The position numbers were made by a program, and so were the translations under genes. Shown here piece by piece: positions 1 to 64,000 of a stretch of 64,000 bases of DNA. This DNA is from Escherichia coli. GTDB lineage: Bacteria; Pseudomonadota; Gammaproteobacteria; Enterobacterales; Enterobacteriaceae. The notes below the pieces were generated by a model. It searched no databases. It saw nothing but the letters and a program-made list of their open reading frames with translations, and was not told where the DNA came from. Positions within the stretch are counted from its first letter, which is position 1, and the number at the start of each line of letters is the position of its first letter. The stretch lies in NCBI RefSeq assembly GCF_029227855.1, contig NZ_CP074356.1; one strand, written 5' to 3'.

Positions 1-2135
1 GCCCGTTCCCAGTGCGGTTCGCTGTAGGTGCGTTTAATCAAATGCTGAGCAACTGGCTCCACCCATTCTGGATCGATGCGTGCCGCAATGCGCCCCCACA
101 GGCGGCTGGTTTCTACCAGTTCCGCCACCATTACCCATTTCGGCGGCTTTTTAAATAAGCCGGAACCGGGGAAAATGGAGAAACGCGCGTTACGTGCGCC
201 GGTATATTCTTGTTTATCGGCATCTTTCATGCCGATATGGGAAAGCAAACCCGTCAGCAACGCAATGTGAATTTCGCGATATTCCGCCGGTTCGCTGTTA
301 ACCGGAATGCCAAGTTCTTTCACCACCTGGCGCAACTGGGTGTAGATATCCTGCCATTCGCGCACGCGCAGATAGTTGAGATAATCGGTACAACACAGGC
401 GACGGAAGGCGTTGGAAGAAAGAGCCTTTTGCTGCTCGCCAAGATAATTCCACAGATTCACAAACGCGAGGAAGTCAGACTCTTTGTCGTGGAAGCGACA
501 ATGTTTTTCGTCCGATGCCTGCTGTTTGTCCATCGGTCGTTCGCGCGGATCCTGGATGGAGAGCGCGGACGTGATAATCATCGCCTCACGCACGCAGCCA
601 TGTTTTTGCGCTTCCAGCACCATACGCGCCAGACGAGGATCGACAGGCAACTGCGAGAGCTGGCGACCGAGCGGCGTCAGTTTATAGGCGCTGGCCTGTT
701 CATCCGTGGTGATCGCGCCCAGCTCTTCGAGCAGACGCACGCCATCCTGGATATTACGTTTATCCGGTGCTTCGACAAATGGGAACGCGGCGATATCGCC
801 CAACCCCAGCGCGGTCATCTGTAAAATAACCGAGGCCAGGTTGGTACGCAGAATCTCCGGATCGGTAAACTCCGGGCGCGAGAGGAAATCGTCTTCGGAA
901 TAGAGACGAATACAGATCCCTTCGGACACACGACCACAGCGGCCTTTACGCTGGTTGGCAGACGCCTGCGAAATGGGCTCAATCGGCAAACGCTGCACTT
1001 TGGTGCGATAGCTGTAGCGGCTGATACGCGCCGTACCTGGGTCGATAACGTATTTAATCCCCGGTACGGTCAGCGACGTTTCCGCGACGTTGGTCGCCAG
1101 CACAATGCGCCGTCCACTGTGCGACTGGAACACGCGGTTCTGTTCGCTGTTCGAAAGCCGCGCATAAAGCGGCAAGATTTCGGTATGGCGTAAGTTCAGC
1201 TTGTTCAGCGCATCGGCGGTATCGCGAATTTCCCGCTCACCGCTCATAAAGATCAGAATGTCGCCGGGACTTTCCTGGCTCAGTTCGTCTACGGCGTCAA
1301 AAATCGCCTGCAACTGATCGCGCTCGGTATCATCGGCTTCTTCAACAATCGGGCGATAGCGCACTTCCACCGGATAGGTCCGGCCGGAGACTTCGATAAT
1401 CGGCGCATTATTAAAGTGGCGCGAAAAGCGTTCCGGGTCGATAGTCGCGGAAGTGATAATGATTTTTAGGTCAGGACGTCGCGGCAGCAACTCTTTCAAA
1501 TAGCCGAGCAGAAAATCGATATTCAGGCTGCGTTCGTGCGCTTCGTCAATAATGATAGTGTCGTACTGCATCAGCAGGCGGTCTTGCTGGATCTCCGCCA
1601 GCAGGATACCGTCGGTCATCAGCTTGACCATCGTATTATCACTTACGTGATCGCTGAAACGCACTTTGTAACCGATGCAACCGCCCGGCTCAGTTTTCAG
1701 CTCTTCCGCAATACGGTTGGCCACCGTTCGTGCCGCCAGACGACGCGGCTGGGTATGACCGATCAGCCCTTTAATCCCGCGCCCCAGCTCCATACAGATT
1801 TTCGGTAGCTGAGTCGTTTTACCGGAACCGGTTTCCCCGGCGACGATCACCACCTGGTGATCACGAATCGCTTCGAGAATGTCCTGCTTTTTCTGACTAA
1901 CCGGTAAATTGTCAGGATAAGTAATTTCCGGACGTGCCGCTTCACGCAGCAGGACTTTCCCTGCCGCCTGGTCAATCTCTTTCGCCATCTCCTGGAAAAT
2001 GGCCTGTTGTGCATCAGGATTTTTAACCTTCTTCACACCGTGAAGACGGCGTAAAAAACGCTGTCTGTCGCGCAGCATCAGCGAATCCAGCCGCTGCTGC
2101 AAGGCCGTAAAGGTCAATTTTTGTTGTTCTGTCAT
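1..2135 (-). CDS. hrpA: ATP-dependent RNA helicase HrpA, N-terminal part (about 711 codons; gene continues beyond window start)
   Basis: Reverse-strand ATG at 2133-2135 translates MTEQQKLTFTAL...; no minus-strand stop-delimited ORF is reported between 1 and 2135, consistent with one open frame running off the window. Confidence 0.88.
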   Translation of the reverse strand, partial: MTEQQKLTFTALQQRLDSLMLRDRQRFLRRLHGVKKVKNPDAQQAIFQEMAKEIDQAAGKVLLREAARPEITYPDNLPVSQKKQDILEAIRDHQVVIVAGETGSGKTTQLPKICMELGRGIKGLIGHTQPRRLAARTVANRIAEELKTEPGGCIGYKVRFSDHVSDNTMVKLMTDGILLAEIQQDRLLMQYDTIIIDEAHERSLNIDFLLGYLKELLPRRPDLKIIITSATIDPERFSRHFNNAPIIEVSGRTYPVEVRYRPIVEEADDTERDQLQAIFDAVDELSQESPGDILIFMSGEREIRDTADALNKLNLRHTEILPLYARLSNSEQNRVFQSHSGRRIVLATNVAETSLTVPGIKYVIDPGTARISRYSYRTKVQRLPIEPISQASANQRKGRCGRVSEGICIRLYSEDDFLSRPEFTDPEILRTNLASVILQMTALGLGDIAAFPFVEAPDKRNIQDGVRLLEELGAITTDEQASAYKLTPLGRQLSQLPVDPRLARMVLEAQKHGCVREAMIITSALSIQDPRERPMDKQQASDEKHCRFHDKESDFLAFVNLWNYLGEQQKALSSNAFRRLCCTDYLNYLRVREWQDIYTQLRQVVKELGIPVNSEPAEYREIHIALLTGLLSHIGMKDADKQEYTGARNARFSIFPGSGLFKKPPKWVMVAELVETSRLWGRIAARIDPEWVEPVAQHLIKRTYSEPHWER

Positions 2136-2326
2136 AACGTTAGTGGGCAGTAGTCTGCCTGATTAATTTTCTTTTAAATGATAGATATAGAGTACCACAT
2201 CGCGGCTTTCTATGCGTTGTTCAATAAATTCGAACATAGGCTTCGATTTATTGCGCTATCTCTGTGGCAGGATTGTGAATAAAGTGTCAACAAGCAACGG
2301 GGCATCGCCCATTCAAACATCTATAA

Positions 2327-2941
<615 letters not shown>

Positions 2942-2954
2942 CCGGACACGATCT

Positions 2955-2984
2955 TGATGTGGACTGTAGATATTCAGTCCACAT
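2955..2984. terminator. 11-bp perfect inverted repeat between convergent azoR and ynbD (likely bidirectional terminator)
   Basis: gatgtggactg-tagatatt-cagtccacatc seen directly between the two stop codons. Confidence 0.5.
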
Positions 2985-2994
2985 CTCAATCCGC

Positions 2995-6049
<3,055 letters not shown>

Positions 6050-6064
6050 TTTCTCTATTTTCCT

Positions 6065-6961
6065 TCAGTAACAGCAGTAGCGAATAAAATAAAAAAATAC
6101 CGGAGCGGTGAAAATTAATGAGTCAATCCTGTCAAGGAGTCCGCCATGTCCTGGTAATAGTTTTCCACTATCTTTAACACCAATATCTCGTTTGATGGCT
6201 GACATCACTACATCGCCGCAAAAACCACTAATACCAATTAACAAACCCGCTAATAATGCCTGTAATGTATCTAGCGGTGTCAGCAACGGTCCAATAATCA
6301 GTGACGCAATCATGGTGGTGATTACGCCGCCCATCAGACCTTCCAATGTTTTTCCCGGGCTGACTTTAGGGACCACTTTTCTTCTGCCGCAGGATTTTCC
6401 CCATAAATACTGTGCAATATCGTTTGACTCGGTTAATGCCAAAAGAAATAACACCAGTAACGCCCCGCCCTGGATATTTGTGGTTGGCAACATTAATAAC
6501 CAGGCGGCATGACTCAAGGCGAAAACGGTCATTATCCAGCCACAAAAAATGGCGCTCACGGTATGCAGAAAACCGGAGGGGTCACCCACTAAAACTCGCC
6601 AGGTGGCTAATATCAGAAACCCAGCCAAAGGTATAAATAACAGAAACAGCTCAAAGCAATTAAAACCGATAAGCAAATAGTTAAGAGGAATACCCCAATA
6701 TAACCAACGCGGAAAATGTACAGATATAAGCGTACAATATTCTTTCAATGCCAGAAAACTTATCAGCGCAAAAAACGTCAACGTCATCCAGCGTGGACCT
6801 GAAATCACCATTGAAAAACAAATGACGATGCCCCACCAAGTACGAATACGTAATGTAACTTCATCCCCTTTTCTCTCCGGTAACCGCCATACCAGAAAAC
6901 GGTTTATCAGCGTTGCTAAAATTAACAACGCGAAAAGTGTTGCCAGAGATTTTTCCAGCAT
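6065..6961 (-). CDS. ynbB: CDP-diglyceride synthetase (CdsA)-family integral membrane protein
   Basis: 298-aa polytopic membrane ORF; start ATG overlaps ynbA stop (ATGA). Confidence 0.85.
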   Translation of the reverse strand: MLEKSLATLFALLILATLINRFLVWRLPERKGDEVTLRIRTWWGIVICFSMVISGPRWMTLTFFALISFLALKEYCTLISVHFPRWLYWGIPLNYLLIGFNCFELFLLFIPLAGFLILATWRVLVGDPSGFLHTVSAIFCGWIMTVFALSHAAWLLMLPTTNIQGGALLVLFLLALTESNDIAQYLWGKSCGRRKVVPKVSPGKTLEGLMGGVITTMIASLIIGPLLTPLDTLQALLAGLLIGISGFCGDVVMSAIKRDIGVKDSGKLLPGHGGLLDRIDSLIFTAPVFFYFIRYCCY

Positions 6962-7572
6962 TATCTTTCAGCGCTCATAAGAAGCACACTCCGACAACGA
7001 TTAATCGCAGTCCAGAGAAGCAGAATTGAAGCAATGCTCCATAAAAGATTATTCCATTGCATCCATTGTGGATAAATGGCAATGGCCAGACCCCACAGAC
7101 CAAATATTAACGCGCGATCGCTTTTGCCAAATGGACCGACATAACTACGAATACCGTTAATCGTCTGCGCGAGTAAACCGCAAAACTCGGTCAATATGGT
7201 GCAAAATAACATGATTATCACGAGTGATGCGTTACTTTCCGGTAAAAATAAAAACGGTAAATAGAGCGCAATATCGGAAATAACATCGCCAGTCTCATTC
7301 AAAATCGCCCCAAGACGTGTTTGCTGATTGCACTCACGCGCCAACATGCCATCCAGCGCATTGAGTGCCATACGAATAAAAAGCACAATGGGCAATAGCA
7401 AAAAGAGGATGGGTTGTGCCACCAACATCAACAGCAATCCGCTAAGAAGAGAAAGTGCCAGTGCAGCAAGAGTGATGTGATTCGCTGTAACATGGTGCTT
7501 ATTAAGCCAAAACATCGTCGGCCTTAACAGCGACTGAAAGAGCGGTTTTATCTGGTAGAGCGTCATTATCAA
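6961..7572 (-). CDS. ynbA: CDP-alcohol phosphatidyltransferase-family membrane protein
   Basis: 203-aa hydrophobic ORF, first gene of the ynbABCD operon. Confidence 0.85.
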   Translation of the reverse strand: MIMTLYQIKPLFQSLLRPTMFWLNKHHVTANHITLAALALSLLSGLLLMLVAQPILFLLLPIVLFIRMALNALDGMLARECNQQTRLGAILNETGDVISDIALYLPFLFLPESNASLVIIMLFCTILTEFCGLLAQTINGIRSYVGPFGKSDRALIFGLWGLAIAIYPQWMQWNNLLWSIASILLLWTAINRCRSVLLMSAER

Positions 7573-7734
7573 TCCTTGATAATTCTGTTTGCGCTATGGT
7601 GCATCAATTGCCCTGACAGAGATATCGCAACACGCCGCTTCAATAAAAATTCAGAATATATCAAGGTATTGGGGCTCACTGTCAGGAATGATTATCCACA
7701 ATTAATCAAATAGTTAAAAATATTACGCTGTTAT

Positions 7735-10047
7735 TCAATGCAACTCATCAAGTTTTCTCATCGCTTGTTCCCGTATTGCGCGCGTCTTATCGTTAAGCGC
7801 CAGCTGCCGAACTAAATCCAGTTCAGGGTTAACAAGCTCTAACGCCAGCAAAGGATCACGTTTCAGCCTCGCCTTTAATACATCAACTGGAAAACGGGGA
7901 TTATTCATCGCCACAATCCACCACTCGGGATCAATTTCTGCCGCCAGTACTGCAGGCGGTGTGTGGCGGTTGTTAAGTGCGCCGAACTTGAAAAATGTGA
8001 GATTGCTTTTCGCCAGTGTACTCCACCATATACGATCCGGTTGTTTTGCCAGTTTATCCAGTTGTGCTAACGCATCGGGGTCTAGTGCATAATAAACACG
8101 TAACGCTTCGTTAACCTGCGCACGGGAACTGTTTTCCTGCCTCAGAAAAAACTTCGCCCAAATATCATTGCGTGGCGTGTTTTGCTGTAATTCCTTGAGA
8201 ACAACAGCGGGTAAATTATCCCAACTAATTAATGCACTCTCTAAAAAGTCCCAGTCGTCCGAACGTATCAGAGAGGTGGCATTTAATAGCATCTGGTCAT
8301 CAACTTCACCGTAGCTGATAAGCTCAGACAAAATCATATCAGCGCTGGTTTCATATGCATCTGAATCTGCTTTGGGATTATTTTTCCGATGCGATAAAGC
8401 ACGTTGCCAAATTTTTTGTTTCATCGACGTGCTCAGATACTGATTTTTCGCCAAATTACTCCACCCCTCAGGATCGTTGAAACGTGTCAATAACCGTTGT
8501 AAAGCAGCGTCAGAGTGAATTACCTGCATATCCCGACAGCAAAAGTAGGCAGGGGATTTTTTCTCCATCTTTTTAACAAAATTAAACTGTAAGTTATCTG
8601 GCAATGCTAAAAATAACACACGTATTAGATCATCGTCATTCTCGAATTTTTGGTATAAATATACTGCTATTTTGTCACTCTCTTGTGGCGTCATCCGCAA
8701 CAATTGACCATGGTGTTTCATCTCTGCCAGCTTTGACGCTAAGCTTGTGACAACATCGTTTGATGAATCGTTCGCCAACTGCATTGCCTGATTGTAGGTG
8801 AGTTGTCCTCCAGCACCGACCTGACGAATAGAGAAATCATCACTGCGGATATAGCCATCAATAATGGATTCGGGCAATAACCACGCATCTTTATAAAGCT
8901 CCTGAATGATCATATCCCAATCTCTTTTCGCCAGAGTCATGACGATATCCAGAGGGAGATTTTCACGTAGCGCAAGATTCAACGGACCGACACCATCAGG
9001 TAGATGACTCATTCGCGTCATTATTTCGACAGAGAGCGGTTCACGGTCGAGCAACCCCAGAACAACAGGCTGGTAACCCAATTGCTGATCGGTCAACTCC
9101 AGAATCTCATTGTCAGGCATATATCTCGCCATACTTGCAATCGTTTGTCCATCATTGCTATTAATAAGTTGTTTGCGTAGGTTAGCTGAAATTCCTTTAA
9201 GCCTTGGGAGAGTTCGCATTATGGCAAGATCAAATGTCGCAATGTCTCGTCCTTCAAATGCAGCAACGTTGCCTTCATCCAGCATTTGTAATTCCTGCAC
9301 TAATTCAGGTGAAGGCTTAGGGCGAAACAGCGCTTCTTTTTTCATCTGATTACAGACATTCCCTGCTATGCGAATATTGCTTCGCTTAAAAATTTCTTTC
9401 AGAGCATCTTCATCATTTATTAGGCCCCAATAATATGCATCAGGATTTATTATCGTCAGCGCTTTTTTGACATTTTCAGTGTCATTTTTGTCACTCGCAC
9501 GGACCATGAATTCACTATTTGTCGAAGACGCAACAACAGGTGCGATTATATCATTGATAAATATCCCGCGCGCATTAATACTCCCCTTAATCGTAGACGG
9601 ATTATCGTAATATGAGTCGATAAATACCAGTCCACTTGCATTTATCGAACCGGTAATTAACAGTGGTGAATCCGTAACTATATTCGTTGCCGTCACGTTA
9701 CCGAGAATAACCCATGGATTAGAAAGAGAGAAAGTGGAAATATTACCTTTGACTGTCAAATTGCCAAGAACAATCAATTTTTGATTACTCTCTATATTAC
9801 CTTCTACCACTAAATCGCCACGATGCACTTTCCAGTCCGATGCAGATAAACCGAAGGGGACAAGATTCACGCTACTGTTGATAGCTTGTTCAACTTGTTG
9901 TTTATCTTCAGCGGTAGCCGCAGAAAAAAATGGTTCAATATCAACTGCATTTGCAACACATCGAAGTTCCGCCTGTACTGGAAGACTCAGCATAAACAGG
10001 GGAAGTAAACCTATCCAGCTGCAAATCCTGGGCTTAAACATATGCAC
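7735..10047 (-). CDS. ydbD: Uncharacterised protein YdbD with N-terminal signal peptide
   Basis: 770-aa ORF with signal-peptide-like N-terminus (MHMFKPRICSWIGLLPLFMLSLPVQA); position next to ydbC. Confidence 0.85.
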   Translation of the reverse strand: MHMFKPRICSWIGLLPLFMLSLPVQAELRCVANAVDIEPFFSAATAEDKQQVEQAINSSVNLVPFGLSASDWKVHRGDLVVEGNIESNQKLIVLGNLTVKGNISTFSLSNPWVILGNVTATNIVTDSPLLITGSINASGLVFIDSYYDNPSTIKGSINARGIFINDIIAPVVASSTNSEFMVRASDKNDTENVKKALTIINPDAYYWGLINDEDALKEIFKRSNIRIAGNVCNQMKKEALFRPKPSPELVQELQMLDEGNVAAFEGRDIATFDLAIMRTLPRLKGISANLRKQLINSNDGQTIASMARYMPDNEILELTDQQLGYQPVVLGLLDREPLSVEIMTRMSHLPDGVGPLNLALRENLPLDIVMTLAKRDWDMIIQELYKDAWLLPESIIDGYIRSDDFSIRQVGAGGQLTYNQAMQLANDSSNDVVTSLASKLAEMKHHGQLLRMTPQESDKIAVYLYQKFENDDDLIRVLFLALPDNLQFNFVKKMEKKSPAYFCCRDMQVIHSDAALQRLLTRFNDPEGWSNLAKNQYLSTSMKQKIWQRALSHRKNNPKADSDAYETSADMILSELISYGEVDDQMLLNATSLIRSDDWDFLESALISWDNLPAVVLKELQQNTPRNDIWAKFFLRQENSSRAQVNEALRVYYALDPDALAQLDKLAKQPDRIWWSTLAKSNLTFFKFGALNNRHTPPAVLAAEIDPEWWIVAMNNPRFPVDVLKARLKRDPLLALELVNPELDLVRQLALNDKTRAIREQAMRKLDELH

Positions 10048-10104
10048 TCCATGCCATTAAAAAAGAAACAAAAGGGAAATGCATCTTTCCCTTTTGTATA
10101 TTCG

Positions 10105-10965
10105 TTATTCTCGCGATATACCATCCAACGTAGACAACACTTCCTCAGAAAGATGCAATTTTTCAGCAGCCATATTCTCCCGTAAATGCGCAACAGAAGA
10201 CGTCCCTGGGATCAGCAAAATATTCGGTGAACGTTGTAACAGCCACGCCAGCGCCACCTGCATGGGTGTTGCACCCAGGCTCGCAGCAACATCCGACAGC
10301 GTAGAGGATTGCAGCGGTGTAAAGCCCCCGAGCGGGAAGAACGGCACGTAAGCAATGCCATCGTGGGCCAAAGCATCAATCATTGCATCATCAGCACGGT
10401 GCGCGATGTTGTATTCGTTTTGCACACAGACAATTTCGGCAATCTTGCGCGCCTCTGCAACCTGCGTCGGTGTGACGTTGCTCAGGCCAATATGTTTTAC
10501 CAGGCCTTGTTGTTGCATCTCTGCCAGCACGGTCAGGCTGGCCTCAATCGATCCTTCCGCTGGGCCATGACCATCCCCCATCATAACGCGCAGGTTAACC
10601 ACATCCAGTACGTCCAGGCCGAGATTACGTAGATTATCGTGCACCGCTTTTTGCAACTCTGCCGGAGAACAGGCGGGCAACCAGGAAGCGTCCTCTCCAC
10701 GCCGCGCACCAATTTTAGTGACAATTGTCAGGTCGTCAGAGTAAGGATAAAGCGCTTCGCGGATAATCTGATTGGTGACGTGCGGACCATAAAAGTCGCT
10801 GGTATCAATGTGATTGACGCCCAATGCCAGCGCCTCGCGCAGTACAGTTATAGCGACGTGGCGATCTCTTGGGGGGCCAAAAACCCCAGGACCTGCCAGT
10901 TGCATCGCGCCATAACCAAGACGGTTAACGGATTTTGTACCGAGAGTAAATGTATTGCTGCTCAT
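10105..10965 (-). CDS. ydbC: Aldo-keto reductase family oxidoreductase
   Basis: 286-aa ORF, AKR fold (GYGAMQLAG... HIDTSDFYG). Confidence 0.88.
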   Translation of the reverse strand: MSSNTFTLGTKSVNRLGYGAMQLAGPGVFGPPRDRHVAITVLREALALGVNHIDTSDFYGPHVTNQIIREALYPYSDDLTIVTKIGARRGEDASWLPACSPAELQKAVHDNLRNLGLDVLDVVNLRVMMGDGHGPAEGSIEASLTVLAEMQQQGLVKHIGLSNVTPTQVAEARKIAEIVCVQNEYNIAHRADDAMIDALAHDGIAYVPFFPLGGFTPLQSSTLSDVAASLGATPMQVALAWLLQRSPNILLIPGTSSVAHLRENMAAEKLHLSEEVLSTLDGISRE

Positions 10966-11131
10966 CGCACCCTGCCCTGTAATAAAACGGATTGAGAAAA
11001 ATCAGTATAGAAACGAAAAGAGATAAATAATGCGAAGGCGTAAACAAGATTACTGGATGAGTTGCTCTATTGTCCTGAAAGACACCAAAACAAAACGCGT
11101 AAAGCGCCGCATTCGGCAATAAAATAAATAT

Positions 11132-11155
11132 CCTCCGGCATAGCCGGAGGTTTTT
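11132..11155. terminator. GC-rich hairpin plus T-run between ydbC upstream region and the IS element
   Basis: cctccggc-ata-gccggagg followed by ttttt on the plus strand. Confidence 0.45.
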
Positions 11156-11159
11156 CAAA

Positions 11160-11880
11160 TGCGCCTATAAGGCTCTCTTACCAGCCGCGCCCTAACAGGC
11201 GCACACGATCTGACATTTGCATCCAACTTCGTTACTTACGGCCCGTAAACGGGCTGCCCGGATAGGGAATCGATAACTGCTCTCCCATTTTATCCTCTTC
11301 AAGCTGGTGCTTTATGTAATCCTGTATCTTCGCCGTGTTCTTACCCACCGTATCGACGTAGTACCCTCTGCACCAGAACTCCCTGTTCCTGTATTTGAAT
11401 TTCAAATCACCAAACTGCTCGTAAAGCATCAGACTGCTTTTCCCTTTCAGATATCCCATAAAGCCGGATACGCTCATTTTGGGCGGGATCTCCACAAGCA
11501 TATGGATATGATCTGCACAGCATTCAGCTTCCAGAATCCGTACACTTTTCCACTCACACAGCTTTCTCAAAATACTGCCTATTGCTCTACGCTTCTCTCT
11601 GTAGAACACCTGTCTTCGGTATTTTGGCGCAAAAACTATGTGATATTTACAGTTCCATCGGGTGTGCGCTAAGCTCTTTTCGTTCCCCATTGGGACCCCC
11701 TTTTGATTTCTTGTTTGACACTTGCAGTTGCCAGACCGCAAGGTGTTTTAACAAATCAAAAGGGGTTTTAATAACTGGCTTAAAGCTGAAAGCTTTCCGG
11801 AACCCCCAGCCTAGCTGGGGGTTTTCTGTGCACAAAAAACCGCAACCTGTATCAGCGTTGCGGTTTAGGTATCACATGCT
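11160..11880 (-). mobile_element. IS200-like insertion sequence (IS200/IS605 family); boundaries approximate
   Basis: Single Y1/HuH transposase gene flanked by short non-coding arms with stem-loops (cccccagc-ctag-gctggggg at 11805-11823; aaccgcaac...gttgcggtt at 11840-11866); about 0.7 kb, as expected for IS200; ends not mapped. Confidence 0.7.
11232..11690 (-). CDS. tnpA: IS200/IS605-family transposase TnpA (Y1 HuH)
   Basis: MGNEKSLAHTRWNCKYHIVFAPKYRR...HIHMLVEIPP (HuH motif)...; ATG at 11688-11690 preceded by aaaggggg RBS; the 169-aa track ORF has a spurious N-terminal extension. Confidence 0.9.
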   Translation of the reverse strand: MGNEKSLAHTRWNCKYHIVFAPKYRRQVFYREKRRAIGSILRKLCEWKSVRILEAECCADHIHMLVEIPPKMSVSGFMGYLKGKSSLMLYEQFGDLKFKYRNREFWCRGYYVDTVGKNTAKIQDYIKHQLEEDKMGEQLSIPYPGSPFTGRK

Positions 11881-11886
11881 AAAAAT

Positions 11887-11912
11887 TAGAACGTCCAGCA
11901 TCAGGACGTTAC
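11887..11912 (-). terminator. Hairpin plus T-run at the paaY stop codon
   Basis: minus strand reads TAA-cgtcctgatgctggacgtt-ctaattttt. Confidence 0.45.
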
Positions 11913-12499
11913 TGTTTCGGTCGCAGATTCTCATCAAATACCAAGCGTTTCCTGCCAGGTTCAACTTCCCGCAATGGCTCAACTTGATGTAACGTCTGCT
12001 TACAGCGTGTCACCAGCACCTGGTACTCATGCGTACCCTGCTTTTTCCATGCCAACTCCTGCTCACTGAGTTCACGAATCGCTTTCGCCGGGCTGCCGAC
12101 AATCAGGTAATTAGCAGGCATTTCTGCTTTGGCTTTCACAAATGCGGATGCACCCACAATACTGTTCTCACCAATCACCGCACCGTCCATCACTACCGCA
12201 TTCATTCCCACTAATGCATTGCGGCGGATAATGCAGCCGTGAAGGATAGCGCTATGACCAATATGCCCATCTTCTTCCACGACAGTATCCTGCTCGGGAA
12301 AACCGTGCATAACGCAATTATCCTGAATGTTCGCGCCATCTTTCACCACGATACGACCAAAATCGCCACGCAGGCTGGCATTTGGCCCAACGTACACGCC
12401 CTTGCCGAGAATAACATCGCCGATCAATACCGCTGTCGGATGGACAAAACTCTCTTCTGGCACAACCGGAGTCAGACCGTCTATCTGATAAATTGGCAT
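11909..12499 (-). CDS. paaY: Hexapeptide-repeat thioesterase/acetyltransferase of the phenylacetate pathway
   Basis: 196-aa left-handed beta-helix (hexapeptide) protein, last gene of the paa cluster. Confidence 0.9.
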
Positions 12500-13431
12500 A
12501 ACGCCTCCTGTTCAATATTCAAGCCGCCAAAACGTTGAAAATACAGGCTTCCCGGCGCAGGCAATTCACCGACCGAGGTTTCACCTTTTTCACTAACGAA
12601 CGCTAAAGCAGCAGGCGCTACGCGCTGATAAATGTTGATACACAGCTGACGCGCCGTATGCCCTGCCCAGTGTGCCGGAAGCAACTCCTCCGGCAACAAT
12701 GGGTCTTTAAGGACGACACGGCGATAAAAATGGATCAGTAAAAGCTGAATATGAAATGCCCGCTCCGGGGTTAACTCGTCTGCCGTCTCTTTTAACAGCG
12801 GCACCAGCGGGCGGAATGACTGAATAAAGGTTTCGTACATGGCATTTTGTTCAGTTAAATGCCAGCACTCTTCTACTCTGGCACGCAGTGCTGCGCGAGA
12901 AAGCGCCAGTGGTATTTGCGCTTCAAAACAAATCACGTTATCCGCCACACCCGCTTCATGCAAAAGTGTCTGTACATCGGCCAGTTTTTGCGACGGCGAT
13001 GCCATCAGGCTGGGTGCCAGTGCGCCAAAACCTTGCCAGATCAACTGCTTTTTGACATCAGCCAGCGTCGTTTTATCTAAACCTTCCGAGAGCAACAGGA
13101 GCCATTTACCATCCCATGCAGGTTGCTCTGCGCGATAAATTTTACTTTCTGCCCGTCGCGTCAGGCGCAAGCCTTTATCACTGAGGCTATAGAAACTGCG
13201 TCGCCCGATGCGGGAAACATCCAGCCAGCCTTCTTTATTAAGACGAAACAAAGCGGTGCGCACGAAACGCTCACCAAATCCCAGCCCTTCCAGCAAAGCA
13301 GCCAGACTACCCAGCCAGATTTCACCACCACGATGGGAAAGCGAATCACCATACAGAGAGGAGATCAAAGATGTGCCACTGACAGGAACAGCGTTTACAG
13401 CATGTTGGATAAAAGTATCAAGTTTACTCAT
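12481..13431 (-). CDS. paaX: Phenylacetyl-CoA-responsive transcriptional repressor PaaX
   Basis: 316-aa ORF, position and recognised sequence. Confidence 0.9.
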
Positions 13432-13531
13432 TCGATTCAGTCTGTTGTTATTGTTGTGATTTATGAATCATAGCACAGGTCGTATCGACTTCTGGCCCTG
13501 GCGGTTTACCTCACCAGGGCCAGGCGACACG

Positions 13532-14845
13532 TCAGGCACCAACAATATTGCGCAGATCAAACACCCGACACGCCTTGCCTTCTGAACGCGGGATACTGCC
13601 ACAGTTAACGATCATCACATCGGTAGAGATCCCCACCATCGACTTAATCCGATGGCGCAGCTGGTGGCACACCTGGCAACGCTGCTCATGCGTCAATGTC
13701 AGGCTACTTTCTTTCAACTCCACTTTCACAGAAAGTGAATCAAGATGCCCCCGGCGGTTCACCTCCAGTTGGTAATGCGGCGATAAATGTTCGAATTTGA
13801 CAATCTCTTCTTCCAGTTGCGACGGAAAGACATTTACACCGCGAATAATCAACATGTCATCGCTGCGTCCGCTGATGCGATCCATGCGGCGCATAGTCCG
13901 CGCCGTTCCTGGTAACAGTCGGGTTAAATCACGCGTGCGGTAACGAATGACCGGCAATGCTTCTTTGGTCAGCGTGGTGAATAACAGTTCTCCATGTTCA
14001 CCATCGGCAAGCGGTGTGCCGTCATGAGGATTAACAATTTCAGGATAGAAATGATCTTCCCAAATGGTTGGGCCGTCGGTAGTTTCCAGACACTCCATCG
14101 CCACCCCCGGCCCCATCACTTCTGACAGGCCATAAATATCCAGTGCGGTGATCCCCAGGCGACGCTCAATTTCTTTACGCATGGCCTGTGTCCACGGCTC
14201 AGCACCAAACACTCCAACCCGCAGCGAGCAACCGCTGGCATCACCGCCCAACTGCCGCTCCAGCTCTTCAATCAGGTTAAGGCAATAAGATGGCGTAACC
14301 ATGATCATATCTGGTTGAAAATCGCGGATCAGTTGCGCTTGTTTTTCCGTCTGCCCACCAGACATCGGGATCACCGTAGCGCCCAGACGTTCGGCACCAT
14401 AGTGCGCACCCAGCCCACCAGTAAACAGGCCGTAACCATAGGCAACATGAATTTTATCTTTGGGCGTGCCACCTGCCGCACGCAAGGAACGCGCTACTAT
14501 ATTGGCCCAGTTATCAATATCGTTTTGCGTATAGCCAACAACTGTCGGTTTACCTGTTGTTCCCGAAGAAGCATGAATGCGCACCACTTGTTCCATCGGC
14601 ACGGCAAAGGTGTCGAAAGGATAGTTGTCGCGCAGATCCTGTTTGGTGGTACAGGGAAATTTACGCAGGTCAGAAAGTTCCCTGAAATCATCAGGATGTA
14701 CGCCTGCTGCGTCGAATTTGCGCCGATACATCGGGACATTTTCATACGCGTGTTTGAGCGTCCATTTCAGACGCTGTGTTTGCAACGCCTGTAACTCATC
14801 TACAGACGCGGTTTCAATCGGGTCAAGCTTTGTATTGGTTATCAT
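13532..14845 (-). CDS. paaK: Phenylacetate-CoA ligase
   Basis: Adenylate-forming enzyme (SSGTTGKPT motif); start trimmed to MITNTKLDP (437 aa) from the 465-aa track ORF. Confidence 0.9.
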   Translation of the reverse strand: MITNTKLDPIETASVDELQALQTQRLKWTLKHAYENVPMYRRKFDAAGVHPDDFRELSDLRKFPCTTKQDLRDNYPFDTFAVPMEQVVRIHASSGTTGKPTVVGYTQNDIDNWANIVARSLRAAGGTPKDKIHVAYGYGLFTGGLGAHYGAERLGATVIPMSGGQTEKQAQLIRDFQPDMIMVTPSYCLNLIEELERQLGGDASGCSLRVGVFGAEPWTQAMRKEIERRLGITALDIYGLSEVMGPGVAMECLETTDGPTIWEDHFYPEIVNPHDGTPLADGEHGELLFTTLTKEALPVIRYRTRDLTRLLPGTARTMRRMDRISGRSDDMLIIRGVNVFPSQLEEEIVKFEHLSPHYQLEVNRRGHLDSLSVKVELKESSLTLTHEQRCQVCHQLRHRIKSMVGISTDVMIVNCGSIPRSEGKACRVFDLRNIVGA

Positions 14846-14871
14846 TGTAGGGTACTCGCAGGTTGATATGC

Positions 14872-16077
14872 TCAAACACGCTCCAGGATCATGGCGATGC
14901 CCTGACCGACACCGATGCACATGGTGCACAATGCGTAACGACCGTTACGCCGATGCAGCTCATGGCTGGCAGCCAGTGCCAGGCGGGCACCACTCATTCC
15001 CAACGGATGGCCTAAGGCGATAGCGCCTCCGTTGGGGTTAACATGTGGGGCATCATCAGGTAGCCCCAATTCGCGTAGTACACCCAACGCCTGGGCCGCG
15101 AACGCTTCGTTCAGTTCAATCACGTCCATATCGTGAATACTCAACCCCGCGCGTTCCAGCACCCGACGAGTTGCAGGCACCGGACCAAGCCCCATCAGGC
15201 GCGGTTCCACCCCGGCGGTTGCCATGGCTACGATACGCGCTCGCGGTGTCAGTCCTTGCGCTGCTGCCATCTGTTCACTGGCAATAATCAACGCAGCGGC
15301 TCCATCATTCACCCCGGAGGCATTGCCTGCGGTGATCACTCCATTGGCACGAAATGGTGCTTTTAGTCCACGTAACTGTTCCAGCGTCGTTTCCGGGCGC
15401 AGATGCTCGTCATGTTGTATTTCTGTTACAACACCTTTTTTGTTTTTCAACACAACCGGAACAATCTCTTCAGCTAAAATGCCTGAAGATTGCGCTTTTG
15501 CTGTACGTTGCTGACTGCGTAGCGCAAAACTATCTTGATCTTCTCGCGAGATTTTTAACAGTTCAGCTACATTCTCTGCCGTTTCCGGCATGCTGTCAGT
15601 TCCAAATTGTTGAGCCATGAGCGGGTTCACAAATCGCCAGCCAATAGTGGTATCAAACATCTCAGCCTGACGAGAAAATGCACTGGTTGCCTTGCCCATA
15701 ACAAACGGTGCCCGAGACATTGACTCCACGCCACCAGCGATCAGCAAATCGCCATCGCCCGCTTTAATCGCCCGTGCGGCGAACCCCAGTGCGTCCAGTC
15801 CGGAACCACACAAGCGGTTAATGGTTGTGCCGGAAACACTCTGCGGCAGCCCCGCCAGTAAAGTCGCCATCCGGGCTACGTTACGGTTATCTTCTCCCGC
15901 CTGATTAGCACAGCCGAGGATCACATCATCGATACATTCCGCATCGAGACGCGGGTTTCGCACCAGCAGTTCCCGCAAAGGGATAGCAGCCAGATCATCA
16001 GCCCGAACACCTGATAATGCCCCGCCGTAGCGACCAATTGGCGTACGAATTCCGTCACAGATAAAGGCTTCACGCAT
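14872..16077 (-). CDS. paaJ: 3-oxoadipyl-CoA / 3-oxo-5,6-dehydrosuberyl-CoA thiolase
   Basis: 401-aa thiolase (active-site Cys region NRLCGSGL; C-terminal CIGVGQG). Confidence 0.9.
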
Positions 16078-16499
16078 CAGGCTTCTCCTGTAATGGTGCC
16101 GCCGATGCGGTGAGATTTACCGCGAAACAGCGCAACCGTTTTTTGTTGTTGGTTAACAATTTCGATGTCGTAAACACCGGTTTGCTTGCCCTGATGACGT
16201 ACCTGCGCAGTAGCAGTTAAGGTGTCTCCGGCAAAGCCTGGACGCAAAAAATCAATCGTGCAGGCAGAAGCGACGGCTGCCAGCCCCTGGCTATTGCAGG
16301 CGTAGGCAAAGGCAGTATCAGCCAGTGAAAATAGCTGCCCGCCGTGGCAACTTTGATGACCATTAAGCATTTGTGCAGTGACGGTCATGGTCACTACAGC
16401 AAAGCCTTCATCCATTGAGATAATGTCGATGCCAAGCGCTTTGGCGCAGGCATCGTTCTCATACATTGCATGGGCATTTTGCCAGGCCTTATTACTCAT
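16077..16499 (-). CDS. paaI: Hotdog-fold acyl-CoA thioesterase PaaI
   Basis: 140 aa from MSNKAWQNAHAMYEND...; the track ORF carries an N-terminal extension. Confidence 0.88.
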   Translation of the reverse strand: MSNKAWQNAHAMYENDACAKALGIDIISMDEGFAVVTMTVTAQMLNGHQSCHGGQLFSLADTAFAYACNSQGLAAVASACTIDFLRPGFAGDTLTATAQVRHQGKQTGVYDIEIVNQQQKTVALFRGKSHRIGGTITGEA

Positions 16500-17916
16500 A
16501 ACCGCTCTCCAGAAGCGCTCGTTGGCGCAGCAATGAACATGGGCGATAGCGTTCTTCGCCATAGTGATGTTGTAGATTTTCCAGGAGCCTTAATATTCGC
16601 TGCCAGCCAAGTTGCGCTCCCCAGGCAAGCGGGCCATATGGATAATTCACCCCAAGACGCATGGCGGTATCGATATCCTGTTCAGAGGCCACGCCTTTTT
16701 GAAGCGCATCAAGGGCTTCATTGATGATCATTGCTACCGTTCGCCAAATCAGCATTCCTGGGTAATCTGCAATTTGCAGCACTGTTTTGCCCTGCTGTTG
16801 CAGGTAATAAATGGCCTTGCGGGTCGCTGAGTCCGGGTTCACCGCTGCCGCAGCAATGGTCACCACCTTGCCCGCCATTTTGTCGACCACTACCACCGGG
16901 CGTGCCAGTCGTATTGCCAGCGCCTGTGCCGTCTCGCCTTGTGTCTCAATCAATAAAACATCGTCAATTTCCGTGACACCGTCACTTTTCTTTTCTACTT
17001 TCATGGGGCTAAAACTGTCGCTTACCGCTTCCAGGCCAACAACTGCCTCACGTTCCGCGCGCCAGTCGTACACGCCCAGCCCACTTTTCTTGCCCAACCG
17101 TCCACCAATCACCAGTTCCTGTTGCACCAGCGAAGGTAAAAAACGACGCTCCTGCCAGAAAGCGTTAAACACCGAACAGGTGACAGCAAAATTGACGTCC
17201 TGACCAATCAGATCGGTTAATTCCAGCGGCCCCATCGGGAAACCAGCGCCATCGCGAAGTGCAGCGTCAATCACTTCTGGTGCAGCAACCTGCTCTTCCA
17301 GTGCCCGCCAGGCCTCGGAATAATAAGGACGCGCAACACGGTTAACGATAAATCCAGGAGTCGAATGACAGCGCACAGGCTGCTTACCCCAACTCAACGT
17401 TAGTTCACACAACTGCTCAACAACTTCCGCTGCCGTTGCCAGCCCACTGACCACCTCCACCAACTTCATCACCGGTGCCGGGTTAAAAAAATGCAGCCCC
17501 GCAACACGTTCAGGATTTTTTACCTCCGCAGCAATCGCGGTTATAGAGATTGACGAAGTGTTAGTGGTCAATAGCGTTTGTGGCGGGCAAACTTCCGCCA
17601 GCTGTGCAAAGAGCGCTTTTTTGACTTCCAGACGTTCAGACGCCGCTTCAATGACCAGGTCCGCAGCTGCCAGCGCGTGAATATCGGTCACCGGGATCAG
17701 GCGTTTCAATGTGCGTTCACAGGTTTCAGCAGTCAGTTTTCCCCGCGTCACTCGTGAATTTAGCCGCGCGTGTATCCCGTCGATTGCGCGGGTCAGCGCT
17801 TCAGCAGAAATGTCATACAGTAAAACCTGATGTCCATGACTGGCGGCAACTTCAGCAATGCCAGCCCCCATGGTGCCGCTCCCAATCACTGCCACAGTTT
17901 GCACATTTATCATCAT
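16492..17916 (-). CDS. paaH: 3-hydroxyadipyl-CoA dehydrogenase
   Basis: NAD-binding GxGxxG (VAVIGSGTMGAGIA); start trimmed to MMINVQ. Confidence 0.88.
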   Translation of the reverse strand: MMINVQTVAVIGSGTMGAGIAEVAASHGHQVLLYDISAEALTRAIDGIHARLNSRVTRGKLTAETCERTLKRLIPVTDIHALAAADLVIEAASERLEVKKALFAQLAEVCPPQTLLTTNTSSISITAIAAEVKNPERVAGLHFFNPAPVMKLVEVVSGLATAAEVVEQLCELTLSWGKQPVRCHSTPGFIVNRVARPYYSEAWRALEEQVAAPEVIDAALRDGAGFPMGPLELTDLIGQDVNFAVTCSVFNAFWQERRFLPSLVQQELVIGGRLGKKSGLGVYDWRAEREAVVGLEAVSDSFSPMKVEKKSDGVTEIDDVLLIETQGETAQALAIRLARPVVVVDKMAGKVVTIAAAAVNPDSATRKAIYYLQQQGKTVLQIADYPGMLIWRTVAMIINEALDALQKGVASEQDIDTAMRLGVNYPYGPLAWGAQLGWQRILRLLENLQHHYGEERYRPCSLLRQRALLESGYE

Positions 17917-17917
17917 G

Positions 17918-18706
17918 CTATTTCCCCGTGAACTGCGGTGAGCGTTTAGCCAGGAACGCACTGACACCTTCACGATAATCTGCGCTCCGTCCGGCAAGTC
18001 GCTGATAGTCACGTTCCAGATCCAGTTGCGTATCAAGCGTATTGGTTTCAGCGCTATTTATCGCTTGCTTGATAAGTCCAAGACCAAATGTCGGTTGTGT
18101 CGCCAGATGCCGTGCCAGCTGTTGCGCGGTATCTGCCAGCGTTTCATCATCAACAACCTGCCAGATCATCCCCCATTCGTGCGCCTGTTCAGCACTCAGT
18201 TGATTCCCCAGCAGTGCCAGCCCCATGGCGCGCGCTCGTCCGGCAACGCGTGGCAGTAACCAGGTACCACCGCAATCGGGTACCAAACCTAACTTACTAA
18301 ACGCCATGACGAATTTTGCTGAACGGGCAGCAATAACGATATCGCACCCCAGTGCCAGTGTTGCGCCTGCCCCTGCAGCCACGCCATTAACTGCACAGAT
18401 CACCGGTTTTGGCAGTTTTGCCAGGCGACGTACCAGTGGGTTATAGAAACGCTCCACTGACATACCTAAATCCGGTGCGGGGCCTGTGGGATCAACGTTA
18501 CGATCGTTAAGATCCTGACCAGCACAAAATCCACGTCCGGCACCTGTAATTAACAAGCAACGGATAGTGTCGTCGCGCTCGACCTGTTTCAGGCACTCTG
18601 CCAGTTGTGCGTGCATCTCATCATTAAAACTGTTCAGGCGTTCCGGGCGGTTGAGCGTTAGTGTCATCACGCCCTTTTCTACATGACTGAGGATGAATTC
18701 CATCAT
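17918..18706 (-). CDS. paaG: 1,2-epoxyphenylacetyl-CoA isomerase (crotonase fold)
   Basis: 262-aa enoyl-CoA hydratase/isomerase-family ORF. Confidence 0.9.
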   Translation of the reverse strand: MMEFILSHVEKGVMTLTLNRPERLNSFNDEMHAQLAECLKQVERDDTIRCLLITGAGRGFCAGQDLNDRNVDPTGPAPDLGMSVERFYNPLVRRLAKLPKPVICAVNGVAAGAGATLALGCDIVIAARSAKFVMAFSKLGLVPDCGGTWLLPRVAGRARAMGLALLGNQLSAEQAHEWGMIWQVVDDETLADTAQQLARHLATQPTFGLGLIKQAINSAETNTLDTQLDLERDYQRLAGRSADYREGVSAFLAKRSPQFTGK

Positions 18707-19473
18707 TAGCGTCCTTTAAAGTCGGGCGTGCGTTTTTGTAAGAAAGCGGAGATGCCTTCATGACGATCTTCTGTTGCCGCCAGCAAGGTGAATAACTGTC
18801 GCTCCTGGGCAAGTCCGGCTTGCAAAGCCACTTCCTGCGACTGGCGCAGCGCTTGCTTTGCCGCTTGTAAGGCCAGCGGCGAGTGACGTGCCATTTTCGA
18901 CGCCAGCTGTAAGGCGTATTCGAGGGTTAAATCGCTGGGGAAGACGTCGCTAACCAGCCCGGCCTGCTGTGCTTGCTGAGCGGTGATACTTTCTCCGCTC
19001 AGCACCATTTTGCTGGCTAACGATTTACCGACACTACGGATTAAACGTTGCGTTCCGCCTGCGCCAGGCATGATGCCGAGAGTGATTTCCGGCAACCCAA
19101 AACGCGCGTTCTCTCCGGCAACCACCACATCGCACAACAATGCCAGTTCGCAACCCGCACCAAGCGCGTAACCGTTGACGGCTGCGATGAGTGGTTTGTT
19201 AAAGGCCTGCAATCGCGCCCATAGCTGCGGACGTGTATCGTTTAAGGTGGCCGCGAGATCTTTTTCTGCCATTTCGTTGAGATCGGCCCCAGCGGCAAAA
19301 AAGCGTGCATTACCGGTAATCACACAGACCGAAATGCTGGGATCGATAGCCGCAGCTTCCAGCTCATTTACCAGTTGCGTCAGCAGGACATTATTCAGCG
19401 CATTACGTGCGGCAGGACGGTTAAGGGTCAGCAACAATACTCGTTGCTGACGGCTGACGATCAGTTCGCTCAT
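18706..19473 (-). CDS. paaF: 2,3-dehydroadipyl-CoA hydratase (crotonase fold)
   Basis: 255-aa enoyl-CoA hydratase-family ORF. Confidence 0.9.
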   Translation of the reverse strand: MSELIVSRQQRVLLLTLNRPAARNALNNVLLTQLVNELEAAAIDPSISVCVITGNARFFAAGADLNEMAEKDLAATLNDTRPQLWARLQAFNKPLIAAVNGYALGAGCELALLCDVVVAGENARFGLPEITLGIMPGAGGTQRLIRSVGKSLASKMVLSGESITAQQAQQAGLVSDVFPSDLTLEYALQLASKMARHSPLALQAAKQALRQSQEVALQAGLAQERQLFTLLAATEDRHEGISAFLQKRTPDFKGR

Positions 19474-20540
19474 GCCATCCCCTTCGCGTCAAAGTCAACC
19501 ACCACATCGCTGGTCAGCGGCAGTGCCTGGCAACTCAACACATAGCCTGCAGCCAGTTCATCCGGTTCCAGACTGTAATTGGTTTCCATCGCCACTTTGC
19601 CACGCAGCACTTTGCATTTGCAGGTCGCACAGACGCCGCCTTTGCAGGCATAGGGCAGATCAGCCCCCTGGCGCAATGCCGCATCGAGAATGCTTTCATC
19701 GTCGGCATTAAGCACGATTTCCCGATCCCGCCCATCCTGACGCACAGTCACTTTTTGTCCGTCACTTTGCACGTTAACGTTACGTTTGACGCGCGTGCCA
19801 GCCGTATTAAACCGCTCCAGATGAATCGCTTTTTCTGGCATTCCCAGTGCTTTTAAGGCAGCTTCCGCGTCATCCATCATCGCCGCCGGACCACAAATAA
19901 ACGCCTCATCATAAAGACGAAAATTAATGAGCGAGGCCCCAAGTGACTGTAATTTTTCACCGTCAATACGCCCGTGAAGCAGATCGCTGTCGAGAGTTTC
20001 CTGACTGAAAATGCACAACAACTGTAAACGCTGAGGATATTTGTCTTTCAGGTCTGCCAGTGCCTGGCGAAACATCATGCTCTGGCTGGTACGGTTACCG
20101 TAAATCAGAGTGAACTGACTTTCAGGCTCGGTTTGTAAAGTGGTGGCGATAATCGCCAGCATTGGCGTAATACCCGATCCTGCTGCAATAGCCAGATAGC
20201 GGCCCTGGCGTTCGGCCTGTGGCTGATAGCCGAAATGCCCCTGCGGCACCATGACTTCCAGCGTCATCCCCTGGCGGATGTGTTCGCGGGCATAGCGGGA
20301 GAAACGTCCGCCTTCAATGGCTTTCACCGCCACACTAATTTCGCCAGGCAGGTAGCTACGGCAAATGGAGTAACAACGGCGTAATTCTTCACCATTAAGG
20401 CTGGCTTTTAAGGTCAAATGTTGACCGGGACGAAAGCGATACGCCTCCTGCAAAGGCTGGGGTACCGCAAAGGTAATGGTTACCGCATCACGGGTTTCTG
20501 GCTCCACTTTTGCCACCGTTAAGGAATGAAACGTTGTCAT
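19470..20540 (-). CDS. paaE: Phenylacetyl-CoA epoxidase reductase subunit (FAD/NAD + 2Fe-2S ferredoxin)
   Basis: C-terminal plant-type ferredoxin cysteines (CKGGVCATCKC); start trimmed to MTTFHSLTVAKV (356 aa). Confidence 0.88.
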   Translation of the reverse strand: MTTFHSLTVAKVEPETRDAVTITFAVPQPLQEAYRFRPGQHLTLKASLNGEELRRCYSICRSYLPGEISVAVKAIEGGRFSRYAREHIRQGMTLEVMVPQGHFGYQPQAERQGRYLAIAAGSGITPMLAIIATTLQTEPESQFTLIYGNRTSQSMMFRQALADLKDKYPQRLQLLCIFSQETLDSDLLHGRIDGEKLQSLGASLINFRLYDEAFICGPAAMMDDAEAALKALGMPEKAIHLERFNTAGTRVKRNVNVQSDGQKVTVRQDGRDREIVLNADDESILDAALRQGADLPYACKGGVCATCKCKVLRGKVAMETNYSLEPDELAAGYVLSCQALPLTSDVVVDFDAKGMA

Positions 20541-20547
20541 GGCATCC

Positions 20548-21045
20548 TCAAATACATTTGAAATAATCGAAAGGTTCGCGACAGCTATCGCAGCGATACA
20601 ATGCTTTGCAGGCCGTGGAACCAAATTCACTGATAAGTGTGGTATGGACGCTGGCGCAACGCGGGCAACGTACTTCTGGCGGCAAATGGGCATGGCAACT
20701 GTGTCCGGCGGGCGGGCTAATGCCATACTGTCGCAGACGCTCACGGGCATCGGGGGTCATCCAGTCGGTGGTCCACGCCGGGTCGAGTTGCAGCACAACC
20801 TGAACGGGGGTAAACCCGTTGGTTGTCATTGCCTCACGTATCGCGCCAATCAAATGTTCCGTTGCCGGACAACCGGAATATGTCGGCGTAAAGCCGATCA
20901 CCCATCCTTCTCCCATCTGTGTCACATTACGCACCATGCCTAAATCAGTAATGGTCAGCACCGGGATCTCCGGATCCGGGATCTGGCTGAGTAGCGCCCA
21001 TATCTCATGCACCTGTGGCGGTGCAATGGTGGCCAGACGTTGCAT
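20548..21045 (-). CDS. paaD: Phenylacetyl-CoA epoxidase subunit PaaD
   Basis: 165 aa from MQRLATIAPPQVHEIWALL. Confidence 0.88.
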   Translation of the reverse strand: MQRLATIAPPQVHEIWALLSQIPDPEIPVLTITDLGMVRNVTQMGEGWVIGFTPTYSGCPATEHLIGAIREAMTTNGFTPVQVVLQLDPAWTTDWMTPDARERLRQYGISPPAGHSCHAHLPPEVRCPRCASVHTTLISEFGSTACKALYRCDSCREPFDYFKCI

Positions 21046-21059
21046 ACCCATCTCCTCTG

Positions 21060-21806
21060 TTACCATTGCTGACCGGGTAAGACACGCTGGAGATACTGCA
21101 TTTCTGCCACCATGGGTCCAAGGTGTTCGGTATGCAGTCCTTTTTTACCGCCAGTGCGATACGCCTGCTCTTGCGGTACGTTCAATGTGGCTTCGTTGAA
21201 CCCAGCAAAAACTTCGGCTTCCCACGCTGCGCGTAAAGTGCGTGGGTCAACCGCAATACCCTCTTCACTCAGTGCAATATCAATCTCGTCGGCATCGAAC
21301 AGTTCGGCGGTAAAACGCCACAACTTGTTGATGGCCTGCTGCATCTTTTGCCCTGATACGTCAGTACCATTGCCCAGTCGCTCCAGCCAGCCACGACTAA
21401 AACGCAGGTGATAGCGAGCTTCTTTAATTGCTTTGGCAGAAATCGCCGCCAGTTGCGGCTCGCGGCTTTCCATCAGACGGGTAAAGAGCGCCACATGCCA
21501 TGCATCGATGAAATACTGACGTGCAATGGTGTCGGCAAAATTGCCGTTTGGTTGTTCAACCAACAATAAGTTGCTGAACTGGCGCTCGTCTCGGGTGAAG
21601 GCCAGGGTATCTTCATCGCCTTCTCCCGCTAATTCAGCGGCATACGATAAGAAGTTGCGTGCCTGACCTAATAAATCGAGGCCAATGTTTGCCAGTGCGA
21701 GATCGATTTCCAGTTCCGGTGCGTGACCGCACCATTCACCCAACCGCTGGGAGAGCACCAGGCAGTTATCGCCCAGGCGCAAGGTGTAAGCCGTTAACTG
21801 ATTCAT
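21060..21806 (-). CDS. paaC: Phenylacetyl-CoA epoxidase subunit PaaC
   Basis: 248 aa from MNQLTAYTLRLGDN. Confidence 0.88.
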   Translation of the reverse strand: MNQLTAYTLRLGDNCLVLSQRLGEWCGHAPELEIDLALANIGLDLLGQARNFLSYAAELAGEGDEDTLAFTRDERQFSNLLLVEQPNGNFADTIARQYFIDAWHVALFTRLMESREPQLAAISAKAIKEARYHLRFSRGWLERLGNGTDVSGQKMQQAINKLWRFTAELFDADEIDIALSEEGIAVDPRTLRAAWEAEVFAGFNEATLNVPQEQAYRTGGKKGLHTEHLGPMVAEMQYLQRVLPGQQW

Positions 21807-21814
21807 TTCCGACC

Positions 21815-22102
21815 TCACATGTGCTCAATGCCATCAGGGATGGTGTAAAACGTTGGATGGCGATAGACCTTGCTTTCAGCCGGATCAAAAAATTCACCGC
21901 GTTCTTCCGGTTGCGAGGCAACAATTTCACTCGCCTTCACCACCCAAATTGAACATCCTTCGCTACGACGGGTATAAGCATCACGGGCATTTTCCAGTGC
22001 CATCCGCTCATCGGCAGCATGTAAACTGCCAACATGGCGGTGTGATAAGCCCTGTTTGCCACGCACGAAAACTTCGTATAACGGCCAGTAAACATTACTC
22101 AT
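21815..22102 (-). CDS. paaB: Phenylacetyl-CoA epoxidase subunit PaaB
   Basis: 95-aa ORF MSNVYWPLYEVF... Confidence 0.9.
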   Translation of the reverse strand: MSNVYWPLYEVFVRGKQGLSHRHVGSLHAADERMALENARDAYTRRSEGCSIWVVKASEIVASQPEERGEFFDPAESKVYRHPTFYTIPDGIEHM

Positions 22103-22113
22103 TTTGAAACTCC

Positions 22114-23043
22114 TTATGCGACCTTACAGGCATGTTGTTTTTGTGCATGGGCCAGCGCAGCTTCCCGTACCCAGGTACCTTCTTCCCAGGCTTTACGTTT
22201 GGCGTCGAGCCGCTCCTGATTACAAATTCCGCGACCGTTTATCACTTCGTTAAACTCCTGCCAGTCGATCTCACCAAAGCGGTAGTGACCGCTTTCAGTA
22301 TCAAAATGCAGATCCGGGTCAGGAACGGTCATACCGAGCATTTCAACCTGTGGAACGGTGTTATCCACGAAACGCTGGCGGAGTTCGTCGTTGGTGAAAC
22401 GTTTGATTTTCCAGGCGAGACTTCTGGCGCTGTTTGGCGAGTTATCATCGTTTGGCCCGAACATCATTAAGGCTGGCCACCAGAAACGGTTAATGGCGTC
22501 TTGCAACATCTGCTTTTGAGCTTCGCTGCCCTGCGCCAGTGCCATGCAGGCTTCAAACCCCTGACGCTGGTGAAAACTCTCTTCTTTGCAGATTTTCACC
22601 ATTGCTCTGGCATACGGGCCATAAGAAGTGCGGCATAACGCCACCTGATTGACGATCGCTGCGCCATCCACCAGCCAGCCGATAACACCGATATCAGCCC
22701 AACTCAATGTCGGATAATTAAAGATGGAGGAATATTTCATCCGTCCGTCGAGCATTTTTTGGTAGATGTCTTCTCTGGCGCAGCCCAGTGTTTCGGCGGC
22801 GCTATAGAGATACAGACCATGACCTGCTTCATCCTGCACTTTGGCCAACAGAATGGCTTTACGCCGTAAGGTTGGTGCGCGAGTGATCCAGTTACCTTCA
22901 GGCAACATACCAACAATCTCGGAGTGCGCATGCTGCCCAATCTGGCGGATCAATGTCTTTCGGTAAGCATCGGGCATCCAGTCCTGCGGCTCGATAGCCG
23001 TTTCCTGGGCTATCCGTTGCTCAAAGCGTTCTTCTTGGGTCAC
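22114..23043 (-). CDS. paaA: Phenylacetyl-CoA epoxidase catalytic subunit PaaA (di-iron)
   Basis: 309-aa ORF, first gene of paaABCDEFGHIJK. Confidence 0.9.
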
Positions 23044-23327
23044 GTCATCACCTTTACGATTCCAGTTTTCATGATTTAATTAAAAACACGAATCACGTAT
23101 TTTTATGAAAGTTACACAATGGTTAACTAAAATCACAAATTTTGTATGTTTGAACTGTGACGAATTTCGCACCCTATTTTTATAAATCATTATTTATCAG
23201 TGCATTAATGTTTTTCGCAGTTGCTATACAGATCGCATAGTTAACATTTCGTTAAAAGACCACTTGCTTTTTATGATTCGCGATTTAACTATTAGCAACA
23301 GAAATGTGAAACATCTGGAGAGTAGCG
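23044..23327. promoter_or_regulatory. Divergent paaA / paaZ promoter region
   Basis: 284-bp AT-rich spacer between divergently transcribed paaA and paaZ; individual operator sites not mapped here. Confidence 0.5.
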
Positions 23328-25373
23328 ATGCAGCAGTTAGCCAGTTTCTTATCCGGTACCTGGCAGTCTGGCCGGGGCCGTAGCCGTTTGATTCACCACG
23401 CCATTAGCGGCGAGGCGTTATGGGAAGTGACCAGTGAAGGTCTTGATATGGCGGCTGCCCGCCAGTTTGCCATTGAAAAAGGTGCCCCCGCCCTCCGCGC
23501 TATGACCTTTATCGAACGTGCGGCGATGCTTAAAGCGGTCGCTAAACATCTGCTGAGTGAAAAAGAGCGTTTCTATGCTCTTTCTGCACAAACAGGCGCA
23601 ACGCGGGCAGACAGTTGGGTTGATATTGAAGGTGGCATTGGGACGTTATTTACATACGCCAGCCTCGGTAGCCGGGAGCTGCCTGACGATACGCTGTGGC
23701 CGGAAGATGAATTGATCCCCTTATCGAAAGAAGGTGGATTTGCCGCGCGCCATGTACTGACCTCAAAGTCAGGCGTGGCAGTGCATATTAACGCCTTTAA
23801 CTTCCCCTGCTGGGGAATGCTGGAAAAGCTGGCACCAACGTGGCTGGGCGGAATGCCAGCCATCATCAAACCTGCCACCGCGACTGCCCAACTGACTCAG
23901 GCGATGGTGAAATCAATTGTCGATAGTGGTCTTGTTCCCGAAGGCGCAATTAGTCTGATCTGCGGTAGTGCGGGCGACCTTTTGGATCATCTGGACAGCC
24001 AGGATGTGGTGACTTTCACGGGGTCCGCGACGACCGGACAGATGCTGCGAGTTCAGCCAAATATCGTTGCCAAATCTATCCCCTTCACTATGGAAGCTGA
24101 TTCCCTGAACTGCTGCGTACTGGGCGAAGATGTCACCCCAGATCAACCGGAGTTTGCGCTGTTTATTCGTGAAGTTGTGCGTGAGATGACCACAAAAGCC
24201 GGGCAAAAATGTACGGCAATCCGGCGGATTATTGTGCCGCAAGTATTGGTTAATGCTGTCAGTGACGCTCTGGTTGCGCGATTACAGAAAGTCGTGGTCG
24301 GTGATCCTGCGCAGGAAGGCGTGAAAATGGGCGCACTGGTAAATGCTGAGCAGCGTGCCGATGTGCAGGAAAAAGTGAACACATTGCTGGCTGCAGGATG
24401 CGAGATTCGCCTCGGTGGTCAGGCGGATTTATCTGCTGCGGGTGCCTTCTTCCCGCCAACCTTATTGTACTGTCCGCAGCCGGATGAAACACCGGCGGTA
24501 CATGCAACAGAAGCCTTTGGCCCTGTCGCAACGCTAATGCCAGCACAAAACCAACAACATGCTCTGCAACTGGCTTGTTCAGGCGGCGGTAGCCTTGCGG
24601 GAACGCTGGTGACGGCTGATCCGCAAATAGCGCGTCAGTTTATTGCCGACGCGGCACGTACGCATGGGCGAATTCAGATCCTCAATGAAGAATCGGCAAA
24701 AGAATCCACCGGGCATGGCTCCCCACTGCCACAACTGGTACATGGTGGGCCTGGTCGCGCAGGAGGCGGTGAAGAATTAGGTGGTTTACGGACGGTGAAA
24801 CATTACATGCAGCGAACCGCTGTTCAGGGTAGTCCGACGATGCTTGCCGCTATCAGTAAACAGTGGGTGCGTGGTGCGAAAGTCGAAGAAGATCGTATTC
24901 ATCCGTTCCGCAAATATTTTGAGGAGCTGCAACCAGGCGACAGCCTGTTGACTCCCCGCCGCACAATGACAGAGGCCGATATTGTGAACTTTGCTTGCCT
25001 CAGCGGCGATCATTTCTATGCACATATGGATAAGATTGCTGCTGCCGAATCTATTTTTGGTGAGCGTGTAGTACATGGGTATTTTGTGCTTTCTGCGGCT
25101 GCGGGTCTGTTTGTCGATGCCGGAGTTGGTCCGGTCATTGCTAACTACGGGCTGGAAAACTTGCGTTTTATCGAACCCGTAAAACCAGGCGATACCATCC
25201 AGGTGCGTCTCACCTGTAAGCGCAAGACGCTGAAAAAACAGCGTAGCGCAGAAGAAAAACCAACAGGTGTAGTGGAATGGTCGGTAGAGGTATTCAATCA
25301 GCATCAAACCCCGGTGGCGCTGTATTCAATTCTGACGCTGGTGGCCAGGCAGCACGGTGATTTTGTCGATTAA
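23328..25373 (+). CDS. paaZ: Bifunctional oxepin-CoA hydrolase / aldehyde dehydrogenase
   Basis: 681-aa ORF with N-terminal ALDH domain and C-terminal MaoC-like hydratase domain. Confidence 0.9.
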
Positions 25374-25385
25374 TCGGTCAATGAA

Positions 25386-25415
25386 GGGCAACGGCGAATA
25401 GTTGCCCTTTTATTT
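25386..25415 (+). terminator. Rho-independent terminator after paaZ
   Basis: gggcaac-ggcgaatag-ttgccc followed by ttttattt. Confidence 0.6.
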
Positions 25416-25620
25416 CACCAAATTTTGTGACGTTGTCACATTATGCATGATGTGTATCTGTATTTTCAGGGCACTCACTGTATGAAAAGCTGGCACACCT
25501 GCCAAACAACCTGGCAGGTGCAGGCAATCCCCTTTACATCAGTACTGATAATGTGAACCTGACTAAACCGCCCACAGAGCGCGGTTGCTAACAAGAACAC
25601 AACATCTGACGAGGTTAATA

Positions 25621-27894
25621 ATGGGAAGCCCCTCTCTGTATTCTGCCCGTAAAACAGCCCTGGCGTTGGCAGTCGCCTTAAGTTTCGCCTGGCAAGCGCC
25701 GGTATTTGCCCACGGTGGTGAAGCGCATATGGTGCCAATGGATAAAACGCTTAAAGAATTTGGTGCCGATGTGCAGTGGGACGACTACGCCCAGATCTTT
25801 ACCCTGATTAAAGATGGCGCGTACGTGAAAGTGAAGCCTGGTGCGCAAACAGCAATTGTTAATGGTCAGCCTCTGGCACTGCAAGTCCCGGTAGTGATGA
25901 AAGACAATAAAGCCTGGGTTTCTGACACCTTTATTAACGATGTTTTCCAGTCCGGGCTGGATCAAACCTTTCAGGTAGAAAAGCGCCCTCACCCACTTAA
26001 TGCGCTAACTGCGGACGAAATTAAACAGGCCGTTGAAATTGTTAAAGCTTCCGCGGACTTCAAACCCAATACCCGTTTTACTGAGATCTCCCTGCTACCG
26101 CCAGATAAAGAAGCTGTCTGGGCGTTTGCGCTCGAAAACAAACCAGTTGACCAGCCGCGCAAAGCCGACGTCATTATGCTCGACGGCAAACATATCATCG
26201 AAGCGGTGGTGGATCTGCAAAACAACAAACTGCTCTCCTGGCAACCCATTAAAGACGCCCACGGTATGGTGTTGCTGGATGATTTCGCCAGTGTGCAGAA
26301 CATTATTAACAACAGTGAAGAATTTGCCGCTGCCGTGAAGAAGCGCGGTATTACTGATGCGAAGAAAGTGATTACCACGCCGCTGACCGTAGGTTATTTC
26401 GATGGTAAAGATGGCCTGAAACAAGATGCCCGGTTGCTCAAAGTCATCAGCTATCTTGATGTTGGTGATGGCAACTACTGGGCACATCCCATCGAAAACC
26501 TGGTGGCGGTCGTTGACTTAGAACAGAAAAAAATCGTTAAGATTGAAGAAGGTCCGGTAGTTCCGGTGCCAATGACCGCACGCCCATTTGATGGCCGTGA
26601 CCGCATTGCTCCGGCAGTTAAACCTATGCAAATCATCGAGCCTGAAGGTAAAAATTACACCATTACTGGCGATATGATTCACTGGCGTAACTGGGATTTT
26701 CACCTCAGCATGAACTCTCGCGTCGGGCCGATGATCTCCACCGTGACTTATAACGACAATGGCACCAAACGCAAAGTCATGTACGAAGGTTCTCTCGGCG
26801 GCATGATTGTGCCTTACGGTGATCCTGATATTGGCTGGTACTTTAAAGCGTATCTGGACTCTGGTGACTACGGTATGGGCACGCTAACCTCACCAATTGC
26901 TCGTGGTAAAGATGCACCGTCTAACGCAGTGCTCCTTAATGAAACCATCGCCGACTACACTGGCGTGCCGATTGAGATCCCTCGCGCTATCGCGGTATTT
27001 GAACGTTATGCCGGGCTGGAGTATAAGCATCAGGAAATGGGCCAGCCCAACGTCAGTACCGAACGCCGGGAGTTGGTGGTGCGCTGGATCAGTACAGTGG
27101 GTAACTATGACTACATTTTTGACTGGATCTTCCATGAAAACGGCACTATTGGCATTGATGCCGGTGCTACGGGCATCGAAGCGGTGAAAGGTGTTAAAGC
27201 GAAAACCATGCACGATGAGACGGCGAAAGATGACACGCGCTACGGCACGCTTATCGATCACAATATCGTGGGTACTACACACCAACATATTTATAATTTC
27301 CGCCTCGATCTGGATGTAGATGGCGAAAATAACAGCCTGGTGGCGATGGATCCGGTGGTAAAACCGAATACTGCCGGTGGCCCACGCACCAGTACCATGC
27401 AAGTTAATCAGTACAACATCGGCAATGAACAGGATGCCGCGCAGAAGTTTGATCCGGGCACGATTCGTCTGTTGAGTAACCCGAACAAAGAGAACCGCAT
27501 GGGCAATCCGGTTTCCTATCAAATTATTCCTTATGCAGGTGGTACTCACCCGGTAGCAAAAGGTGCCCAGTTCGCCCCGGACGAGTGGATCTATCATCGT
27601 TTAAGCTTTATGGACAAGCAACTTTGGGTAACGCGTTACCATCCTGGCGAGCGTTTCCCTGAAGGCAAATACCCGAACCGTTCCACTCATGACACCGGTC
27701 TTGGACAATACAGTAAGGATAACGAGTCGCTGAACAACACCGACGCCGTTGTCTGGATGACCACCGGCACCACACATGTGGCCCGTGCCGAAGAGTGGCC
27801 GATTATGCCGACCGAATGGGTACATACTCTGCTTAAACCATGGAACTTCTTTGACGAAACGCCAACGCTAGGGGCGATAAAGAAAGATAAGTGA
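25621..27894 (+). CDS. tynA: Periplasmic copper/topaquinone primary amine oxidase
   Basis: 757 aa from MGSPSLYSARKTALALAVALSFAWQAPVFA (signal peptide); copper amine oxidase fold. Confidence 0.92.
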   Translation: MGSPSLYSARKTALALAVALSFAWQAPVFAHGGEAHMVPMDKTLKEFGADVQWDDYAQIFTLIKDGAYVKVKPGAQTAIVNGQPLALQVPVVMKDNKAWVSDTFINDVFQSGLDQTFQVEKRPHPLNALTADEIKQAVEIVKASADFKPNTRFTEISLLPPDKEAVWAFALENKPVDQPRKADVIMLDGKHIIEAVVDLQNNKLLSWQPIKDAHGMVLLDDFASVQNIINNSEEFAAAVKKRGITDAKKVITTPLTVGYFDGKDGLKQDARLLKVISYLDVGDGNYWAHPIENLVAVVDLEQKKIVKIEEGPVVPVPMTARPFDGRDRIAPAVKPMQIIEPEGKNYTITGDMIHWRNWDFHLSMNSRVGPMISTVTYNDNGTKRKVMYEGSLGGMIVPYGDPDIGWYFKAYLDSGDYGMGTLTSPIARGKDAPSNAVLLNETIADYTGVPIEIPRAIAVFERYAGLEYKHQEMGQPNVSTERRELVVRWISTVGNYDYIFDWIFHENGTIGIDAGATGIEAVKGVKAKTMHDETAKDDTRYGTLIDHNIVGTTHQHIYNFRLDLDVDGENNSLVAMDPVVKPNTAGGPRTSTMQVNQYNIGNEQDAAQKFDPGTIRLLSNPNKENRMGNPVSYQIIPYAGGTHPVAKGAQFAPDEWIYHRLSFMDKQLWVTRYHPGERFPEGKYPNRSTHDTGLGQYSKDNESLNNTDAVVWMTTGTTHVARAEEWPIMPTEWVHTLLKPWNFFDETPTLGAIKKDK

Positions 27895-27905
27895 TTGTTT
27901 CAGAC

Positions 27906-27935
27906 TAAAAAAACGGCACCAGGTGCCGTTTTTTA
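27906..27935. terminator. Bidirectional rho-independent terminator between convergent tynA and feaB
   Basis: aaaaaaa-cggcacc-a-ggtgccg-tttttt: perfect hairpin flanked by A-run and T-run. Confidence 0.75.
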
Positions 27936-27952
27936 CTTATGCGCGAATCAGA

Positions 27953-29452
27953 TTAATACCGTACACACACCGATTTAGTTTCACACCAACCGTCCAGCCA
28001 GTCCGGGCCAAAATCACGGCCTGTTCCTGACTGCTTCATCCCACCAAACGGTAAGTTAGCGTCAATTAAGGTATGACTGTTTACCCACACCGTACCAGCC
28101 TGTAAGCGATCGCTATATTCCAGAGCCCGGGAGAGATTTTGCGTCCAGACGCTGGCAGTTAAGCCATATTCCGTGTCGTTTGCCAGTTGTAACGCCTCTT
28201 CTCCGTCTGCTACTCGCACCAGGTTAACCACCGGACCAAACACCTCTTCACGAGTTAAGCGCAATTTAGCATCGGGATTTACCACCAGCGTTGGCGCAAC
28301 ATAATACCCCTCTCCGGCTGGTCCATTCGACCCGCGAATCAGCTCTGCTTGCTGTGCCTGCGCATCGTCAAGGAATGAACGCACTTTGTCGCAGTGCGCA
28401 CGAGAAACCAAAGGGTTAATCTGTGCAACAGGTGACATCCCCGGTCCCACTTGCAACGATTTTACCGCCTGCTCAAATCCACTAACCATCGTGTCAAACA
28501 ACGGCGCTTCAATATAAATTCGCGAACTGGCGGCGCATACTTGTCCCTGATTCAGGAAGCTTCCGGTCATCAAGCCTTCAATAACCCATTGCGGATCAGC
28601 ATCTTTTAATACAATTGCCGGGTTTTTACCGCCCAGTTCCAGCGTTACACGCGTTAAGCGATCAGCAGCAGTTCTGGCAATACCTTTTCCCGTCGCGGTT
28701 GAACCGGTAAAACTGATTTTCGCAACATGAGGATGTGACGTCAGGGCCGCGCCGCATACAGCACCGGCCCCGGTGACGACATTAAAAACGCCATCAGGGA
28801 TACCAGCCTCGCTGGCCAGTTCCGCCACGCGCAACATCGTCAGTGGCGTGGTTTCCGAAGGCTTAATCACGATTGAACAGCCTGCTGCCAGTGCTGGCAT
28901 CACCTTCCACATGCCAATCATCAACGGAAAGTTCCATGGCACAATTCCCGCTACCACGCCAACCGGCTCTTTACGCGTCCAGGCCTGATAACGCGCCCCC
29001 TGGGGTAAGGGAATCGACAAGTCCAGCGTTTTACCCGCGATTTTGGTCGTTAACCCGGCGGTATAACGCATCCAGTTCAGCGTACAGCCAACTTCAAAAG
29101 CACGGGAAATGGCAATTGACTTGCCTTGCTCCAGGGTTTCCAGTTGCGCCAGCTCCTCACTGTGCAGCTCAACCAGATCGGCAAAACGTAGCAGGATACG
29201 TTCACGCTCTGCAGGTAATCGCCCGGCCCAGCGACGCGAGACGAAGGCGCGCCATGCAGACATGACTGCGTTATCTACATCCGCTTCGTTGGCATCAGCA
29301 GTTGACGCAATTTCTTGCCCGGTTGCTGGATCAAAGATCGCTAACCGTTTTTCACTTTGTGCGGGGCCAGGACGACCATCAATATAAAGACCGTGTTGAC
29401 GATCGAGAAACTGTTGGACCTGGCTTAATACTGCTACATGCGGCTCTGTCAT
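27953..29452 (-). CDS. feaB: Phenylacetaldehyde dehydrogenase
   Basis: 499-aa aldehyde dehydrogenase (catalytic Cys region [10 protein letters not shown]; LELGGKNP). Confidence 0.92.
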
Positions 29453-29504
29453 CACTTTTCCTTATTATTTACCCAGTGTGATTTCAGTGTACGCAGCGAC
29501 AAGA

Positions 29505-29600
29505 AAAGTCACTTTTTTCGCTGTGACATTCGCTTTGTCAGCTGTGACAAGCTCCGCAAATCGTGACAATAACCGCTTATGTCTCTATGCCTGACAAGAC
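29505..29600. promoter_or_regulatory. Cluster of TGACA-N8-AAA-like direct repeats in the feaB / feaR divergent region (candidate FeaR sites)
   Basis: Repeated gTGACAa / cTGACAa elements at about 29521, 29541, 29561, 29590, several followed 8 nt later by AAA. Confidence 0.4.
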
Positions 29601-29687
29601 TTATTTCCTATAGTCAGGCTCATTAGCTTCGTTTATTGCAACACAAATGCAACAATAAAAATACATTTCACAGAGCGAAAACGTGCC

Positions 29688-30593
29688 ATGAACCCCGCAG
29701 TGGATAATGAGTTTCAGCAATGGCTTTCCCAAATCAATCAGGTATGCGGAAATTTTACCGGACGCCTGCTGACTGAGCGTTACACGGGTGTACTGGATAC
29801 GCATTTTGCCAAAGGACTAAAGCTGAGTACCGTGACAACCAACGGGGTGAATTTATCCCGCACCTGGCAGGAAATAAAAGGCAGCGACGATGCCTGGTTT
29901 TACACCGTTTTTCAGCTTAGTGGTCAGGCAATAATGGAGCAGGATGAGCGTCAGGTGCAGATTGGCGCTGGCGATATTACGTTACTCGATGCCTCACGCC
30001 CCTGTTCGCTTTACTGGCAGGAGTCTTCTAAACAGATTTCATTACTTTTACCACGCACTCTGCTGGAACAATATTTTCCCCATCAAAAACCTGTCTGCGC
30101 AGAAAGACTGGACGCTGACTTACCCATGGTGCAACTCAGTCATCGCCTGTTACAGGAGAGCATGAATAATCCGGCACTTTCTGAAACAGAAAGTGAAGCT
30201 GCGCTACAGGCGATGGTGTGTCTGCTTCGCCCAGTACTTCATCAGCGGGAATCTGTCCAACCTCGCCGTGAACGTCAGTTTCAAAAAGTGGTTACGTTGA
30301 TAGACGATAATATTCGCGAAGAGATATTACGCCCGGAGTGGATAGCCGGAGAGACAGGTATGTCAGTACGTAGTTTGTACCGAATGTTTGCCGATAAAGG
30401 TTTGGTGGTCGCGCAATATATTCGTAACCGTCGTCTCGATTTTTGTGCTGATGCGATTCGCCATGCCGCAGATGATGAAAAACTGGCAGGTATTGGCTTT
30501 CATTGGGGATTTTCCGATCAGAGTCATTTTTCAACGGTATTTAAGCAACGCTTTGGGATGACGCCAGGCGAGTATCGACGTAAATTCCGCTAA
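29688..30593 (+). CDS. feaR: AraC-family transcriptional activator of tynA and feaB
   Basis: 301-aa ORF with C-terminal AraC-type HTH. Confidence 0.9.
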   Translation: MNPAVDNEFQQWLSQINQVCGNFTGRLLTERYTGVLDTHFAKGLKLSTVTTNGVNLSRTWQEIKGSDDAWFYTVFQLSGQAIMEQDERQVQIGAGDITLLDASRPCSLYWQESSKQISLLLPRTLLEQYFPHQKPVCAERLDADLPMVQLSHRLLQESMNNPALSETESEAALQAMVCLLRPVLHQRESVQPRRERQFQKVVTLIDDNIREEILRPEWIAGETGMSVRSLYRMFADKGLVVAQYIRNRRLDFCADAIRHAADDEKLAGIGFHWGFSDQSHFSTVFKQRFGMTPGEYRRKFR

Positions 30594-30628
30594 CTAATTC
30601 GCGTTGCATGTACAGCAACGCGAATTAG
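30594..30628. other. 14-bp perfect inverted repeat directly after the feaR stop codon
   Basis: ctaattcgcgttgc-atgtaca-gcaacgcgaattag; no clear U-tract on either side. Confidence 0.5.
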
Positions 30629-30764
30629 TTAAAACAGATATTTGACTATGCATTTTTCAGGGCGAAAGGCAATTTGACAGGAATTTTTGAATATTCACCT
30701 TGTTTCCGGAAAATAGAATAATCGCCTTCTCCTGTAGCGTTATCCCGATATTGCGGTTTTGCTA

Positions 30765-31091
30765 TTAAAATTTTCGCACCCATTTACCGTTTATCCCTTG
30801 TACATATTCCCCCGGTTTAGCCCGAGCTACGAGCTTTTGCCCGGCGAGTTTCGCGATATCATCTACCGAGACATTATTTTGCTTTGCCAGTTGTTGGTAA
30901 CTCGCTTTACGTTCGGCATTAATGTCGTTTACTAATTTCTCTGTTTCAGCATCTGTTTTCAGCGCAACCAGATAACCATAAAATGTTTCCCCTACCCGCC
31001 CCTGAGTTCTGGCTTCATCCAGAGTCAATGCCATTACATTGCTGCTTACAAGCCCAACAAGAAACGCACAAAGAAGTAATGTTTTCTTCAT
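30765..31091 (-). CDS. ydbL: Periplasmic protein YdbL
   Basis: 108 aa from MKKTLLLCAFLVGLVSSNVMA (signal peptide); the track ORF is N-terminally extended. Confidence 0.85.
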   Translation of the reverse strand: MKKTLLLCAFLVGLVSSNVMALTLDEARTQGRVGETFYGYLVALKTDAETEKLVNDINAERKASYQQLAKQNNVSVDDIAKLAGQKLVARAKPGEYVQGINGKWVRKF

Positions 31092-31098
31092 CATCGCC

Positions 31099-31284
31099 TC
31101 AGAAAAGATCGCTACGAGTCTCAAGCAGCTCTTCGACATCTTTGTCTGCCTTGATGATGATCTCATGCTCAATTTTAACGTTCATATTGATAGTGATCGG
31201 TTCCTTAGGTGCAGCGACTTCAATGCGAGGCGTACAGCCAACCAGCATAAAAGATGACGTCAACGCAGCCAGTAAAATTTTCAT
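31099..31284 (-). CDS. ynbE: Small lipoprotein YnbE
   Basis: 61-aa ORF with lipobox MLVGC; start overlaps ydbH stop. Confidence 0.85.
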   Translation of the reverse strand: MKILLAALTSSFMLVGCTPRIEVAAPKEPITINMNVKIEHEIIIKADKDVEELLETRSDLF

Positions 31285-33920
31285 TGTTTTTCCTCACACT
31301 CTTTTCCTTGCGGACAGTCATTTCCCGGCAGACGTGCGTTCTGCTCCAACCATGCCTGGAGATTATCGCCAAAGCGTAAACTGCGCCACAGCGTAAAAAT
31401 ATTCTCTTCATGATGGTAATTAAGGTTTACCGTACCGCTTTTACCATCAACGCGACTGGTACCTGTAATGTTGGCCTGCATGGTTAATAAACCGAGATTA
31501 TCTAAATTAATATTTGTCGATGAACGGCTAATTTCCATATAGCGCAACCAGTTAATTGCTGAACCCGCAGTCATATTGTCTTTCACCACCGCATCTGCGG
31601 TGTCTTTATCCAGCCGCAAGGTCATTGGCCCGCTATTTGCCAGCCAGCCATCTTTCACTATCCATTTTTCGTTGTTTAGCCATAACGGCAATGCACCACT
31701 AAATGCCCCGGACATGGCGAATTGTTTCGGATTGACGGCGCTAACCAGTTCGCTGGATGAGAGATTATTCAGCCGCAACAGCGCCGGGTCATGTTGCGGC
31801 ATACGTAATTGTTTCATCAGCACGTTACCGCCTAACACATCGACGCTAACATCAGTCAACAACAATGGTTCTTCTTCTGTCCACGGATAGCGCCCTTGCA
31901 AATCAGCCGTAATATTTTTCGCTGTCACCAGATTAATCACTTCGGCAATTCGCAACGTAACGGGGCCGCGAGTCCCCAGATGCCAGGCTCCATCGGCAAA
32001 ACGGAAAGGCAGGACAAAATCGACACCGTTAACCTGATTATCTGGCATCCAGGCACTACCGCCTTTCAACACACCGTGCCCTCCCGCGCGGAATCCTTGT
32101 TCAGGCGCAGCAGAAAATGCGACCTGAGCATACAGTTCGCCATCGCGTAAGTTCATCTTCCAGTCGGGTGGCACCAGCGGCTGGAATACGGTCAGTGATT
32201 GTTTAGGCCACCAGGCGTTACCGCGCAGGCGAATACCGTCCCAGCGACCATTTACCCGAACCGGGCCAATCTCACCAGCATGTAAATCGCCTTTAAAGAG
32301 GAAATACGTCGGATCGCGCCCATCGACGCTAAATTTTAAGGTTGATGGCGGTAACACACTGCCGCCAGTGAACAGTGTTTGCCCGGCGTCCAGTGACAGC
32401 GCGCCGCTGAAGGAGGGATGCTGTGCGTCACGTCCCCAGACGACGGGCTTGTCGAGAATTAATCGCGGCTTTTCTACCGTCATCGTACCGTATTGTAACT
32501 GGTCGAAACCGGTGGAGAGATCGGTCAGCGTAATCGTGCTGTCATGCCACTCACCCTTTCCTGCGACATCCCAGGTGGCATTCATCGGTGTAAAACTGCC
32601 TTTTCCCCAGTAGCGCCACTGCCAGCGGCCAGCGTCAGGGAGAAAATCATTCGCCAGTCCATCCATATGCAGCACGAAATCGCCCAGTTCATTTTCATGC
32701 GCCTGCAAAATGGCCTGCAAACGTCCGTCAACACCACGTTGGGTGACTTTTACACCCGCTAAAGGCCAGCGGATTTCATCGATGTCCAGCGAATCGATGA
32801 CTCTTCCCTTCGAACGTAATAACGCACCTGGCTCAAAGGCCAACGTTGGGTCAGTCAGACTTCCGCTTAGCTGCGCAGGTAAACGGGCATATAAAATGAG
32901 GTCCGCCTGTTTCGCTTCACCGGTCAGTTGCAGAGGCAGCTGGCTGTTATCCATGCTTAATTTTCCTGGGCCAAAATTAAGCACCGCGTTGCCCTTACCC
33001 GCTTGCCCCTGGGTCAGCACACTCAGTCGTCCGCTGACCAGAGCGTTCTCAAGCCCTGCCTGCCAGTTGTCGACTTTAACACCCAGTCGGCCACTCAAAG
33101 GAAAACCTGCATACGGCCAGCTCCAGCGACCATCGCTTACGGTCAATTGTTGGCGAGTAATTTGCCACGGCAAATCGAGCAACGGATCGCCGTTATCCCG
33201 TGCCAGCACAATCAATTGCCCGCTATTTTCCTGCCAGTCCAGCTCGGCATCCACCAGTGAAGGCTCCTGCGGCAAGTTTAACGTCGCAGTAGCATGACCA
33301 CTTACAGGAAGTCCATCCGGCACGAGCGGCATAGTAAATTCCCCCACCAGTTTTACCGGTGGCTGATTTTCAAACGCGGCGACATCCAGTTCGCTGACTG
33401 TAAGTTGTTGCCCTTTAAGCTGGCCTTGAAATTTAACTTTTTCGCCCTGATAACGCAGTTGCTGGATATCAGAGGTTAACGCGAGAGAGAGTTTTCCCTG
33501 CCACTCCTGCCAGGGAGAAAAAATCAGTTTATCGATATTGATCCAGGTGTTAGGCAACATGGCCTGCCACTGCGCGAGGGTTTTTGGAGCGGCAGGCGAT
33601 TGCTCCGTCTGCGGCAATTTCGCCAGACAAGCAGAATCAAGTTCTACCGTGCCGACGTTCAATAACCAGCGGCTCGGATGTGAAAGGCTGGCGTTGGTGA
33701 TATGCGCAAGCTGACAATCTCCCACCAGATAACGGAGATCGGGAATGATTAAACCTTTACGCGTAATACGTGGGCTTTCATCTAATGCAATACGTGTCCC
33801 GAGCGGTAGCCAGATGCCCGCCAGCGTGGGAACCCACAAGCCGAGCGTCATCAGCAGCGTCAACGGCACAAGAATAATCAGTAATAACAGCGCGAGAACG
33901 GCTTTATATTTACCCAGCAT
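31281..33920 (-). CDS. ydbH: AsmA-like large envelope protein YdbH
   Basis: 879-aa ORF with N-terminal membrane anchor (MLGKYKAVLALLLLIILVPLTLLMTLGLWVP). Confidence 0.88.
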   Translation of the reverse strand: MLGKYKAVLALLLLIILVPLTLLMTLGLWVPTLAGIWLPLGTRIALDESPRITRKGLIIPDLRYLVGDCQLAHITNASLSHPSRWLLNVGTVELDSACLAKLPQTEQSPAAPKTLAQWQAMLPNTWINIDKLIFSPWQEWQGKLSLALTSDIQQLRYQGEKVKFQGQLKGQQLTVSELDVAAFENQPPVKLVGEFTMPLVPDGLPVSGHATATLNLPQEPSLVDAELDWQENSGQLIVLARDNGDPLLDLPWQITRQQLTVSDGRWSWPYAGFPLSGRLGVKVDNWQAGLENALVSGRLSVLTQGQAGKGNAVLNFGPGKLSMDNSQLPLQLTGEAKQADLILYARLPAQLSGSLTDPTLAFEPGALLRSKGRVIDSLDIDEIRWPLAGVKVTQRGVDGRLQAILQAHENELGDFVLHMDGLANDFLPDAGRWQWRYWGKGSFTPMNATWDVAGKGEWHDSTITLTDLSTGFDQLQYGTMTVEKPRLILDKPVVWGRDAQHPSFSGALSLDAGQTLFTGGSVLPPSTLKFSVDGRDPTYFLFKGDLHAGEIGPVRVNGRWDGIRLRGNAWWPKQSLTVFQPLVPPDWKMNLRDGELYAQVAFSAAPEQGFRAGGHGVLKGGSAWMPDNQVNGVDFVLPFRFADGAWHLGTRGPVTLRIAEVINLVTAKNITADLQGRYPWTEEEPLLLTDVSVDVLGGNVLMKQLRMPQHDPALLRLNNLSSSELVSAVNPKQFAMSGAFSGALPLWLNNEKWIVKDGWLANSGPMTLRLDKDTADAVVKDNMTAGSAINWLRYMEISRSSTNINLDNLGLLTMQANITGTSRVDGKSGTVNLNYHHEENIFTLWRSLRFGDNLQAWLEQNARLPGNDCPQGKECEEKQ

Positions 33921-34127
33921 GGGTAGTTAATATCCTGATTTAGCGAAAAATTAAGCATTCAATACGGGTATTGTGGCATGTTTAACCGTTCAGTTGAAGG
34001 TTGCGCCTACACTAAGCATAGTTGTTGATGAATTTTTCAATATCGCCATAGCTTTCAATTATATTTGAAATTTTGTAAAATATTTTTAGTAGCTTAAATG
34101 TGATTCAACATCACTGGAGAAAGTCTT

Positions 34128-35117
34128 ATGAAACTCGCCGTTTATAGCACAAAACAGTACGACAAGAAGTACCTGCAACAGGTGAACGAGTCCTTTGGCT
34201 TTGAGCTGGAATTTTTTGACTTTCTGCTGACGGAAAAAACCGCTAAAACTGCCAATGGCTGCGAAGCGGTATGTATTTTCGTAAACGATGACGGCAGCCG
34301 CCCGGTGCTGGAAGAGCTGAAAAAGCACGGCGTTAAATATATCGCCCTGCGCTGTGCCGGTTTTAATAACGTCGACCTTGACGCGGCAAAAGAACTGGGG
34401 CTGAAAGTAGTCCGTGTTCCAGCCTATGATCCAGAAGCCGTTGCTGAACACGCCATCGGTATGATGATGACGCTGAACCGCCGTATTCATCGCGCATATC
34501 AGCGTACTCGTGACGCCAACTTCTCTTTGGAAGGTCTGACCGGCTTTACTATGTATGGCAAAACGGCAGGCGTTATCGGTACCGGTAAAATCGGTGTGGC
34601 GATGCTGCGCATTCTGAAAGGTTTTGGTATGCGTCTGCTGGCGTTCGATCCGTATCCAAGTGCGGCGGCGCTGGAACTCGGTGTGGAGTATGTCGATCTG
34701 CCAACCCTGTTCTCTGAATCAGACGTTATCTCTCTGCACTGCCCGCTGACACCGGAAAACTACCATCTGTTGAACGAAGCCGCCTTCGATCAGATGAAAA
34801 ATGGCGTGATGATCGTCAATACCAGTCGCGGTGCATTGATTGATTCTCAGGCGGCAATTGAAGCGCTGAAAAATCAGAAAATTGGTTCGTTGGGTATGGA
34901 CGTGTATGAGAACGAACGCGATCTGTTCTTTGAAGACAAATCCAACGACGTGATCCAGGATGACGTATTCCGTCGTCTGTCTGCCTGCCACAACGTGCTG
35001 TTTACCGGGCACCAGGCATTCCTGACAGCAGAAGCACTGACCAGTATTTCTCAGACTACGCTGCAAAACTTAAGCAATCTGGAAAAAGGCGAAACCTGCC
35101 CGAACGAACTGGTTTAA
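34128..35117 (+). CDS. ldhA: Fermentative D-lactate dehydrogenase (NAD-dependent)
   Basis: 329-aa D-isomer 2-hydroxyacid dehydrogenase with GVIGTGKIG NAD-binding motif. Confidence 0.93.
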   Translation: MKLAVYSTKQYDKKYLQQVNESFGFELEFFDFLLTEKTAKTANGCEAVCIFVNDDGSRPVLEELKKHGVKYIALRCAGFNNVDLDAAKELGLKVVRVPAYDPEAVAEHAIGMMMTLNRRIHRAYQRTRDANFSLEGLTGFTMYGKTAGVIGTGKIGVAMLRILKGFGMRLLAFDPYPSAAALELGVEYVDLPTLFSESDVISLHCPLTPENYHLLNEAAFDQMKNGVMIVNTSRGALIDSQAAIEALKNQKIGSLGMDVYENERDLFFEDKSNDVIQDDVFRRLSACHNVLFTGHQAFLTAEALTSISQTTLQNLSNLEKGETCPNELV

Positions 35118-35227
35118 TCTTGCCGCTCCCCTGCATTCCAGGGGAGCTGATTCAGATAATCCCCAATGACCTTTCATCCTCTATTCTTAAAATAGTCCTG
35201 AGTCAGAAACTGTAATTGAGAACCACA

Positions 35228-35650
35228 ATGAAGAAAGTAGCCGCGTTTGTTGCGCTAAGCCTGCTGATGGCGGGATGTGTAAGTAATGACAAAATTGCTG
35301 TAACCCCAGAACAGCTACAGCATCATCGCTTTGTGCTGGAAAGCGTAAACGGTAAGCCCGTGACCAGCGATAAAAATCCGCCAGAAATCAGCTTTGGTGA
35401 AAAGATGATGATTTCCGGCAGCATGTGTAACCGCTTTAGCGGTGAAGGCAAACTGTCTAATGGTGAACTGATAGCCAAAGGGCTGGCAATGACCCGTATG
35501 ATGTGCGCTAACCCGCAGCTTAATGAACTCGATAACACCATTAGCGAAATGCTGAAAGAAGGTGCACAAGTGGATCTGACCGCGAACCAGTTAACGCTGG
35601 CGACCGCGAAACAGACATTAACTTATAAGCTGGCGGATTTAATGAATTAA
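35228..35650 (+). CDS. hslJ: Heat-shock lipoprotein HslJ
   Basis: 140 aa from MKKVAAFVALSLLMAGC (lipobox). Confidence 0.88.
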   Translation: MKKVAAFVALSLLMAGCVSNDKIAVTPEQLQHHRFVLESVNGKPVTSDKNPPEISFGEKMMISGSMCNRFSGEGKLSNGELIAKGLAMTRMMCANPQLNELDNTISEMLKEGAQVDLTANQLTLATAKQTLTYKLADLMN

Positions 35651-35913
35651 TAGCTGCCACAGCTCCCGGCGGCAAGTGACTGTTCACTACAGCGTTTGCC
35701 GTTGGGTAATGCACACATCCCAATCGCCGTACCATCCAGTTGACGGGCAACAGAAAGCGAACCGCCGATCATTGCACAATTTGCTTCTCCACTACTGGAC
35801 ATCGACGCTTTTAAACCTGGCGCTACGTGCGCCGCAGTCGCCTGCTGAACAGGTTCACTACTACACGCCGACAATAATAAAGCGGCACACCCTACCCAAA
35901 ACGCTGCTCGCAT
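35647..35913 (-). CDS. ydbJ: Small lipoprotein YdbJ
   Basis: 88-aa ORF with lipobox LLSAC. Confidence 0.8.
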   Translation of the reverse strand: MRAAFWVGCAALLLSACSSEPVQQATAAHVAPGLKASMSSSGEANCAMIGGSLSVARQLDGTAIGMCALPNGKRCSEQSLAAGSCGSY

Positions 35914-36186
35914 CTTTTCTTCCTCTGATCTTCAAGCCAAACGACACCGCCATAAATAATAGGCAGCACAGAGGGCGGCGTCGAGAGCTATCCTGCGCGT
36001 TGCCCCGCATTTTTACTTTTTTATGGCTATTTTTTTGCCCTCTGTTTGATCAAAACATTCATTACGCTGATGAGGGGGACACAAAAGCGAAAATGCAGAA
36101 GAAAGCCATTTGCTAAAATTGAAGGATTACTACTGGGCGCGCAGCAATTTCGTGCGCCCCTCATTTGCGCAATGTAAGGGTGTCAT

Positions 36187-39100
36187 ATGATTACTATTGA
36201 CGGTAATGGCGCGGTTGCTTCGGTGGCGTTTCGCACCAGTGAAGTTATCGCCATCTACCCTATTACCCCCAGTTCCACGATGGCAGAACAGGCTGATGCC
36301 TGGGCCGGAAACGGCTTGAAGAACGTTTGGGGAGACACACCACGCGTGGTTGAAATGCAGTCGGAAGCGGGTGCTATCGCTACCGTGCATGGCGCTTTGC
36401 AGACGGGTGCCCTTTCAACATCGTTTACGTCATCGCAGGGTTTGCTGCTGATGATCCCGACGCTGTACAAACTGGCAGGCGAACTCACACCGTTTGTCCT
36501 GCATGTAGCGGCACGTACCGTTGCCACACATGCACTCTCTATTTTTGGCGATCATTCCGACGTCATGGCGGTGCGCCAGACGGGTTGCGCGATGTTGTGT
36601 GCGGCAAACGTCCAGGAAGCGCAAGACTTTGCTCTCATTTCGCACATCGCGACGCTGAAAAGCCGCGTGCCATTTATTCATTTCTTTGATGGTTTCCGCA
36701 CGTCCCACGAAATCAATAAAATTGTCCCGTTGGCCGATGACACGATTCTTGAACTGATGCCGCAGGCCGAAATTGATGCTCATCGCGCCCGGGCGCTCAA
36801 CCCGGAACATCCGGTGATCCGCGGTACGTCCGCCAATCCTGACACTTATTTCCAGTCTCGCGAAGCCACCAACCCCTGGTACAACGCGGTCTATGACCAT
36901 GTTGAACAGGCGATGAATGATTTCGCTGCCGCGACAGGTCGTCAGTATCAGCCGTTTGAGTATTACGGGCATCCGCAAGCGGAACGGGTGATTATCCTGA
37001 TGGGCTCTGCCATTGGCACATGTGAAGAAGTGGTTGATGAATTGCTGACCCGTGGCGAAAAAGTCGGCGTGCTGAAAGTTCGCCTGTACCGCCCCTTCTC
37101 CGCCAAACACTTGCTGCAAGCTCTGCCGGGATCCGTGCGCAACGTGGCGGTACTGGACAGAACCAAAGAACCCGGTGCCCAGGCAGAACCGCTCTATCTG
37201 GATGTGATGACTGCACTGGCAGAAGCCTTTAATAATGGCGAGCGCGAAACCCTGCCCCGTGTCATTGGTGGGCGCTATGGTCTTTCATCCAAAGAATTTG
37301 GCCCGGACTGTGTACTGGCGGTATTTGCCGAGCTCAACGCGGCTAAACCGAAAGCGCGCTTTACGGTTGGTATTTACGATGATGTGACCAATCTGTCACT
37401 GCCGTTGCCGGAAAACACCCTGCCAAACTCGGCGAAACTGGAAGCCTTGTTTTATGGCCTTGGTAGTGATGGCAGCGTTTCCGCGACCAAAAACAATATC
37501 AAGATTATCGGTAATTCCACGCCGTGGTACGCACAGGGCTATTTTGTTTACGACTCCAAAAAGGCGGGCGGCCTGACAGTTTCTCACCTTCGCGTGAGCG
37601 AACAGCCGATTCGTTCCGCTTATCTCATTTCCCAGGCTGATTTTGTTGGCTGCCACCAGTTGCAGTTTATCGACAAATATCAGATGGTTGAGCGTTTAAA
37701 ACCTGGCGGCATTTTCCTGCTCAACACGCCGTACAGCGCAGATGAAGTGTGGTCGCGCTTGCCGCAGGAAGTTCAGGCCGTGCTAAACCAGAAAACAGCG
37801 CGCTTCTATGTGATTAACGCAGCGAAAATCGCCCGCGAATGTGGCCTGGCGGCCCGTATTAATACCGTCATGCAGATGGCTTTTTTCCATCTGACGCAAA
37901 TTCTGCCTGGCGATAGCGCCCTCGCAGAATTGCAGGGTGCGATTGCCAAAAGTTACAGTAGCAAAGGTCAGGATCTGGTGGAGCGCAACTGGCAGGCTCT
38001 GGCGCTGGCGCGTGAATCCGTAGAAGAAGTTCCGTTGCAGCCGGTTAATCCGCACAGCGCCAATCGACCGCCTGTGGTTTCCGATGCCGCTCCTGATTTC
38101 GTGAAAACCGTTACCGCGGCGATGCTCGCCGGGCTTGGTGATGCCCTCCCCGTTTCGGCGCTGCCGCCAGACGGCACCTGGCCGATGGGCACCACGCGCT
38201 GGGAAAAACGCAATATCGCCGAAGAGATCCCCATCTGGAAAGAGGAACTCTGTACCCAATGTAACCACTGCGTCGCCGCTTGCCCACACTCAGCTATTCG
38301 CGCAAAAGTGGTACCGCCTGAAGCGATGGAAAACGCCCCTGCCAGCCTGCATTCGCTGGATGTGAAATCGCGTGATATGCGCGGGCAGAAATATGTCTTG
38401 CAGGTGGCACCGGAAGATTGCACCGGCTGTAACCTGTGCGTCGAAGTTTGCCCGGCGAAAGACCGTCAGAATCCAGAGATTAAAGCCATCAATATGATGT
38501 CGCGCCTGGAACATGTCGAAGAAGAAAAAATCAATTACGATTTCTTCCTCAACCTGCCAGAAATCGACCGTAGCAAACTGGAACGTATTGATATTCGTAC
38601 ATCGCAGCTGATTACACCGCTGTTTGAATATTCCGGTGCTTGCTCCGGTTGTGGCGAGACGCCGTATATTAAATTGCTGACTCAGCTCTATGGCGACCGG
38701 ATGTTGATCGCTAACGCCACCGGCTGTTCTTCAATTTATGGCGGTAACCTGCCCTCTACACCGTATACTACCGATGCCAACGGTCGTGGACCGGCATGGG
38801 CGAACTCGCTGTTTGAAGATAACGCCGAATTTGGCCTTGGTTTCCGCCTGACAGTCGATCAACACCGTGTCCGCGTGCTGCGTCTGCTGGATCAATTTGC
38901 CGATAAAATCCCGGCGGAATTACTGACTGCGTTGAAATCAGACGCCACGCCAGAGGTTCGTCGAGAACAGGTCGCAGCTTTACGCCAGCAACTCAACGAT
39001 GTTGCCGAAGCACATGAACTGATGCGTGACGCAGATGCACTGGTGGAAAAATCAATCTGGCTGATTGGTGGCGACGGCTGGGCTTACGATATCGGCTTTG

Positions 39101-39711
39101 GCGGTCTGGATCATGTATTGAGTTTGACGGAAAACGTCAACATTCTGGTGCTGGATACGCAATGCTATTCCAATACCGGTGGTCAGGCGTCAAAAGCGAC
39201 ACCGCTGGGTGCAGTAACTAAGTTTGGCGAGCACGGCAAACGTAAAGCGCGTAAAGATCTTGGCGTCAGTATGATGATGTACGGCCATGTTTATGTGGCG
39301 CAGATTTCTCTCGGCGCGCAGCTGAACCAGACGGTGAAAGCAATTCAGGAAGCGGAAGCGTATCCGGGACCATCGCTGATCATCGCTTATAGCCCGTGTG
39401 AAGAGCATGGTTACGATCTGGCTCTCAGCCACGACCAGATGCGCCAACTCACTGCTACCGGCTTCTGGCCGCTATATCGCTTCGATCCTCGTCGTGCCGA
39501 TGAAGGCAAACTGCCGCTGGCGCTGGATTCACGCCCGCCGTCAGAAGCACTGGAAGAAACGTTACTTCATGAGCAGCGTTTCCGTCGTCTGAATTCGCAG
39601 CAGCCAGAAGTGGCAGAACAGTTATGGAAAGATGCTGCAGCTGATTTGCAAAAACGCTATGACTTCCTGGCACAAATGGCCGGAAAAGCGGAAAAAAGCA
39701 ACACCGATTAA
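36187..39711 (+). CDS. ydbK: Pyruvate:flavodoxin/ferredoxin oxidoreductase
   Basis: 1174-aa ORF with two 4Fe-4S ferredoxin motifs (CTQCNHCVAACP, CTGCNLCVEVCP) and TPP-binding region. Confidence 0.92.
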   Translation: MITIDGNGAVASVAFRTSEVIAIYPITPSSTMAEQADAWAGNGLKNVWGDTPRVVEMQSEAGAIATVHGALQTGALSTSFTSSQGLLLMIPTLYKLAGELTPFVLHVAARTVATHALSIFGDHSDVMAVRQTGCAMLCAANVQEAQDFALISHIATLKSRVPFIHFFDGFRTSHEINKIVPLADDTILELMPQAEIDAHRARALNPEHPVIRGTSANPDTYFQSREATNPWYNAVYDHVEQAMNDFAAATGRQYQPFEYYGHPQAERVIILMGSAIGTCEEVVDELLTRGEKVGVLKVRLYRPFSAKHLLQALPGSVRNVAVLDRTKEPGAQAEPLYLDVMTALAEAFNNGERETLPRVIGGRYGLSSKEFGPDCVLAVFAELNAAKPKARFTVGIYDDVTNLSLPLPENTLPNSAKLEALFYGLGSDGSVSATKNNIKIIGNSTPWYAQGYFVYDSKKAGGLTVSHLRVSEQPIRSAYLISQADFVGCHQLQFIDKYQMVERLKPGGIFLLNTPYSADEVWSRLPQEVQAVLNQKTARFYVINAAKIARECGLAARINTVMQMAFFHLTQILPGDSALAELQGAIAKSYSSKGQDLVERNWQALALARESVEEVPLQPVNPHSANRPPVVSDAAPDFVKTVTAAMLAGLGDALPVSALPPDGTWPMGTTRWEKRNIAEEIPIWKEELCTQCNHCVAACPHSAIRAKVVPPEAMENAPASLHSLDVKSRDMRGQKYVLQVAPEDCTGCNLCVEVCPAKDRQNPEIKAINMMSRLEHVEEEKINYDFFLNLPEIDRSKLERIDIRTSQLITPLFEYSGACSGCGETPYIKLLTQLYGDRMLIANATGCSSIYGGNLPSTPYTTDANGRGPAWANSLFEDNAEFGLGFRLTVDQHRVRVLRLLDQFADKIPAELLTALKSDATPEVRREQVAALRQQLNDVAEAHELMRDADALVEKSIWLIGGDGWAYDIGFGGLDHVLSLTENVNILVLDTQCYSNTGGQASKATPLGAVTKFGEHGKRKARKDLGVSMMMYGHVYVAQISLGAQLNQTVKAIQEAEAYPGPSLIIAYSPCEEHGYDLALSHDQMRQLTATGFWPLYRFDPRRADEGKLPLALDSRPPSEALEETLLHEQRFRRLNSQQPEVAEQLWKDAAADLQKRYDFLAQMAGKAEKSNTD

Positions 39712-39738
39712 ATGCACTGGATAAGGATTATCCAATTC

Positions 39739-39844
39739 TAAAAAAAAGCCCGGACGACTGTTCGGGCTTGTCTCATTATTTGTTGGATAAACAGTAACAA
39801 GGGTCCAACAGAAAATAATCTTTGTGACAATAAAGGCATATAAC
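39739..39844 (-). ncRNA. micC: MicC small regulatory RNA
   Basis: Minus strand reads GTTATATGCCTTTATTGTCACA... ending in hairpin gcccgaacagtcgtccgggc plus U-tract; divergent from ompN; recognised from memory. Confidence 0.65.
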
Positions 39845-40072
39845 CCGCGAAGAATAACGCATCACTATTTAAATGTATAATTTTTATTTTGTATATGTCG
39901 CCAACAATATATTCACCAAACTTATCATCATTTCCGTAGAATTATTTGATTAAGGTTTTACTTAAGGCGTAACAAATGATATTTATCGGCTAACGGAACT
40001 TCTCCTTTAGGATGTTTTCACTCCCCAAAATGGGGATGAAAAGGCAAATAAAATAACTAAAGGATTTATTCA

Positions 40073-41191
40073 ATGAAAAGCAAAGTACTGGCATTTTTAA
40101 TTCCTGCCCTGCTCGCCGCAGGTGCTGCACATGCAGCCGAAGTTTATAATAAAGACGGCAACAAATTAGATCTGTATGGCAAAGTTGATGGCCTACATTA
40201 TTTTTCTGATAATACCAATAGTGATGGTGATCAAACTTATGTGCGTTTTGGTTTTAAGGGTGAAACGCAAATCACGGATCAACTGGTTGGGTATGGCCAG
40301 TGGGAATATAACGTGCAGGCTAATGGCTCTGAAGGTGATAAAGGTGATTCCTGGACTCGTCTTGCTTTTGCCGGTCTGAAATTTGGTGACCTGGGTTCAT
40401 TCGACTATGGTCGTAATTATGGCGTAATGTACGACATCGAAGGCTGGACCGATATGCTACCGGAATTCGGTGGTGACTCTTATACCAAAGCCGATAACTA
40501 TATGACCGGTCGAGCCAATGGCGTAGCAACCTATCGTAATACTGATTTCTTCGGTCTGGTTGATGGTCTGAATTTTGCGTTACAGTACCAGGGTGCGAAT
40601 GAAAACCAGGTCACCCATGAGCAAGAAGGTACCGCAAACGGTGGTGATCGAAACATTAAGAACGCCAATGGCGACGGTCTTGGCATCTCTACTACCTACG
40701 ACTTAGGTATGGGCATGAGTTTTGGTGCCGCCTATACCAGTTCCGATCGCACTAACCAGCAGGCTGAATTCTCTACCGCAAAAGGCGATAAGGCTGATGC
40801 CTGGACTGCCGGGGCAAAATACGATGCTAACAATATCTACCTGGCGACCATGTATTCTGAAACGCGTAACATGACACCTTACGGTGATTCAACAAATACG
40901 ATTGCCAACAAAACCCAGAACTTTGAAGTTACTGCGCAGTATCAGTTCGATTTTGGGCTGCGTCCGGCAGTCTCTTTCCTGATGTCTAAAGGCAAGGATT
41001 TGGTCGGTACCGACGGTGATAAAGATCTGGTTAAATACGCCGATGTTGGCGCGACTTACTATTTCAACAAAAATATGTCCACCTACGTTGACTATAAAAT
41101 CAACCTGTTGGATGAAGATGACAGCTTCTACGCTGCCAATGGCATCTCTACCGATGATATTGTCGCTTTAGGTCTGGTTTATCAGTTCTAA
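40073..41191 (+). CDS. ompN: Outer-membrane general porin OmpN
   Basis: 372-aa ORF with signal peptide, porin beta-barrel signature and C-terminal YQF. Confidence 0.9.
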
Positions 41192-41198
41192 ATCCTCC

Positions 41199-41226
41199 TG
41201 CCCGCTGTTATGGCGGGCTTTTTCTG
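41199..41226 (+). terminator. Rho-independent terminator after ompN
   Basis: cccgc-tgttatg-gcggg followed by cttttttc. Confidence 0.65.
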
Positions 41227-41250
41227 CTTATTCTTCCTCCTTTGATCTAA

Positions 41251-41766
<516 letters not shown>

Positions 41767-41773
41767 CACTAAC

Positions 41774-41799
41774 GCCCGCACATTGCTGCGGGCTTTTTG
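41774..41799 (+). terminator. Rho-independent terminator after uspF
   Basis: gcccgca-cattgc-tgcgggc followed by ttttt. Confidence 0.65.
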
Positions 41800-41941
41800 A
41801 TTCATTTCGCAAATGTGCTGACATTTTCCCCTCTAATCCGTACCATACACGCCACAGTTTTTATATCAGATTTCTTATGCTGGGCGTTCCGGCATGACGC
41901 ATACTCTTCTGATGCCATATAACGAATTGAGTCGCTTTTAA

Positions 41942-42877
41942 ATGTCGCAAAATCAAGAAATTAGTAAGAAAGAACAATACAACCTGAACAAATTACAAAA
42001 ACGTCTGCGTCGTAACGTGGGCGAAGCCATTGCTGACTTCAATATGATTGAAGAAGGCGATCGCATCATGGTTTGCCTCTCCGGGGGTAAAGATAGCTAT
42101 ACCATGCTGGAAATTCTGCGCAATTTGCAGCAAAGCGCGCCAATCAATTTTTCGCTGGTGGCTGTCAACCTCGATCAAAAACAACCGGGCTTCCCGGAAC
42201 ACGTTCTGCCCGAGTATCTTGAAAAGCTGGGCGTTGAGTACAAGATTGTGGAAGAGAACACTTACGGTATCGTGAAAGAGAAGATTCCGGAGGGCAAAAC
42301 CACTTGCTCACTGTGTTCTCGTCTTCGTCGCGGAATTCTTTACCGTACCGCAACGGAACTGGGAGCGACGAAGATCGCGCTGGGTCACCATCGTGACGAT
42401 ATCCTGCAAACGTTGTTCTTAAATATGTTCTACGGCGGCAAGATGAAAGGTATGCCTCCGAAACTGATGAGCGATGATGGCAAACATATCGTGATTCGCC
42501 CGCTGGCCTACTGCCGCGAGAAAGATATTCAGCGCTTTGCCGATGCAAAAGCGTTCCCGATTATTCCGTGCAACCTGTGCGGTTCACAGCCTAACCTGCA
42601 ACGTCAGGTGATTGCTGACATGTTGCGTGACTGGGATAAACGTTATCCGGGGCGTATCGAGACGATGTTCAGCGCGATGCAGAATGTGGTGCCGTCGCAT
42701 CTGTGCGATACCAACCTGTTCGATTTCAAAGGCATTACCCACGGTTCTGAAGTGGTTAACGGGGGTGATCTGGCGTTTGATCGCGAAGAGATCCCTCTAC
42801 AACCGGCGGGTTGGCAGCCTGAAGAAGATGAAAATCAGTTGGATGAGTTACGGCTGAATGTGGTTGAAGTGAAATAA
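41942..42877 (+). CDS. ttcA: tRNA 2-thiocytidine(32) synthetase
   Basis: 311-aa ORF with PP-loop SGGKDS. Confidence 0.9.
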
Positions 42878-42914
42878 CCCGGATAGCGCCCGATGCGCAA
42901 GCTTACCGGGCTAC

Positions 42915-42965
42915 TCTTATGGAGGCCGGATAAGACGCGGCCAGCGTCGCATCCGGCAATCCCGA
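42915..42965. repeat. REP/BIME-like extragenic palindrome between convergent ttcA and dbpA
   Basis: ggccggataagacgcggccagcgtcgcatccggca resembles the GCCGGATG...CATCCGGC REP family. Confidence 0.5.
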
Positions 42966-43005
42966 AGAAGATGTTTACTCTTGCCCCCTGCGATTCAACA
43001 TTTCA

Positions 43006-44379
43006 TTATTTTAATAACCGCACCCGGCACGTTTTTCCTTTAATCTTCCCGCCCTGTAACTGTTTCCATGCTTTATGAGCAACAGCCTGACGCACCGCGA
43101 TATAGACATGCGCCGGATGCACGGCGATTTTGCCAATATCTGCGCCATCAAGCCCAATATCTCCTGTCAGCGCACCTAATACATCACCCGGGCGCATTTT
43201 GGCTTTTTTCCCGCCATCGATACATAACGTTGCCATTTCGGCTTCCAGCGGCACAATGGAACTATTAACTGGCGGCGTTTGCCAGTTAAGTTTTATCTGC
43301 AACATGTCAGAAATGATATTGGCCCGCTGTGCTTCTTCCGGGGCACAGAAACTGATCGCCAGACCGCTATTTCCTGCACGCGCTGTACGACCGATGCGAT
43401 GTACATGAACTTCAGGGTCCCACGCCAGCTCAAAGTTCACCACCAGCTCAAGCGATTTAATATCCAGACCTCGCGCAGCAACATCAGTCGCAACCAGTAC
43501 ACGGGCGCTACCGTTAGCAAAACGTACCAGGGTCTGATCGCGATCACGTTGCTCCAGATCGCCGTGTAACGACATTGCACTTTGCCCTACTTCATTCAGC
43601 GCGTCGCAGACAGCCTGGCAATCTTTTTTGGTATTGCAAAACACCACGCAAGAGGATGGCTGATGCAAACTTAATAACCGTTGCAACAGAGGAATTTTGC
43701 CTTTGCTGGATGTCTCATAAAATTGTTGTTCAATAGGTGGCAGAGCATCTGTTGAGTCAATTTCAATCGCTAAAGGATCGCGTTGCACTCGTCCGCTGAT
43801 TGCGGCGATGGCTTCCGGCCAGGTTGCCGAAAACAGAAGCGTCTGTCGAGATGCTGGCGCAAAACGGATGACATCATCAATAGCGTCGCTAAATCCCATA
43901 TCCAGCATGCGGTCGGCCTCATCCATCACCAGCGTATTCAACGCATCCAGTGATACCGTGCCTTTTTGCAGATGATCCAACAAACGGCCCGGCGTTGCCA
44001 CGATAATATGCGGCGCATGTTGCAACGAATCACGCTGCATACCGAACGGTTGACCACCGCACAACGTCAAAATTTTGGTATTTGGCAGAAAACGCGCCAG
44101 CCGACGCAATTCACCTGCCACCTGATCCGCCAGTTCACGCGTAGGACACAGCACTAAAGCCTGGGTTTGAAATAGCGACGCATCAATTTGCTGTAACAAG
44201 CCGAGGCCAAAAGCCGCCGTTTTGCCGCTGCCGGTTTTCGCCTGCACGCGAACATCTTTTCCGGCAAGGATCGCCGGAAGCGCGGCGGCCTGCACCGGCG
44301 TCATGGTTAAATAACCCAACTCATTAAGGTTCGTGAGTTGGGCGGGAGGCAAAACATTCAGGGTAGAAAAAGCGGTCAC
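43006..44379 (-). CDS. dbpA: ATP-dependent DEAD-box RNA helicase (23S rRNA-dependent)
   Basis: 457-aa ORF with AKTGSGKT Walker A and DEAD box; GTG start giving MTAFSTLNVLPP. Confidence 0.92.
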   Translation of the reverse strand: MTAFSTLNVLPPAQLTNLNELGYLTMTPVQAAALPAILAGKDVRVQAKTGSGKTAAFGLGLLQQIDASLFQTQALVLCPTRELADQVAGELRRLARFLPNTKILTLCGGQPFGMQRDSLQHAPHIIVATPGRLLDHLQKGTVSLDALNTLVMDEADRMLDMGFSDAIDDVIRFAPASRQTLLFSATWPEAIAAISGRVQRDPLAIEIDSTDALPPIEQQFYETSSKGKIPLLQRLLSLHQPSSCVVFCNTKKDCQAVCDALNEVGQSAMSLHGDLEQRDRDQTLVRFANGSARVLVATDVAARGLDIKSLELVVNFELAWDPEVHVHRIGRTARAGNSGLAISFCAPEEAQRANIISDMLQIKLNWQTPPVNSSIVPLEAEMATLCIDGGKKAKMRPGDVLGALTGDIGLDGADIGKIAVHPAHVYIAVRQAVAHKAWKQLQGGKIKGKTCRVRLLK

Positions 44380-44408
44380 AATCTATTCTCGTGGTCATCG
44401 ACGCAAAG

Positions 44409-44582
44409 TTAGCAGGCGCGTATCCTCGCAGATCTACGCTCACGATGCGACAATTTAATCGGTTCTTCATCGGGTGGTGGGTCAGGCATGGGTTGCGGAC
44501 GAGGGATCGGATCGGGCACTGGAACAGGATCGCCAGGAATCGGTTCAGGGACAGGAATTTGCAAATAAATAAGTGTCGTCAT
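44409..44582 (-). CDS. Candidate small proline-rich ORF (57 aa) just upstream of dbpA; hypothetical
   Basis: ATG at 44580-44582 with ggaggg RBS 4-5 nt upstream; translation MTTLIYLQIPVPEPIPGDPVPVPDPIPRPQPMPDPPPDEEPIKLSHRERRSARIRAC; below the 60-aa cutoff of the ORF track. Confidence 0.35.
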   Translation of the reverse strand: MTTLIYLQIPVPEPIPGDPVPVPDPIPRPQPMPDPPPDEEPIKLSHRERRSARIRAC

Positions 44583-44639
44583 ATTTCCCTCCGGTCATTG
44601 GGTGGACTCTTAAAGGGTAGACGCTGATAAATAACAGGC

Positions 44640-44761
44640 AAAAAAAAGCCGACTCATCAAAGTCGGCGTCGTACGAATCAATTGTGCTATGCAGTAATTC
44701 AAAAAAGGAAGTAAGACAATATGGAGCGCAACGCCCATCGCTTGACGTTGCATTCACCTGC
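44640..44761 (-). ncRNA. fnrS: FnrS small regulatory RNA
   Basis: Minus strand reads GCAGGTGAATGCAACGTCAAGCGATGGGCG... ending in hairpin gccgactttgatgagtcggc plus T8; recognised from memory. Confidence 0.7.
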
Positions 44762-44796
44762 AAGAGAGATATTGCCCTGAATGGGTAGAGAGTTTA

Positions 44797-44810
44797 TTGA
44801 CTTCGCTCAA
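44797..44810. promoter_or_regulatory. FNR-type box (TTGAC-N4-CTCAA) centred about 42 bp upstream of the fnrS 5' end
   Basis: ttgacttcgctcaa matches the FNR TTGAT-N4-ATCAA consensus at class II spacing. Confidence 0.6.
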
Positions 44811-44856
44811 ACTTTACGGCGTTTTTGTATACAGACCGCCGGAAAAATTGCTTTTG

Positions 44857-45861
<1,005 letters not shown>

Positions 45862-46094
45862 TTATTTTGTAGTCTAGCCTTCTGGCCCTGTTACGCAACA
45901 TCTCATCACCCCATTACCCTGAAATGATTAATAAAATTCTGTCTAAATTGAATACAAAAAGCAAAATGCTTTTCCGTATACAAATCGTGTGAAGTGTTAA
46001 ATAGCGTCTATCATTATCAGAATTATCTGATCATATGACGTGGCTTTTTTGCGATCGGATAGCAACAAAAATTGATAAAAATAACGGGATCTCA

Positions 46095-47327
46095 ATGATT
46101 ACGCACAACTTCAATACCCTGGACTTACTCACCAGTCCTGTCTGGATCGTTTCGCCATTTGAGGAACAGTTAATTTATGCCAATAGCGCGGCGCGACTGT
46201 TGATGCAAGACCTCACGTTTAGTCAGCTACGAACCGGTCCCTATTCCGTCTCCTCACAAAAAGAACTGCCAAAATACCTCTCCGATCTGCAAAACCAACA
46301 CGATATTATCGAAATCCTCACCGTTCAACGTAAAGAAGAGGAAACAGCATTAAGCTGTCGGCTTGTTTTGCGAAAGCTGACAGAAGCAGAACCGGTGATT
46401 ATTTTCGAAGGTATCGAAGCACCGGCAACGCTGGGTTTAAAAGCCAGTCGCTCGGCAAATTATCAGCGCAAAAAACAAGGTTTTTATGCGCGCTTTTTTC
46501 TGACTAACTCTGCACCAATGTTGTTGATTGACCCCTCACGAGATGGCCAAATCGTTGATGCTAACCTCGCCGCGCTCAATTTCTATGGCTATAACCATGA
46601 AACGATGTGCCAGAAACATACCTGGGAAATAAATATGCTCGGGCGACGCGTCATGCCTATCATGCATGAAATTTCGCATTTACCCGGTGGCCATAAGCCT
46701 TTGAATTTTGTTCATAAACTGGCGGATGGTTCGACTCGTCATGTGCAGACCTATGCCGGTCCGATTGAAATTTATGGCGACAAGCTCATGTTATGTATTG
46801 TGCATGATATTACTGAGCAAAAACGGCTGGAGGAGCAGCTGGAACATGCTGCCCACCATGACGCGATGACCGGATTACTGAATCGGCGACAGTTTTATCA
46901 CATTACCGAGCCAGGCCAAATGCAGCACCTCGCCATCGCTCAGGATTACAGCTTATTGCTCATCGACACAGATCGTTTTAAACACATTAACGATCTCTAT
47001 GGGCATTCTAAAGGTGATGAGGTGTTATGCGCCCTCGCCCGCACTCTCGAAAGTTGCGCTCGCAAAGGCGATTTGGTGTTTCGTTGGGGAGGCGAAGAGT
47101 TTGTCTTATTGCTACCAAGAACCCCACTGGATACCGCGCTTTCGCTGGCTGAAACTATCCGCGTAAGCGTGGCAAAAGTGAGTATTTCGGGCTTACCACG
47201 CTTTACCGTCAGCATTGGTGTGGCGCATCACGAAGGAAATGAAAGCATCGATGAACTGTTTAAACGCGTTGATGATGCTTTGTATCGGGCGAAAAATGAT
47301 GGACGCAACCGCGTGCTGGCGGCATAA
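46095..47327 (+). CDS. dgcM: Diguanylate cyclase with PAS domains
   Basis: 410 aa from MITHNFNTLD; GGDEF domain with RWGGEEF active-site motif. Confidence 0.9.
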   Translation: MITHNFNTLDLLTSPVWIVSPFEEQLIYANSAARLLMQDLTFSQLRTGPYSVSSQKELPKYLSDLQNQHDIIEILTVQRKEEETALSCRLVLRKLTEAEPVIIFEGIEAPATLGLKASRSANYQRKKQGFYARFFLTNSAPMLLIDPSRDGQIVDANLAALNFYGYNHETMCQKHTWEINMLGRRVMPIMHEISHLPGGHKPLNFVHKLADGSTRHVQTYAGPIEIYGDKLMLCIVHDITEQKRLEEQLEHAAHHDAMTGLLNRRQFYHITEPGQMQHLAIAQDYSLLLIDTDRFKHINDLYGHSKGDEVLCALARTLESCARKGDLVFRWGGEEFVLLLPRTPLDTALSLAETIRVSVAKVSISGLPRFTVSIGVAHHEGNESIDELFKRVDDALYRAKNDGRNRVLAA

Positions 47328-47347
47328 GCCGCGGATGCGTCTCGAGA

Positions 47348-47911
47348 TCAACGGCTGCGCTTAGCGTGGCGCTCCCAGTTTTCTTGCTTCGCCTGCGCCG
47401 TTTTACGTAGTGCGACGTAACACGCCCCGCTGCCGCCATGATGCGGTAGCGCGGTGCAATATGCCTGAACATCATCAAATTCGGTCAGCCAGCGCGCCAC
47501 ATAGCTGCGGACAATATTGGCATGCGATTTATCTTCCCGCCCTTTACCATGAATAATCAGCACATTACGCAAACCATCCGCCAGGGCTTGTTGAATGAAA
47601 CTGAACACCATTTTGCGGCACTCTTCCACCGGCTGGCGCAAAAGATTCAGGCTCGCCTGTTGCGGATATTTACCACTGCGCAGCTTATCCAGCACCCCAT
47701 GTTGCAACCCTTCCCGCCGAAACTCCAGCGGCTGACTTAGCGGGATGATGTCGAGAAATCCGGTGGTGAGGAAATTATCAAGTTGCAGCGTGTCGATACG
47801 CTGCGGCGCACGTTGGTTACGCGTTGGATGCCAGTGGACATCTGTAGCACGTTTCAGCGGCTGGACATCTTCCATGGCGTCAAGAAACAGCGATTTGTCG
47901 TCAAGGTTCAT
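47348..47911 (-). CDS. smrA: Smr-domain DNA endonuclease-like protein
   Basis: 187-aa ORF with C-terminal Smr domain (LIIHGKG). Confidence 0.85.
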   Translation of the reverse strand: MNLDDKSLFLDAMEDVQPLKRATDVHWHPTRNQRAPQRIDTLQLDNFLTTGFLDIIPLSQPLEFRREGLQHGVLDKLRSGKYPQQASLNLLRQPVEECRKMVFSFIQQALADGLRNVLIIHGKGREDKSHANIVRSYVARWLTEFDDVQAYCTALPHHGGSGACYVALRKTAQAKQENWERHAKRSR

Positions 47912-48138
47912 GTTACATCCTCCCGCAATTAAGAGCGCGATATGATAACCAGACCGGGTCGGTCCAACAACGTATTACCCAAATTTCCAGTAATAAGTTC
48001 CAAATGTTGCCGATATTTTAAGCAAAATGCTTATGCATGATTATTCATTCACGATATTAATAATGTAACTTATATTTTCGTGAAATCTGTCACTGAAGAA
48101 AATTGGCAACTAAAGGTTAAAACCGTTATAACACAGTC

Positions 48139-48233
48139 ACCGGCACAGAGGAGACCAGGCCGGATTTAAGACGAGGATGCACTGCTGTGTGTACTGTAGA
48201 GTCTGGCGGATGTCGACAGGCTCTATTTTTTTA
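48139..48233 (+). ncRNA. mcaS: McaS (IsrA) small regulatory RNA
   Basis: ACCGGCACAGAGGAGACCAGGCCGGATTTAAGACG...GTCGACAGGCTCTATTTTTTT between smrA and abgR; recognised from memory. Confidence 0.6.
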
Positions 48234-48240
48234 TGCAGTT

Positions 48241-49149
48241 TTAACTTTGCAGATAGCCGCATTCTCGCCGAAATTGCGTGATTAATGACGCGGTCAGTGG
48301 TGTCTGGCGACTATCACGCCGCTGAATCAAATAATAGGTCGCTTTCGGTAAAATTTCGCTAACCGGCAACATCACCAGCCCCTGTCCGTGCAAGGGATCG
48401 CAGCCCATTTCTTCAGGTAGTATGCTGAGAAAATCGCTTTTTGCCACCAGACTGATACAGGCTGAGAACGTCTCGCAGACTACGCCGACCTGTGGCGTTT
48501 GCGCCTGATCGTCAAGCAATTCACTCAACTGTTTGTAGTAGCTGCCGTGTGGCGTCGGCATTGTCCAGCTGTAGTCCAGTAACTGTTTGATCGAACGGGC
48601 ACCAATGGCGGGATGTCCCGGGCGGCAAAAGATCGCGAATTGCTTTTCCAGTAATTTCTCAAAAGTAAATTCGTGGTCGTACGGTCCCTGATAATAGGTA
48701 TTGATGGTGAAATCCAATTCTCCCTGACGCAATTCATTAATCATCGACACCAGTTGCCCTTCCATAATGCGTACTTTTACCTGCGGATGCTGCTGATGAA
48801 AACGAGATATGACAGCTGGCATCAGACTGCGGGAAATACTGGCCCCCATGCCGATATTAATTTGCCCTGCCAGTTGCCCTTGTCGTTGGCGAATATCCTC
48901 TTGCGCTGCGCGCAGCTCTTCAAGAATAAGACTGGCGTGCTGATAAAAACTTTCACCGGCATCAGTTAACGTCACGCCTTTACTACGGCGAAAAAAGAGT
49001 TGTGCCGCCAACCCTTCTTCCAGCTCCTGAATAGATTTACTCAGTGCCGGTTGCGACATATTCAACATTCGGCTCGCTCCGCGAATGCTGCCCTGACGAG
49101 CCACTTCAACAAAAGCCCGAATTTGATGAATTTTTACCTGAAAAGCCAT
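48241..49149 (-). CDS. abgR: LysR-family transcriptional regulator of the abg operon
   Basis: 302-aa ORF with N-terminal LysR HTH; divergent from abgA. Confidence 0.9.
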   Translation of the reverse strand: MAFQVKIHQIRAFVEVARQGSIRGASRMLNMSQPALSKSIQELEEGLAAQLFFRRSKGVTLTDAGESFYQHASLILEELRAAQEDIRQRQGQLAGQINIGMGASISRSLMPAVISRFHQQHPQVKVRIMEGQLVSMINELRQGELDFTINTYYQGPYDHEFTFEKLLEKQFAIFCRPGHPAIGARSIKQLLDYSWTMPTPHGSYYKQLSELLDDQAQTPQVGVVCETFSACISLVAKSDFLSILPEEMGCDPLHGQGLVMLPVSEILPKATYYLIQRRDSRQTPLTASLITQFRRECGYLQS

Positions 49150-49324
49150 GACGCCACCGATAACCGTTATTTATCAGACCAAAGAAACTGGCATCTACTT
49201 TAATGCAGATGATTGTGTCAGGGTAATTCATGAACGGTTAAAACTGTGAAAAATCAGTTAGTGATAAGTAAAAACTATCGCTACGTGAACCGGGTCACAC
49301 TTTTTACTGATGACGGGAAAGGTT

Positions 49325-50635
49325 ATGGAGTCTTTGAATCAATTTATTAATTCGCTTGCCCCAAAATTATCGCACTGGCGACGTGATTTTCACCACTATG
49401 CAGAGTCTGGCTGGGTGGAATTCCGCACTGCCACCGTTGTTGCGGAAGAATTGCACCAGCTCGGTTATTCACTGGCGCTGGGCCGCGAAGTAGTTAATGA
49501 AAGTAGCCGGATGGGATTACCTGATGAATTCACTCTACAACGCGAATTCGAGCGCGCTCGTCAACAGGGGGCGCTAGAACAATGGATTGCGGCTTTTGAA
49601 GGCGGTTTCACTGGTATCGTCGCCACCCTGGATACCGGTCGCCCCGGTCCGGTGATGGCTTTCCGTGTCGATATGGACGCGCTGGATCTCAGTGAAGAGC
49701 AGGATGTCAGCCATCGCCCCTACCGCGACGGTTTTGCGTCATGTAACGCCGGAATGATGCATGCCTGTGGTCATGATGGACATACCACCATTGGGCTTGG
49801 GCTGGCGCATACCCTTAAACAGTTCGAGTCCGGACTACATGGCGTCATCAAACTGATTTTTCAACCTGCAGAAGAAGGTACGCGTGGCGCGCGGGCGATG
49901 GTCGATGCAGGTGTAGTGGATGATGTTGATTATTTTACTGCCGTGCACATTGGCACTGGCGTACCTGCGGGCACCGTGGTGTGCGGCAGTGATAATTTTA
50001 TGGCAACCACCAAATTTGACGCGCACTTCACCGGGACCGCCGCTCACGCAGGCGCAAAACCAGAAGACGGTCACAATGCCTTGTTGGCGGCAGCACAAGC
50101 AACTCTTGCACTGCATGCAATCGCCCCGCACAGCGAAGGCGCTTCCAGAGTAAACGTGGGCGTTATGCAGGCAGGAAGCGGTCGTAATGTTGTTCCCGCC
50201 TCAGCGTTGCTGAAAGTGGAAACACGCGGGGCCAGCGACGTCATTAATCAATATGTTTTTGACCGTGCACAACAAGCGATTCAGGGCGCAGCAACCATGT
50301 ATGGTGTCGGCGTTGAAACTCGTCTGATGGGTGCAGCTACCGCCAGTTCTCCTTCGCCGCAATGGGTCGCATGGTTGCAAAGTCAGGCAGCTCAGGTCGC
50401 GGGGGTCAATCAGGCCATTGAACGTGTTGAAGCGCCTGCGGGTTCCGAAGATGCCACATTAATGATGGCCCGCGTGCAGCAACATCAAGGGCAAGCCTCC
50501 TATATGGTGTTTGGCACACAGCTGGCGGCAGGTCATCACAACGAAAAATTCGATTTTGACGAGCAGGTTCTCGCTATTGCCGTCGAAACGCTGGCGCGCA
50601 CCGCGCTCAATTTTCCCTGGACGCGAGGTATCTGA
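49325..50635 (+). CDS. abgA: p-aminobenzoyl-glutamate hydrolase subunit A (M20 peptidase)
   Basis: 436 aa from MESLNQFINSLAPK; M20 amidohydrolase. Confidence 0.9.
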   Translation: MESLNQFINSLAPKLSHWRRDFHHYAESGWVEFRTATVVAEELHQLGYSLALGREVVNESSRMGLPDEFTLQREFERARQQGALEQWIAAFEGGFTGIVATLDTGRPGPVMAFRVDMDALDLSEEQDVSHRPYRDGFASCNAGMMHACGHDGHTTIGLGLAHTLKQFESGLHGVIKLIFQPAEEGTRGARAMVDAGVVDDVDYFTAVHIGTGVPAGTVVCGSDNFMATTKFDAHFTGTAAHAGAKPEDGHNALLAAAQATLALHAIAPHSEGASRVNVGVMQAGSGRNVVPASALLKVETRGASDVINQYVFDRAQQAIQGAATMYGVGVETRLMGAATASSPSPQWVAWLQSQAAQVAGVNQAIERVEAPAGSEDATLMMARVQQHQGQASYMVFGTQLAAGHHNEKFDFDEQVLAIAVETLARTALNFPWTRGI

Positions 50636-52080
50636 TGCAGGAAATCTATCGTTTTATCGACGATGCGATTGAAGCCGATCGCCAACGTTATACCGATATT
50701 GCCGATCAAATCTGGGATCATCCAGAAACACGTTTTGAAGAGTTCTGGTCAGCGGAGCATCTGGCTTCGGCGCTGGAGTCTGCAGGCTTCACCGTTACCC
50801 GCAACGTAGGCAATATCCCAAATGCCTTTATTGCTTCGTTTGGTCAAGGCAAACCGGTTATCGCCCTGCTGGGGGAATATGACGCCCTGGCAGGTTTAAG
50901 TCAGCAAGCAGGTTGCGCGCAACCTACATCCGCGACGCCCGGTGAAAATGGTCACGGTTGCGGACACAATTTGCTGGGAACCGCCGCCTTTGCCGCAGCA
51001 ATAGCCGTCAAGAAATGGCTGGAACAATATGGGCAAGGCGGCACGGTGCGCTTTTATGGTTGTCCTGGCGAAGAAGGCGGCTCGGGTAAAACGTTCATGG
51101 TCCGCGAGGGGGTATTTGATGATGTGGATGCGGCACTCACCTGGCACCCGGAAGCCTTTGCCGGTATGTTCAATACCCGCACGCTGGCAAACATTCAGGC
51201 ATCATGGCGCTTTAAAGGGATCGCAGCACATGCCGCGAATTCCCCTCATTTGGGACGCAGCGCCCTTGATGCCGTAACGTTGATGACCACTGGCACCAAC
51301 TTCCTCAACGAACATATTATTGAAAAAGCGCGCGTACACTATGCCATCACAGATAGCGGCGGGATCTCGCCCAACGTGGTCCAGGCGCAGGCAGAAGTGC
51401 TTTATCTTATCCGCGCCCCCGAAATGACCGATGTGCAGCATATTTATGATCGGGTCGCCAAAATCGCCGAAGGTGCGGCATTGATGACCGAAACCACGGT
51501 TGAATGCCGCTTCGACAAAGCCTGTTCCAGTTATCTCCCGAATCGCACCTTAGAAAATGCCATGTACCGAGCCCTATCCCATTTTGGTACCCCGGAATGG
51601 AACTGCGAAGAACTGGCTTTTGCGAAACAAATTCAGGCTACGCTCACCCCCAACGATCGGCAAAACAGTCTGAATAATATCGCTGCAACCGGTGGCGAAA
51701 ACGGCAAGGCTTTTGCACTACGTCATCGTGAAACGGTACTGGCGAATGAAGTCGCTCCATATGCCGCCACCGATAACGTGCTTGCGGCATCAACTGATGT
51801 CGGCGACGTCAGTTGGAAACTGCCTGTTGCCCAGTGTTTCAGCCCCTGCTTTGCCGTCGGTACCCCGCTACATACGTGGCAACTGGTTAGCCAGGGGCGA
51901 ACATCTATTGCTCATAAAGGAATGCTGCTGGCGGCGAAAACTATGGCAGCAACCACACTTAATCTCTTCATTGATTCAGGGCTATTGCAAGAATGCCAAC
52001 AAGAGCATCAGCAAGTTACGGACACGCAACCGTATCACTGCCCTATCCCGAAAAACGTGACACCGTCACCTTTAAAATAA
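50635..52080 (+). CDS. abgB: p-aminobenzoyl-glutamate hydrolase subunit B (M20 peptidase)
   Basis: 481-aa ORF; start overlaps abgA stop. Confidence 0.9.
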   Translation: MQEIYRFIDDAIEADRQRYTDIADQIWDHPETRFEEFWSAEHLASALESAGFTVTRNVGNIPNAFIASFGQGKPVIALLGEYDALAGLSQQAGCAQPTSATPGENGHGCGHNLLGTAAFAAAIAVKKWLEQYGQGGTVRFYGCPGEEGGSGKTFMVREGVFDDVDAALTWHPEAFAGMFNTRTLANIQASWRFKGIAAHAANSPHLGRSALDAVTLMTTGTNFLNEHIIEKARVHYAITDSGGISPNVVQAQAEVLYLIRAPEMTDVQHIYDRVAKIAEGAALMTETTVECRFDKACSSYLPNRTLENAMYRALSHFGTPEWNCEELAFAKQIQATLTPNDRQNSLNNIAATGGENGKAFALRHRETVLANEVAPYAATDNVLAASTDVGDVSWKLPVAQCFSPCFAVGTPLHTWQLVSQGRTSIAHKGMLLAAKTMAATTLNLFIDSGLLQECQQEHQQVTDTQPYHCPIPKNVTPSPLK

Positions 52081-52116
52081 CAACAACAACGCAAACACAA
52101 CAAACGAGGAATGCCC

Positions 52117-53643
52117 ATGAGTATGTCATCCATACCGTCGTCCTCCCAATCCGGGAAGCTCTATGGCTGGGTCGAAAGAATTGGTAACAAGGTTCCCCAT
52201 CCTTTTTTGCTCTTTATCTATTTGATTATCGTACTCATGGTTACGACGGCAATTTTGTCGGCCTTTGGCGTCAGTGCAAAAAACCCGACCGATGGTACGC
52301 CGGTGGTGGTGAAAAACCTGCTCAGTGTGGAAGGATTACACTGGTTTTTACCCAATGTTATTAAAAACTTTAGCGGTTTTGCTCCACTTGGTGCGATCCT
52401 GGCGCTGGTTTTAGGTGCCGGTCTGGCGGAGCGCGTCGGCTTACTACCAGCGCTAATGGTTAAAATGGCATCGCATGTTAATGCCCGCTACGCCAGTTAT
52501 ATGGTGCTGTTTATTGCTTTTTTCAGCCACATTTCTTCCGATGCGGCGTTAGTGATCATGCCACCGATGGGTGCGCTAATTTTTCTGGCGGTGGGCAGGC
52601 ATCCAGTTGCAGGTTTACTGGCTGCCATTGCAGGCGTAGGTTGCGGCTTTACGGCTAATTTACTGATTGTCACAACCGACGTGTTGCTGTCGGGGATCAG
52701 CACGGAAGCGGCGGCTGCGTTCAATCCGCAAATGCACGTCAGTGTAATTGATAACTGGTATTTTATGGCCAGCTCCGTAGTCGTACTGACGATTGTTGGC
52801 GGCCTGATAACCGACAAAATCATCGAGCCACGGTTAGGTCAATGGCAGGGAAACAGCGATGAGAAACTGCAGACATTGACCGAAAGTCAACGTTTTGGTT
52901 TACGCATAGCAGGTGTCGTATCGCTACTTTTTATTGCTGCGATTGCGCTGATGGTGATCCCGGAAAACGGGATATTGCGCGATCCGATTAATCACACCGT
53001 GATGCCATCACCCTTTATTAAAGGTATCGTGCCACTGATCATTCTTTTTTTCTTTGTGGTCTCGCTGGCTTATGGCATCGCTACCCGCACAATTCGACGT
53101 CAGGCGGATTTACCGCAATTAATGATTGAACCGATGAAAGAGATGGCGGGATTTATCGTGATGGTTTTTCCCCTCGCCCAGTTTGTCGCCATGTTTAACT
53201 GGAGCAACATGGGGAAATTCATCGCCGTGGGGCTGACCGATATACTGGAAAGTTCAGGGCTTAGCGGCATCCCGGCGTTTGTCGGTCTGGCGTTGCTTTC
53301 CTCTTTCTTATGCATGTTTATCGCCAGCGGTTCCGCAATCTGGTCGATTCTGGCCCCCATTTTCGTACCGATGTTTATGCTACTTGGCTTTCACCCGGCA
53401 TTTGCGCAAATCCTCTTTCGTATTGCCGACTCATCCGTATTGCCTTTAGCGCCGGTATCTCCTTTTGTTCCACTGTTTCTTGGATTCCTGCAACGCTACA
53501 AACCAGACGCGAAACTGGGTACTTACTATTCGTTAGTTTTGCCCTATCCACTTATCTTTTTGGTGGTATGGCTGCTGATGTTGCTGGCGTGGTATCTTGT
53601 CGGTCTGCCGATAGGTCCGGGGATTTACCCACGTTTGTCTTAA
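52117..53643 (+). CDS. abgT: p-aminobenzoyl-glutamate transporter (AbgT family)
   Basis: 508-aa polytopic membrane protein. Confidence 0.9.
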
Positions 53644-53653
53644 GAGAGAACGG

Positions 53654-54169
53654 ATGCTGAGATTACTTGAAGAAAAAATTGTCACGCCACTGGGTCCACT
53701 GTGGGTGATTTGCGATGAGCAATTTCGCCTGCGGGCGGTTGAATGGGAAGAGTACAGCGAACGCATGGTGCAGCTGCTGGACATCCATTACCGCAAAGAA
53801 GGCTATGAACGCATTTCTGCCACCAACCCAGGTGGTTTAAGCGACAAGCTTCGTGAATATTTTGCCGGTAATCTTAGCATTATTGATACGCTTCCCACTG
53901 CCACGGGGGGGACGCCATTTCAGCGCGAAGTCTGGAAAACACTACGTACTATCCCCTGCGGGCAGGTAATGCATTACGGTCAACTGGCCGAACAATTGGG
54001 TCGCCCTGGCGCGGCGCGTGCCGTTGGTGCGGCTAACGGATCGAATCCCATCAGCATTGTTGTGCCTTGTCATCGGGTCATTGGCAGAAACGGTACCATG
54101 ACCGGATATGCAGGCGGAGTTCAGCGAAAAGAGTGGTTATTACGCCACGAAGGTTATCTTTTGCTGTAA
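53654..54169 (+). CDS. ogt: O6-methylguanine-DNA methyltransferase
   Basis: 171-aa ORF with active-site PCHRV motif. Confidence 0.93.
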
Positions 54170-54330
54170 ACATTAAACAATTTGTGCCAGCTTGTTCACA
54201 CTTTTATGTAAAGTTACCCTTAACAACTTAAGGGTTTTCAAATAGATAGACATATATTTACATCTAATATCGGAATTCTCTGCTGTTAAGGTTTGCTTAG
54301 ACTTACTTGCTCCCTAAAAAGATGTTAAAA

Positions 54331-54344
54331 TTGACAAATATCAA
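54331..54344. promoter_or_regulatory. FNR box at the fnr promoter (autoregulation site)
   Basis: ttgacaaatatcaa, near-perfect TTGAT-N4-ATCAA dyad 20 bp upstream of the fnr start codon. Confidence 0.65.
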
Positions 54345-54363
54345 TTACGGCTTGAGCAGACCT

Positions 54364-55116
54364 ATGATCCCGGAAAAGCGAATTATACGGCGCATTCAGT
54401 CTGGCGGTTGTGCTATCCATTGCCAGGATTGCAGCATCAGCCAGCTTTGCATCCCGTTCACACTCAACGAACATGAGCTTGATCAGCTTGATAATATCAT
54501 TGAGCGGAAGAAGCCTATTCAGAAAGGCCAGACGCTGTTTAAGGCTGGTGATGAACTTAAATCGCTTTATGCCATCCGCTCCGGTACGATTAAAAGTTAT
54601 ACCATCACTGAGCAAGGCGACGAGCAAATTACTGGTTTCCATTTAGCAGGCGATCTGGTGGGATTTGACGCTATCGGCAGCGGTCATCACCCGAGCTTCG
54701 CGCAGGCGCTGGAAACCTCGATGGTATGTGAAATCCCGTTCGAAACGCTGGACGATTTGTCTGGTAAAATGCCGAATCTGCGTCAGCAGATGATGCGTCT
54801 GATGAGCGGTGAAATCAAAGGCGATCAGGACATGATCCTGCTGTTGTCGAAGAAAAATGCCGAGGAACGTCTGGCTGCATTCATCTACAACCTGTCCCGT
54901 CGTTTTGCCCAACGCGGCTTCTCCCCTCGTGAATTCCGCCTGACGATGACTCGTGGCGATATCGGTAACTATCTGGGCCTGACGGTAGAAACCATCAGCC
55001 GTCTGCTGGGTCGCTTCCAGAAAAGCGGTATGCTGGCAGTCAAAGGTAAATACATCACCATCGAAAATAACGATGCGCTGGCCCAGCTTGCTGGTCATAC
55101 GCGTAACGTTGCCTGA
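54364..55116 (+). CDS. fnr: Global anaerobic regulator FNR (CRP/FNR family, 4Fe-4S)
   Basis: 250 aa from [29 protein letters not shown] (N-terminal Cys cluster); C-terminal HTH. Confidence 0.95.
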
Positions 55117-55267
55117 TTTTTCCGCATAACTCACTATCCTTCTGTCATATCATTAAATTTTTCTGATTTATTGATCTGACAGAAGGTTCATCACTGTTTC
55201 ATTCACCAGATATGGGTTAATCTTTTAATTACAAACTGCGTTGACAGTTGTTGTAAGGAGACCCTGT

Positions 55268-56218
55268 ATGGCTATGTATCAGAACATGCTCGTTGTTATC
55301 GATCCTAACCAGGACGACCAACCAGCATTGCGGCGAGCTGTTTATTTACATCAACGGATTGGTGGCAAAATTAAAGCCTTTTTGCCGATCTATGACTTCT
55401 CATACGAAATGACCACCCTGCTCTCTCCGGACGAACGTACCGCTATGCGTCAGGGCGTCATCAGCCAGCGTACAGCCTGGATCCACGAGCAGGCAAAATA
55501 TTATCTCAATGCTGGCGTTCCCATTGAAATTAAAGTGGTCTGGCATAACCGTCCTTTCGAAGCCATCATTCAGGAAGTGATCAGCGGCGGGCACGATTTG
55601 GTGCTAAAAATGGCGCACCAACATGACCGTCTGGAAGCGGTGATTTTTACGCCAACGGACTGGCATCTGTTACGCAAATGCCCAAGCCCGGTGTGGATGG
55701 TGAAAGACCAGCCGTGGCCGGAAGGGGGTAAGGCGCTGGTGGCGGTGAATCTCGCCAGTGAAGAGCCGTACCATAATGCGCTCAATGAAAAACTGGTCAA
55801 AGAGACGATCGAACTGGCGGAACAAGTCAACCATACCGAAGTTCATCTGGTTGGCGCTTATCCGGTAACGCCAATTAATATCGCGATTGAACTGCCGGAA
55901 TTTGATCCGAGCGTTTATAACGATGCCATTCGTGGGCAACATTTGCTGGCAATGAAAGCCCTGCGGCAGAAATTCGGCATTAATGAAAACATGACGCACG
56001 TAGAAAAAGGTCTGCCAGAAGAGGTGATTCCTGATTTGGCGGAGCATTTACAGGCGGGGATTGTGGTTCTGGGCACGGTAGGACGCACCGGTATTTCAGC
56101 AGCATTCCTCGGCAACACGGCAGAACAGGTGATTGATCATCTTCGCTGCGACCTGCTGGTCATTAAACCTGACCAGTATCAGACACCCGTTGAACTGGAT
56201 GACGAAGAAGACGATTAA
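55268..56218 (+). CDS. uspE: Tandem-domain universal stress protein E
   Basis: 316 aa from [17 protein letters not shown]. Confidence 0.9.
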
Positions 56219-56267
56219 CGACTCTTCAATAACTGACAAGGCCCGAGTTATCGGGCCTATTTTTTAC

Positions 56268-56525
56268 TTACTGCTCTTCGCCGCCAAGGAAATAAATTCC
56301 CAACGGGATTGCCAGCAACACAGTAAAGACCAGGCTATAAACAAAAATCATTGATGACTGAATCACATACATTGATGTCGTCCACTCAGACAGCGGAATA
56401 TTGTACTGTTCTATCACGCCGCCGATGGTCGCGCGAGTCACAACCGACGCCGCAATAATGAAAACCGCCAACAAACCAAAGAGAAATTTCTTCCCTTTCG
56501 CTGACTTCAGTTTCGCCATAATCAT
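56268..56525 (-). CDS. ynaJ: Small inner-membrane protein YnaJ
   Basis: 85-aa ORF with two predicted TM helices. Confidence 0.8.
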   Translation of the reverse strand: MIMAKLKSAKGKKFLFGLLAVFIIAASVVTRATIGGVIEQYNIPLSEWTTSMYVIQSSMIFVYSLVFTVLLAIPLGIYFLGGEEQ

Positions 56526-56768
56526 GATGTAATCCTTGTGCAGACAAATTTCTTGTTACCTAAACGCAACAATACCATGACATTTCACCGTTGTCTGCTC
56601 TGAAAACCTCACCTCTTAGCTGGATTTACAATCAACGCATTGATTAGTTAGCTAATGTTGCTACTTCCTTCCCTGACTATTGATGATCTGAATGAATTGT
56701 CGCGGTAAAATAGCCCCGCCAGGGGTTTCCGGCATGACGACAATTATCTGGAGGAGCCTGATAAAACA

Positions 56769-57800
56769 ATGATCGCTGAACTGTTTACAAATAATGCGCT
56801 TAATCTGGTCATTATTTTCGGTAGCTGCGCAGCATTGATTCTGATGAGCTTTTGGTTTCGCCGCGGAAATCGTAAAAGAAAAGGTTTTTTATTCCATGCG
56901 GTGCAATTTTTAATCTACACCATAATTATCAGTGCTGTTGGTAGCATCATTAATTATGTTATAGAAAACTATAAACTCAAATTTATCACCCCAGGCGTTA
57001 TCGATTTTATCTGTACGTCCCTGATTGCGGTTATTCTGACGATTAAGCTATTTCTGCTGATTAATCAGTTTGAAAAACAGCAGATTAAAAAAGGTCGCGA
57101 TATCACCAGTGCGCGGATTATGTCGCGTATCATCAAAATCACCATTATTGTGGTGCTTGTTCTGCTTTATGGCGAACATTTCGGCATGAGCCTTTCTGGC
57201 TTGTTGACCTTTGGTGGTATTGGTGGTCTGGCTGTCGGTATGGCCGGTAAAGATATTCTGAGTAACTTCTTTTCCGGGATTATGCTCTATTTCGACCGTC
57301 CTTTTAGTATTGGCGACTGGATCCGTTCACCGGACAGAAATATCGAAGGTACAGTATCGGAAATTGGCTGGCGAATTACCAAGATTACGACTTTTGATAA
57401 TCGTCCGTTGTACGTACCGAACTCGCTGTTTTCGTCAATCAGCGTAGAAAACCCAGGACGAATGACCAACCGGCGCATTACCACGACCATTGGTTTACGT
57501 TATGAGGATGCGGCAAAAGTGGGCGTTATTGTCGAAGCCGTACGTGAGATGCTGAAAAATCACCCGGCCATTGACCAGCGACAAACCTTACTGGTTTATT
57601 TCAACCAGTTTGCTGACTCCTCATTGAATATTATGGTTTATTGCTTTACCAAAACCACGGTATGGGCTGAATGGCTTGCTGCACAGCAAGACGTTTATTT
57701 GAAGATTATCGATATTGTACAGTCACACGGCGCGGACTTTGCCTTCCCCAGCCAGACGCTGTATATGGATAACATTACACCGCCGGACCAGGGTCGCTAA
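56769..57800 (+). CDS. ynaI: MscS-family low-conductance mechanosensitive channel
   Basis: 343-aa ORF with N-terminal TM helices and MscS-like core. Confidence 0.88.
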
Positions 57801-57850
57801 ATCAGACATCACTGGCGTTATCCACAAGGGTAACGCCAATTCCCATCACA

Positions 57851-59464
57851 TCAATGCTTCACAATATACATAGTCCGACTGTACGCCACATCTTCCGGGT
57901 TATTAATGGGATAACCTTTCAGCCACGGCTTGATTAATCGTCCATTGGTATATTGATAAATTGGTGCAATCGGTGCTTGCTCCATGAGGATTTTTTCTGC
58001 CGCATTGTAATCGGCATTACGCGCTTTAACGGTATTTTCCGTTGATGCCTGGGCCAGTACTTTGTCGTATGCCGGATTGTTAAAGCGTGAAATATTCCCT
58101 GAATGCGTTGACGTTAACAACGTAAGGAAAGTGGAGGGTTCATTATAATCCCCTACCCATGAGGCGCGGATAACATCAAAATTGCCGGTGTTACGGCTAT
58201 CGATATAGGTTTTCCATTCCTGATTCTGCAATTTAACATCTACGCCAAGGTTCTTTTTCCACATCGATGCTACAGCAATCGCAATTTTTTGATGGTTTTC
58301 TGAAGTGTTATACAAAAGCGTCAGCTTCAGCGGTTTTTGCGGACCATAACCAGCTGCGCTCAACAAAGTTTTTGCCTGCGCATTCAGTTCTTCCTGACTC
58401 ATTTGTTCAAACGGCGAAGGCTCCGGCGTAAAACCGGCAGTAACATCTGGTGTAAAATGCCACGCTGGCTTTTCCCCCGTCCCCAACACTTTTTCGGTCA
58501 TCAGGCGGCGATCTATCGTCATACTTAATGCCAGGCGAACACGCTGATCGGCCGTCGGCCCTTTTTGCGTGTTAAACGCATAATAATAGGTCCCGAGCTG
58601 CGGCGGCGTATAAACCTGCCCCGGAATATCCTTCAACAGCTTCTGATACATATTTTTCGGGAAGGATTCGGTGATATCAATATCCCCCGCGAGATAACGC
58701 TTAGTGGCTGCGGATTCCTGATTAATTGGCAGGAAGGTCACTTTTTGCAGCACCGTTTTGGCGTTATCCCAATAATGGGTATTCGGTACCACGACCAGTT
58801 TTTCATTGACTACGCGCTCTTTAAGAACATAAGCGCCATTACCGATCAGTTTTCCGGGTTTCGTCCACTCTTTACTACTTTCTACGTTGGCTTTTTGCAC
58901 CGGGAAGAAGGCAAAGTTAGCGGTTAAATTCACAAACCACGGCAACGGTTTATCAAGCTGGATTTTCAAAGTATGGGCATCAACTGCGGTGACGCCAAGC
59001 TGGTCAGGCGTGGCTTTACCATCAATAATCGCCTGTGCGTTGTTGATTCCCGCCAGCGCGGCAAACCATGCAAATGGCGACAATGTTTTTGGGTCCACCA
59101 GACGTTGCCAGCTGTAGACAAAATCTTGCGCCGTTACCGGTGTGCCATCCGCCCATTTTGCGTTATCGCGCAAGGTAAAAGTCCAGATACGGTTGTCATT
59201 ACTTTTCCACTGAGTCGCAACGCCGGGGACAATCTCCCCTTTCTCGTTCTGATTCACCAGTCCTTCAAACAGATCGCGAATGACCTGAATCTCCGGCAGG
59301 CCCACGGCTTTAGCGGGATCCAGCGACGCTGGCTCATCTTTAATGTGGCGCACCAGCTCCTGCTTCTCTGCCAGTACTGTGCCGCTCGGAACTTCAGCAG
59401 CATACGAAAGAGAAATGCTGCTGACCAACAGCGCACAACACGTGACTGAAACAGAGTGCTTCAT
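57851..59464 (-). CDS. mppA: Periplasmic murein tripeptide-binding protein
   Basis: 537 aa from MKHSVSVTCCALLVSSISLSYA (signal peptide); OppA-like solute-binding protein family 5. Confidence 0.9.
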   Translation of the reverse strand: MKHSVSVTCCALLVSSISLSYAAEVPSGTVLAEKQELVRHIKDEPASLDPAKAVGLPEIQVIRDLFEGLVNQNEKGEIVPGVATQWKSNDNRIWTFTLRDNAKWADGTPVTAQDFVYSWQRLVDPKTLSPFAWFAALAGINNAQAIIDGKATPDQLGVTAVDAHTLKIQLDKPLPWFVNLTANFAFFPVQKANVESSKEWTKPGKLIGNGAYVLKERVVNEKLVVVPNTHYWDNAKTVLQKVTFLPINQESAATKRYLAGDIDITESFPKNMYQKLLKDIPGQVYTPPQLGTYYYAFNTQKGPTADQRVRLALSMTIDRRLMTEKVLGTGEKPAWHFTPDVTAGFTPEPSPFEQMSQEELNAQAKTLLSAAGYGPQKPLKLTLLYNTSENHQKIAIAVASMWKKNLGVDVKLQNQEWKTYIDSRNTGNFDVIRASWVGDYNEPSTFLTLLTSTHSGNISRFNNPAYDKVLAQASTENTVKARNADYNAAEKILMEQAPIAPIYQYTNGRLIKPWLKGYPINNPEDVAYSRTMYIVKH

Positions 59465-59521
59465 AAGTTTCCCTCTAACCGACATTAAAATTGATGCGTA
59501 ATTATTTGTTTCGCCTTAAAG

Positions 59522-59551
59522 AAATGCAAACAACTTCCATCAAAAAAGTGA
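59522..59551. repeat. 30-bp motif, copy 1 (aaatgcaaacaacttccatcaaaaaagtga), in the pgrR-mppA spacer
   Basis: 28 of 30 identical to copy 2 at 62633-62662. Confidence 0.7.
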
Positions 59552-59800
59552 CAAAGGAAGCATCAAATGTTTTAAGTATCAATATATCAAATCAGATTTA
59601 GTGTAAATAATAGTCTCCAAAATGCGGTAAAGCACATAGAACTCCGAACACTACGTTCGGGCTTCGCACGTTCAAACCCGTTTTCGGTATCATAATCAGC
59701 ATCTGTCGCCATTGTACGAAGAATAAAAAATGACCAAAACGTTGAAAGGAACTGAGAATACGTTAAGAGAAGAATTAAATTAATGTATCAGCAAGTAGTG

Positions 59801-60700
59801 CTAAACAGCACCTTTATACTTCAGCCTATCTATAAATAATGAGAATGCCGAGCCAGCATGTCGACGGTGTGGATAGTACAGGTGATAACCGGGTAAATCT
59901 GGTGTGAATTTATCCAAAACACGTATCAGTTTTTTTTCTTTAATAGCCCGCTCAACCTGATCATAAGGTAGATACGCCAATCCATGCCCATCAATTGCAG
60001 CATCAATGATCAGGTCTATCGTATTCAGTAAAAGCTGACCTTCCATGCGAACACGAACTTCACGTCCACCGCGTATTAATCTCCAGCGATTTGCTGTACC
60101 CGATGTGGGAAGATACAAATTAATTGCCTGATGATCTATTAATTGTGACACTGACGTTGGAGCACTTCGACGAGAAAAATAATCCGGTGAACCAACAATA
60201 GCCATTGGTATATCTGGCCCGATTCGAATGGCGATCATATCTTTATCCATCTCCCCACCCAGACGGACGCCTGCATCAAAACGTTCAGAAACGACATCGG
60301 TCAAACCATAATCAATGGTAAGCTGGATATCAATTTCAGGATGCGATTTCAGGAATGTGCGCATAGCTGGTAACAATATCGTTTTTGCTGCATGTTCTAC
60401 AGTAGTAATACGTATTGTCCCGGATGGGCGGTTCTGCAGATCGCTCAGGGATGTCAGGGCAGAATCTATGTCATGCAACATAGGGCCAAGAACAGACAAA
60501 AGATGCTCGCCCGCTTCAGTGGGTACAACGCTGCGCGTGGTTCGCGTCAGAAGCCGCAATCCCAATCGTTCTTCTATACGGCGCACTATCTGGCTTAAAG
60601 CTGACTGCGCCATGCTCAGGCGGGCTGCTGCGCGAGTGAAGCTACGCTCCTCTGCAACGACGACAAACGCCATCAGATCAGCGATTTCTTCACGCTTCAT
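59801..60700 (-). CDS. pgrR: LysR-family regulator of murein peptide degradation
   Basis: 299-aa ORF with N-terminal LysR HTH; divergent from ycjY. Confidence 0.88.
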   Translation of the reverse strand: MKREEIADLMAFVVVAEERSFTRAAARLSMAQSALSQIVRRIEERLGLRLLTRTTRSVVPTEAGEHLLSVLGPMLHDIDSALTSLSDLQNRPSGTIRITTVEHAAKTILLPAMRTFLKSHPEIDIQLTIDYGLTDVVSERFDAGVRLGGEMDKDMIAIRIGPDIPMAIVGSPDYFSRRSAPTSVSQLIDHQAINLYLPTSGTANRWRLIRGGREVRVRMEGQLLLNTIDLIIDAAIDGHGLAYLPYDQVERAIKEKKLIRVLDKFTPDLPGYHLYYPHRRHAGSAFSLFIDRLKYKGAV

Positions 60701-60724
60701 TCAGTATCTCCATACAATCTATTA

Positions 60725-60738
60725 ATCATTTAAATGAT
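60725..60738. promoter_or_regulatory. Perfect 14-bp palindrome ATCATTTAAATGAT in the pgrR / ycjY divergent promoter region (candidate LysR-type operator)
   Basis: Palindrome of LysR T-N11-A type 25-40 bp upstream of the pgrR start; direct repeat GGTCTAATCA x2 immediately adjacent. Confidence 0.4.
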
Positions 60739-60837
60739 AGGTCTAATCATAATTTAGGGTCTAATCAACTTAATGATCAATATCTATAGTGATATCACCA
60801 ACCGCCAAAACGAACCGACAACTCCATGAGGAACGGA

Positions 60838-61758
60838 ATGATGAATAATAAAGTCAGCTTCACTAACAGCAATAATCCAACCATCTCTTTGTCTGCAGTG
60901 ATCTATTTCCCTCCAAAATTTGATGAAACCCGTCAGTATCCGGCAATTGTGGTATCTCACCCAGGTGGGGGCGTTAAAGAGCAAACGGCCGGAACCTATG
61001 CCGAAAAACTGGCGGAAAAGGGATTTGTCACTATTGCTTATGACGCATCTTATCAAGGTGAAAGCGGCGGCGAGCCGCGTCAGTTAGAAAACCCATACAT
61101 TCGTACTGAAGACGTCAGTGCCGTGATTGATTACCTGACAACGCTTTCTTATGTCGACAATACCCGAATTGGTGCGATGGGAATTTGTGCCGGTGCAGGA
61201 TATACAGCCAATGCTGCAATTCAGGATCGCCGCATCAAGGCCATCGGTACTGTTAGTGCGGTCAATATTGGTTCGATGTTCCGTAATGGTTGGGAAAACA
61301 ATGTGAAATCTATTGATGCCCTACCATACGTTGACGCGGGTTCAAACGCCCGAACCAGCGATATTAGTAGCGGAGAATACGCCACTATGCCACTGGCACC
61401 AATGAAGGAGTCCGATGCGCCGAACGAAGAACTGCGTCAGGCCTGGGAGTATTACCACACCCCTCGCGCGCAGTATCCAACAGCACCGGGTTACGCTACT
61501 TTGCGCAGCCTTAACCAGATTATTACCTATGATGCTTACCATATGGCGGAAGTGTACCTGACTCAGCCGATACAGATTGTGGCGGGCAGCCAGGCAGGGA
61601 GCAAATGGATGAGTGACGACCTGTACGATCGAGCATCAAGCCAGGATAAACGCTATCACATTGTTGAAGGCGCAAACCATATGGATCTTTATGACGGCAA
61701 AGTCTATGTGGCTGAAGCAATTTCAGTATTAGCTCCGTTCTTTGAGGAAACTCTGTAA
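60838..61758 (+). CDS. ycjY: Alpha/beta-hydrolase (dienelactone hydrolase-like) protein
   Basis: ORF 60826-61758 (310 aa); start at MMNNKVSFTNS chosen to give about 306 aa, uncertain by a few codons. Confidence 0.85.
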   Translation: MMNNKVSFTNSNNPTISLSAVIYFPPKFDETRQYPAIVVSHPGGGVKEQTAGTYAEKLAEKGFVTIAYDASYQGESGGEPRQLENPYIRTEDVSAVIDYLTTLSYVDNTRIGAMGICAGAGYTANAAIQDRRIKAIGTVSAVNIGSMFRNGWENNVKSIDALPYVDAGSNARTSDISSGEYATMPLAPMKESDAPNEELRQAWEYYHTPRAQYPTAPGYATLRSLNQIITYDAYHMAEVYLTQPIQIVAGSQAGSKWMSDDLYDRASSQDKRYHIVEGANHMDLYDGKVYVAEAISVLAPFFEETL

Positions 61759-61828
61759 TGAAACATATTCAAATCCGTAATAGTGATATGGCCTGGCATA
61801 TTGCTGCCAATAATCTGGGAAAAGTTTC

Positions 61829-62467
61829 ATGAAAAATGTACTGATTCTTGGTGCTGGCGGTCAGATAGCCCGCCATGTGATTAATCAACTGGCAGATAAA
61901 CAAACCATTAAACAAACTTTATTTGCCCGTCAGCCAGCAAAAATCCACAAACCCTATCCCACTAATAGCAAGATTATTATGGGGGATGTACTGAATCATG
62001 CAGCACTGAAGCAGGCCATGCAGGGACAGGATGTTGTGTATGCCAACCTTACGGGGGAAGATTTAGATATTCAGGCAAATTCAGTGATCGCTGCGATGAA
62101 AGCCTGTGATGTTAAACGTCTGATCTTTGTTCTTTCCCTCGGTATTTATGATGAAGTTCCAGGAAAATTTGGCGAATGGAATAATGCAGTTATTGGTGAG
62201 CCCCTAAAACCATTCCGCAGGGCTGCGGATGCAATTGAGGCTTCTGGACTGGAATATACAATTCTTCGCCCTGCCTGGCTGACTGATGAAGATATTATTG
62301 ATTATGAGCTTACCTCACGCAATGAACCATTCAAAGGTACGATCGTATCACGTAAGAGTGTCGCAGCATTAATCACAGATATCATCGATAAACCTGAGAA
62401 ACACATTGGTGAGAATATAGGCATCAATCAACCCGGGACTGATGGTGATAAGCCCTTCTTCATGTAA
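61829..62467 (+). CDS. NAD(P)-binding Rossmann-fold protein (NmrA/atypical SDR-like), intact 212 aa
   Basis: MKNVLILGAGGQIARHV (GxGxxG/A NAD-binding motif); lies between ycjY and mpaA where K-12 is annotated with ymjC/ymjD fragments (from memory). Confidence 0.8.
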   Translation: MKNVLILGAGGQIARHVINQLADKQTIKQTLFARQPAKIHKPYPTNSKIIMGDVLNHAALKQAMQGQDVVYANLTGEDLDIQANSVIAAMKACDVKRLIFVLSLGIYDEVPGKFGEWNNAVIGEPLKPFRRAADAIEASGLEYTILRPAWLTDEDIIDYELTSRNEPFKGTIVSRKSVAALITDIIDKPEKHIGENIGINQPGTDGDKPFFM

Positions 62468-62632
62468 ATCAATTATATAGCTACCATCGTACTGTACTAT
62501 GTGCAGTACGATTTATTAAACTTATTAAGGTGAACTGATCAATCAGATGCGATTAACATGTGTAGAACCAGTAAGAATAAAATACGCCATGTATATAACA
62601 TTACGACAATTCTAATATCTGCACATCAATGA

Positions 62633-62662
62633 AAATGCAAACAACTTCCGGCAAAAAAGTGA
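62633..62662. repeat. 30-bp motif, copy 2 (aaatgcaaacaacttccggcaaaaaagtga), about 100 bp upstream of mpaA
   Basis: 28 of 30 identical to copy 1 at 59522-59551. Confidence 0.7.
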
Positions 62663-62757
62663 TACAAGATAGATGACATAGCGTTGAAGAAAAGGATTTG
62701 ATAATCCGCAAAATTTGCACAACACTGCCTGTAATACTTCCTGAACCAGAGACGATC

Positions 62758-63486
62758 ATGACCGTAACTCGCCCACGCGCCGAACGCGGCGCATTTCCGC
62801 CCGGAACAGAACATTACGGACGTTCATTATTGGGCGCGCCGTTAATCTGGTTTCCTGCCCCTGCAGCCAGCCGCGAAAGTGGTTTGATTCTGGCTGGCAC
62901 TCACGGTGATGAAAACTCTTCGGTCGTCACGCTCTCCTGTGCTCTGCGAACGTTGACACCTCCTTTGCGCCGTCATCATGTGGTGCTGTGTGTGAATCCT
63001 GACGGCTGCCAGTTGGGGTTACGGGCCAATGCTAATGGTGTGGATTTAAACAGAAACTTTCCGGCGGCGAACTGGAAGGAAGGTGAAACCGTTTATCGCT
63101 GGAACAGCGCCGCTGAAGAACGTGATGTCGTATTGCTGACAGGTGACAAACCTGGCTCCGAACCTGAAACCCAGGCGCTGTGCCAGCTTATACACCGCAT
63201 TCAACCTGCCTGGGTGGTCTCATTCCACGATCCGCTGGCCTGTATTGAAGATCCCAGACACAGCGAATTAGGCGAATGGCTGGCCCAGGCGTTTGAATTG
63301 CCTCTGGTAACCAGCGTCGGTTATGAAACACCTGGCTCTTTCGGTAGTTGGTGTGCAGATCTCAACTTGCATTGCATCACCGCAGAGTTTCCACCCATCT
63401 CCTCCGACGAAGCCAGCGAAAAATATCTCTTTGCGATGGCAAACTTGCTGCGCTGGCATCCTAAAGATGCAATTCGCCCGTCGTGA
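62758..63486 (+). CDS. mpaA: Murein peptide amidase A (gamma-D-Glu-meso-DAP amidase, M14 family)
   Basis: 242 aa from MTVTRPRAERGAFPPG; zinc carboxypeptidase-like HGDE motif (GTHGDENSS). Confidence 0.88.
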   Translation: MTVTRPRAERGAFPPGTEHYGRSLLGAPLIWFPAPAASRESGLILAGTHGDENSSVVTLSCALRTLTPPLRRHHVVLCVNPDGCQLGLRANANGVDLNRNFPAANWKEGETVYRWNSAAEERDVVLLTGDKPGSEPETQALCQLIHRIQPAWVVSFHDPLACIEDPRHSELGEWLAQAFELPLVTSVGYETPGSFGSWCADLNLHCITAEFPPISSDEASEKYLFAMANLLRWHPKDAIRPS

Positions 63487-64000
63487 ACTGAAGCGCCGGT
63501 TCCACATCTACCGCCAGCCATGTCGGTCCGTCAAGATCGGCGAAACTGACCTGCGGCACCAGCGGTAAAGCGGCGCTAATGGCCCGAGAGGTACACAACA
63601 TGCAGCCCAGCATCAGACGAAAACCTTGTGCACGCGCTTCAGTCGCCAGCGCCAGCGCTTCCGTCAGACCACCGGTTTTATCAAGCTTAATGTTAACCAT
63701 CTCATAGCGCCCTTTCAGCGCCTTAAGATTGCTACGAGTATGACAACTTTCATCAGCACAAATCGGTAACGGATGAATAAAATTCTCCAGCGCCGCATCG
63801 TCCTGCGCAGGAAGCGGTTGTTCAAGCATCGCAACGCCTAAATCTGCCAATAGCTGGCAACGCGCCGCCAACCCTTCTGCACGCCAGGATTCATTTGCAT
63901 CAACGATCAGCGTCGCATCGGGCACAGCTGTGCGAATTGCCACCATCCGCTCACTGATAAGATGGTTATCCAGCTTCACTTTCAGTAATTTCGCGCCTGC
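63461..64000 (-). CDS. ycjG: L-Ala-D/L-Glu epimerase (enolase superfamily), C-terminal part; gene continues beyond window end
   Basis: Open minus-strand frame from the window edge reading ...AGAKLLKVKLDNHLISERMVAIRTAV...FTTGELHL; 26-bp convergent overlap with mpaA. Confidence 0.85.
   Translation of the reverse strand, partial: AGAKLLKVKLDNHLISERMVAIRTAVPDATLIVDANESWRAEGLAARCQLLADLGVAMLEQPLPAQDDAALENFIHPLPICADESCHTRSNLKALKGRYEMVNIKLDKTGGLTEALALATEARAQGFRLMLGCMLCTSRAISAALPLVPQVSFADLDGPTWLAVDVEPALQFTTGELHL

Follow-up and report, generated by a model that had tools for sequence, protein, structure and literature searches.

Was the ydbA gene lost from between paaY and pdxI in some Escherichia coli, or was it never there? 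We analyzed a 64-kb stretch of E. coli DNA (the window), which matches the chromosome of the Japanese clinical isolate E. coli JNEC-KY178 (NZ_AP045174.1) at 100% identity. The window runs in the reverse orientation to the K-12 map. According to the original prediction, ynbG and ydbA should lie between paaY and ydbC (now pdxI) on the K-12 map, with ydbA interrupted by IS2 and IS30; the same interval in the window was described as ~0.94 kb of an IS200-like element plus short spacers. Two histories were offered: either ydbA was never acquired in this lineage, or it has been deleted.

Both descriptions are accurate. In MG1655, the annotation places 9159 bp between the stop codon of paaY and the start codon of pdxI, and this interval holds ynbG and ydbA, the latter broken up by insertions of IS2D and IS30C. 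In the window, the open reading frames and the RefSeq annotation of the identical record put 943 bp (10966-11908) between the start codon of pdxI and the stop codon of paaY. These comprise a 157-bp spacer, a 711-bp IS200, and a 75-bp spacer (11834-11908). The genes ydbD (7735-10047), pdxI, the tnpA of IS200, paaY, paaX, and paaK are all on the minus strand. The features are listed in the table.

Features of the paaY-pdxI interval in the window, and spans of ydbA in loci extracted from other genomes (in the coordinates of each extracted locus)
Feature	Position	Strand	Details and evidence
pdxI (current name of ydbC)	10105-10965	-	Aldo/keto reductase, pyridoxine 4-dehydrogenase; ORF, RefSeq, Pfam Aldo_ket_red (E=4e-50)
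Native pdxI upstream spacer	10966-11122	-	157 bp; BLAST and MAFFT against K-12, E597, O157, and ydbA-less genomes
IS200 (IS200C type)	11123-11833	- (as paaY and pdxI)	711 bp; ends GTGCACAG...GGAGGATATTTATT
IS200 right-end hairpin	11132-11150	-	CCTCCGGC-TAT-GCCGGAGG; terminator-like scan; conserved in all IS200 copies aligned
tnpA	11232-11690	-	Y1 (HUH) transposase, 152 aa; Pfam Y1_Tnp (E=3.8e-38); RefSeq WP_000526135.1 "IS200C family transposase"
IS200 5' UTR, STnc490	11700-11823	-	Rfam RF01405, full length; score 146.1 bits (gathering cutoff 56); E=1.5e-31
IS200 left-end hairpin	11803-11821	-	CCCCCAGC-TAG-GCTGGGGG; read from the sequence
Terminator T-tract	11834-11839	-	Abutted by the left end of IS200
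Intrinsic-terminator-like hairpin	11840-11863	-	CCGCAAC-N10-GTTGCGG; conserved in ydbA+ and ydbA- genomes
ydbA remnant	11886-11903	-	18 nt, TGATGCTGGAC + GTTCTAA; alignments
Deletion joint	11904-11908	-	C (first base after the paaY stop, shared with K-12) plus 4 orphan nt, GTCC
paaY	11909-12499	-	Final gene of the paa cluster; ORF, RefSeq, Pfam Hexapep
ydbA in L001	4393-13014
ydbA in L008	2534-8614
ydbA in L007	13081-18648
ydbA in L098 (ST131)	12017-20533

The question would not arise if K-12 did not carry ydbA at this junction, and the MG1655 map shows that it does. The MG1655 locus (NC_000913.3 1464471-1475081) shares with the window the order paaK, paaX, paaY ... pdxI, ydbD, ynbA, along with the ydbA terminator and the pdxI upstream region (96.7% identity); window positions 10966-11122 are colinear with the K-12 stretch that runs from the ydbA terminator to pdxI. 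What the window is missing corresponds to NC_000913.3 1465063-1473984 (8922 bp including IS2D and IS30C), which means that it lacks ynbG, IS2D, IS30C, and all of ydbA except for 18 nucleotides. Conversely, the IS200 in the T-tract of the terminator is present in the window and absent from K-12. At the other end of the paa island, the window and K-12 have an identical ydbL-feaR boundary, so both arrangements go back to a single paa insertion, and the ydbA end is the only place where they differ.

Nothing else of ydbA remains in the window. A tblastn search of the window with the intact YdbA of strain E597 gave no match, no autotransporter ORF with a C-terminal β-barrel lies between paaY (or ydbL) and pdxI, and the window retains no ydbA coding capacity. 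A search for ydbA-like sequence elsewhere in the genome had also been proposed. For this we used a chimeric query: a 2.2-kb paaXK segment that is unique to the lineage was fused to the 3'-terminal 1.76 kb of E597 ydbA, placed on the opposite strand. In a blastn search (word size 11), the paaXK part ranks JNEC-KY178 at the top, and the query matches NZ_AP045174.1 in a single place, which is the paaXK part, so we found no ydbA-barrel DNA elsewhere on this chromosome. Also, the 3' third of K-12 ydbA has megablast matches in 2542 genomes, and essentially once per genome. We found no point in favor of the idea that ydbA moved elsewhere in the genome, and given the empty window, the single place on the chromosome matched by the chimeric query, and the single-copy behavior of the 3' DNA, we consider it highly improbable.

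The 18 nucleotides that remain are the key evidence about the history of the junction. They correspond to the final 29 nt of ydbA minus an internal gap of 11 nt (TTCAAGAAAAC), which lies between AAC repeats. Reading toward paaY, positions 11834-11894 match the K-12 ydbA terminator and its T-tract, the short spacer that precedes the terminator, and the final 9 nt of ydbA (ACGTTCTAA). Positions 11893-11903 (TGATGCTGGAC) overlap this stretch by 2 nt and are identical to ydbA at 10 of 11 positions. Within the 8.95-kb K-12 interval, this 11-mer matches only once (with 1 mismatch), at a point exactly 29 nt from the ydbA terminus; a match of this kind inside the final 60 nt of ydbA would arise by chance with a probability of ~5e-4, and the inferred ancestral form of the 11-mer has 0 mismatches to ydbA. 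We did not find the origin of the GTCC filler at the deletion joint in the sequence that follows paaY in K-12, ST131, or Pseudocitrobacter.

The remnant is unusually polymorphic relative to its flanks (4/23 nt). In the form seen in the window, the remnant and the paaY stop can form a perfect 7-bp hairpin, AACGTCC-N7-GGACGTT (11890-11910, minus strand); the B1-type allele, with its four differing positions, cannot.

The same junction is common across E. coli. We joined the flanks from the window, with the IS200 removed, and searched 5426 complete E. coli genomes with this query; 2034 of them (~37%) cover it without a break. We aligned 11 genomes without ydbA, which span B1 STEC, APEC-type strains, O166:H15, and the window's own lineage, and which include three named STEC or O166:H15 strains and two avian or pig isolates with a truncated paa cluster. 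All 11 have the same joint and the same remnant, with only 4 SNPs among them. At each of the four polymorphic sites, one of the alleles is the same as in ydbA, and the inferred ancestor agrees with ydbA at 18/18 positions. Joint and remnant are as in the window in NRZ14408, isolate 362, STEC 2014C-3050, O111:H8 1074-2, and O166:H15 JNE070796, whose spacers differ from the window in having no IS200. NRZ14408 and isolate 362 match the flanks in the window over their entire 231-bp spacer, while B1-type short junctions differ from it at the four positions in the remnant.

The repetitive passenger domains of ydbA might have caused an assembler to collapse the gene and to produce a short interval. 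We see next to no chance of this, as the junction is base-for-base alike in many independent complete assemblies.

Among the genomes that we sampled from outside the 2034, the gene beside pdxI nearly always encodes an autotransporter of the BigA/YdbA type. These include some that are mislabelled as "EntS/YbdA" and two that are labelled "hypothetical protein." (The label "EntS/YbdA MFS transporter" appears beside pdxI in several RefSeq genomes, such as UTI89 (NC_007946.1) and ST131; this is apparently a mix-up of the names ydbA and ybdA.) Earlier work had identified the paa/ydbA region, which is bounded by ydbH-ynbE-ydbL and ynbC-ynbD-azoR, as heterogeneous among genomes, and had reported that about 42% of phylogroup A genomes have a full-length ydbA (PMC4951805). 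Polymorphism between paaY and pdxI was already known and is common, and the exact scar is the added detail that decides for deletion. The idea that ydbA was lost "in this lineage" is correct as to its absence, but the loss is not peculiar to the lineage, as the same junction is found in 2034/5426 genomes.

Which state is ancestral? Alignments against K-12 and other phylogroups, which the original prediction had proposed, show the order paaY-ydbA-pdxI in both K-12 (phylogroup A) and ST131 (B2). ST131 has a fragment of paaY, a spacer that is homologous to the ynbG spacer of K-12, an intact 8.5-kb ydbA, and then pdxI. In Pseudocitrobacter faecalis, paaX and paaY are followed by an autotransporter of the BigA/YdbA type (1982 amino acids) and then by pdxI. 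In the divergent "E. coli" SCPM-O-B-8794, whose PdxI is 92% identical, ydbA adjoins pdxI. Because a remnant of ydbA is retained, and because the order paaY-ydbA-pdxI is found in K-12, ST131, and Pseudocitrobacter faecalis, the short junction is probably the derived state, with the order of events read from sequence comparisons.

If ydbA had instead never been acquired, then the short paaY-pdxI junction would be ancestral and ydbA would have been inserted later, in K-12-like lineages. The highly mosaic ydbA, with a 5' part that depends on the lineage, would fit a gene that is exchanged horizontally, and E. albertii has no ydbA at pdxI: in strain NBRC 107761, ydbL lies directly before pdxI, with neither paa nor ydbA. 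But the short junction ends with 18 nt of ydbA coding sequence and its stop codon among them, followed by the terminator, and the end of an insertion would need to recreate all of these exactly. Since the order paaY-ydbA-pdxI also occurs in two phylogroups (A and B2) and outside the genus, we think it very unlikely that ydbA was never acquired. Of the two histories that were offered, deletion is the one that agrees with the retained 3' end and terminator of ydbA, the gene order elsewhere, and the shared ydbL-feaR boundary. The paaY-pdxI interval is, we are quite confident, the scar of an old deletion of ydbA that was later hit by IS200.

The arrangement in E. albertii does show that further configurations exist, which bears on the deepest ancestral state of the genus. 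(We considered whether its ydbL-pdxI spacer holds a remnant of ydbA, but its similarity to the 3' end of ydbA, ~67% over 36 nt, is too weak.) Also, simple parsimony may mislead at this locus, because the 5' part of ydbA and the upstream spacer are not homologous among strains, and the locus has been remodelled several times. Only the 3' third of ydbA (the barrel and the adjacent part of the passenger) can be aligned among K-12, E597, and O157; the 5' two-thirds are unrelated, and the length of the gene ranges from 6.1 to 8.5 kb. We asked if a module boundary might coincide with the left breakpoint, but K-12, E597, and O157 have unrelated spacers upstream of ydbA as well. Where autotransporter adhesins of the BigA/YdbA family (NCBIfam NF033178) occupy the site, E597 (2026 aa), ST131 (2838 aa), and Pseudocitrobacter faecalis each have an intact gene, whereas the window keeps just 18 nt. 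In the O157:H7 strain E32511, ydbA is annotated as two ORFs.

The other conspicuous feature of the interval is the insertion element. IS200, of the IS200/IS605 family, was first described in Salmonella. Like other IS200 elements, the copy in the window is ~0.7 kb, has a single gene for a Y1 transposase (PF01797, aligned over profile positions 2-121 of 121), has ends (GTGCACAG and GGAGGATATTTATT) that are not inverted repeats, has sub-terminal hairpins on both sides, and has a 5' UTR of the STnc490 type. BLAST limits were blurred by runs of A or T, so we fixed the ends of the element by comparing another IS200C copy, from strain 20Ec-P-124, to its empty site. That comparison was exact, with no target duplication. 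The absence of target-site duplication is also exact at this locus in KE55, which has six Ts before the element and one T after it, versus seven Ts in the empty site. The window has six and two, that is, one extra T in the homopolymer. For transposition by the single-strand "peel and paste" mechanism of the group, the only signs are indirect: ~24 places on this chromosome match the element, and other strains have several seemingly independent insertions at this site.

Could IS200 have caused the loss of ydbA, by an IS-mediated deletion of adjacent DNA or by recombination between IS copies? The element does lie within the interval, and recombination between two IS200 copies apparently deleted pdxI in three strains from pigs (see below). 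However, the deletion joint is 70 bp from the end of the IS, and ~2000 genomes have the identical joint with no IS200. Furthermore, NRZ14408 and isolate 362, which are the closest relatives (with identical paaXK and an identical 231-bp spacer), have the scar along with an empty site of 7 T. IS200 thus arrived later than the deletion and is unrelated to it; these empty-site genomes already refute the idea that IS200 caused the loss, and we regard it as extremely unlikely. The short junction is thus an old and widespread deletion allele that is neither specific to one strain nor caused by IS200.

Putting these events in order, the ancestor would have had paaY, a spacer of ~330 bp of the ynbG type, ydbA, the ydbA terminator, and pdxI. 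A single deletion would have run from the first base after the stop codon of paaY to 29 nt before the stop of ydbA. At some point, an 11-nt gap between the AAC repeats would have trimmed the remnant to 18 nt. The ydbA terminator would have outlasted the deletion and ended up behind paaY. By spread or by inheritance, the deletion allele would then have reached the ~37% of sequenced E. coli that carry it. IS200 would have come much later and to only a few strains, JNEC-KY178 among them. It would have entered the T-tract that directly follows the terminator hairpin, leaving the pdxI upstream region intact behind it, presumably by the cut-and-paste mechanism typical of its family, which makes no target duplication.

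All of the genomes that we aligned, with or without ydbA, retain the G+C-rich terminator hairpin followed by a T-tract of 6-7 T, and the only variation among them is a substitution or two in, or next to, the 5' arm. The terminator scan did not list CCGCAAC-N10-GTTGCGG, as its 10-nt loop is above the limit of the scan. This hairpin is probably the terminator of ydbA in K-12, and with its present location downstream of paaY, it would be expected to terminate transcription of paaY. In the window, paaY would be trailed by the small hairpin from the remnant and then by the old ydbA terminator. As for pdxI, its promoter presumably lies in the 157-bp upstream spacer. A promoter scan of positions 10900-12000 found no sigma-70 consensus, so this placement is presumptive. 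A strong effect of IS200 on the expression of pdxI seems unlikely, because IS200 brings a left-end hairpin of its own and lies upstream of the 157-bp region, which is conserved across genomes. An Rfam match to Ysr202 at 11050-11155 (27.8 bits, against a gathering score of 315) was dismissed as a chance match or a match to a hairpin only.

Of 5426 genomes searched with a junction-specific query, 7 have IS200 in the T-tract that follows the old ydbA terminator. Four of these (JNEC-KY178, KE55, GMF065, and 200164) have an identical joint between the terminator and the IS. In the three strains from pigs (including HCP5S3_I2 and ETEC1738), the IS200 sits 3 nt further along. The carriers hold two alleles of IS200 that differ at 29 positions (~4%), and they represent two chromosomal backgrounds, with either a full or a truncated paa cluster. 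The flanks in JNEC-KY178 and KE55 are identical, and yet the copy in the window is 4% divergent from the allele that lies at the same nucleotide in KE55 and GMF065; otherwise, the copy in the window is not notable. This pattern suggests that the site is a mild hot spot for insertion. Gene conversion is an alternative explanation for the difference between alleles: the JNEC-KY178 chromosome has ~24 places that match IS200, of which the paaY-pdxI locus is one. We give even chances to the claim that IS200 has landed repeatedly in the T-tract behind the old ydbA terminator. A recent survey reported an excess of terminator-like sequences immediately upstream of IS200/IS605 elements (bioRxiv 10.1101/2025.07.22.666184), which agrees with the hot-spot pattern.

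The three pig isolates lack pdxI and have the order paaY-IS200-ydbD (positions 2472-3286 of the extracted locus from HCP5S3_I2; also ETEC1738). The left flank of their IS200 is the paaY terminator and the right flank is the ydbD-pdxI spacer. They appear to have lost pdxI by recombination between two direct copies of IS200 that flanked it, and the second copy would appear to have resembled the one between ydbD and pdxI in 20Ec-P-124.

We also considered 66 genomes with at least 80% coverage as potential carriers of IS200 in the paaY-pdxI spacer, but most of them have IS200 between ydbD and pdxI instead. About 60 genomes, many of them APEC or avian, have IS200C at that location. In the one that we inspected, 20Ec-P-124 (positions 1440-2290 of the extracted locus), the annotation gives ydbD as frameshifted, and all that is left of the paa cluster is paaY and a fragment of paaX, adjoining ydbL.

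The other side of pdxI is variable too. In ST131 and SCPM-O-B-8794, pdxI is followed directly by azoR-hrpA, and the ydbD-ynbABCD block (window ~2995-10047) is absent, which is another indel. Within that block, ynbD (window ~2995-4302) is a frameshifted pseudogene in the annotation of JNEC-KY178. Among the matches listed for PdxI, which did not include the GTDB representative of E. coli or E. fergusonii, the closest homologs outside a few Enterobacteriaceae are 72-79% identical at the amino acid level and are from Mesorhizobium, Rhizobium, Burkholderia, Corallococcus, and similar genera. The distribution of pdxI among these matches looks patchy and might be the result of horizontal transfer.

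The locus itself is ordinary, and deciding for deletion settles a question of bookkeeping: the ydbA pseudogene of K-12 marks a hypervariable autotransporter locus, and the 18-nt scar is a handy marker for typing its configurations. Recurrent insertions of IS200 at one T-tract would be a small natural data point on how IS200 chooses its targets. If these are independent insertions, and not the result of gene conversion or lateral spread, then this locus would be a natural case of IS200 targeting the DNA of a terminator's hairpin and T-tract, and, if this is true, IS-driven erosion of a neighboring gene would accompany the targeting of terminators by IS200.

Follow-up and report, generated by a model that had tools for sequence, protein, structure and literature searches.

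An apparently intact IS200C element directly behind an intrinsic terminator between paaY and pdxI of Escherichia coli

We conclude, with a probability of roughly 97%, that IS200C, a member of the IS200 group within the IS200/IS605 family, is present as an intact and potentially mobile copy at positions 11122-11833 of the window (the whole 64,000-nucleotide stretch of E. coli DNA that was analysed). This is an ordinary copy of a long-known insertion sequence and no new kind of system. What goes slightly past the routine is the hot-spot behaviour of the terminator beside it, together with a target rule of terminator hairpin plus T run, which extends known family behaviour.

Transposase, limits and ends of the element

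The original prediction of an IS200/IS605-family element of about 0.7 kb with a Y1/HuH transposase was borne out by matches to Pfam, NCBIfam and Rfam and by the ends of the element. The tnpA open reading frame (11232-11690, minus strand) encodes the quoted MGNEKSLAHTRWNCKYHIVFAPKYRR...HIHMLVEIPP... protein, a Y1/HUH transposase of 152 amino acids with the HUH motif H61-I62-H63, the catalytic Y125 and Q129. TnpA matched Pfam Y1_Tnp (PF01797) with an E-value of 3.8e-38 (130.7 bits, cut-off 23) and NCBIfam transpos_IS200 (NF033573, the equivalog 'IS200/IS605 family transposase') with 147.7 bits (cut-off 55). In PDB, the protein matched the Y1 transposases from Sulfolobus, IS608 and ISDra2 (E-values 4e-23 to 1e-14), and in the alignment with IS608 TnpA (2a6m, 3.9e-19) the HUH motif, Tyr125 and Gln129 were matched to catalytic residues. 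A Y125F substitution serves as the catalytically dead control for IS200 TnpA (PMC4513863). The protein sequence is identical to WP_000526135.1, and the name IS200C used here rests on the PGAP label of that identical protein, 'IS200C family transposase'.

We also considered whether the element could be a RAYT (TnpA-REP) or a two-gene element of the IS605/IS608 type, and both identities are extremely improbable. RAYTs have the HUH/Y1 fold, the HUH/Tyr chemistry and hairpin recognition in common with the element (PMC3333891), and TnpA does match REP_Tyr_transpos (NF047646) weakly; however, that match reached 32.2 bits against a cut-off of 80, compared with the score for transpos_IS200 of well over twice its own cut-off, and the RAYT identity was rejected on this basis. 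RAYTs are single-copy domesticated genes flanked by REP/BIME, whereas no REP arrays were found in 11090-11870. The two-gene reading is opposed by the ORF list, which contains no tnpB or second long ORF within the 712 bp. tnpA is the sole family-matching ORF there, the remaining ORFs overlapping it or leaving the element and being unsupported, and the element ends 110 bp past the tnpA stop codon, with no room for tnpB.

IS200 of Salmonella enterica was reportedly described by Lam and Roth in 1983 as an element of 707 bp. Compared with it by published description, the present copy differs in its length of 711-712 bp and agrees in its organization: a single 152-aa TnpA with Y125, the Shine-Dalgarno (SD) sequence AAGGGGGT, a 5'UTR recognised through Rfam STnc490, a left hairpin at nt 11-33 (12-34 in Salmonella numbering) and an SD-hiding stem-loop at nt 69-137 (69-138).

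The limits of the element were set by alignment with the IS200C copies at fkpA/yheO, at ybfA/rhs and in a CFT073 island, and with K-12 and empty sites. Homology among the copies is bounded by GTGCACAG... and ...GGATATTTATT(T); it starts with GTGCACAGAAAACCCCCAGC (window 11833, minus strand) and ends with ...CCGGAGGATATTTATT(T) (11122 or 11123). K-12 homology picks up at 11834 and below about 11127, with K-12 matching 11834-11894 and then 10800-11127. The complete IS200C occupies 11122..11833 on the minus strand and measures 712 bp, or 711 bp if the last T is counted as flank; as tip and flank both consist of T here, the right boundary can be placed to within 1-2 nt. The window's minus strand corresponds to the top strand of the element and is the sense strand for tnpA. 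The span of 11160-11880 first given for the element was thus about 40 bp off on each side. Megablast matches running 10-33 bp past the element suggested a longer unit of about 748 bp, which was rejected, as these alignments represent similar host terminators and T runs.

At the left end, the tip GTGCACAGAAAA (11822..11833, minus strand) finishes with AAAA, a putative guide directly 5' of the subterminal hairpin AACCCCCAGC-TAG-GCTGGGGGTT (11801..11823, minus strand; IS nt 11-33), which has a perfect 10-bp stem. The stem-loop quoted earlier as cccccagc-ctag-gctggggg is present at this position and is the left-end hairpin of the IS. In the match to Rfam STnc490 this hairpin makes up the first helix, and it is presumed to be both the site bound by TnpA on single-stranded DNA and the read-through barrier described for IS200. 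The left tip differs among lineages, but nearly all of the 124 listed left ends retain GAAAA before the hairpin.

The right end has a parallel layout, with GAAAAA (11151-11156, minus strand), a putative right guide preceding the hairpin on the top strand, the hairpin CCTCCGGC-TAT-GCCGGAGG (11132-11150, minus strand; IS nt 684-702) and the tip ATATTTATT(T) (11122..11131, minus strand). The hairpin and tip together were called terminator-like on the minus strand; from their sequence they look like a terminator for tnpA and resemble the element's own target. This hairpin had been noticed earlier as a terminator outside the element. Its existence is confirmed, but it is the right-end hairpin of the element and occurs in every copy. 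It was unchanged in all E. coli and Y. pestis copies compared, and the copy in Vibrio has a compensatory version of the stem (CCACCGG/CCGGTGG) with GAAAAA retained. An Rfam match of this hairpin alone to Ysr202 was rejected (27.8 bits, gathering score 315). Conversely, the second quoted stem-loop, aaccgcaac...gttgcggtt at 11837-11866, exists but is not an IS end: it is host DNA, a terminator that K-12 also has, with no IS at this site.

Both hairpins of the element lie about 10 nt from their tips, on the same strand, and their stems are related (CCCCCAGC and CCTCCGGC). The repeat search found no terminal inverted repeats and no inverted pair linking the two ends. DNA and RNA folds of the region gave z-scores of -4 to -5.

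The insertion site and its repeated occupation

The gene order on the minus strand is paaY (11909-12499), tnpA, ydbC (now pdxI, 10105-10965) and ydbD, so the predicted insertion between ydbC and paaY holds. The paa operon precedes the IS, and 157 bp separate the end of the IS from the pdxI start codon that follows. Its target is a host intrinsic terminator (11834..11866, minus strand), which consists of a stem at 11837-11866 (aaaccgcaac...gttgcggttt) and a T6 run at 11834-11839, with a DNA fold z-score of -4.78. The insertion point was located by comparison with uninterrupted junctions, as the original prediction had proposed. K-12 and Ec-042-T0 have the empty site GCGG-T7-ATTGCC, F9792 has GCGG-T6-ATTGCC, and the occupied site reads GCGG-T6, then the IS, then T-ATTGCC, which places the insertion after T6 of GCGG-T7-ATTGCC without target duplication. 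The suggested preference for hairpin-rich targets therefore stands and is sharpened: the left end immediately follows, on the 3' side, the T run that belongs to an intrinsic-terminator hairpin of the same orientation.

A terminator does adjoin the insertion as had been stated, but its assignment to paaY needs correction, as in K-12 it follows ydbA. Window 11834-11894 corresponds to 12006-12066 of the K-12 locus L003, i.e., the 3' end of ydbA and the terminator. K-12 carries the autotransporter pseudogene ydbA (8.6 kb including IS2D and IS30C) between paaY and pdxI, with ynbG beside it. Both ydbA and ynbG are deleted in the window lineage, which makes paaY and pdxI neighbours, and the last ydbA bases and the terminator come 14 nt past the paaY stop codon. 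The ydbA-less junction is also found, without the IS, in F9792 and Ec-042-T0. As judged from this comparison, the terminator in front of the IS is the former ydbA terminator, which now closes the paa operon in the window lineage. The insertion is flanked by insulating hairpins on both sides and is probably neutral for paaY and pdxI.

Full-length IS200 was found in 2063 of 5426 complete E. coli genomes, at up to 35 places per genome and with 1288 places on plasmids, which agrees with the view that only some E. coli lineages carry it; IS200 copies as such were counted at 10741 places in 3099 genomes. For the present insertion, the left junction (120 bp) occurs in just 7 of the 5426 genomes, and this rarity upholds its proposed value as a strain marker. 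The uninterrupted site occurs in at least 3222. JNEC-KY178 is the only one of the seven carriers with a 100% identical junction; the window matches it at 99.99-100% identity over the full length, save for a 53-kb island found only in JNEC-KY178. The PGAP annotation of JNEC-KY178, which has 24 IS200 places, shows no other transposase gene in the matching stretches, in line with the claim that the element is the only transposable element in the window. Over its 712 bp, the element is 100% identical to the copy in JNEC-KY178 and to the ybfA/rhs copy of another strain, and it is 99.3-99.9% identical to the copies at fkpA/yheO and in the CFT073 island. Its mobility is suggested by such near-identical copies at unrelated loci (100% for ybfA/rhs, 99.9% for fkpA/yheO).

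The same data bear on the opposite reading, in which the ORF would be a chromosomal gene that has been domesticated or has lost its mobility and is conserved where it lies. The presence of IS200 at the same terminator in seven genomes of different backgrounds could be taken in its favour, as could the very rare transposition of IS200 (PMC4513863). However, the position is occupied in 7 of 5426 genomes against at least 3222 with an uninterrupted site, copies 100% identical to the element lie at unrelated loci, both ends are complete, and the occupants are different isoforms inserted at slightly different nucleotides. The empty sites and the identical copies elsewhere rule out a conserved domesticated gene, and we assign this reading almost no probability.

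The seven carriers are JNEC-KY178, KE55, 200164, GMF065, HCP5S3_I2, LCP30S3_I5 and ETEC1738; among the swine strains, junctions were compared in HCP5S3_I2 and ETEC1738. KE55 and GMF065 have the same left junction as the window, and their IS is a 96% isoform with 26-27 substitutions in 712 bp and 4 amino-acid changes relative to the window copy. The IS of 200164 shows 6 differences from the window copy and lies in a more diverged background. HCP5S3_I2 and ETEC1738, both from swine, again carry the 96% isoform, inserted 3-4 nt further along (after T6ATT(T) and before GTGCAC), and pdxI is deleted beside its right end. By these comparisons, the IS200 copies at this terminator are of three sequence types or more, and they occupy two or more insertion points separated by 3-4 nt. 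The terminator is thus, as far as its occupants indicate, a recurrent hot spot with at least two insertion events. The 96% isoform is 100% identical at many other loci; since this is true of both isoforms, both are mobile.

The relationship between the window copy and that of KE55 and GMF065 admits another explanation, in which a resident 96% isoform in the window lineage was overwritten by gene conversion from IS200C or was replaced after precise excision. Over the 2 kb on the paaY side, the window matches its close relatives GMF065 and KE55 at 100% and 99.95% identity, respectively, but behind a common left junction their IS departs from the window copy at 26-27 of 712 positions. JNEC-KY178 has many more IS200 places than KE55, which has 2, and as the IS is present here in only seven of the 5426 genomes, independent insertions in two sister lineages would imply either coincidence or a very hot site. 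Against this history, the copy is not mosaic: each of the 27 differences, which run from nt 53 to nt 667, is in the IS200C state, and both end points of a conversion tract would have to fall in the outer 45-52 bp. Both isoforms are mobile by the identity criterion above, and the swine strains, with the IS 3-4 nt further along in another chromosomal background, prove that independent insertions at this terminator occur. We regard conversion or replacement as the less likely history, though one deserving of serious consideration, and lean only mildly towards a fresh insertion in the window lineage.

Terminator hairpins and T runs as a putative target

The placement behind a terminator is common to other copies of IS200. 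A co-oriented GC-rich hairpin with a T run abuts the left end at 13 of 13 independent E. coli sites examined. At the 12 sites with a named upstream gene (paaY, fkpA, ybfA, a CP4-like island gene, nagE, fdnI, yfeX, ompX, carB, ybiJ, amtB and pckA), the hairpin lies just past the stop codon of that co-oriented gene; the 150-bp flank retrieved for the thirteenth, by yqjG, contains no annotated upstream gene.

For a wider survey, the exact 22-mer of the left-end hairpin was searched in one genome per species, which yielded 120 loci with 118 distinct flanks. The loci were distributed in Yersinia, Vibrio, Edwardsiella and Brenneria, and also in Mailhella/Desulfovibrio, Bacillota and other metagenome-assembled genomes. 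By a strict test, a terminator-like hairpin with a T run was present at the left end in 92 of the 118 flanks read in the orientation of the IS, compared with 1 of the same 118 flanks when reverse-complemented and 33 of 3000 62-mers drawn at random from these loci (~1%). Many of the 26 flanks that failed the strict test showed bulged or long-loop hairpins by eye. TT stands right before the left end in 114 of the 118 flanks.

IS1541 of Y. pestis and Y. pseudotuberculosis, another member of the IS200 group, follows the same pattern. It has the left-end hairpin 22-mer, the right hairpin with the tip GAAAAACCTCCGGCTATGCCGGAGGATATTTATT and the placement behind a terminator hairpin and T run, and it differs in its left tip (GTGCCCAGAAAA versus GTGCACAGAAAA here), in its much higher copy number and in the head-to-tail dimers with a 710-bp period found in Y. 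pestis. In Y. pestis, the base after ...TATTTATT is variable, and in the head-to-tail copies ...TATTTATT is joined directly to GTGCCCAG. The right end of the element, with its hairpin and ATATTTATT, would mimic the target, and the dimers of Y. pestis would arise because of this mimicry.

From these data, we lean slightly towards the view that IS200-group elements may read intrinsic terminators as their target, which goes beyond mere nearness to hairpins. On this view, a host terminator hairpin would be exposed on the lagging-strand template, the AAAA guide would base-pair with the T run at the hairpin's 3' foot, and an element guided by such pairing would therefore land co-oriented and directly behind the terminator. 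A search of the full-text literature for this rule matched only one preprint (10.1101/2025.07.22.666184, 2025-26), and older IS1541/IS200 papers might state it. The preprint describes an enrichment of terminators upstream of IS200/IS605 elements and interprets this as an expression-limiting context, not as a target specified by the guide.

Proposed transposition, silencing and implications

The chemistry is best described for IS608 of Helicobacter pylori (PDB 2a6m, 2vjv), in which a tyrosine of TnpA cuts and rejoins one strand, insertion occurs 3' of the target, and each hairpin has on its 5' side a 4-nt guide that base-pairs with the cleavage and target sequence (PMC5934647). The element in the window resembles IS608 in its Y1/HUH TnpA, its subterminal hairpins on one strand, its duplication-free insertion 3' of a specific short sequence and its 4-nt guides 5' of each hairpin, which are putative here. 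IS608 differs in carrying tnpB and in its target TTAC and guide AAAG, compared with the T-run flank, the putative AAAA guides at both ends and the apparent target at the foot of a host hairpin in our element. We infer that the AAAA of IS200C, just 5' of each hairpin, is the guide for T-rich cleavage and target sites, which would be recognised at the foot of terminator hairpins.

By analogy with IS608 and ISDra2, transposition would proceed by 'peel and paste'. A TnpA dimer would bind both top-strand hairpins on the single-stranded lagging-strand template and would cut, via Tyr125, past the flanking T run and past the right tip; a single-stranded circle would be released and the donor resealed, and the circle would then insert 3' of another T run. 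Excision and insertion in the family are biased to the lagging-strand template (PMC5027513). The GC skew of the plus strand of the window is -0.04 overall and -0.11 locally; this negative skew makes the top strand the G-rich one and therefore the likely lagging-strand template. The top-strand orientation of the element would be consistent with the bias of the family.

Several features of the element point to tight control of tnpA. The predicted ribosome-binding site of its own is present, with the SD AAGGGGGT at window 11695-11702, and it is buried by a stem-loop in the 5'UTR (11697..11765, minus strand; IS nt 69-137). The 5'UTR matched Rfam STnc490 (RF01405, the IS200 5'UTR) at 11700-11823 on the minus strand with 146.1 bits (gathering score 56), its sequence being nearly identical to the consensus, and the RNA fold of the first 154 nt gave -60.5 kcal/mol (z = -4.97). 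In Salmonella IS200, a left-end terminator at nt 12-34 stops read-through, transcription starts near nt 40, a stem-loop at nt 69-138 buries the SD, and Hfq is among the controls (PMC4513863). The same study placed the 5' ends of the 90-nt art200 at IS200 nt 153/154 and found its -10 element almost unrecognisable (PMC4513863). The position transferred from Salmonella IS200 predicts an art200 antisense sRNA at 11681..11771 on the plus strand, complementary to the 5'UTR of tnpA plus its first three codons. A consensus scan of 10900-12000 found no sigma-70 promoter for tnpA or art200. If the controls of Salmonella IS200 apply, tnpA would be expressed at a very low level: the host terminator and the left-end hairpin would stop read-through into tnpA, a weak promoter would start transcription near nt 40, and translation would be held back by the stem-loop hiding the SD, by antisense art200 and by Hfq.

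These RNAs raise the question of whether the copy is also a host sRNA locus, from which a processed tnpA 5'UTR, art200 or both would act in trans. The near-consensus 5'UTR would fit such a role, the tnpA 5'UTR of Salmonella IS200 gives regulatory RNAs (PMC5435999), and a trans role of art200 has been discussed together with the paradox that a dormant element exists in many copies (PMC4513863). However, nothing in the window bears on a trans target in E. coli, and the copy number, which varies between 0 and 35 in E. coli genomes, speaks against a host function that is conserved. We therefore consider a host role improbable and return to the reading of a quiet mobile element.

In summary, the reading of the hairpins in the paaY-pdxI spacer is corrected, and the IS200C/terminator junction is a sharp clonal marker for the window lineage. 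If the target rule is true, terminator targeting would account for the recurrent insertions of three IS200 sequence types at two points in seven genomes, and the well-known transcriptional silence of IS200 would be a by-product of its target choice. Such a rule would help to annotate the ends of these elements and would explain the quietness of the IS200 group.

Deletions and junctions beside IS200

At window 11834-11911, comparison with the K-12 locus (positions 3062-12066 of that locus) showed that ydbA and ynbG have been deleted. In K-12, ydbA is a pseudogene of the autotransporter type into which IS2D and IS30C are inserted; all that remains of ydbA in the window is its final few bases and the terminator, located 14 nt past the paaY stop codon. 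The identical ydbA-less junction was also detected in F9792 and Ec-042-T0, where it is present without any IS.

Deletions were also observed on the pdxI side in other genomes carrying IS200 at the paaY-pdxI terminator. In the swine strains HCP5S3_I2 and ETEC1738, pdxI is absent and the right end of IS200 is fused straight to ydbD-adjacent sequence (positions 2325-2460 of the compared loci); this loss of pdxI is a deletion adjoining the IS200 right end. The paa operon is mostly deleted in both strains and in 200164. In GMF065, the right junction consists of GGATATTTATT followed directly by GCCGAATG; the (T)ATT that empty sites and the other carriers have is missing from it, either through a small deletion or because the joint is a different one.

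Left tip and 5'UTR RNA of IS200C

At window 11813-11848, an inverted-pair scan revealed that the left tip, GTGCACAGAAAA, nearly matches the reverse complement of the T run in the flank plus GTGCAC. In the E. coli copies, pairing between the T run of the target and the putative AAAA guide could thus give a single hairpin around the GTGCAC palindrome. Left tips in lineages other than E. coli are non-palindromic.

The Rfam model STnc490 matched window 11700-11823 on the tnpA-sense strand. STnc490/art200 was described as an RNA antisense to the tnpA 5'UTR (PMC4513863), so that Rfam and the literature disagree on the strand.

Comparison with JNEC-KY178

Although JNEC-KY178 is otherwise 99.99-100% identical to the window, it carries an island of approximately 53 kb between uspF and ttcA that is missing from the window at 41949-41991. 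The island contains sitABCD and a lambdoid prophage with an IS110-family gene, and it is bordered by a 43-bp repeat; the single copy of this repeat in the window (41949-41991) is the empty attachment site. The annotation of JNEC-KY178 gives ynbD (window 2995-4302) as a frameshifted pseudogene.

IS200-group ends in other genomes

Head-to-tail dimers of IS1541, an IS200-group element, were found in Yersinia pestis NCTC5923 at two loci with a 710-bp period (2660/3370 in L091 and 12604/13314 in L093), the right tip of the preceding copy being joined directly to the left end of the next. The exact 22-nt left-end hairpin of IS200 was also detected, frequently at contig ends, in metagenome-assembled genomes (loci L016-L087) labeled as Bacillota, Peptococcaceae, Saccharibacteria, Elusimicrobiaceae, Oxalobacter, and Mailhella/Desulfovibrio. 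These matches reflect either contamination of some bins or a very wide spread of the element.

Follow-up and report, generated by a model that had tools for sequence, protein, structure and literature searches.

The closest described systems are the promoters of the FeaR regulon in Escherichia coli K-12 and the class II promoters of the AraC/XylS family. FeaR is said, in work by Zeng and Spiro from 2013, to recognize a site of the form TGNCA-N8-AAA, with two copies in each of the tynA and feaB promoters. At class II promoters, as for AraC at araI1-I2 and for RhaS, MelR and XylS, the half-sites are direct repeats at a 21-bp spacing. Within each half-site, two short elements separated by about one turn of the helix are recognized, and the half-site closer to the promoter abuts or overlaps −35. 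Shorter PtynA fragments have been used in several biosensor constructs; site coordinates were not given in the biosensor and tynA literature searched. A full-text literature search for descriptions or sequences of FeaR sites returned nothing useful, the name 'FeaR' colliding with 'fear' and the primary site papers lying outside the search.

The DNA analysed here (64 kb of E. coli, henceforth the window) carries the paaZ-tynA-feaB-feaR locus. The gene identities of tynA, feaB and feaR were confirmed, and AraC-type domains were found in FeaR by protein search. Relative to K-12, identity is 100% in the feaB-feaR spacer and ~98% in the region upstream of tynA; the differences are confined to a variable stretch (25443-25475) upstream of the sites described below and one base between the tynA proximal site and the −10 element. 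As the intergenic DNA is near-identical, published K-12 work is applicable to the window. The locus has the same genes, the same DNA, the same motif form and two copies per promoter as the K-12 FeaR regulon promoters, with no substantive difference. The FeaR-type pairs reported here likewise share with the AraC/XylS class II systems the 21-bp direct repeat and the two short elements per half-site, and their proximal half-sites would also lie next to −35. Conversely, the recognition sequence differs, and the only candidate for a looping operator, a palindrome upstream of tynA (the dyad), is a weak one.

Results

Tandem FeaR-type half-sites upstream of tynA and feaB

Across both strands of the 64-kb window, the pattern [TGNCA-N8-MAA]-N5-[TGNCA-N8-MAA], a tandem of half-sites, matches twice, against 0.02 matches expected. 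One match (25491-25527, plus strand) faces tynA and the other (29513-29549, minus strand) faces feaB; within each pair the half-sites are direct repeats with 21-bp spacing, directed at the regulated gene (Table 1). In K-12 coordinates the tynA and feaB pairs correspond to 1451444-1451480 and 1447422-1447458, respectively. The pattern had been loosened from AAA to MAA post hoc, the tynA proximal half-site of E. coli having CAA. The single TGNCA-N8-AAA element is not enriched in the window (17 found, 15 expected), so that a lone match carries no information and specificity resides in the tandem form alone. A half-site matrix derived from 30 non-Escherichia half-sites was used to rank the ~128,000 positions of the window. 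The distal and proximal half-sites ranked 1 and 2 at feaB, and 4 and 6 at tynA. Scored as tandems, the two promoters reached 43.4 and 33.0 (the latter being tynA, the second best), while the best score outside both promoters was 4.3.

Table 1. Sequence features of the tynA and feaB upstream regions (positions in the 64-kb window)
Feature	Position	Strand	Description
paaZ intrinsic terminator	25383..25416	+	10-bp stem, core GGGCAAC/GTTGCCC, then TTTTATTT
Dyad, perfect 6-N3-6 palindrome	25426..25440		TGTGACGTTGTCACA; 14 bp past the T-run of the paaZ terminator
tynA distal FeaR-type half-site	25491..25506	+	TGGCACACCTGCCAAA; exact TGNCA-N8-AAA, TGGCA core; ~−70 to −55 from predicted start
tynA proximal FeaR-type half-site	25512..25527	+	TGGCAGGTGCAGGCAA; TGNCA-N8-cAA, TGGCA core; predicted at ~−49 to −34, abutting −35 region
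Predicted tynA extended −10	25546..25554 (hexamer 25549-25554)	+	TGaTAATGT; predicted start near 25561
Predicted feaB −10 hexamer	29486..29491	−	TACACT; 21 bp past proximal half-site; predicted start near 29479
feaB proximal FeaR-type half-site	29513..29528	−	TGTCACAGCGAAAAAA; exact TGNCA-N8-AAA; core is the first TGACA of the initial annotation
feaB distal FeaR-type half-site	29534..29549	−	TGTCACAGCTGACAAA; exact TGNCA-N8-AAA; core is the second TGACA of the initial annotation
CRP-like core	29543..29558	+	TGTGACAAGCTCCGCA; 2 mismatches; overlaps distal feaB half-site
Third TGACA	29564..29568	+	Outside tandem pair; kept in only some genera, lost in four; matrix rank 30877
Fourth TGACA	29592..29596	+	Matrix rank 11589; TTGCA in E. 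coli lineage L002, different in every other genus

Both tandem pairs are kept in nine genera, i.e. Escherichia and eight other enterobacterial genera. Loci were collected by a scan of genome contigs with FeaR, which gave only four useful ones, the other genera being obtained via protein search and contig look-ups. In Pseudocitrobacter, Pluralibacter, Raoultella, Scandinavium, Enterobacter, Trabulsiella and Klebsiella the tandem pattern matches twice per ~20-kb locus, always upstream of tynA and of feaB; in the Kluyvera locus, which is without tynA, it matches once. No further matches were found elsewhere in the loci of the eight other genera (~20 kb each). The phylogenetic footprint displays the half-site blocks as conserved islands amid otherwise diverged spacers. 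The central N of the feaB proximal half-site differs between genera (TGTCA or TGACA). Among the seven E. coli lineages with an intact locus, none of the 37 columns of the tynA pair varies, the distal half-site thus being invariant. In strain HS-02 the FeaR pair has decayed, yet the dyad at 25426-25440 survives.

In E. coli, a conserved −10-like hexamer is located 21 bp from the proximal half-site at both tynA and feaB, and the starts in Table 1 are inferred from these hexamers. Across the genera this distance is 21 bp at feaB and 21-22 bp at tynA. The feaB hexamer is conserved as TA(C/G)ACT in all nine genera at the constant 21-bp distance; at tynA, all genera retain CTGnYAnnnT, which keeps a fixed distance to the proximal half-site. 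A sigma-70 scan of the relevant strands did not reveal a consensus promoter at tynA or feaB, as expected for activator-dependent promoters.

FeaR, as an AraC-family protein with two helix-turn-helix motifs per monomer, would activate tynA and feaB from tandem 16-bp half-sites of the form TGNCA-N8-(A/C)AA, repeated directly at 21 bp (two helical turns) and directed at the gene. Ending 21 bp short of the −10 hexamer, the proximal half-site would cover ~−49 to −34 and thereby abut a weak −35 region, an arrangement that would correspond to class II, as for AraC at araI1-I2. We estimate a probability of roughly 90% that FeaR activates the two genes in this manner via the pairs at 25491-25527 (plus strand) and 29549→29513 (minus strand). 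The analysis establishes where the elements lie, how they are oriented and spaced, and how conserved and specific they are; FeaR as the bound protein, the transcription start points and a class II contact with RNA polymerase are predictions. The initial annotation had assigned TGACA-N8-AAA elements to both FeaR-dependent promoters; the motif form TGNCA-N8-AAA agrees with the conserved elements, while the element assigned to tynA was misplaced.

TGACA pentamers in the feaB-feaR spacer

Between feaB and feaR, TGACA occurs four times on the plus strand (29524-29528, 29545-29549, 29564-29568 and 29592-29596) and once on the minus strand (29536-29540). Five TGACA/TGTCA pentamers in 73 bp constitute the maximum of the window, which was reached in 1 of 300 first-order Markov simulations; consequently, the cluster is real. 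It had been described as direct repeats of (g/c)TGACAa starting at 29521, 29541, 29561 and 29590, several of them followed by AAA 8 nt later. The four strings exist, but these starts are 1-3 nt too low, the first copy reads gTGACAt, and on the plus strand only 29545-29560 displays the downstream AAA. The AAA elements of the first two pentamers are found on the minus strand, because TTT is located 8 nt before them, and the real half-sites are read on that strand, towards feaB, rather than on the plus strand as proposed. Thus, the copies at 29524 and 29545 are indeed the cores of the conserved feaB pair, whereas the third and fourth copies, also taken as half-sites, lie outside it. The spacing of the third copy to the preceding core is 19 bp rather than 21 bp, and no AAA follows it after 8 nt. 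The fourth is probably a chance occurrence.

Were all four plus-strand copies half-sites for FeaR, the result would be an array serving both feaB and feaR and giving autoregulation. Five pentamers in 73 bp are statistically unusual, and every genus retains plus-strand TGACA(29545)-N8-AA(A/T), both of which would be consistent with such an array. However, successive pentamers are spaced by 21, 19 and 28 bp, which leaves the first pair alone in phase, and no plus-strand tandem rises above background on the matrix. The third and fourth pentamers lack the AAA element, and in the matrix scan that had been suggested for the named elements they rank 30877 and 11589 (the dyad 1833), in contrast to ranks 1 and 2 for the feaB cores. 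Furthermore, the fourth is lost within E. coli and the third in four genera, and a CRP-like site accounts for the conserved CGCAA no less well. An array of this kind is highly improbable; the cluster is mostly a by-product of the feaB tandem pair together with two unrelated copies.

The CRP-like core retains TGTGA..yyGCA in nine genera and is located ~71 bp from both predicted divergent starts, near 29479 for feaB and near 29621 for feaR. As a putative CRP site, it may account for the conserved CGCAA behind the sole plus-strand 'N8-AAA'. The CGCAA conserved next to the distal half-site of feaB indicates that this block is shaped by another factor, or by an extended contact, as well. A Pho-box reading of the TGTCAC repeats was rejected, as their period is 21 bp rather than 11 bp and the published PhoB motif is found elsewhere, at 29666-29683.

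The palindrome upstream of tynA

The paaZ terminator upstream of the dyad has a predicted fold of −23.3 kcal/mol (z = −3.4). The inverted pair reported for the tynA upstream region is present exactly at 25426-25440, and its bottom strand fits TGNCA-N8-AAA (TGACAACGTCACAAAA, 25423-25438, minus strand). Its assignment as the tynA FeaR site could not be upheld, since it is single, points away from the gene, is absent from the eight other genera and ranks 1833 of ~128,000 on the matrix. The true tynA pair, whose TGGCA cores the initial annotation had missed, lies 51 bp downstream of the dyad, and the comparative evidence places the FeaR sites of this region there. The window contains 23 perfect 6-N3-6 palindromes; in view of this number, and of the 17 motif matches against 15 expected, neither the dyad nor its single motif match is beyond chance. 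Within E. coli a single one of the 15 dyad columns varies, compared with 16 of 59 columns in the flanks, and the dyad is kept in seven of eight lineages. An NsrR-like half-site adjoins it.

The bottom-strand TGACA-N8-AAA could still act as the tynA FeaR site or as an auxiliary to it, e.g. a distal inverted looping half-site comparable to araO2. It meets the minimal motif, the TGTCACA in the right arm is common to both feaB half-sites, and the dyad varies less than its flanks among E. coli (see above). Against this, all eight other genera retain FeaR and the tandem pair but are missing the dyad, the element is single and directed away from tynA with its TGACA core 53 bp upstream of the distal half-site, and its matrix rank is low (1833). 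Moreover, a minimal motif occurring 17 times in the window has a ~6-7% chance of one match per 250-bp spacer, and the two copies per promoter reported by Zeng and Spiro are both accounted for elsewhere. A FeaR-binding role is accordingly very unlikely, and the dyad is a separate, Escherichia-specific palindrome outside the FeaR module.

The dyad arms are CRP half-site sequences (TGTGA-N6-TCACA), but the spacing is N5, and in each N6 register one of the half-sites retains 0-1 of 5 matches. The earlier decision not to call CRP at TGTGA-N5-TCACA was sound, no N6 register being within 3 mismatches of the CRP core; 29543-29558 is the better CRP-like candidate. A site for a member of the CRP/FNR family, or for some other dimeric regulator, would be specific to Escherichia and could act on tynA or on an overlapping minus-strand promoter. 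TetR- and GntR-type proteins favour 15-bp odd-centred palindromes and are candidates for such a regulator. The perfect 6-3-6 symmetry with TGTGA/TCACA arms points in this direction, as does retention in seven of eight lineages of E. coli, where 28% of columns in the following 50 bp are variable, and even in HS-02 with its decayed FeaR pair. In addition, a minus-strand promoter-like match with a −10 (CATAAT) at 25445→25440 adjoins the dyad. Still, N5 is unfit for CRP or FNR, with no N6 match within 3 mismatches, such palindromes number 23 in the window with no second copy of the dyad itself, lineage L002 has lost the minus-strand −10, and the conservation contrast is based on few columns. We regard such a regulator site as unlikely.

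Other readings were rejected. The dyad is not a repeated element, as it occurs at one place per genome and no second copy was found in the 64-kb window. An RNA hairpin or terminator would require more than the weak fold of −6.8 kcal/mol (z = −0.9) without a U-tract, and a PaaX operator is contradicted by the dissimilarity to the PaaX-like ATGATTCGCGAT elements in the paaZ-paaA spacer. A sigma-54 reading of TGGCAC-N-TGCC at 25491 fails on its GG/GC distance of 9 bp, not the 12 bp of TGGCAC-N5-TTGC.

Discussion

FeaR sites at tynA and feaB were reported in 2013. In the present work the sites are placed correctly in the window and their strand is corrected, and neither a FeaR nor a CRP annotation is warranted for the tynA dyad. 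From the footprint across nine genera a cleaner half-site emerges, TGNCA-N8-(A/C)AA, at a fixed 21-bp offset to the −10 at both promoters in E. coli. This description could help builders of PtynA/FeaR biosensors to pick minimal promoter fragments.

Two separate proposals, which we consider distinctly unlikely, are that the dyad is the operator of an Escherichia-only regulator, overlapping the −10/+1 region of a weak minus-strand promoter, and that CRP and FeaR interact functionally at 29543-29558. If true, the dyad regulator would place tynA under additional control confined to E. coli, or would drive antisense transcription into the 3' end of paaZ. Likewise, as the CRP-like site overlaps the distal feaB half-site, CRP and FeaR might compete or cooperate there. 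Such interplay could account for the requirement for carbon limitation at feaB but not at tynA.

Tandem half-sites upstream of tynA and feaB

The 4.5-kb query matched 3296 of 5426 complete E. coli genomes, in which exactly the genes listed in the table are annotated. The gene order of the K-12 record is identical to that of the window, with 100% identity across the feaB-feaR spacer and ~98% across the paaZ-tynA spacer. The domains of FeaR itself are of AraC type (ligand-binding and HTH), and its identity to proteins of that name is 99%. Identity to the window is 95-99% for most genome copies of the tynA-feaB-feaR segment (query 25300-29800) and at least 99% for only 12; in one strain the segment harbours an IS200/IS605 tnpA.

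Features of the tynA-feaB-feaR region (window positions)
Feature	Position	Strand	Description
paaZ	23328-25373	+	
tynA half-site 1	25491-25506	+	exact TGNCA-N8-AAA match
tynA half-site 2	25512-25527	+	TGGCA-N8-CAA, 21 bp after the first
tynA putative extended -10	25546-25554	+	CTGnYAnnnT conserved; TGaTAATGT in the window
tynA	25621-27894	+	
feaB	27953-29452	-	
feaB -10-like element	29491 to 29486	-	TA(C/G)ACT conserved; TACACT in the window
feaB half-sites	29513-29528 and 29534-29549	-	direct repeats 21 bp apart, facing feaB
feaR	29688-30593	+	

Zeng and Spiro reportedly identified in 2013, by genetics and biochemistry, a FeaR site TGNCA-N8-AAA present twice per promoter, and the form of the motif given in the initial annotation is sound. 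Single TGNCA-N8-AAA matches occur at chance frequency in the window (17, with 15 expected). The tandem pattern [TGNCA-N8-MAA]-N5-[TGNCA-N8-MAA] gave only two matches on both strands of the 64 kb, namely the tynA and feaB pairs, against an expectation of 0.02, which is somewhat generous since A was loosened to M (A or C) after inspection of the tynA site. Two matches were attained in none of 100 shuffles. With a position weight matrix derived from 30 non-Escherichia half-sites, the four half-sites rank 1, 2, 4 and 6 among ~128,000 positions, and the tandem scores are 43.4 for feaB and 33.0 for tynA, the next best in the window being 4.3. The third-ranked half-site match, CGCCTGGCAAAACTGCCAAAACCG (18404-18427, minus strand), lies without a tandem partner in the coding DNA of paaG and is probably due to chance.

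Comparative evidence, which is independent of the A-to-M relaxation, was obtained from orthologous loci of Pseudocitrobacter (two species), Pluralibacter, Kluyvera, Raoultella, Scandinavium, Enterobacter, Trabulsiella and Klebsiella. Alignments of both spacers reveal the tandem blocks as conserved islands, reading TGGCA-N4-TG(A/C)CAAA-nnACC-TGGCA-N3-GCArrCAA at tynA and, on the minus strand, TGTCACAG-N5-mAA-rCGAA-TG(T/A)CA-N8-AAA at feaB. The central base of TGNCA is variable, with TGTCA replaced by TGACA in Pluralibacter and Scandinavium. Within each ~20-kb orthologous locus the tandem pattern was found only upstream of tynA and of feaB; Kluyvera, where tynA is absent from the locus, has a single match. 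Across the seven E. coli lineages in which the locus is intact, the tynA pair is invariant at all 37 columns. In a further assembly (GCA_025847755.1), which is either heavily pseudogenised or error-rich, paa, tynA, feaB and ydbH are all broken up into numerous short ORFs, and the proximal feaB half-site lacks one base of its A-run.

Promoter geometry

The cross-genus alignment also shows a conserved -10-like element downstream of each proximal half-site. The distance from the end of this half-site to the start of the hexamer is 21 bp at both E. coli promoters and, across genera, 21 bp at feaB and 21-22 bp at tynA. Taking the hexamer as -12 to -7, the half-sites cover approximately -49 to -34 and -70 to -55, a layout like that of AraC at araI1-I2 and also of other AraC/XylS class II activators. 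Scanning for sigma-70 promoters yielded no consensus match on the relevant strands, as expected for promoters of this activator type. We infer the start points, as well as FeaR as the bound protein. Each FeaR monomer would place its two helix-turn-helix motifs in consecutive major grooves, one at TGNCA and the next at AAA, and one dimer would take up both direct repeats, with the proximal monomer lying beside the poor -35 region of the promoter. As the FeaR biology of these promoters is already published, the finding is an ordinary one.

TGACA pentamers and the dyad upstream of tynA

The sequence strings named in the initial annotation are present in the window, including the TGACA repeats of the feaB-feaR spacer, albeit with starts noted 1-3 nt too low: the plus-strand pentamers begin at 29524, 29545, 29564 and 29592, and a minus-strand copy occupies 29536-29540. 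Five pentamers in 73 bp constitute the densest cluster of the window, reached in 1 of 300 Markov simulations. Several were said to be followed 8 nt later by AAA, but on the plus strand only the 29545 pentamer fits; 29545-29560 is the sole plus-strand TGACA-N8-AAA of the spacer, and its AAA derives from CGCAA(A/T), conserved in all genera. The first two pentamers have TTT-N8 in front of them, which puts the motif on the minus strand. The third is retained in only some genera, while in a second E. coli lineage the fourth already reads TTGCA, and it is changed in every other genus; for neither did the motif search and matrix scan of the window return an AAA element or a useful score. Thus, of the five elements assigned to FeaR, those at 29524 and 29545 stand, although read on the wrong strand, and the other three do not.

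The last of these is the dyad TGTGACGTTGTCACA (25426-25440), one of 23 perfect 6-N3-6 palindromes in the window, located 14 bp beyond the T-run that ends the paaZ terminator, with the distal tynA half-site 51 bp downstream. Its bottom strand indeed reads TGACA-N8-AAA (25423-25438), but this motif faces away from tynA, is partnerless and ranks 1833 on the matrix. The dyad is absent from every non-Escherichia genus compared, where a terminator almost directly abuts the tandem pair. Its identification as the FeaR element of tynA is very unlikely to be right; the true sites (25491-25527) had been missed. The earlier decision not to call it CRP was correct, the spacing being N5 with nothing within 3 mismatches in the N6 register.

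The predicted RNA fold of the dyad is a weak hairpin. Among eight E. coli lineages 1 of its 15 columns is variable, compared with 28-30% of columns in the next 50 bp, and in strain HS-02 (NZ_CP172818.1, 1422229-1422577) both terminator and dyad are intact despite decay of tynA and of the FeaR pair, the latter through a deletion and substitutions. The low variation and this survival hint, in small numbers, at some constraint unrelated to FeaR; most likely the dyad either arose as a palindrome by chance or serves as the operator of an Escherichia-specific factor. In HS-02 the annotation at the beginning of tynA is a short CDS for a 'stalk domain-containing protein'.

Adjoining the dyad is what we take, from the consensus, to be an NsrR-like site (25441-25463). 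In K-12 it has an 11-1-11 arrangement, ATTATGCATGA-T-GTGTACATCTA, the right half being changed to GTGTATCTGTA in the window lineage and strain NWU_1; no part of the spacer varies more than the 50-bp stretch containing it (14/50 columns). The minus strand of 25440-25505 holds two sigma-70-like matches, TTGGCA-17-TACAGT and CTGAAA-18-CATAAT, the latter with its -10 adjoining the dyad and not conserved in the second E. coli lineage.

The feaR side of the spacer

All genera retain the direct repeat GCAACAyAAATGCAACAAT, which occupies 29638-29656 in the window. PhoB is reported as a repressor of feaR, with a ChIP-seq peak at K-12 1447326 (approximately window 29645) and a published motif, TTTCACAGAGCGAAAACG, at 29666-29683 (PMC10294691). 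On the plus strand, TTTCnTATAnT (29605-29614) is invariant in nine genera; TATAGT (29609-29614) is likely the feaR -10, which would place the start near 29621.

TGTGA at 29543 and the CGCAA(A/T) element together form a CRP-like core, TGTGACAAGCTCCGCA (TGTGA-N6-CCGCA, 2 mismatches; 29543-29558, plus strand), both halves of which are conserved in nine genera. The core overlaps the distal feaB half-site, and its centre (29550.5) lies ~71 bp from each inferred divergent start. Judged by its sequence, it may be a CRP site. Expression of feaR and feaB is, according to Zeng and Spiro, reportedly dependent on carbon source, and the CRP reading, if true, would fit this dependence.

Follow-up and report, generated by a model that had tools for sequence, protein, structure and literature searches.

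In Escherichia coli, stable stem-loops without a U-rich tail have been described that mark the 3′ ends of transcripts terminated by Rho and protect them (Dar & Sorek 2018, PMC6061677), an idea that has been traced to Peters et al. 2012. Members of this class combine a stable stem-loop with the absence of both a U-rich tail and an upstream A-tract, and the sequence just downstream is rut-like, with an excess of C over G (PMC6061677). Terminators of another kind are prevalent between convergent E. coli genes (Ju et al. 2019; Wang et al. 2022, bioRxiv 10.1101/2022.10.23.513370). These do not look like intrinsic terminators, their hairpin is a site of pausing and polymerase collision, and they are described as independent of Rho. 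REP/BIME elements act both as stabilisers in 3′ UTRs and as partial Rho-dependent terminators (bioRxiv 10.64898/2026.03.23.713779), and the lower stem of bidirectional terminators often consists of the two hybridised tails (Kingsford et al.). Palindromes are also shaped by mutation: template switching occurs in quasipalindromes during replication (PMC7202029), and it has been argued that this process preferentially turns imperfect inverted repeats of E. coli into perfect ones (Lavi et al. 2018, PMC5941160).

The DNA analysed here is a stretch of 64,000 nucleotides from E. coli contig NZ_CP074356.1, referred to as the window, in which a long perfect dyad lies between feaR and ydbL. Gene names were taken from the RefSeq annotation of a strain that is identical over a 401-nt query (window 30400-30800). 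The annotated gene order is tynA (+), feaB (-), feaR (+), ydbL (-), ynbE (-), ydbH (-) and ldhA (+), and it contains no feature at the hairpin. The hairpin stands at the head of the spacer, between the convergent units feaR (+) and ydbH-ynbE-ydbL (-). It is 134 nt from the ydbL stop codon, inside the ydbL 3′ untranslated region, and the feaR transcript would bear it at its 3′ end. The coordinates of the features and the allelic states of the one multiply variable stem pair are collected in Table 1.

Table 1. Features of the tynA-ydbL region in window coordinates, and states of stem pair 30600/30622 among 125 sampled sequences and in complete E. coli genomes
Feature	Position	Strand	Remarks
tynA/feaB bidirectional intrinsic terminator	27908-27934	both	AAAAAACGGCAC-cag-GTGCCGTTTTTT; tynA (+) and feaB (-) converge on it
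feaR CDS (AraC-type regulator)	29688-30593	+	RefSeq annotation of strain identical over the 401-nt query
Region downstream of hairpin in ydbL direction, antisense to feaR	30300-30590	-	C-rich RNA and peak of Rho region
Dyad left arm	30591-30607		TAACTAATTCGCGTTGC; begins with the feaR stop codon, TAA
Dyad loop	30608-30614		ATGTACA, 7 nt; 30608 and 30614 polymorphic
Dyad right arm	30615-30631		GCAACGCGAATTAGTTA
feaR-ydbL spacer, 171 nt	30594-30764		single-copy, E. coli-specific, most polymorphic part of the locus
Region downstream of hairpin in feaR direction, antisense to ydbL	30700-31100	+	GC skew negative; possibly rut-like
ydbL, last gene of ydbH-ynbE-ydbL, convergent with feaR	30765-31091	-	RefSeq annotation of the strain identical over the 401-nt query
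G-C, K-12 type	30600/30622		41/125; ~1432 complete genomes
G-C plus CA-to-TG at 30607-30608	30600/30622		39/125; ~1330 complete genomes
C-G, window type	30600/30622		25/125; ~880 complete genomes
C.C mismatch	30600/30622		15/125; ~409 complete genomes
A-T	30600/30622		4/125; ~144 complete genomes
G.G mismatch	30600/30622		1/125

A preliminary description of this DNA had reported a 14-bp dyad, ctaattcgcgttgc-atgtaca-gcaacgcgaattag, at 30594-30628, starting directly after the feaR stop codon. The sequence and position are correct, but the arms are in fact 17 nt long and the left arm takes in the stop codon itself (TAA, 30591-30593). The whole dyad therefore spans 41 nt, with two perfect 17-nt arms and a 7-nt loop. 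When T is present at 30614, as in K-12, an eighteenth pair (A-U) is added and the loop is reduced to 5 nt. The stem had also been called unusually long and perfect, and this holds: among perfect inverted repeats with loops of 3-10 nt it is the longest in the 64-kb window, where the runner-up has arms of 12 nt. By our own estimate about 3e-5 perfect 17-bp repeats are expected by chance per window (64000 positions x 8 loop sizes / 4^17). The feaR/ydbL dyad is not a chance feature.

As RNA, the dyad is a G+C-rich stem-loop, with a stem of 17 bp around a GCGUUGC/GCAACGC core. The 41-mer folds with -24.9 kcal/mol on the + strand and -25.5 kcal/mol on the - strand, corresponding to z-scores of -9.6 and -8.0 respectively, and none of 200 shuffled sequences folded equally well. 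The hairpin also dominated local folds on both strands when 211-231 nt of context were included. In the minimum-energy fold of the + strand, the last feaR codons (30555-30564, GGGAUGACGC...) pair with the spacer near the ydbL stop codon (30738-30747, GCGUUAUCCC), so that the hairpin is enclosed in a longer-range structure (z -4.85 for 30540-30770).

The preliminary description had seen no U-run on either side of the repeat, and two kinds of analysis bear this out. A consensus terminator scan made no call at the dyad. The sequence beyond the dyad is AAACAGAUAUUUG on the + strand and GCGGAAUUUACG on the - strand, and the tails that were scored (AAACAGAU... and GCGGAAUU...) contain no U-rich tract of 7-8 nt directly 3′ of the stem. 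Tail scores were calculated with the TransTermHP formula as given in its paper, where candidates are retained at scores of -2.5 or lower. With the full 17-bp stem the scores were -1.55 and -1.60, which fail this filter. When only the 10-bp core was treated as stem, with UUAGUUA as tail, the score was -3.34 on both strands, a marginal pass. The canonical tynA/feaB terminator in the same window served as a control and gave -5.3 and -5.6. The feaR/ydbL element is therefore not a canonical intrinsic terminator. At most its shape recalls a very weak bidirectional terminator in which the two tails now form the lower stem. This marginal terminator-like tail of the 10-bp core had been missed in the preliminary description, as had the 17-bp extent of the repeat with its stop codon and the convergent arrangement of the genes.

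The two palindromes are alike in being hairpins between convergent genes with A/T-rich outer stems. The feaR/ydbL dyad differs from the tynA/feaB terminator in having no T-run on either side and a far weaker tail score. They also differ in a divergent Escherichia locus (L005, described below), which has a 27-nt, 100% identical match to the tynA/feaB palindrome at the corresponding position and lacks the feaR/ydbL dyad.

Published transcriptome data from K-12 were then considered at this position. By megablast, the hairpin corresponds to 1446340-1446380 in MG1655-like genomes. For the strand antisense to feaR, a Rho termination region with a Rho score of 4.03 and p 1.3e-5 is on record at K-12 1446501 (+) (Adams et al. 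2021, PMC7815308, supplementary file 2). Without bicyclomycin, 54 reads were counted in the 800 nt upstream and 14 in the 800 nt downstream; with bicyclomycin the corresponding counts were 87 and 91 (PMC7815308). K-12 1446501 (+) is equivalent to about position 30470 on the - strand of the window, so that a transcript coming from ydbL would meet it approximately 120 nt after the hairpin. A Rho region past the hairpin indicates that polymerases arriving from ydbH-ynbE-ydbL pass through the hairpin before Rho stops them within the antisense of feaR. The signal does not fall across the region when Rho is inhibited (87 versus 91), and this speaks against the hairpin being an efficient terminator without other factors. 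Bicyclomycin also unleashes antisense transcription and may thereby add downstream reads. In the published K-12 data, the evidence for Rho-dependent termination downstream of the stem-loop concerns the ydbL strand. With the Rho region at about 30470, opposite the 3′ part of feaR, the ydbL read-through RNA is antisense to the helix-turn-helix coding portion of that gene.

The base composition on the two sides of the hairpin was also determined. The 300 nt downstream contain 83 C and 56 G on the - strand, and 67 C and 57 G on the + strand, where the skew is clearly negative from 30700. An excess of C over G in both directions is the rut-like bias expected of untranslated antisense RNA. Term-seq 3′ ends recorded under three conditions (PMC7815308, supplementary files 1 and 3) include none at feaR, at ydbL or at coordinates 14461xx-14464xx, where expression is low; because of this low local expression, the absence of a listed end weighs little. 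In the TRS paper the coordinates matched nothing but a number of no relevance and entries for a different record, NZ_CP023861.1.

With these properties the element most resembles the class of Dar & Sorek. Its stem-loop is stable, it has neither a U-rich tail nor an upstream A-tract, C exceeds G immediately downstream, and on one strand a bicyclomycin-sensitive region follows at about 120 nt. It departs from that class in its stem, which at 17-18 bp is perfect and longer than usual, in that one hairpin would serve two convergent units and overlaps a stop codon, and in having no steady-state 3′ end mapped at the hairpin in the tables of Adams et al., where expression is low. With the collision terminators it shares a location between convergent genes, the presence of the same hairpin on both strands and a non-intrinsic appearance; unlike them, it is associated with Rho-sensitive termination on the ydbL strand. 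It is comparable to REP/BIME elements as an extragenic 3′ UTR palindrome that is proposed to influence both read-through and decay, and one whose presence varies among strains. The difference is that it occurs once in each E. coli genome examined and is unrelated to REP in sequence.

The preliminary description had suggested looking for the dyad elsewhere in the genome, and this revealed no further copies: across 5426 complete E. coli genomes, a single locus holds the 41-mer, and likewise its spacer. Extra places in the genome counts are due to the palindrome matching its own reverse strand, and an apparent second locus in H59, near yafP, turned out to be unrelated and a match by chance. Within the 64-kb window the 14-mer arm gave 8 matches, against 7.95 expected by chance; the six others carry 2-3 mismatches, and no second copy of the arm was found at 0-1 mismatches. 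A dispersed repeat or mobile element was rejected, since E. coli genomes carry just one copy of the dyad and of the complete spacer. An Rfam scan of 30300-31000 (E <= 10) returned only generic miRNA-precursor hairpin matches, the best with 28.6 bits against a gathering threshold of 90.

Comparison with other species was based on a FeaR-based genome scan that yielded five loci, among which L005 provides the sole comparison with a sister Escherichia. The gene order from tynA through ydbH is kept in all four comparison loci. In Pseudocitrobacter faecalis and P. vendiensis (L006 and L007, at ~3403-3410 of the loci) and in Pluralibacter (L008, ~3406-3412), feaR and ydbL meet stop codon to stop codon with 0-1 nt between them, and the stops read TGA then tta, or TGA then tca. 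The junctions in both Pseudocitrobacter loci and the Pluralibacter locus contain no intergenic space, hairpin or terminator-like site. With abutting stop codons and no terminator, these convergent genes must depend entirely on termination in each other's antisense. The L005 locus, from an Escherichia labelled E. coli SCPM-O-B-8794, has an unrelated spacer of 73 nt and no dyad, and this form of the spacer was found in none of the 5426 complete E. coli genomes. Identity between L005 and the window is 94.4% over tynA-feaB-feaR and 86.7% over ydbL-ynbE-ydbH, with the jump at the junction (position ~3400-3480), which suggests that the fea/tynA and ydbH blocks have had different histories through recombination. 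Across species, homology ends exactly at both stop codons, and the stop codon is TAA in E. coli and TGA in the others. The break in homology at the stops, together with the change of stop codon, points to the spacer and hairpin as a young, E. coli-specific acquisition.

Within E. coli the spacer is present in 4195 of the 5426 complete genomes. In about 500 genomes feaR and the hairpin have been lost to an island or to IS1 while ydbL is kept; the ydbL operon therefore does not need the hairpin. The junction (window ~30390-30700; loci L002, L130 and L131) is a boundary of structural variation. In MS6198-type genomes a paaX remnant is fused to the last 207 nt of feaR and paa-tynA-feaB is deleted; in MP1-type genomes the sequence is replaced by another island that reaches to within 64 nt of the ydbL stop codon; and one further genome has IS1 at the feaR/ydbL junction. 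About 730 genomes gave no match at all to the 401-nt query. Genomes in which feaR is reduced to the 207-nt remnant retain a perfect hairpin, with the A-T allele.

Allelic variation in the dyad was surveyed by a flank-anchored scan of metagenome contigs, which gave 120 loci and, with five reference sequences, 125 sequences of the 41-mer; counts in complete genomes were obtained by allele-specific searches, and the first five states in Table 1 sum to the 4195 spacer-bearing genomes. The spacing of the flanking anchors was identical in all 120 metagenome loci. The only variable positions in the stem were the pair 30600/30622, found in three Watson-Crick and two mismatch states, and 30607 (arm position C17), where a C-to-T change produces a G.U pair on the feaR-sense RNA. 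Mismatch alleles made up 16 of the 125 sampled sequences and 409 of the 4195 complete genomes, about 10%. Every allele, in the complete genomes as in the 120 metagenome contigs, still folds, with energies from -14.7 to -27.6 kcal/mol. The C.C allele occurs on K-12-like left flanks and on two different flanking haplotypes, and so looks like a single-arm mutation rather than a simple recombinant. No intermediate was seen among the alleles for the double change from C-G to A-T.

A formal covariation test on the six alleles was not significant, as 51 of 500 shuffles reached the observed score. Variable sites were also not significantly sparser in the stem, where they make up 3 of 29 free positions, than in the spacer, where they make up 24 of 118. 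The allele pattern is suggestive of maintained pairing, and is not strong evidence for it; the polymorphism at one stem pair fits either weak selection or template-switch correction. The alleles resemble the products of quasipalindrome correction, with complementary changes in both arms and single-arm mismatch intermediates. The difference is one of kind: correction is a mutational process and not a function, and it explains how perfection is kept and not what the hairpin does. At the pair 30600/30622 mutation may be locally frequent, or template-switch correction may be at work.

We favour the interpretation that the dyad is a 3′-end hairpin shared by both convergent units, with Rho terminating beyond it and exonucleases trimming back to it, and put its chance of being right at about even. 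The elements from which it is built are established here or in print, namely the hairpin, the lack of a U-tract, the K-12 Rho region on the ydbL strand and the excess of C over G downstream on both strands. The feaR and ydbH-ynbE-ydbL transcripts would both carry the hairpin at their 3′ ends. Because it has no U-tract, the hairpin alone would not release RNA polymerase efficiently, and polymerase would read through or pause there and enter the antisense of the opposing gene. The antisense RNA, being untranslated and C-rich, would allow Rho to halt transcription. The 3′-to-5′ exonucleases PNPase and RNase II would then trim the tail to the base of the -25 kcal/mol stem, so that the mature 3′ end is set and protected. 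Such trimming may stabilise the mRNA, and the same mechanism may operate on the feaR strand. The preliminary description had proposed an RNA-stability element and not a terminator; the second half of this stands, in that the element is not a canonical terminator, and the first half agrees with membership of the Dar & Sorek class, given the Rho region and the C excess downstream. A physical effect of the hairpin on transcripts that cross it is likely. That the hairpin is kept by selection for this effect is much less certain.

The main rival is a possible, if somewhat improbable, alternative, in which the dyad is a neutral palindrome, part of a young lineage-specific spacer at the edge of a variable gene cluster, that stays near-perfect through template switching, by which a change in one arm is copied onto the other, and is under no selection. 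That two other genera and the divergent Escherichia lack the element at the orthologous junction would be expected, as would its position at a hotspot of structural change (the paaX-to-feaR deletion, the island replacement and IS1) and its dispensability in the roughly 500 genomes that keep ydbL without it. Mismatch alleles are common and lie on varied flanking haplotypes, the stem is not significantly poorer in variable sites than the spacer, and paired double changes such as C-G to A-T are a product of template switching (PMC5941160, PMC7202029). On the other side, a hairpin of -25 kcal/mol in a transcribed 3′ region affects exonucleolytic decay whether or not it is selected, and the position of the dyad, past a stop codon, in the gap of a convergent gene pair and upstream of a Rho region, is exactly the one to expect of such hairpins. 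It also persists in most of the complete genomes, and its length was constant in every metagenome contig. An unlikely reading is that of a weak bidirectional terminator, in which the 10-bp core UUCGCGUUGC...GCAACGCGAA forms the hairpin, UAACUAA/UUAGUUA serves as a poor A-/U-tract, polymerase collision completes termination and Rho acts as back-up. This would account for the core-stem tail score, which passes the TransTermHP filter on both strands, and is in keeping with lower stems formed by hybridised tails (Kingsford et al.) and with the known collision class (Wang et al. 2022; Ju et al. 2019). Yet the tail is far weaker than that of the control terminator, the first bases after the core stem are G-A-A, and the read counts under bicyclomycin on the ydbL strand speak against appreciable Rho-independent termination. 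The collision class is described as independent of Rho whereas termination on the ydbL strand is Rho-sensitive, and it is this Rho sensitivity that lowers the weight of a collision or bidirectional reading. Both operons also appear to be weakly expressed, so collisions would presumably be rare.

The hairpin could still be a pause site between the convergent genes. In a rather far-fetched version of this, the dyad is a positioning device acting in DNA or co-transcriptionally, a long hairpin or cruciform that fixes where the feaR and ydbH-ynbE-ydbL polymerases pause and collide, its perfection being maintained by templated quasipalindrome correction. If this were true, the three Watson-Crick states and approximately 10% of mismatches at 30600/30622 would be a snapshot of correction at a functional site. 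The suggestion in the preliminary description that the dyad might bind a protein is unsupported, and we consider it very improbable that it is the DNA operator of a dimeric regulator such as PaaX, the repressor of the neighbouring phenylacetate pathway. The perfect two-fold symmetry, the location beside the tynA/feaB/paa genes and the symmetric changes in the arms would all be expected of a dimer site, and TAATTC...GAATTA resembles the PaaX half-sites TGATTC...GAATCA. The published PaaX operator is TGATTC(N27)GAATCA, however, and the dyad reads TAATTC-N21-GAATTA (TAATTG-N21-CAATTA in K-12), so that the likeness fails on both spacing and half-site: the spacing is N21 instead of N27, and each half-site has one mismatch, or two in K-12. 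PaaX was rejected on these grounds and because about 50 sites in the window match its operator as well as the dyad does when spacings of 18-31 are allowed. The polymorphic position, with three different bases, falls within the putative half-site, and the element is at gene ends and not at a promoter. Typical operators are, moreover, much shorter than a fully paired dyad of 41 bp.

Candidate sites for NsrR were also noted in the window. A half-site-like sequence in the spacer, ACTATGCATTT at 30645-30655, was attributed to chance, since 7 window sites match AANATGCATTT with no more than one mismatch and roughly 4-8 were estimated to do so. The only perfect match in the window to the NsrR half-site AAGATGCATTT lies in the loop of a 12-bp perfect inverted repeat at 10068-10097, ACAAAAGGGAAA-tgcatc-TTTCCCTTTTGT, and is probably a coincidence. 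This repeat is followed on the - strand by TTCTTTTTT and looks like an ordinary intrinsic terminator after a 286-aa ORF at 10105-10965 (-).

The arrangement of a hairpin followed by Rho termination is known and ordinary, and the element described here is unannotated and specific to E. coli; beyond annotation, the dyad matters little. The series of alleles at one stem pair, represented in thousands of genomes, forms a small data set on compensatory selection versus template-switch correction. Together with the tynA/feaB terminator at the same locus, the dyad is a natural pair for comparing two strategies of forming transcript ends. As a shared 3′-end hairpin it would add one clean case of a single U-less hairpin common to convergent, Rho-terminated units, and it would fix the 3′ limits of both feaR and the lipid-transport operon ydbH-ynbE-ydbL.

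Follow-up and report, generated by a model that had tools for sequence, protein, structure and literature searches.

The route of phospholipids to the Gram-negative outer membrane was long a gap in knowledge, and three redundant bridges are candidates for it, YdbH-YnbE among them. A locus encoding these two proteins and the small protein YdbL lies within the 64,000 nucleotides of Escherichia coli DNA analysed here (hereafter the window), and it raises the question of whether the three genes form a working envelope module and whether there is anything new about it. The locus is an intact, ordinary E. coli ydbH-ynbE-ydbL operon for an inter-membrane protein bridge that has already been characterised. 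This agrees with an earlier reading of the same DNA, made from the sequence alone, which had called the arrangement known rather than novel, a view borne out by published K-12 work on the genetics, contacts and coupling of these proteins. In our judgement it is very probable that YdbH and YnbE form a bridge thought to carry phospholipids, that YdbL limits the stacking of YnbE, and that the layout of the intact operon sets the dosage of its products.

The three genes and their products

The open reading frames and the raw sequence place three co-directional genes on the minus strand, and the interval 30765-33920 is bounded exactly by the ydbL stop and the ydbH start. The coding features, with the evidence for each in brackets, are as follows.

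31281..33920, minus strand: ydbH, 879 aa, ATG start, TGA stop (open reading frame, Pfam, NCBIfam, RefSeq)
33810..33917, minus strand: codons for YdbH residues 2-37, the single N-terminal hydrophobic helix or membrane anchor (hydropathy and AF2 model)
31099..31284, minus strand: ynbE, 61-aa precursor of a 45-aa mature outer-membrane lipoprotein (Pfam, RefSeq, K-12 identity)
31234..31245, minus strand: codons for the YnbE lipobox L14-V-G-C17, Cys17 being the lipidated first mature residue (pattern search)
31171..31197, minus strand: codons for YnbE I30-I38 (ITINMNVKI), an alternating polar/non-polar strand that would extend the YdbH groove (sequence, conservation, fusion model)
31102..31152, minus strand: codons for YnbE K45-F61, the C-terminal helix and tail, YdbL-binding (fusion-model helix 48-56; published NMR and native MS)
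30765..31091, minus strand: ydbL, 108-aa precursor of an 87-aa mature periplasmic protein, DUF1318 (Pfam, PDB match)
31029..31091, minus strand: codons for the YdbL signal peptide, residues 1-21, MKKTLLLCAFLVGLVSSNVMA (hydrophobic N-terminus; solved mature chain aligns from L22)

The gene lengths and coordinates given in the sequence-only reading were accurate to the base; the strand, which it left unstated, is minus. The window is 100% identical at the nucleotide level to the chromosome of E. coli strain JNEC-KY178, and the same three coding sequences are annotated by RefSeq in that strain and in K-12. The flanking genes are also the same in both, with ldhA divergent and upstream of ydbH, and feaR convergent with ydbL. 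Moreover, the locus was matched in 5417 of 5426 complete E. coli genomes. The three-gene call is not a chance result, because the Pfam E-values are 2e-290, 3e-16 and 2e-31 for YdbH, YnbE and YdbL, respectively, and the dN/dS values relative to K-12 are 0.043, 0 and 0.10.

YdbH matches the Pfam family PF11739 (YdbH-like) with 967 bits against a cut-off of 26.3, its residues 14-862 covering profile positions 1-892 of 893, and the NCBIfam equivalog NF007971 with 1400 bits against a cut-off of 824. When hydropathy was averaged over 19-residue windows (Kyte-Doolittle, threshold 1.6), windows of at least 1.6 started at residues 1-22 only, and the maximum past residue 45 was 1.04. The AF2 model (pLDDT 87.8) begins with helices 2-24 and 26-37, after which it contains about 55 strands and no other element, so that both approaches agree with the single N-terminal anchor proposed earlier for this protein. 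The designation of YdbH as AsmA-like fared less uniformly, as it rests on the fold and on the literature, whereas the sequence comparisons are weak or negative. Specifically, the match to Pfam DUF748 (E 0.053, 12 bits) lies below the cut-off of 50, and aligning the YdbH profile with hhalign to single K-12 sequences, which limits sensitivity, gave probabilities of 48% for AsmA (E 1.8e-4), 10.6% for TamB (N-terminal helix only) and 0.2% for YhdP. A PDB sequence search with YdbH and YnbE found no solved relatives.

YnbE was described in the sequence-only reading as a 61-aa lipoprotein, and this holds: it matches PF13617 (YnbE-like lipoprotein) with 59.3 bits against a cut-off of 25.8 and carries the lipobox LVGC, in which Cys17 is followed by Thr18 at position +2. 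According to the sorting rule of the Lol pathway, outer-membrane lipoproteins lack Asp at +2, and the outer-membrane location of K-12 YnbE has been shown by fractionation. The lipobox with its Cys is kept in all ten YnbE homologues examined. The segment ITINMNVKI is identical in K-12, and the motif I/V-T/V-I-N-M/I-N/H-V occurs in all ten homologues. In a model of YdbH fused through a linker to YnbE, residues 30-37 of YnbE formed a strand, albeit with a low pLDDT of about 57-59 and with the partner strand not visible in the output, and residues 48-56 formed a helix.

YdbL, whose start is the second of two adjacent ATGs, matches PF07027 with 108.7 bits against a cut-off of 27, and no NCBIfam model matched either YdbL or YnbE. 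In the PDB, residues 22-108 match 28oj_A ('Probable chaperone-like protein YdbL') with an E-value of 6e-52 and identity at 86 of the 87 aligned positions; this entry is the crystal structure of mature YdbL. The signal-peptide-like N-terminus and a mature chain from residue 22 bear out the earlier description of a small periplasmic third protein. We regard a RelB/ParD match for YdbL (E 0.036, 14 bits against a cut-off of 60) as noise.

The probable YdbH-YnbE bridge and the role of YdbL

In the mechanism that we favour, YdbH would sit in the inner membrane by its one N-terminal helix and reach into the periplasm as a long continuous beta-sheet groove. The YnbE strand I30-I38 would add to the last YdbH strand by beta-strand augmentation, which would lengthen the hydrophobic groove and tie it to the outer membrane. 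The bridge could then let phospholipid acyl chains slide between the membranes, redundantly with TamB and YhdP. YdbL on the C-terminal helix of YnbE would limit amyloid-like self-stacking, so that YnbE can dock on YdbH, and excess YdbL would titrate YnbE away. Lastly, dosage would follow from the gene layout, with ynbE translated only by those ribosomes that end ydbH at the ATGA and reinitiate via an internal GAGGA, and with ydbL starting 7 nt on.

Much of this rests on K-12. YdbH's uninterrupted hydrophobic groove has been described from AlphaFold models, and AlphaFold-Multimer models of YdbH-YnbE are backed by in vivo cross-linking and proline mutagenesis, proline substitutions in the YnbE strand abolishing function (PMC11126948). 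YnbE is needed, and it cross-links to the C-terminal residues W791 and W857 of YdbH (PMC11126948), in line with the proposal of the sequence-only reading that the lipoprotein is the partner of YdbH. YnbE multimerisation has likewise been shown for K-12. YnbE is also required in Pseudomonas aeruginosa, though YdbH there keeps some activity without it. The combined deletion of tamB, yhdP and ydbH is lethal in K-12 (PMC8593681), a result that is carried to the window allele by 99.2% identity. Prediction of the complex structure and synthetic-lethality tests with other AsmA-family genes, both named in the sequence-only reading as ways to check it, had been published for the K-12 orthologues, whose identity is 99-100%, the former in PMC11126948 and the latter, with tamB and yhdP, in PMC8593681. 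A lack of interaction or co-expression, which that reading had regarded as speaking against it, is contradicted, since YdbH and YnbE interact and their translation is coupled (PMC6728339).

We infer the travel of phospholipids along the groove, its direction and the number of YnbE copies in the bridge. The authors of the YdbH-YnbE work themselves treat lipid transfer as a hypothesis, and YdbH modelled with one YnbE spans about 180 Å, shorter than the periplasm of about 250 Å. YdbH-YnbE might instead be a structural tether or help in assembling, for instance, outer-membrane proteins or lipoproteins, with the defects in lipid homeostasis arising indirectly. A role as assembly factor was reportedly first proposed for TamAB. 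We consider this explanation unlikely. When the YdbH model was compared with the PDB by Foldseek, the closest solved fold was the bridge-like lipid-transfer protein LPD-3 (E 2.6e-6, probability 0.99), but with a TM-score of 0.14 and an identity of about 6-8%. In addition, the YnbE strand prolongs the hydrophobic groove with its non-polar side, and it is to lipid homeostasis that the redundancy with TamB and YhdP has been mapped. Cryo-EM and lipidomics papers on TAM also report phospholipid transport (PMC12800296, PMC13119328).

Within the bridge model, YdbL is more than a bystander. The literature identifies it as a dosage-sensitive, chaperone-like binder of the C-terminal YnbE helix: NMR and native MS showed binding of the YnbE peptide E39-F61 to YdbL (bioRxiv 10.64898/2026.03.16.712125), and in cells lacking both tamB and yhdP an excess of YdbL is lethal. 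All YnbE-binding residues listed from the published NMR data (R28, E60, R61, L68, K70, N72, A83 and L87) are present in the YdbL of the window. The authors drew a functional analogy with CsgC and CsgA, in which an amyloid subunit is restrained by a periplasmic chaperone, much as YdbL may hold back runaway stacking of YnbE. This is an analogy only and not a matter of membership, as the proteins are unrelated and YdbL binds the helix beside the strand, not an amyloid core.

The other bridge systems show both shared and divergent features. In TamA-TamB, too, an AsmA-like bridge anchored in the inner membrane has its own outer-membrane partner, whose gene lies next to that of the bridge and overlaps it by 4 nt, and TamB is functionally redundant with YdbH. 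However, the TamB partner is an Omp85 beta-barrel encoded upstream, whereas that of YdbH is a 45-residue lipoprotein encoded downstream; TamB has 1259 aa, lacks a YdbL-like factor and shows negligible similarity to the YdbH profile. YhdP, likewise AsmA-like, redundant and anchored at its N-terminus, is another putative phospholipid bridge. It differs in its length of 1266 aa, in the absence of detectable similarity to the YdbH profile, and in that it is thought to reach the outer membrane via its own C-terminal hydrophobic helices. Fusion of the YhdP C-terminus to P. aeruginosa YdbH made YnbE dispensable. The eukaryotic bridge-like lipid-transfer proteins of the repeating beta-groove superfamily (VPS13, ATG2 and BLTP1/LPD-3) have the identity and TM-score given above, and they differ widely from YdbH in size and partners and act between organelles, not across the periplasm.

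Coupling at the gene junctions

Three features at the junctions bear on the question of whether the gene layout sets the dosage.

31281..31284, minus strand: ATGA, the ynbE start over the ydbH stop, a termination-reinitiation site (raw sequence, homologues, K-12 experiment)
31291..31295, minus strand: GAGGA, the Shine-Dalgarno sequence of ynbE, within the ydbH coding sequence and 6 nt before the ynbE ATG (junction sequence GTGTGAGGAAAAACAATGAAA, identical in K-12)
31092..31100, minus strand: the ynbE-ydbL junction, with a GAGG (31100-31097) overlapping the ynbE TGA and a 7-nt gap to the ydbL ATG (sequence TTCTGAGGCGATGATGAAG)

The ynbE ATG (31284-31282) overlaps the ydbH TGA (31283-31281) in the reading ...CA ATGA AA..., which amounts to a 4-nt overlap, and the junction is identical to that of K-12 over the 51-nt stretch compared. 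The coupling by ATGA that had been proposed from the overlap has been measured in K-12, where ynbE translation strictly depends on ydbH translation reaching the overlap (PMC6728339). In a reporter, removal of the ynbE Shine-Dalgarno sequence abolished reinitiation (PMC6728339).

The overlap could, in principle, reflect mere genome compaction, in which case translation of ynbE would rely on its own Shine-Dalgarno sequence, independently of ydbH, and the layout would be uninformative on partnership and stoichiometry. The strong GAGGA 6 nt before the ynbE ATG would fit this explanation, as would two homologue loci without overlap, in which the gap is 0 or 1 nt. Huber et al. claimed, on the basis of a supplementary in silico fold, that a stable local RNA structure blocks independent initiation at ynbE (PMC6728339). 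In our hands, the fold of the -99 to +30 junction (-27.4 kcal/mol) was not more stable than those of shuffled sequences (mean -31.8, z +1.23), which leaves nothing obvious to block de novo initiation. Nevertheless, compaction is very improbable and already largely refuted by data, as a premature stop in ydbH brought downstream translation in a reporter carrying positions -99 to +30 of the junction to extremely low or undetectable levels (PMC6728339), YnbE levels drop in K-12 when ydbH is absent, and in all ten loci having ynbE the two genes overlap or lie no more than 1 nt apart.

We also consider how the present copy differs from K-12. The genes, their order and lengths, the overlap and the junction sequences are all shared with K-12 YdbH-YnbE-YdbL (b1381-b1383; Kumar, Davis and Ruiz, PNAS 2024; De'Ath et al., bioRxiv 2026). 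The locus is 97.7% identical to that of K-12 (81 nucleotide differences in 3534 nt). At the protein level, YnbE is 100% identical, YdbL matches at 107 of 108 residues and YdbH at 872 of 879, and the differences are allelic only: V181A, A196T, S356T, T361A, I493V, V496G and K803N in YdbH, and A55N in YdbL. None of them affects a position for which a role has been reported. That these eight substitutions mark a decaying or functionally altered copy deserves almost no credence, since frameshifts and internal stops are absent from all three genes, the dN/dS values are low, the changes miss the gain-of-function sites 303, 305, 308 and 456, the cross-link sites W791 and W857 and the YdbL-YnbE contact residues, and the locus is present in nearly all complete genomes, as detailed above. 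The locus is a normal allele. With the genetics, contacts, coupling and part of the structure already published, it adds nothing to the phospholipid-transport question, but it is useful as a positive control, in that a real module was recognised from raw sequence and rated correctly.

Distant homologues and flanking signals

We compared 11 distant homologue loci with 26-49% identity. A ynbE-like gene directly follows ydbH in 10 of them, and the 4-nt overlap of the window recurs in five (L003, L004, L009, L012 and L013). ydbL is present in two of the 11 and absent from eight, the contig of the remaining locus ending too early. The earlier description of a conserved arrangement therefore applies to the ydbH-ynbE pair and not to ydbL. 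In the two loci with ydbL (L011 and L013), the ynbE-ydbL gaps measure 9 and 12 nt and a Shine-Dalgarno sequence is present. The YnbE tail reads ...(D or G)LF in the three lineages with ydbL and is divergent or extended in the seven ynbE loci without it, so that a C-terminus in ...LF is limited to loci carrying ydbL.

In Pasteurellaceae-like genomes, the stop codon of a gene for a polytopic membrane protein of about 270 aa (Pfam PF27206, HI_1241) overlaps the ydbH start or lies within 1 nt of it. Searches of HI_1241 against the PDB, NCBIfam and the locally searched Pfam gave no match, and we found no mention of it in the literature. At this site in the window, ldhA lies divergently upstream of ydbH in place of such a gene. 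A tblastn search of the window for HI_1241 homologues gave two weak matches at 4481-4729 (E 0.08 and 0.16), which were judged to be chance because they fall inside a 585-aa open reading frame without long hydrophobic stretches. We tentatively suggest, as a possibility that we rate well below even, that ydbH-ynbE is the sole conserved core, that YdbL is a lineage-restricted accessory co-varying with the YnbE C-terminus, and that HI_1241, as lipid loader or scramblase, could be the inner-membrane partner still missing from a bridge-like lipid transporter of bacteria. The patchy ydbL, the co-varying YnbE tail and the membrane-protein gene coupled to ydbH could guide a search for accessory and inner-membrane partners.

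Two candidate transcription signals flank the operon.

34032..34058, minus strand: candidate sigma-70 promoter of ydbH to ydbL, TTGAAA, 15 nt, AAAAAT, in the divergent ldhA-ydbH spacer (published prediction)
30591..30631, no strand assigned: 17-bp perfect hairpin between the convergent feaR and ydbL (RNA fold)

The promoter motif is listed for K-12 as a prediction (PMC3946193) and is unchanged in the window, where the ldhA-ydbH spacer differs from that of K-12 at 1 of 207 nt. A generic promoter and terminator scan of 30400-34300 returned counts equal to those of shuffled sequences and nothing in the ldhA-ydbH spacer, and it missed the published motif, which has a 15-nt spacing. An Rfam scan of 29000-36500 with E up to 1 found no RNA family. 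The hairpin between feaR and ydbL was absent from the terminator scan because no U-run follows its stem. It folds at -30.9 kcal/mol on the minus strand (z -8.4) and -25.9 kcal/mol on the plus strand (z -7.5), and its stem is kept by a compensatory C/G double change relative to K-12; judged from these sequence features, it is likely a shared transcript-end structure of the operon.

Gene layout, conservation and translational coupling

Three genes pointing in the same direction on the minus strand were found between feaR and ldhA, both in the six-frame ORF list and in the raw sequence:

29688-30593, plus strand: feaR, convergent neighbour
30765-31091, minus strand: ydbL, 108 codons; two ATGs stand side by side, and the second, at 31091, is the annotated start
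31099-31284, minus strand: ynbE, 61-codon ORF
31281-33920, minus strand: ydbH, 879-codon ORF
34128-35117, plus strand: ldhA, divergent neighbour

The sequence-only reading had described ORFs for 879 and 61 aa joined by an ATGA overlap and followed by a third gene. All of these were seen in the ORF list and junction sequence, and the span of 30765-33920 is exact, although the strand had been omitted. On the coding strand, the ydbH/ynbE junction reads GAG GAA AAA CAA TGA / ATG AAA; the ynbE ATG and the ydbH TGA have 3 bases in common, giving the 4-nt overlap. The ynbE/ydbL junction (TTC TGA GGCG ATG ATG AAG) has a 7-nt gap, with a GAGG overlapping the ynbE stop.

The proposed translational coupling of ydbH and ynbE is borne out by published work on the E. 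coli junction, which was among five overlaps directly tested: translation downstream was abolished when ydbH carried a premature stop, and reinitiation strictly required the SD (PMC6728339). The proposed occluding RNA structure was not reproduced, as the fold of the junction from -99 to +30 was no stabler than shuffles (z +1.23). Inside ydbH, a strong SD (GAGGA) lies 6 nt before the ynbE ATG. By contrast, the only SD-like element upstream of the ydbH ATG (33921-33945, minus strand) is an AGGA at the poor spacing of 12 nt, which suggests that the first gene, ydbH, may initiate weakly. The tamA and tamB genes of K-12 (6113-6116 of the extracted locus) likewise overlap by 4 nt. Of three redundant bridge systems, two thus link the genes for the bridge and its outer-membrane partner through a stop/start overlap, with the order of the two genes reversed between TamA-TamB and YdbH-YnbE.

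A megablast search with 30500-34200 found the segment in 5417 of 5426 complete E. coli genomes; nine had no match to the locus, and 5 of the 5420 matching places sit on records labelled plasmid. One genome, JNEC-KY178, matched at 100%, and its RefSeq annotation reads feaR, ydbL, ynbE, ydbH, ldhA. The layout in K-12 MG1655 (b1381-b1383) is identical, with 81 differences across the 3534-nt locus. Seven of the 879 YdbH residues are changed relative to K-12 (V181A, A196T, S356T, T361A, I493V, V496G, K803N), YnbE is identical and YdbL carries one change, A55N. Every residue named in functional papers on the K-12 orthologues is kept. With dN/dS values of 0.043 for ydbH, 0 for ynbE and 0.096 for ydbL (Nei-Gojobori), the three genes are intact and under purifying selection. 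Codon 55 of YdbL (30927-30929), Asn here and Ala in both K-12 and the crystallised protein, falls within the long helix A48-N72 and outside the reported YnbE-contact residues.

Predicted structure of YdbH and its partnership with YnbE

In Pfam, all three proteins matched their families well over the cut-offs: YdbH, practically over its full length, YdbH-like PF11739 (E 2e-290), YnbE the YnbE-like lipoprotein family PF13617 (E 3e-16) and YdbL DUF1318 PF07027 (E 2e-31). YdbH also satisfied the NCBIfam YdbH equivalog criterion. The single N-terminal anchor attributed to YdbH is backed by hydropathy, with no other hydrophobic stretch past residue 40. YdbL, with its Sec-type signal peptide and 108 codons, agrees with the small periplasmic protein that had been described. 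Residues 22-108 of YdbL align with residues 2-88 of PDB 28oj_A, an 88-residue chain of mature YdbL titled 'Probable chaperone-like protein YdbL'; PDB sequence searches gave no solved relative of YdbH or of YnbE.

The description of YdbH as AsmA-like was not demonstrated from sequence by Pfam and hhalign. Its sole additional Pfam match, DUF748, was under the cut-off (E 0.053), and hhalign alignment of a profile built from 38 YdbH homologues with the K-12 paralogues gave probabilities of 48% for AsmA (E 1.8e-4), 11% for TamB, over the N-terminal helix region only, and 0.2% for YhdP. The family is modest, with 598 representative clusters at E <= 1e-3 in an exhaustive HMMER search. An AlphaFold2 model built on HMMER homologues was confident (pLDDT 87.8) and comprised a helix at 2-37, a run of some 55 strands and, at the C-terminus, another helix (841-862). 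Its top Foldseek PDB match was the bridge-like lipid-transfer protein LPD-3/BLTP1 (E 2.6e-6, probability 0.99), followed by ApoB100 and LptD; TM-scores were low, as anticipated for long twisted rods. The predicted fold is therefore supportive of an AsmA-like YdbH, but not discriminating; for the AsmA-like/RBG assignment, the main basis is published work (Pfam clan CL0401, chorein-N homology).

By the established sorting rule of the Lol system, lipoproteins without Asp at +2 of the lipobox go to the outer membrane. YnbE has the lipobox LVGC (Cys17) with Thr at +2, which together with PF13617 agrees with its description as a lipoprotein and, by the Lol rule, points to the outer membrane. K-12 YnbE indeed fractionates with the outer membrane (PMC11126948). 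That the lipoprotein is a required partner of YdbH is likewise upheld: K-12 YnbE, unlike YdbL, is essential in a tamB yhdP background, and cross-links form both from YdbH, at W791 and W857, to YnbE and from YnbE, at positions flanking I30-I38, to YdbH (PMC11126948). YnbE multimers appear as ladders, and double prolines in its strand abolish both function and YdbH contact (PMC11126948). The P. aeruginosa YdbH also needs YnbE, the two genes being adjacent there (PMC12447247). Our model of YdbH fused to mature YnbE through a 25-residue linker, based on a partly paired alignment, contained a YnbE strand (30-37) and helix (48-56), the elements reported from AlphaFold-Multimer, at a pLDDT of only ~57-59 and with no pairing partner visible. 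The system is already known in detail, to the point that one component has a crystal structure and the gene overlap has been tested directly; passage of lipid through the bridge, its direction and the YnbE copy number are unproven in the field.

Gene neighbourhoods of YdbH homologues

The arrangement had been called conserved. Among 11 YdbH homologue loci (26-49% identity) this holds for ydbH-ynbE, with a PF13617 gene directly downstream of ydbH in 10, but not for ydbL, which gene calls and tblastn placed in two loci and found missing from eight; the contig of the remaining locus, L003, ends too early. Of the ten ydbH/ynbE junctions, five overlap by 4 nt and three, as called, by 8-17 nt; the other two have gaps of 0-1 nt. 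The exception is L007, from an AT-rich genome, where a 973-aa ydbH homologue (3001-6133) is separated from a convergent fur gene downstream by a 210-nt gap that contains no ORF. Either that genome has its ynbE at another place, or the longer YdbH works without YnbE.

YnbE ends in ...DLF or ...GLF in the window, in K-12 and in loci L011 and L013, all with ydbL, whereas its tail is divergent or extended in the seven ynbE-carrying loci without ydbL; in L003 it is ...QIF, the contig stopping before any ydbL is visible. In this small sample, without phylogenetic correction, the ...[D/G]LF end was found only where ydbL is present. YdbL binds a YnbE E39-F61 peptide, as shown by NMR and native MS, an excess of YdbL is lethal to tamB yhdP cells if ydbH and ynbE are not raised as well, and DegP degrades free YdbL (bioRxiv 10.64898/2026.03.16.712125). 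The tail pattern fits this published interface, with the same reservation as to sample and phylogeny. Within this small and uncorrected sample, many lineages appear able to dispense with ydbL, whose presence varies together with the YnbE tail; this mildly new pattern comes from the homologue loci, outside the window.

Directly upstream of ydbH, four loci encode a polytopic membrane protein of 270-274 aa (Pfam PF27206, HI_1241) with ~7-9 hydrophobic segments:

L004, 2177-3001: HI_1241-family gene
L005, 178-990: HI_1241-family gene
L008, 131-949: HI_1241-family gene
L009, 2177-3001: HI_1241-family gene

The junction with ydbH is a TAATG stop/start overlap in three of the four and a 1-nt gap in the other. 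Judged from these junctions, the gene is apparently translationally coupled to ydbH in Pasteurellaceae-like genomes, a mildly new observation outside the window. Searches of the PDB, local Pfam, NCBIfam and the literature gave no match for the family; its product is possibly an inner-membrane partner of YdbH.

Regulation and transcript ends

Generic promoter and terminator scans around the operon gave nothing beyond chance, and Rfam no RNA family at the operon. On the minus strand, 34058-34032 carries TTGAAA-15-AAAAAT, the published promoter motif of ydbH--ydbL (PMC3946193). A 17-bp perfect hairpin (30591-30631), located between convergent feaR and ydbL, begins within the feaR stop codon and lies 135 nt beyond ydbL. 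It has no U-run, so that we can only infer that it serves both genes as a transcript end. The hairpin is very stable in RNA folding (z ~ -8), and its stem is kept through a compensatory double substitution, reading TTCGCG...CGCGAA in the window versus TTGGCG...CGCCAA in K-12.

Follow-up and report, generated by a model that had tools for sequence, protein, structure and literature searches.

On the strength of sequence comparison, the place where uspF meets ttcA in the window (the whole 64 kb stretch of Escherichia coli DNA analyzed here) is very probably an intact and unoccupied attachment site (attB) of Rac-family lambdoid phages, which would lie within the first 50 bp of ttcA. For the annotation of this genome, it means that the strain is not a Rac lysogen, that its TtcA carries the ancestral N-terminus and that a landing site for Rac-family phages is intact, and little beyond: an empty Rac site is an ordinary polymorphism, already described in 2015. 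The modest addition made here is that occupancy of attB varies among members of the window's own clone, some of which harbor a large relative of Rac carrying sitABCD. The genes and signals around the site are arranged as follows.

36187-39711, + strand: ydbK/nifJ, open reading frame of the window
40073-41191, + strand: ompN, open reading frame of the window
41332-41766, + strand: uspF, universal stress protein F, 144 aa (open reading frame and NCBIfam equivalog NF011581)
41767-41941, + strand: native uspF-ttcA spacer, 175 bp, between the uspF stop and the ttcA ATG
41774-41798, + strand: uspF terminator-like hairpin GCCCGCACATTGCTGCGGGC (41774-41793) followed by the T-run TTTTT, found by consensus scan
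41942-42877, + strand: ttcA, tRNA 2-thiocytidine(32) synthetase, 311 aa (NCBIfam equivalog NF007972)
43006-44379, - strand: dbpA, open reading frame of the window
44857-45840, - strand: zntB, open reading frame of the window

The initial annotation had described uspF and ttcA as neighbors about 175 bp apart and ttcA as an uninterrupted frame of 311 codons, and both statements hold: the uspF stop ends at 41766 and the ttcA ATG starts at 41942, leaving exactly 175 bp, while the ttcA frame is intact and its product scores above the NF007972 cut-off (513.6 bits against 272, residues 3-290 covered). UspF is a full-length member of NF011581 (303.3 bits, cut-off 166, residues 1-144 covered) and shares 100% identity with the UspF of strain NRZ14408. 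In TtcA, the PP-loop ATP-binding motif SGGKDS occupies residues 47-52, and the two cysteine pairs, CSLC (122-125) and PCNLCG (209-214), are complete with Cys122, Cys125, Cys210, and Cys213 all present; Cys122, Cys125, and Cys213 are reported ligands of the Fe-S cluster. The spacer is 99-100% identical to the spacer separating uspF from the pseudogene ttcC in K-12, in which the strong terminator-like hairpin is found with the same sequence. A promoter scan of the spacer returned one weak promoter-like site (41818-41846), at chance level, and an Rfam scan of the 175 bp matched no RNA family; this segment presumably carries the native promoter and ribosome-binding region of ttcA.

What the site looks like once occupied can be read from K-12. 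The MG1655 record places the cryptic prophage Rac at 1411899..1434958 (23,060 bp, intR to ynaE/ynaM) between ttcA and ttcC, with intR and xisR directly upstream of ttcA and the 51-bp pseudogene ttcC adjoining uspF at the far end of Rac; the earlier statement that a prophage of about 23 kb separates uspF from ttcA in K-12, at the 5′ end of the latter, thus agrees with the record. We aligned the window with both K-12 junctions (uspF-ttcC and intR-ttcA), the check that the initial annotation had proposed, and this placed the attB core at 41966-41991, in the 5′ region of ttcA.

41942-41965, + strand: bacterial left arm of attB, ttcA codons 1-8, identical to the K-12 ttcC pseudogene
41966-41991, + strand: 26-bp common core of attB, AAGAAAGAACAATACAACCTGAACAA, ttcA codons 9-17, where the two K-12-identical stretches overlap
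41977-41991, + strand: 15-bp sub-segment of the core, ATACAACCTGAACAA, putative strand-exchange region according to attL and attR of Rac-SA53

From uspF through codon 17 of ttcA, the window is identical to the uspF-ttcC side of K-12, and its identity to the intR-ttcA side starts at codon 9. The core is present as a single copy in the window and as two copies in MG1655, one at each end of Rac (1411899-1411924 and 1434959-1434984). On its left side, attB agrees with the bacterial part of attR (ttcC), and on its right side with that of attL (K-12 ttcA), while the 24 bases of the left arm differ from the phage-supplied arm of K-12, ATGCAAGAAAATCAACAAATTACA (MQENQQIT), by seven bases and four amino acids; at the junction of uspF/ttcC with the prophage, the phage DNA reads GTAAGGGCAAAAATCAC. 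When Rac is removed from K-12 in silico, the resulting sequence is colinear with the window across 12.9 kb and the site is unbroken. The junction in the window contains no chimeric bases and reads as a clean attB. The Rac-SA53 prophage allows the exchange to be narrowed further. Three mismatches separate its attL from its attR, all in the left portion of the 26-bp core, and the two ends have in common only a 15-bp stretch next to the phage right arm; the crossover would therefore be confined to the right-hand 15 bp (41977-41991), provided that no later mutation has occurred. The idea that the site stays empty because its attB is a degenerate or variant form unusable by Rac-type integrases is effectively refuted, given that the core is identical to the attL/attR core of K-12 and that a clone-mate with identical flanks (see below) has been lysogenized at exactly this position.

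On the uspF side, identity to K-12 is 93%, which had suggested a recombination boundary at the att site. A sliding comparison with K-12 found divergence only in ompN (72-84% DNA identity), uspF and the spacer being 99-100% identical, and the boundary was therefore rejected. The ompN gene of the window is a divergent 372-aa allele, whose product is 82% identical to OmpN of NRZ14408 and is named "porin OmpC" by PGAP in relatives. Only about 46 of 5,415 records matched the left-flank query at 95% identity or more, and the exact OmpN protein of the window recurs across diverse backgrounds, with 546 index blocks of public assemblies containing it.

A lysogen would show intR, xisR, and phage genes between uspF and ttcA, where the window has a gap of only 175 bp. 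Neither the 23-kb K-12 Rac nor the 52.9-kb prophage of strain JNEC-KY178 gave any match when compared with all 64 kb by blastn (E<=1e-3) and tblastx (E<=1e-6), which upholds, for the whole window and these two Rac-type prophages, the earlier report that no integrase, recombination, or phage structural gene is present. It had also been claimed that the window "preserves the pre-integration configuration". As a description of attB structure this stands, and no result speaks against it; as a statement of history it does not follow, for precise excision by IntR/XisR has been found experimentally to regenerate exactly this attB sequence and the corresponding N-terminus (Liu et al. 2015, PMC4632033), and a lineage that had never been lysogenic could not be told from a cured one by the site alone.

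The most visible consequence of the empty site is in the protein. TtcA begins with MSQNQEIS in the window and with MQENQQIT in K-12; the phage-supplied N-terminus is MKENQQIT in CB9615, JNEC-KY178, and 683R6, and the DNA of SA53 reads MQENQKNT. In the work of Liu et al. (2015, Sci Rep 5:16074, PMC4632033), excision of Rac altered TtcA at four residues of its N-terminus. According to the same study, the TtcA′ N-terminus, which was proposed as the ancient form, is found in all strains of E. coli and Shigella that lack a rac-like prophage, and TtcA′ differs functionally from K-12 TtcA under carbenicillin. The N-terminus encoded in the window is the ancestral TtcA′ form of non-lysogens and matches this grouping. 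Beyond the att site, the body of K-12 ttcA has about 97% DNA identity to that of the window, and in the region ...PAGWQPEE... the window protein has a Gly where K-12 has a Cys. A different count was published for ttcA after Rac excision from MG1655, with no more than three bases and two residues (Q6E and T8S) altered (PMC11014345). It conflicts with the seven base and four residue changes that we obtain from comparing attL with attR and with those of Liu et al. 2015; the lower count likely results from the clipping of reads where mismatches cluster close to the start codon.

The window is mosaic in make-up and shares only about 98% identity with most E. coli genomes. Among complete genomes, just one is near-identical, that of JNEC-KY178, assembly GCF_055661385.1, with five mismatches in about 47 kb (four over window positions 1-41991 and one over 41966-47084), and the identity on the left side stops exactly at 41991. 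At that point JNEC-KY178 carries a prophage of 52,916 bp bounded by the core.

NZ_AP045174.1, 2686427-2739316: Rac-family prophage of JNEC-KY178, 52.9 kb, between two copies of the core

Its genes include sitABCD, tail, head, terminase, and lysis genes, trkG, ydaSTUV, racR, sieB, kilR, recET, xisR, and intR; the last two are intact and are followed by the second core copy and ttcA. About 16 kb of the prophage is about 98% identical to K-12 Rac. We also noted that sitABCD adjoins attR, that an IS110-family insertion lies among the tail genes, that lom is frameshifted, and that two tRNA genes are present besides trkG.

Clone-mates were sought in public assemblies through the rare DbpA allele of the window, which returned 12 contigs: the site is empty in six (L017, represented by two samples, with four similar places, and L020) and occupied in five (L018 with three similar places, and L019), and the last, L021, ends before the site. 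The two occupied contigs that were retrieved, L018 and L019, are 100% identical to JNEC-KY178, prophage arm included. A search through the exact OmpN protein was discarded as a way to clone-mates, the allele being widespread and the contigs returned being only 98.7-99.4% identical to the window. Within the clone there are only about 11 variable sites in a star-like pattern, none of which groups the window with either the empty or the occupied class: derived bases at 7215, 23071, and 42985 are private to the window, those at 23294 and 40092 are private to JNEC-KY178, and 40786T is common to the empty contigs L017 and L020. The empty genomes thus fall into at least two sublineages (the window; L017 plus L020), and the retrieved lysogens are mutually identical.

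How the site came to be empty in the window can be weighed on this basis. One might suppose that an ancestor carried a 52.9-kb prophage of the JNEC-KY178 type and that precise excision by IntR/XisR restored attB and the TtcA′ N-terminus. Such a history would agree with the fact that JNEC-KY178, the one complete genome so close to the window, is lysogenic at this core and has intact intR and xisR, that about half of the contigs of the clone are occupied, that excision of Rac restores exactly this sequence (PMC4632033; PMC11014345) and that no SNP unites the window with the other empty genomes. Against it, the complete identity of the lysogen contigs, prophage arm included, suggests one recent acquisition, and the existence of two or more empty sublineages would call for one to two losses in place of one gain; we consider excision a possible but rather unlikely history. 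One acquisition within a tight sublineage of lysogens is the more parsimonious account, the alternative being one or two precise losses, and we lean toward the reading that the lineage of the window never acquired the prophage, which the SNPs, too few to decide, mildly favor.

The clone offers a mildly useful comparison. It is tempting to suggest, although we do so tentatively and would put the chance at somewhat under even, that the ttcA attB is in active use within one E. coli clone whose members differ by about one SNP per 10 kb and exist with or without an apparently complete 52.9-kb Rac-family phage. If true, a functional relative of Rac with the sitABCD iron/manganese transporter as cargo would have moved in or out very recently, and the strain of the window would be a natural isogenic non-lysogen in which the effects on the host of the phage and of the swap of the TtcA N-terminus and upstream region could be tested. 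JNEC-KY178 and related read sets would supply the near-isogenic lysogens, and pairing the two could measure the effect of a sitABCD-carrying Rac-like phage.

The empty site is common in the species at large. The 1.8-kb uspF-ttcA segment is contiguous in 2,487 of 5,413 complete E. coli genomes (46%), and in the others the match breaks at the ttcA start. K-12-type intR stands directly upstream of ttcA in 1,836 complete genomes. In most of the remaining occupied genomes, only the end of intR finds a match, and the annotation names a different tyrosine integrase. An earlier survey of 638 strains (Ramisetty and Sudhakari 2019, PMC6379469) located integration at the ttcA 5′ end and reported Rac in 69% of them. 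In some cells, Rac-type prophages excise spontaneously, so that attB reads mixed with attL/attR reads could occur in a lysogenic culture (PMC4632033), and the adjacency of uspF and ttcA might then be an artefact of an assembly that followed the reads of a cured subpopulation or collapsed the prophage. We regard this as highly improbable, since independent assemblies of clone-mates (L017, L020) share the empty junction, since nearly half of the complete genomes have it as well, and since the window junction is a clean attB.

A few other features of the window are worth recording. An IS200C copy (11129-11833) lies between pdxI and paaY; it is absent from NRZ14408, is found at the same site in 69 complete genomes, and contains a match to the Rfam family STnc490 (11700-11823, - strand, 146 bits). 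JNEC-KY178 has 24 places matching the IS200C query. The ynbD gene (2995-4302, - strand) is broken into at least four open reading frames, tblastn giving three pieces with a gap, and it is annotated "frameshifted" in the clone-mate JNEC-KY178. Between ttcA and dbpA, the GC-rich positions 42885-42960 (…GGCCGGATAAGACGCGGCCAGCGTCGCATCCGGC…) are palindromic and resemble a REP element, just beyond which lies 42985, the single window-specific SNP on the right flank. Three small RNAs were placed at the positions expected from synteny with K-12.

39732-39847, - strand: sRNA MicC
44644-44761, - strand: sRNA FnrS
48139-48234, + strand: sRNA McaS

The anatomy of the site is observed; the mechanism by which it would be used we infer from Liu et al. 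2015 and from what is well established for tyrosine integrases in general. The circular form of a Rac-type phage would carry intR, a gap of 51 bp, a look-alike of the ttcA 5′ end (ATG plus eight codons), and then the core. The exchange between this attP and attB, carried out by IntR, would take place within the core, most likely in ATACAACCTGAACAA (41977-41991), and integration would displace the native ttcA 5′ end, the spacer, and uspF by 23-53 kb, leaving the ttcC pseudogene behind. In the integrated state, ttcA would be read from the phage-supplied start downstream of intR, with four N-terminal residues changed. In the window, such an integration would be either absent or exactly reversed, and ttcA would presumably be expressed from its own upstream region in the TtcA′ form. 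No record of the phage collection covers 80% or more of the reconstructed attP, as a free phage with a contiguous attP would, and the matches to attP found there are prophage-style deposits that include host flanks.

In comparison with the Rac attB of K-12 (ttcA/ttcC), the site itself shows no difference: the position is the same, the core is identical, and the left and right arms correspond to ttcC and ttcA, respectively. An intR-ttcA junction of the same kind is found in O55:H7 CB9615, in the phage record vB_EcoS-683R6, and in Rac-SA53, the record of which annotates a 26-bp attP/attB at the position equivalent to the core of the window. The ttcA attB is used alike by Rac-SA53, by CP-933R/Sp10 of O157:H7, and by the 52.9-kb sitABCD prophage of JNEC-KY178, and a different prophage, with NleG, SopA-like, and Peptidase_M85 genes, occupies the same site in strain MEI003. 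Full-length Rac-family prophages have intR and xisR just upstream of ttcA together with a surrogate ttcA 5′ end, whereas the window has none of these. The principle is shared with e14 at icd and with other prophages that insert into a gene and bring a substitute gene end: attP bears a near-copy of that end and keeps the gene intact with a few substitutions (PMC6379469). Yet e14 and most phages of this kind replace the 3′ end of their target, while Rac-type phages replace the 5′ end, and as a result the upstream expression signals are exchanged too.
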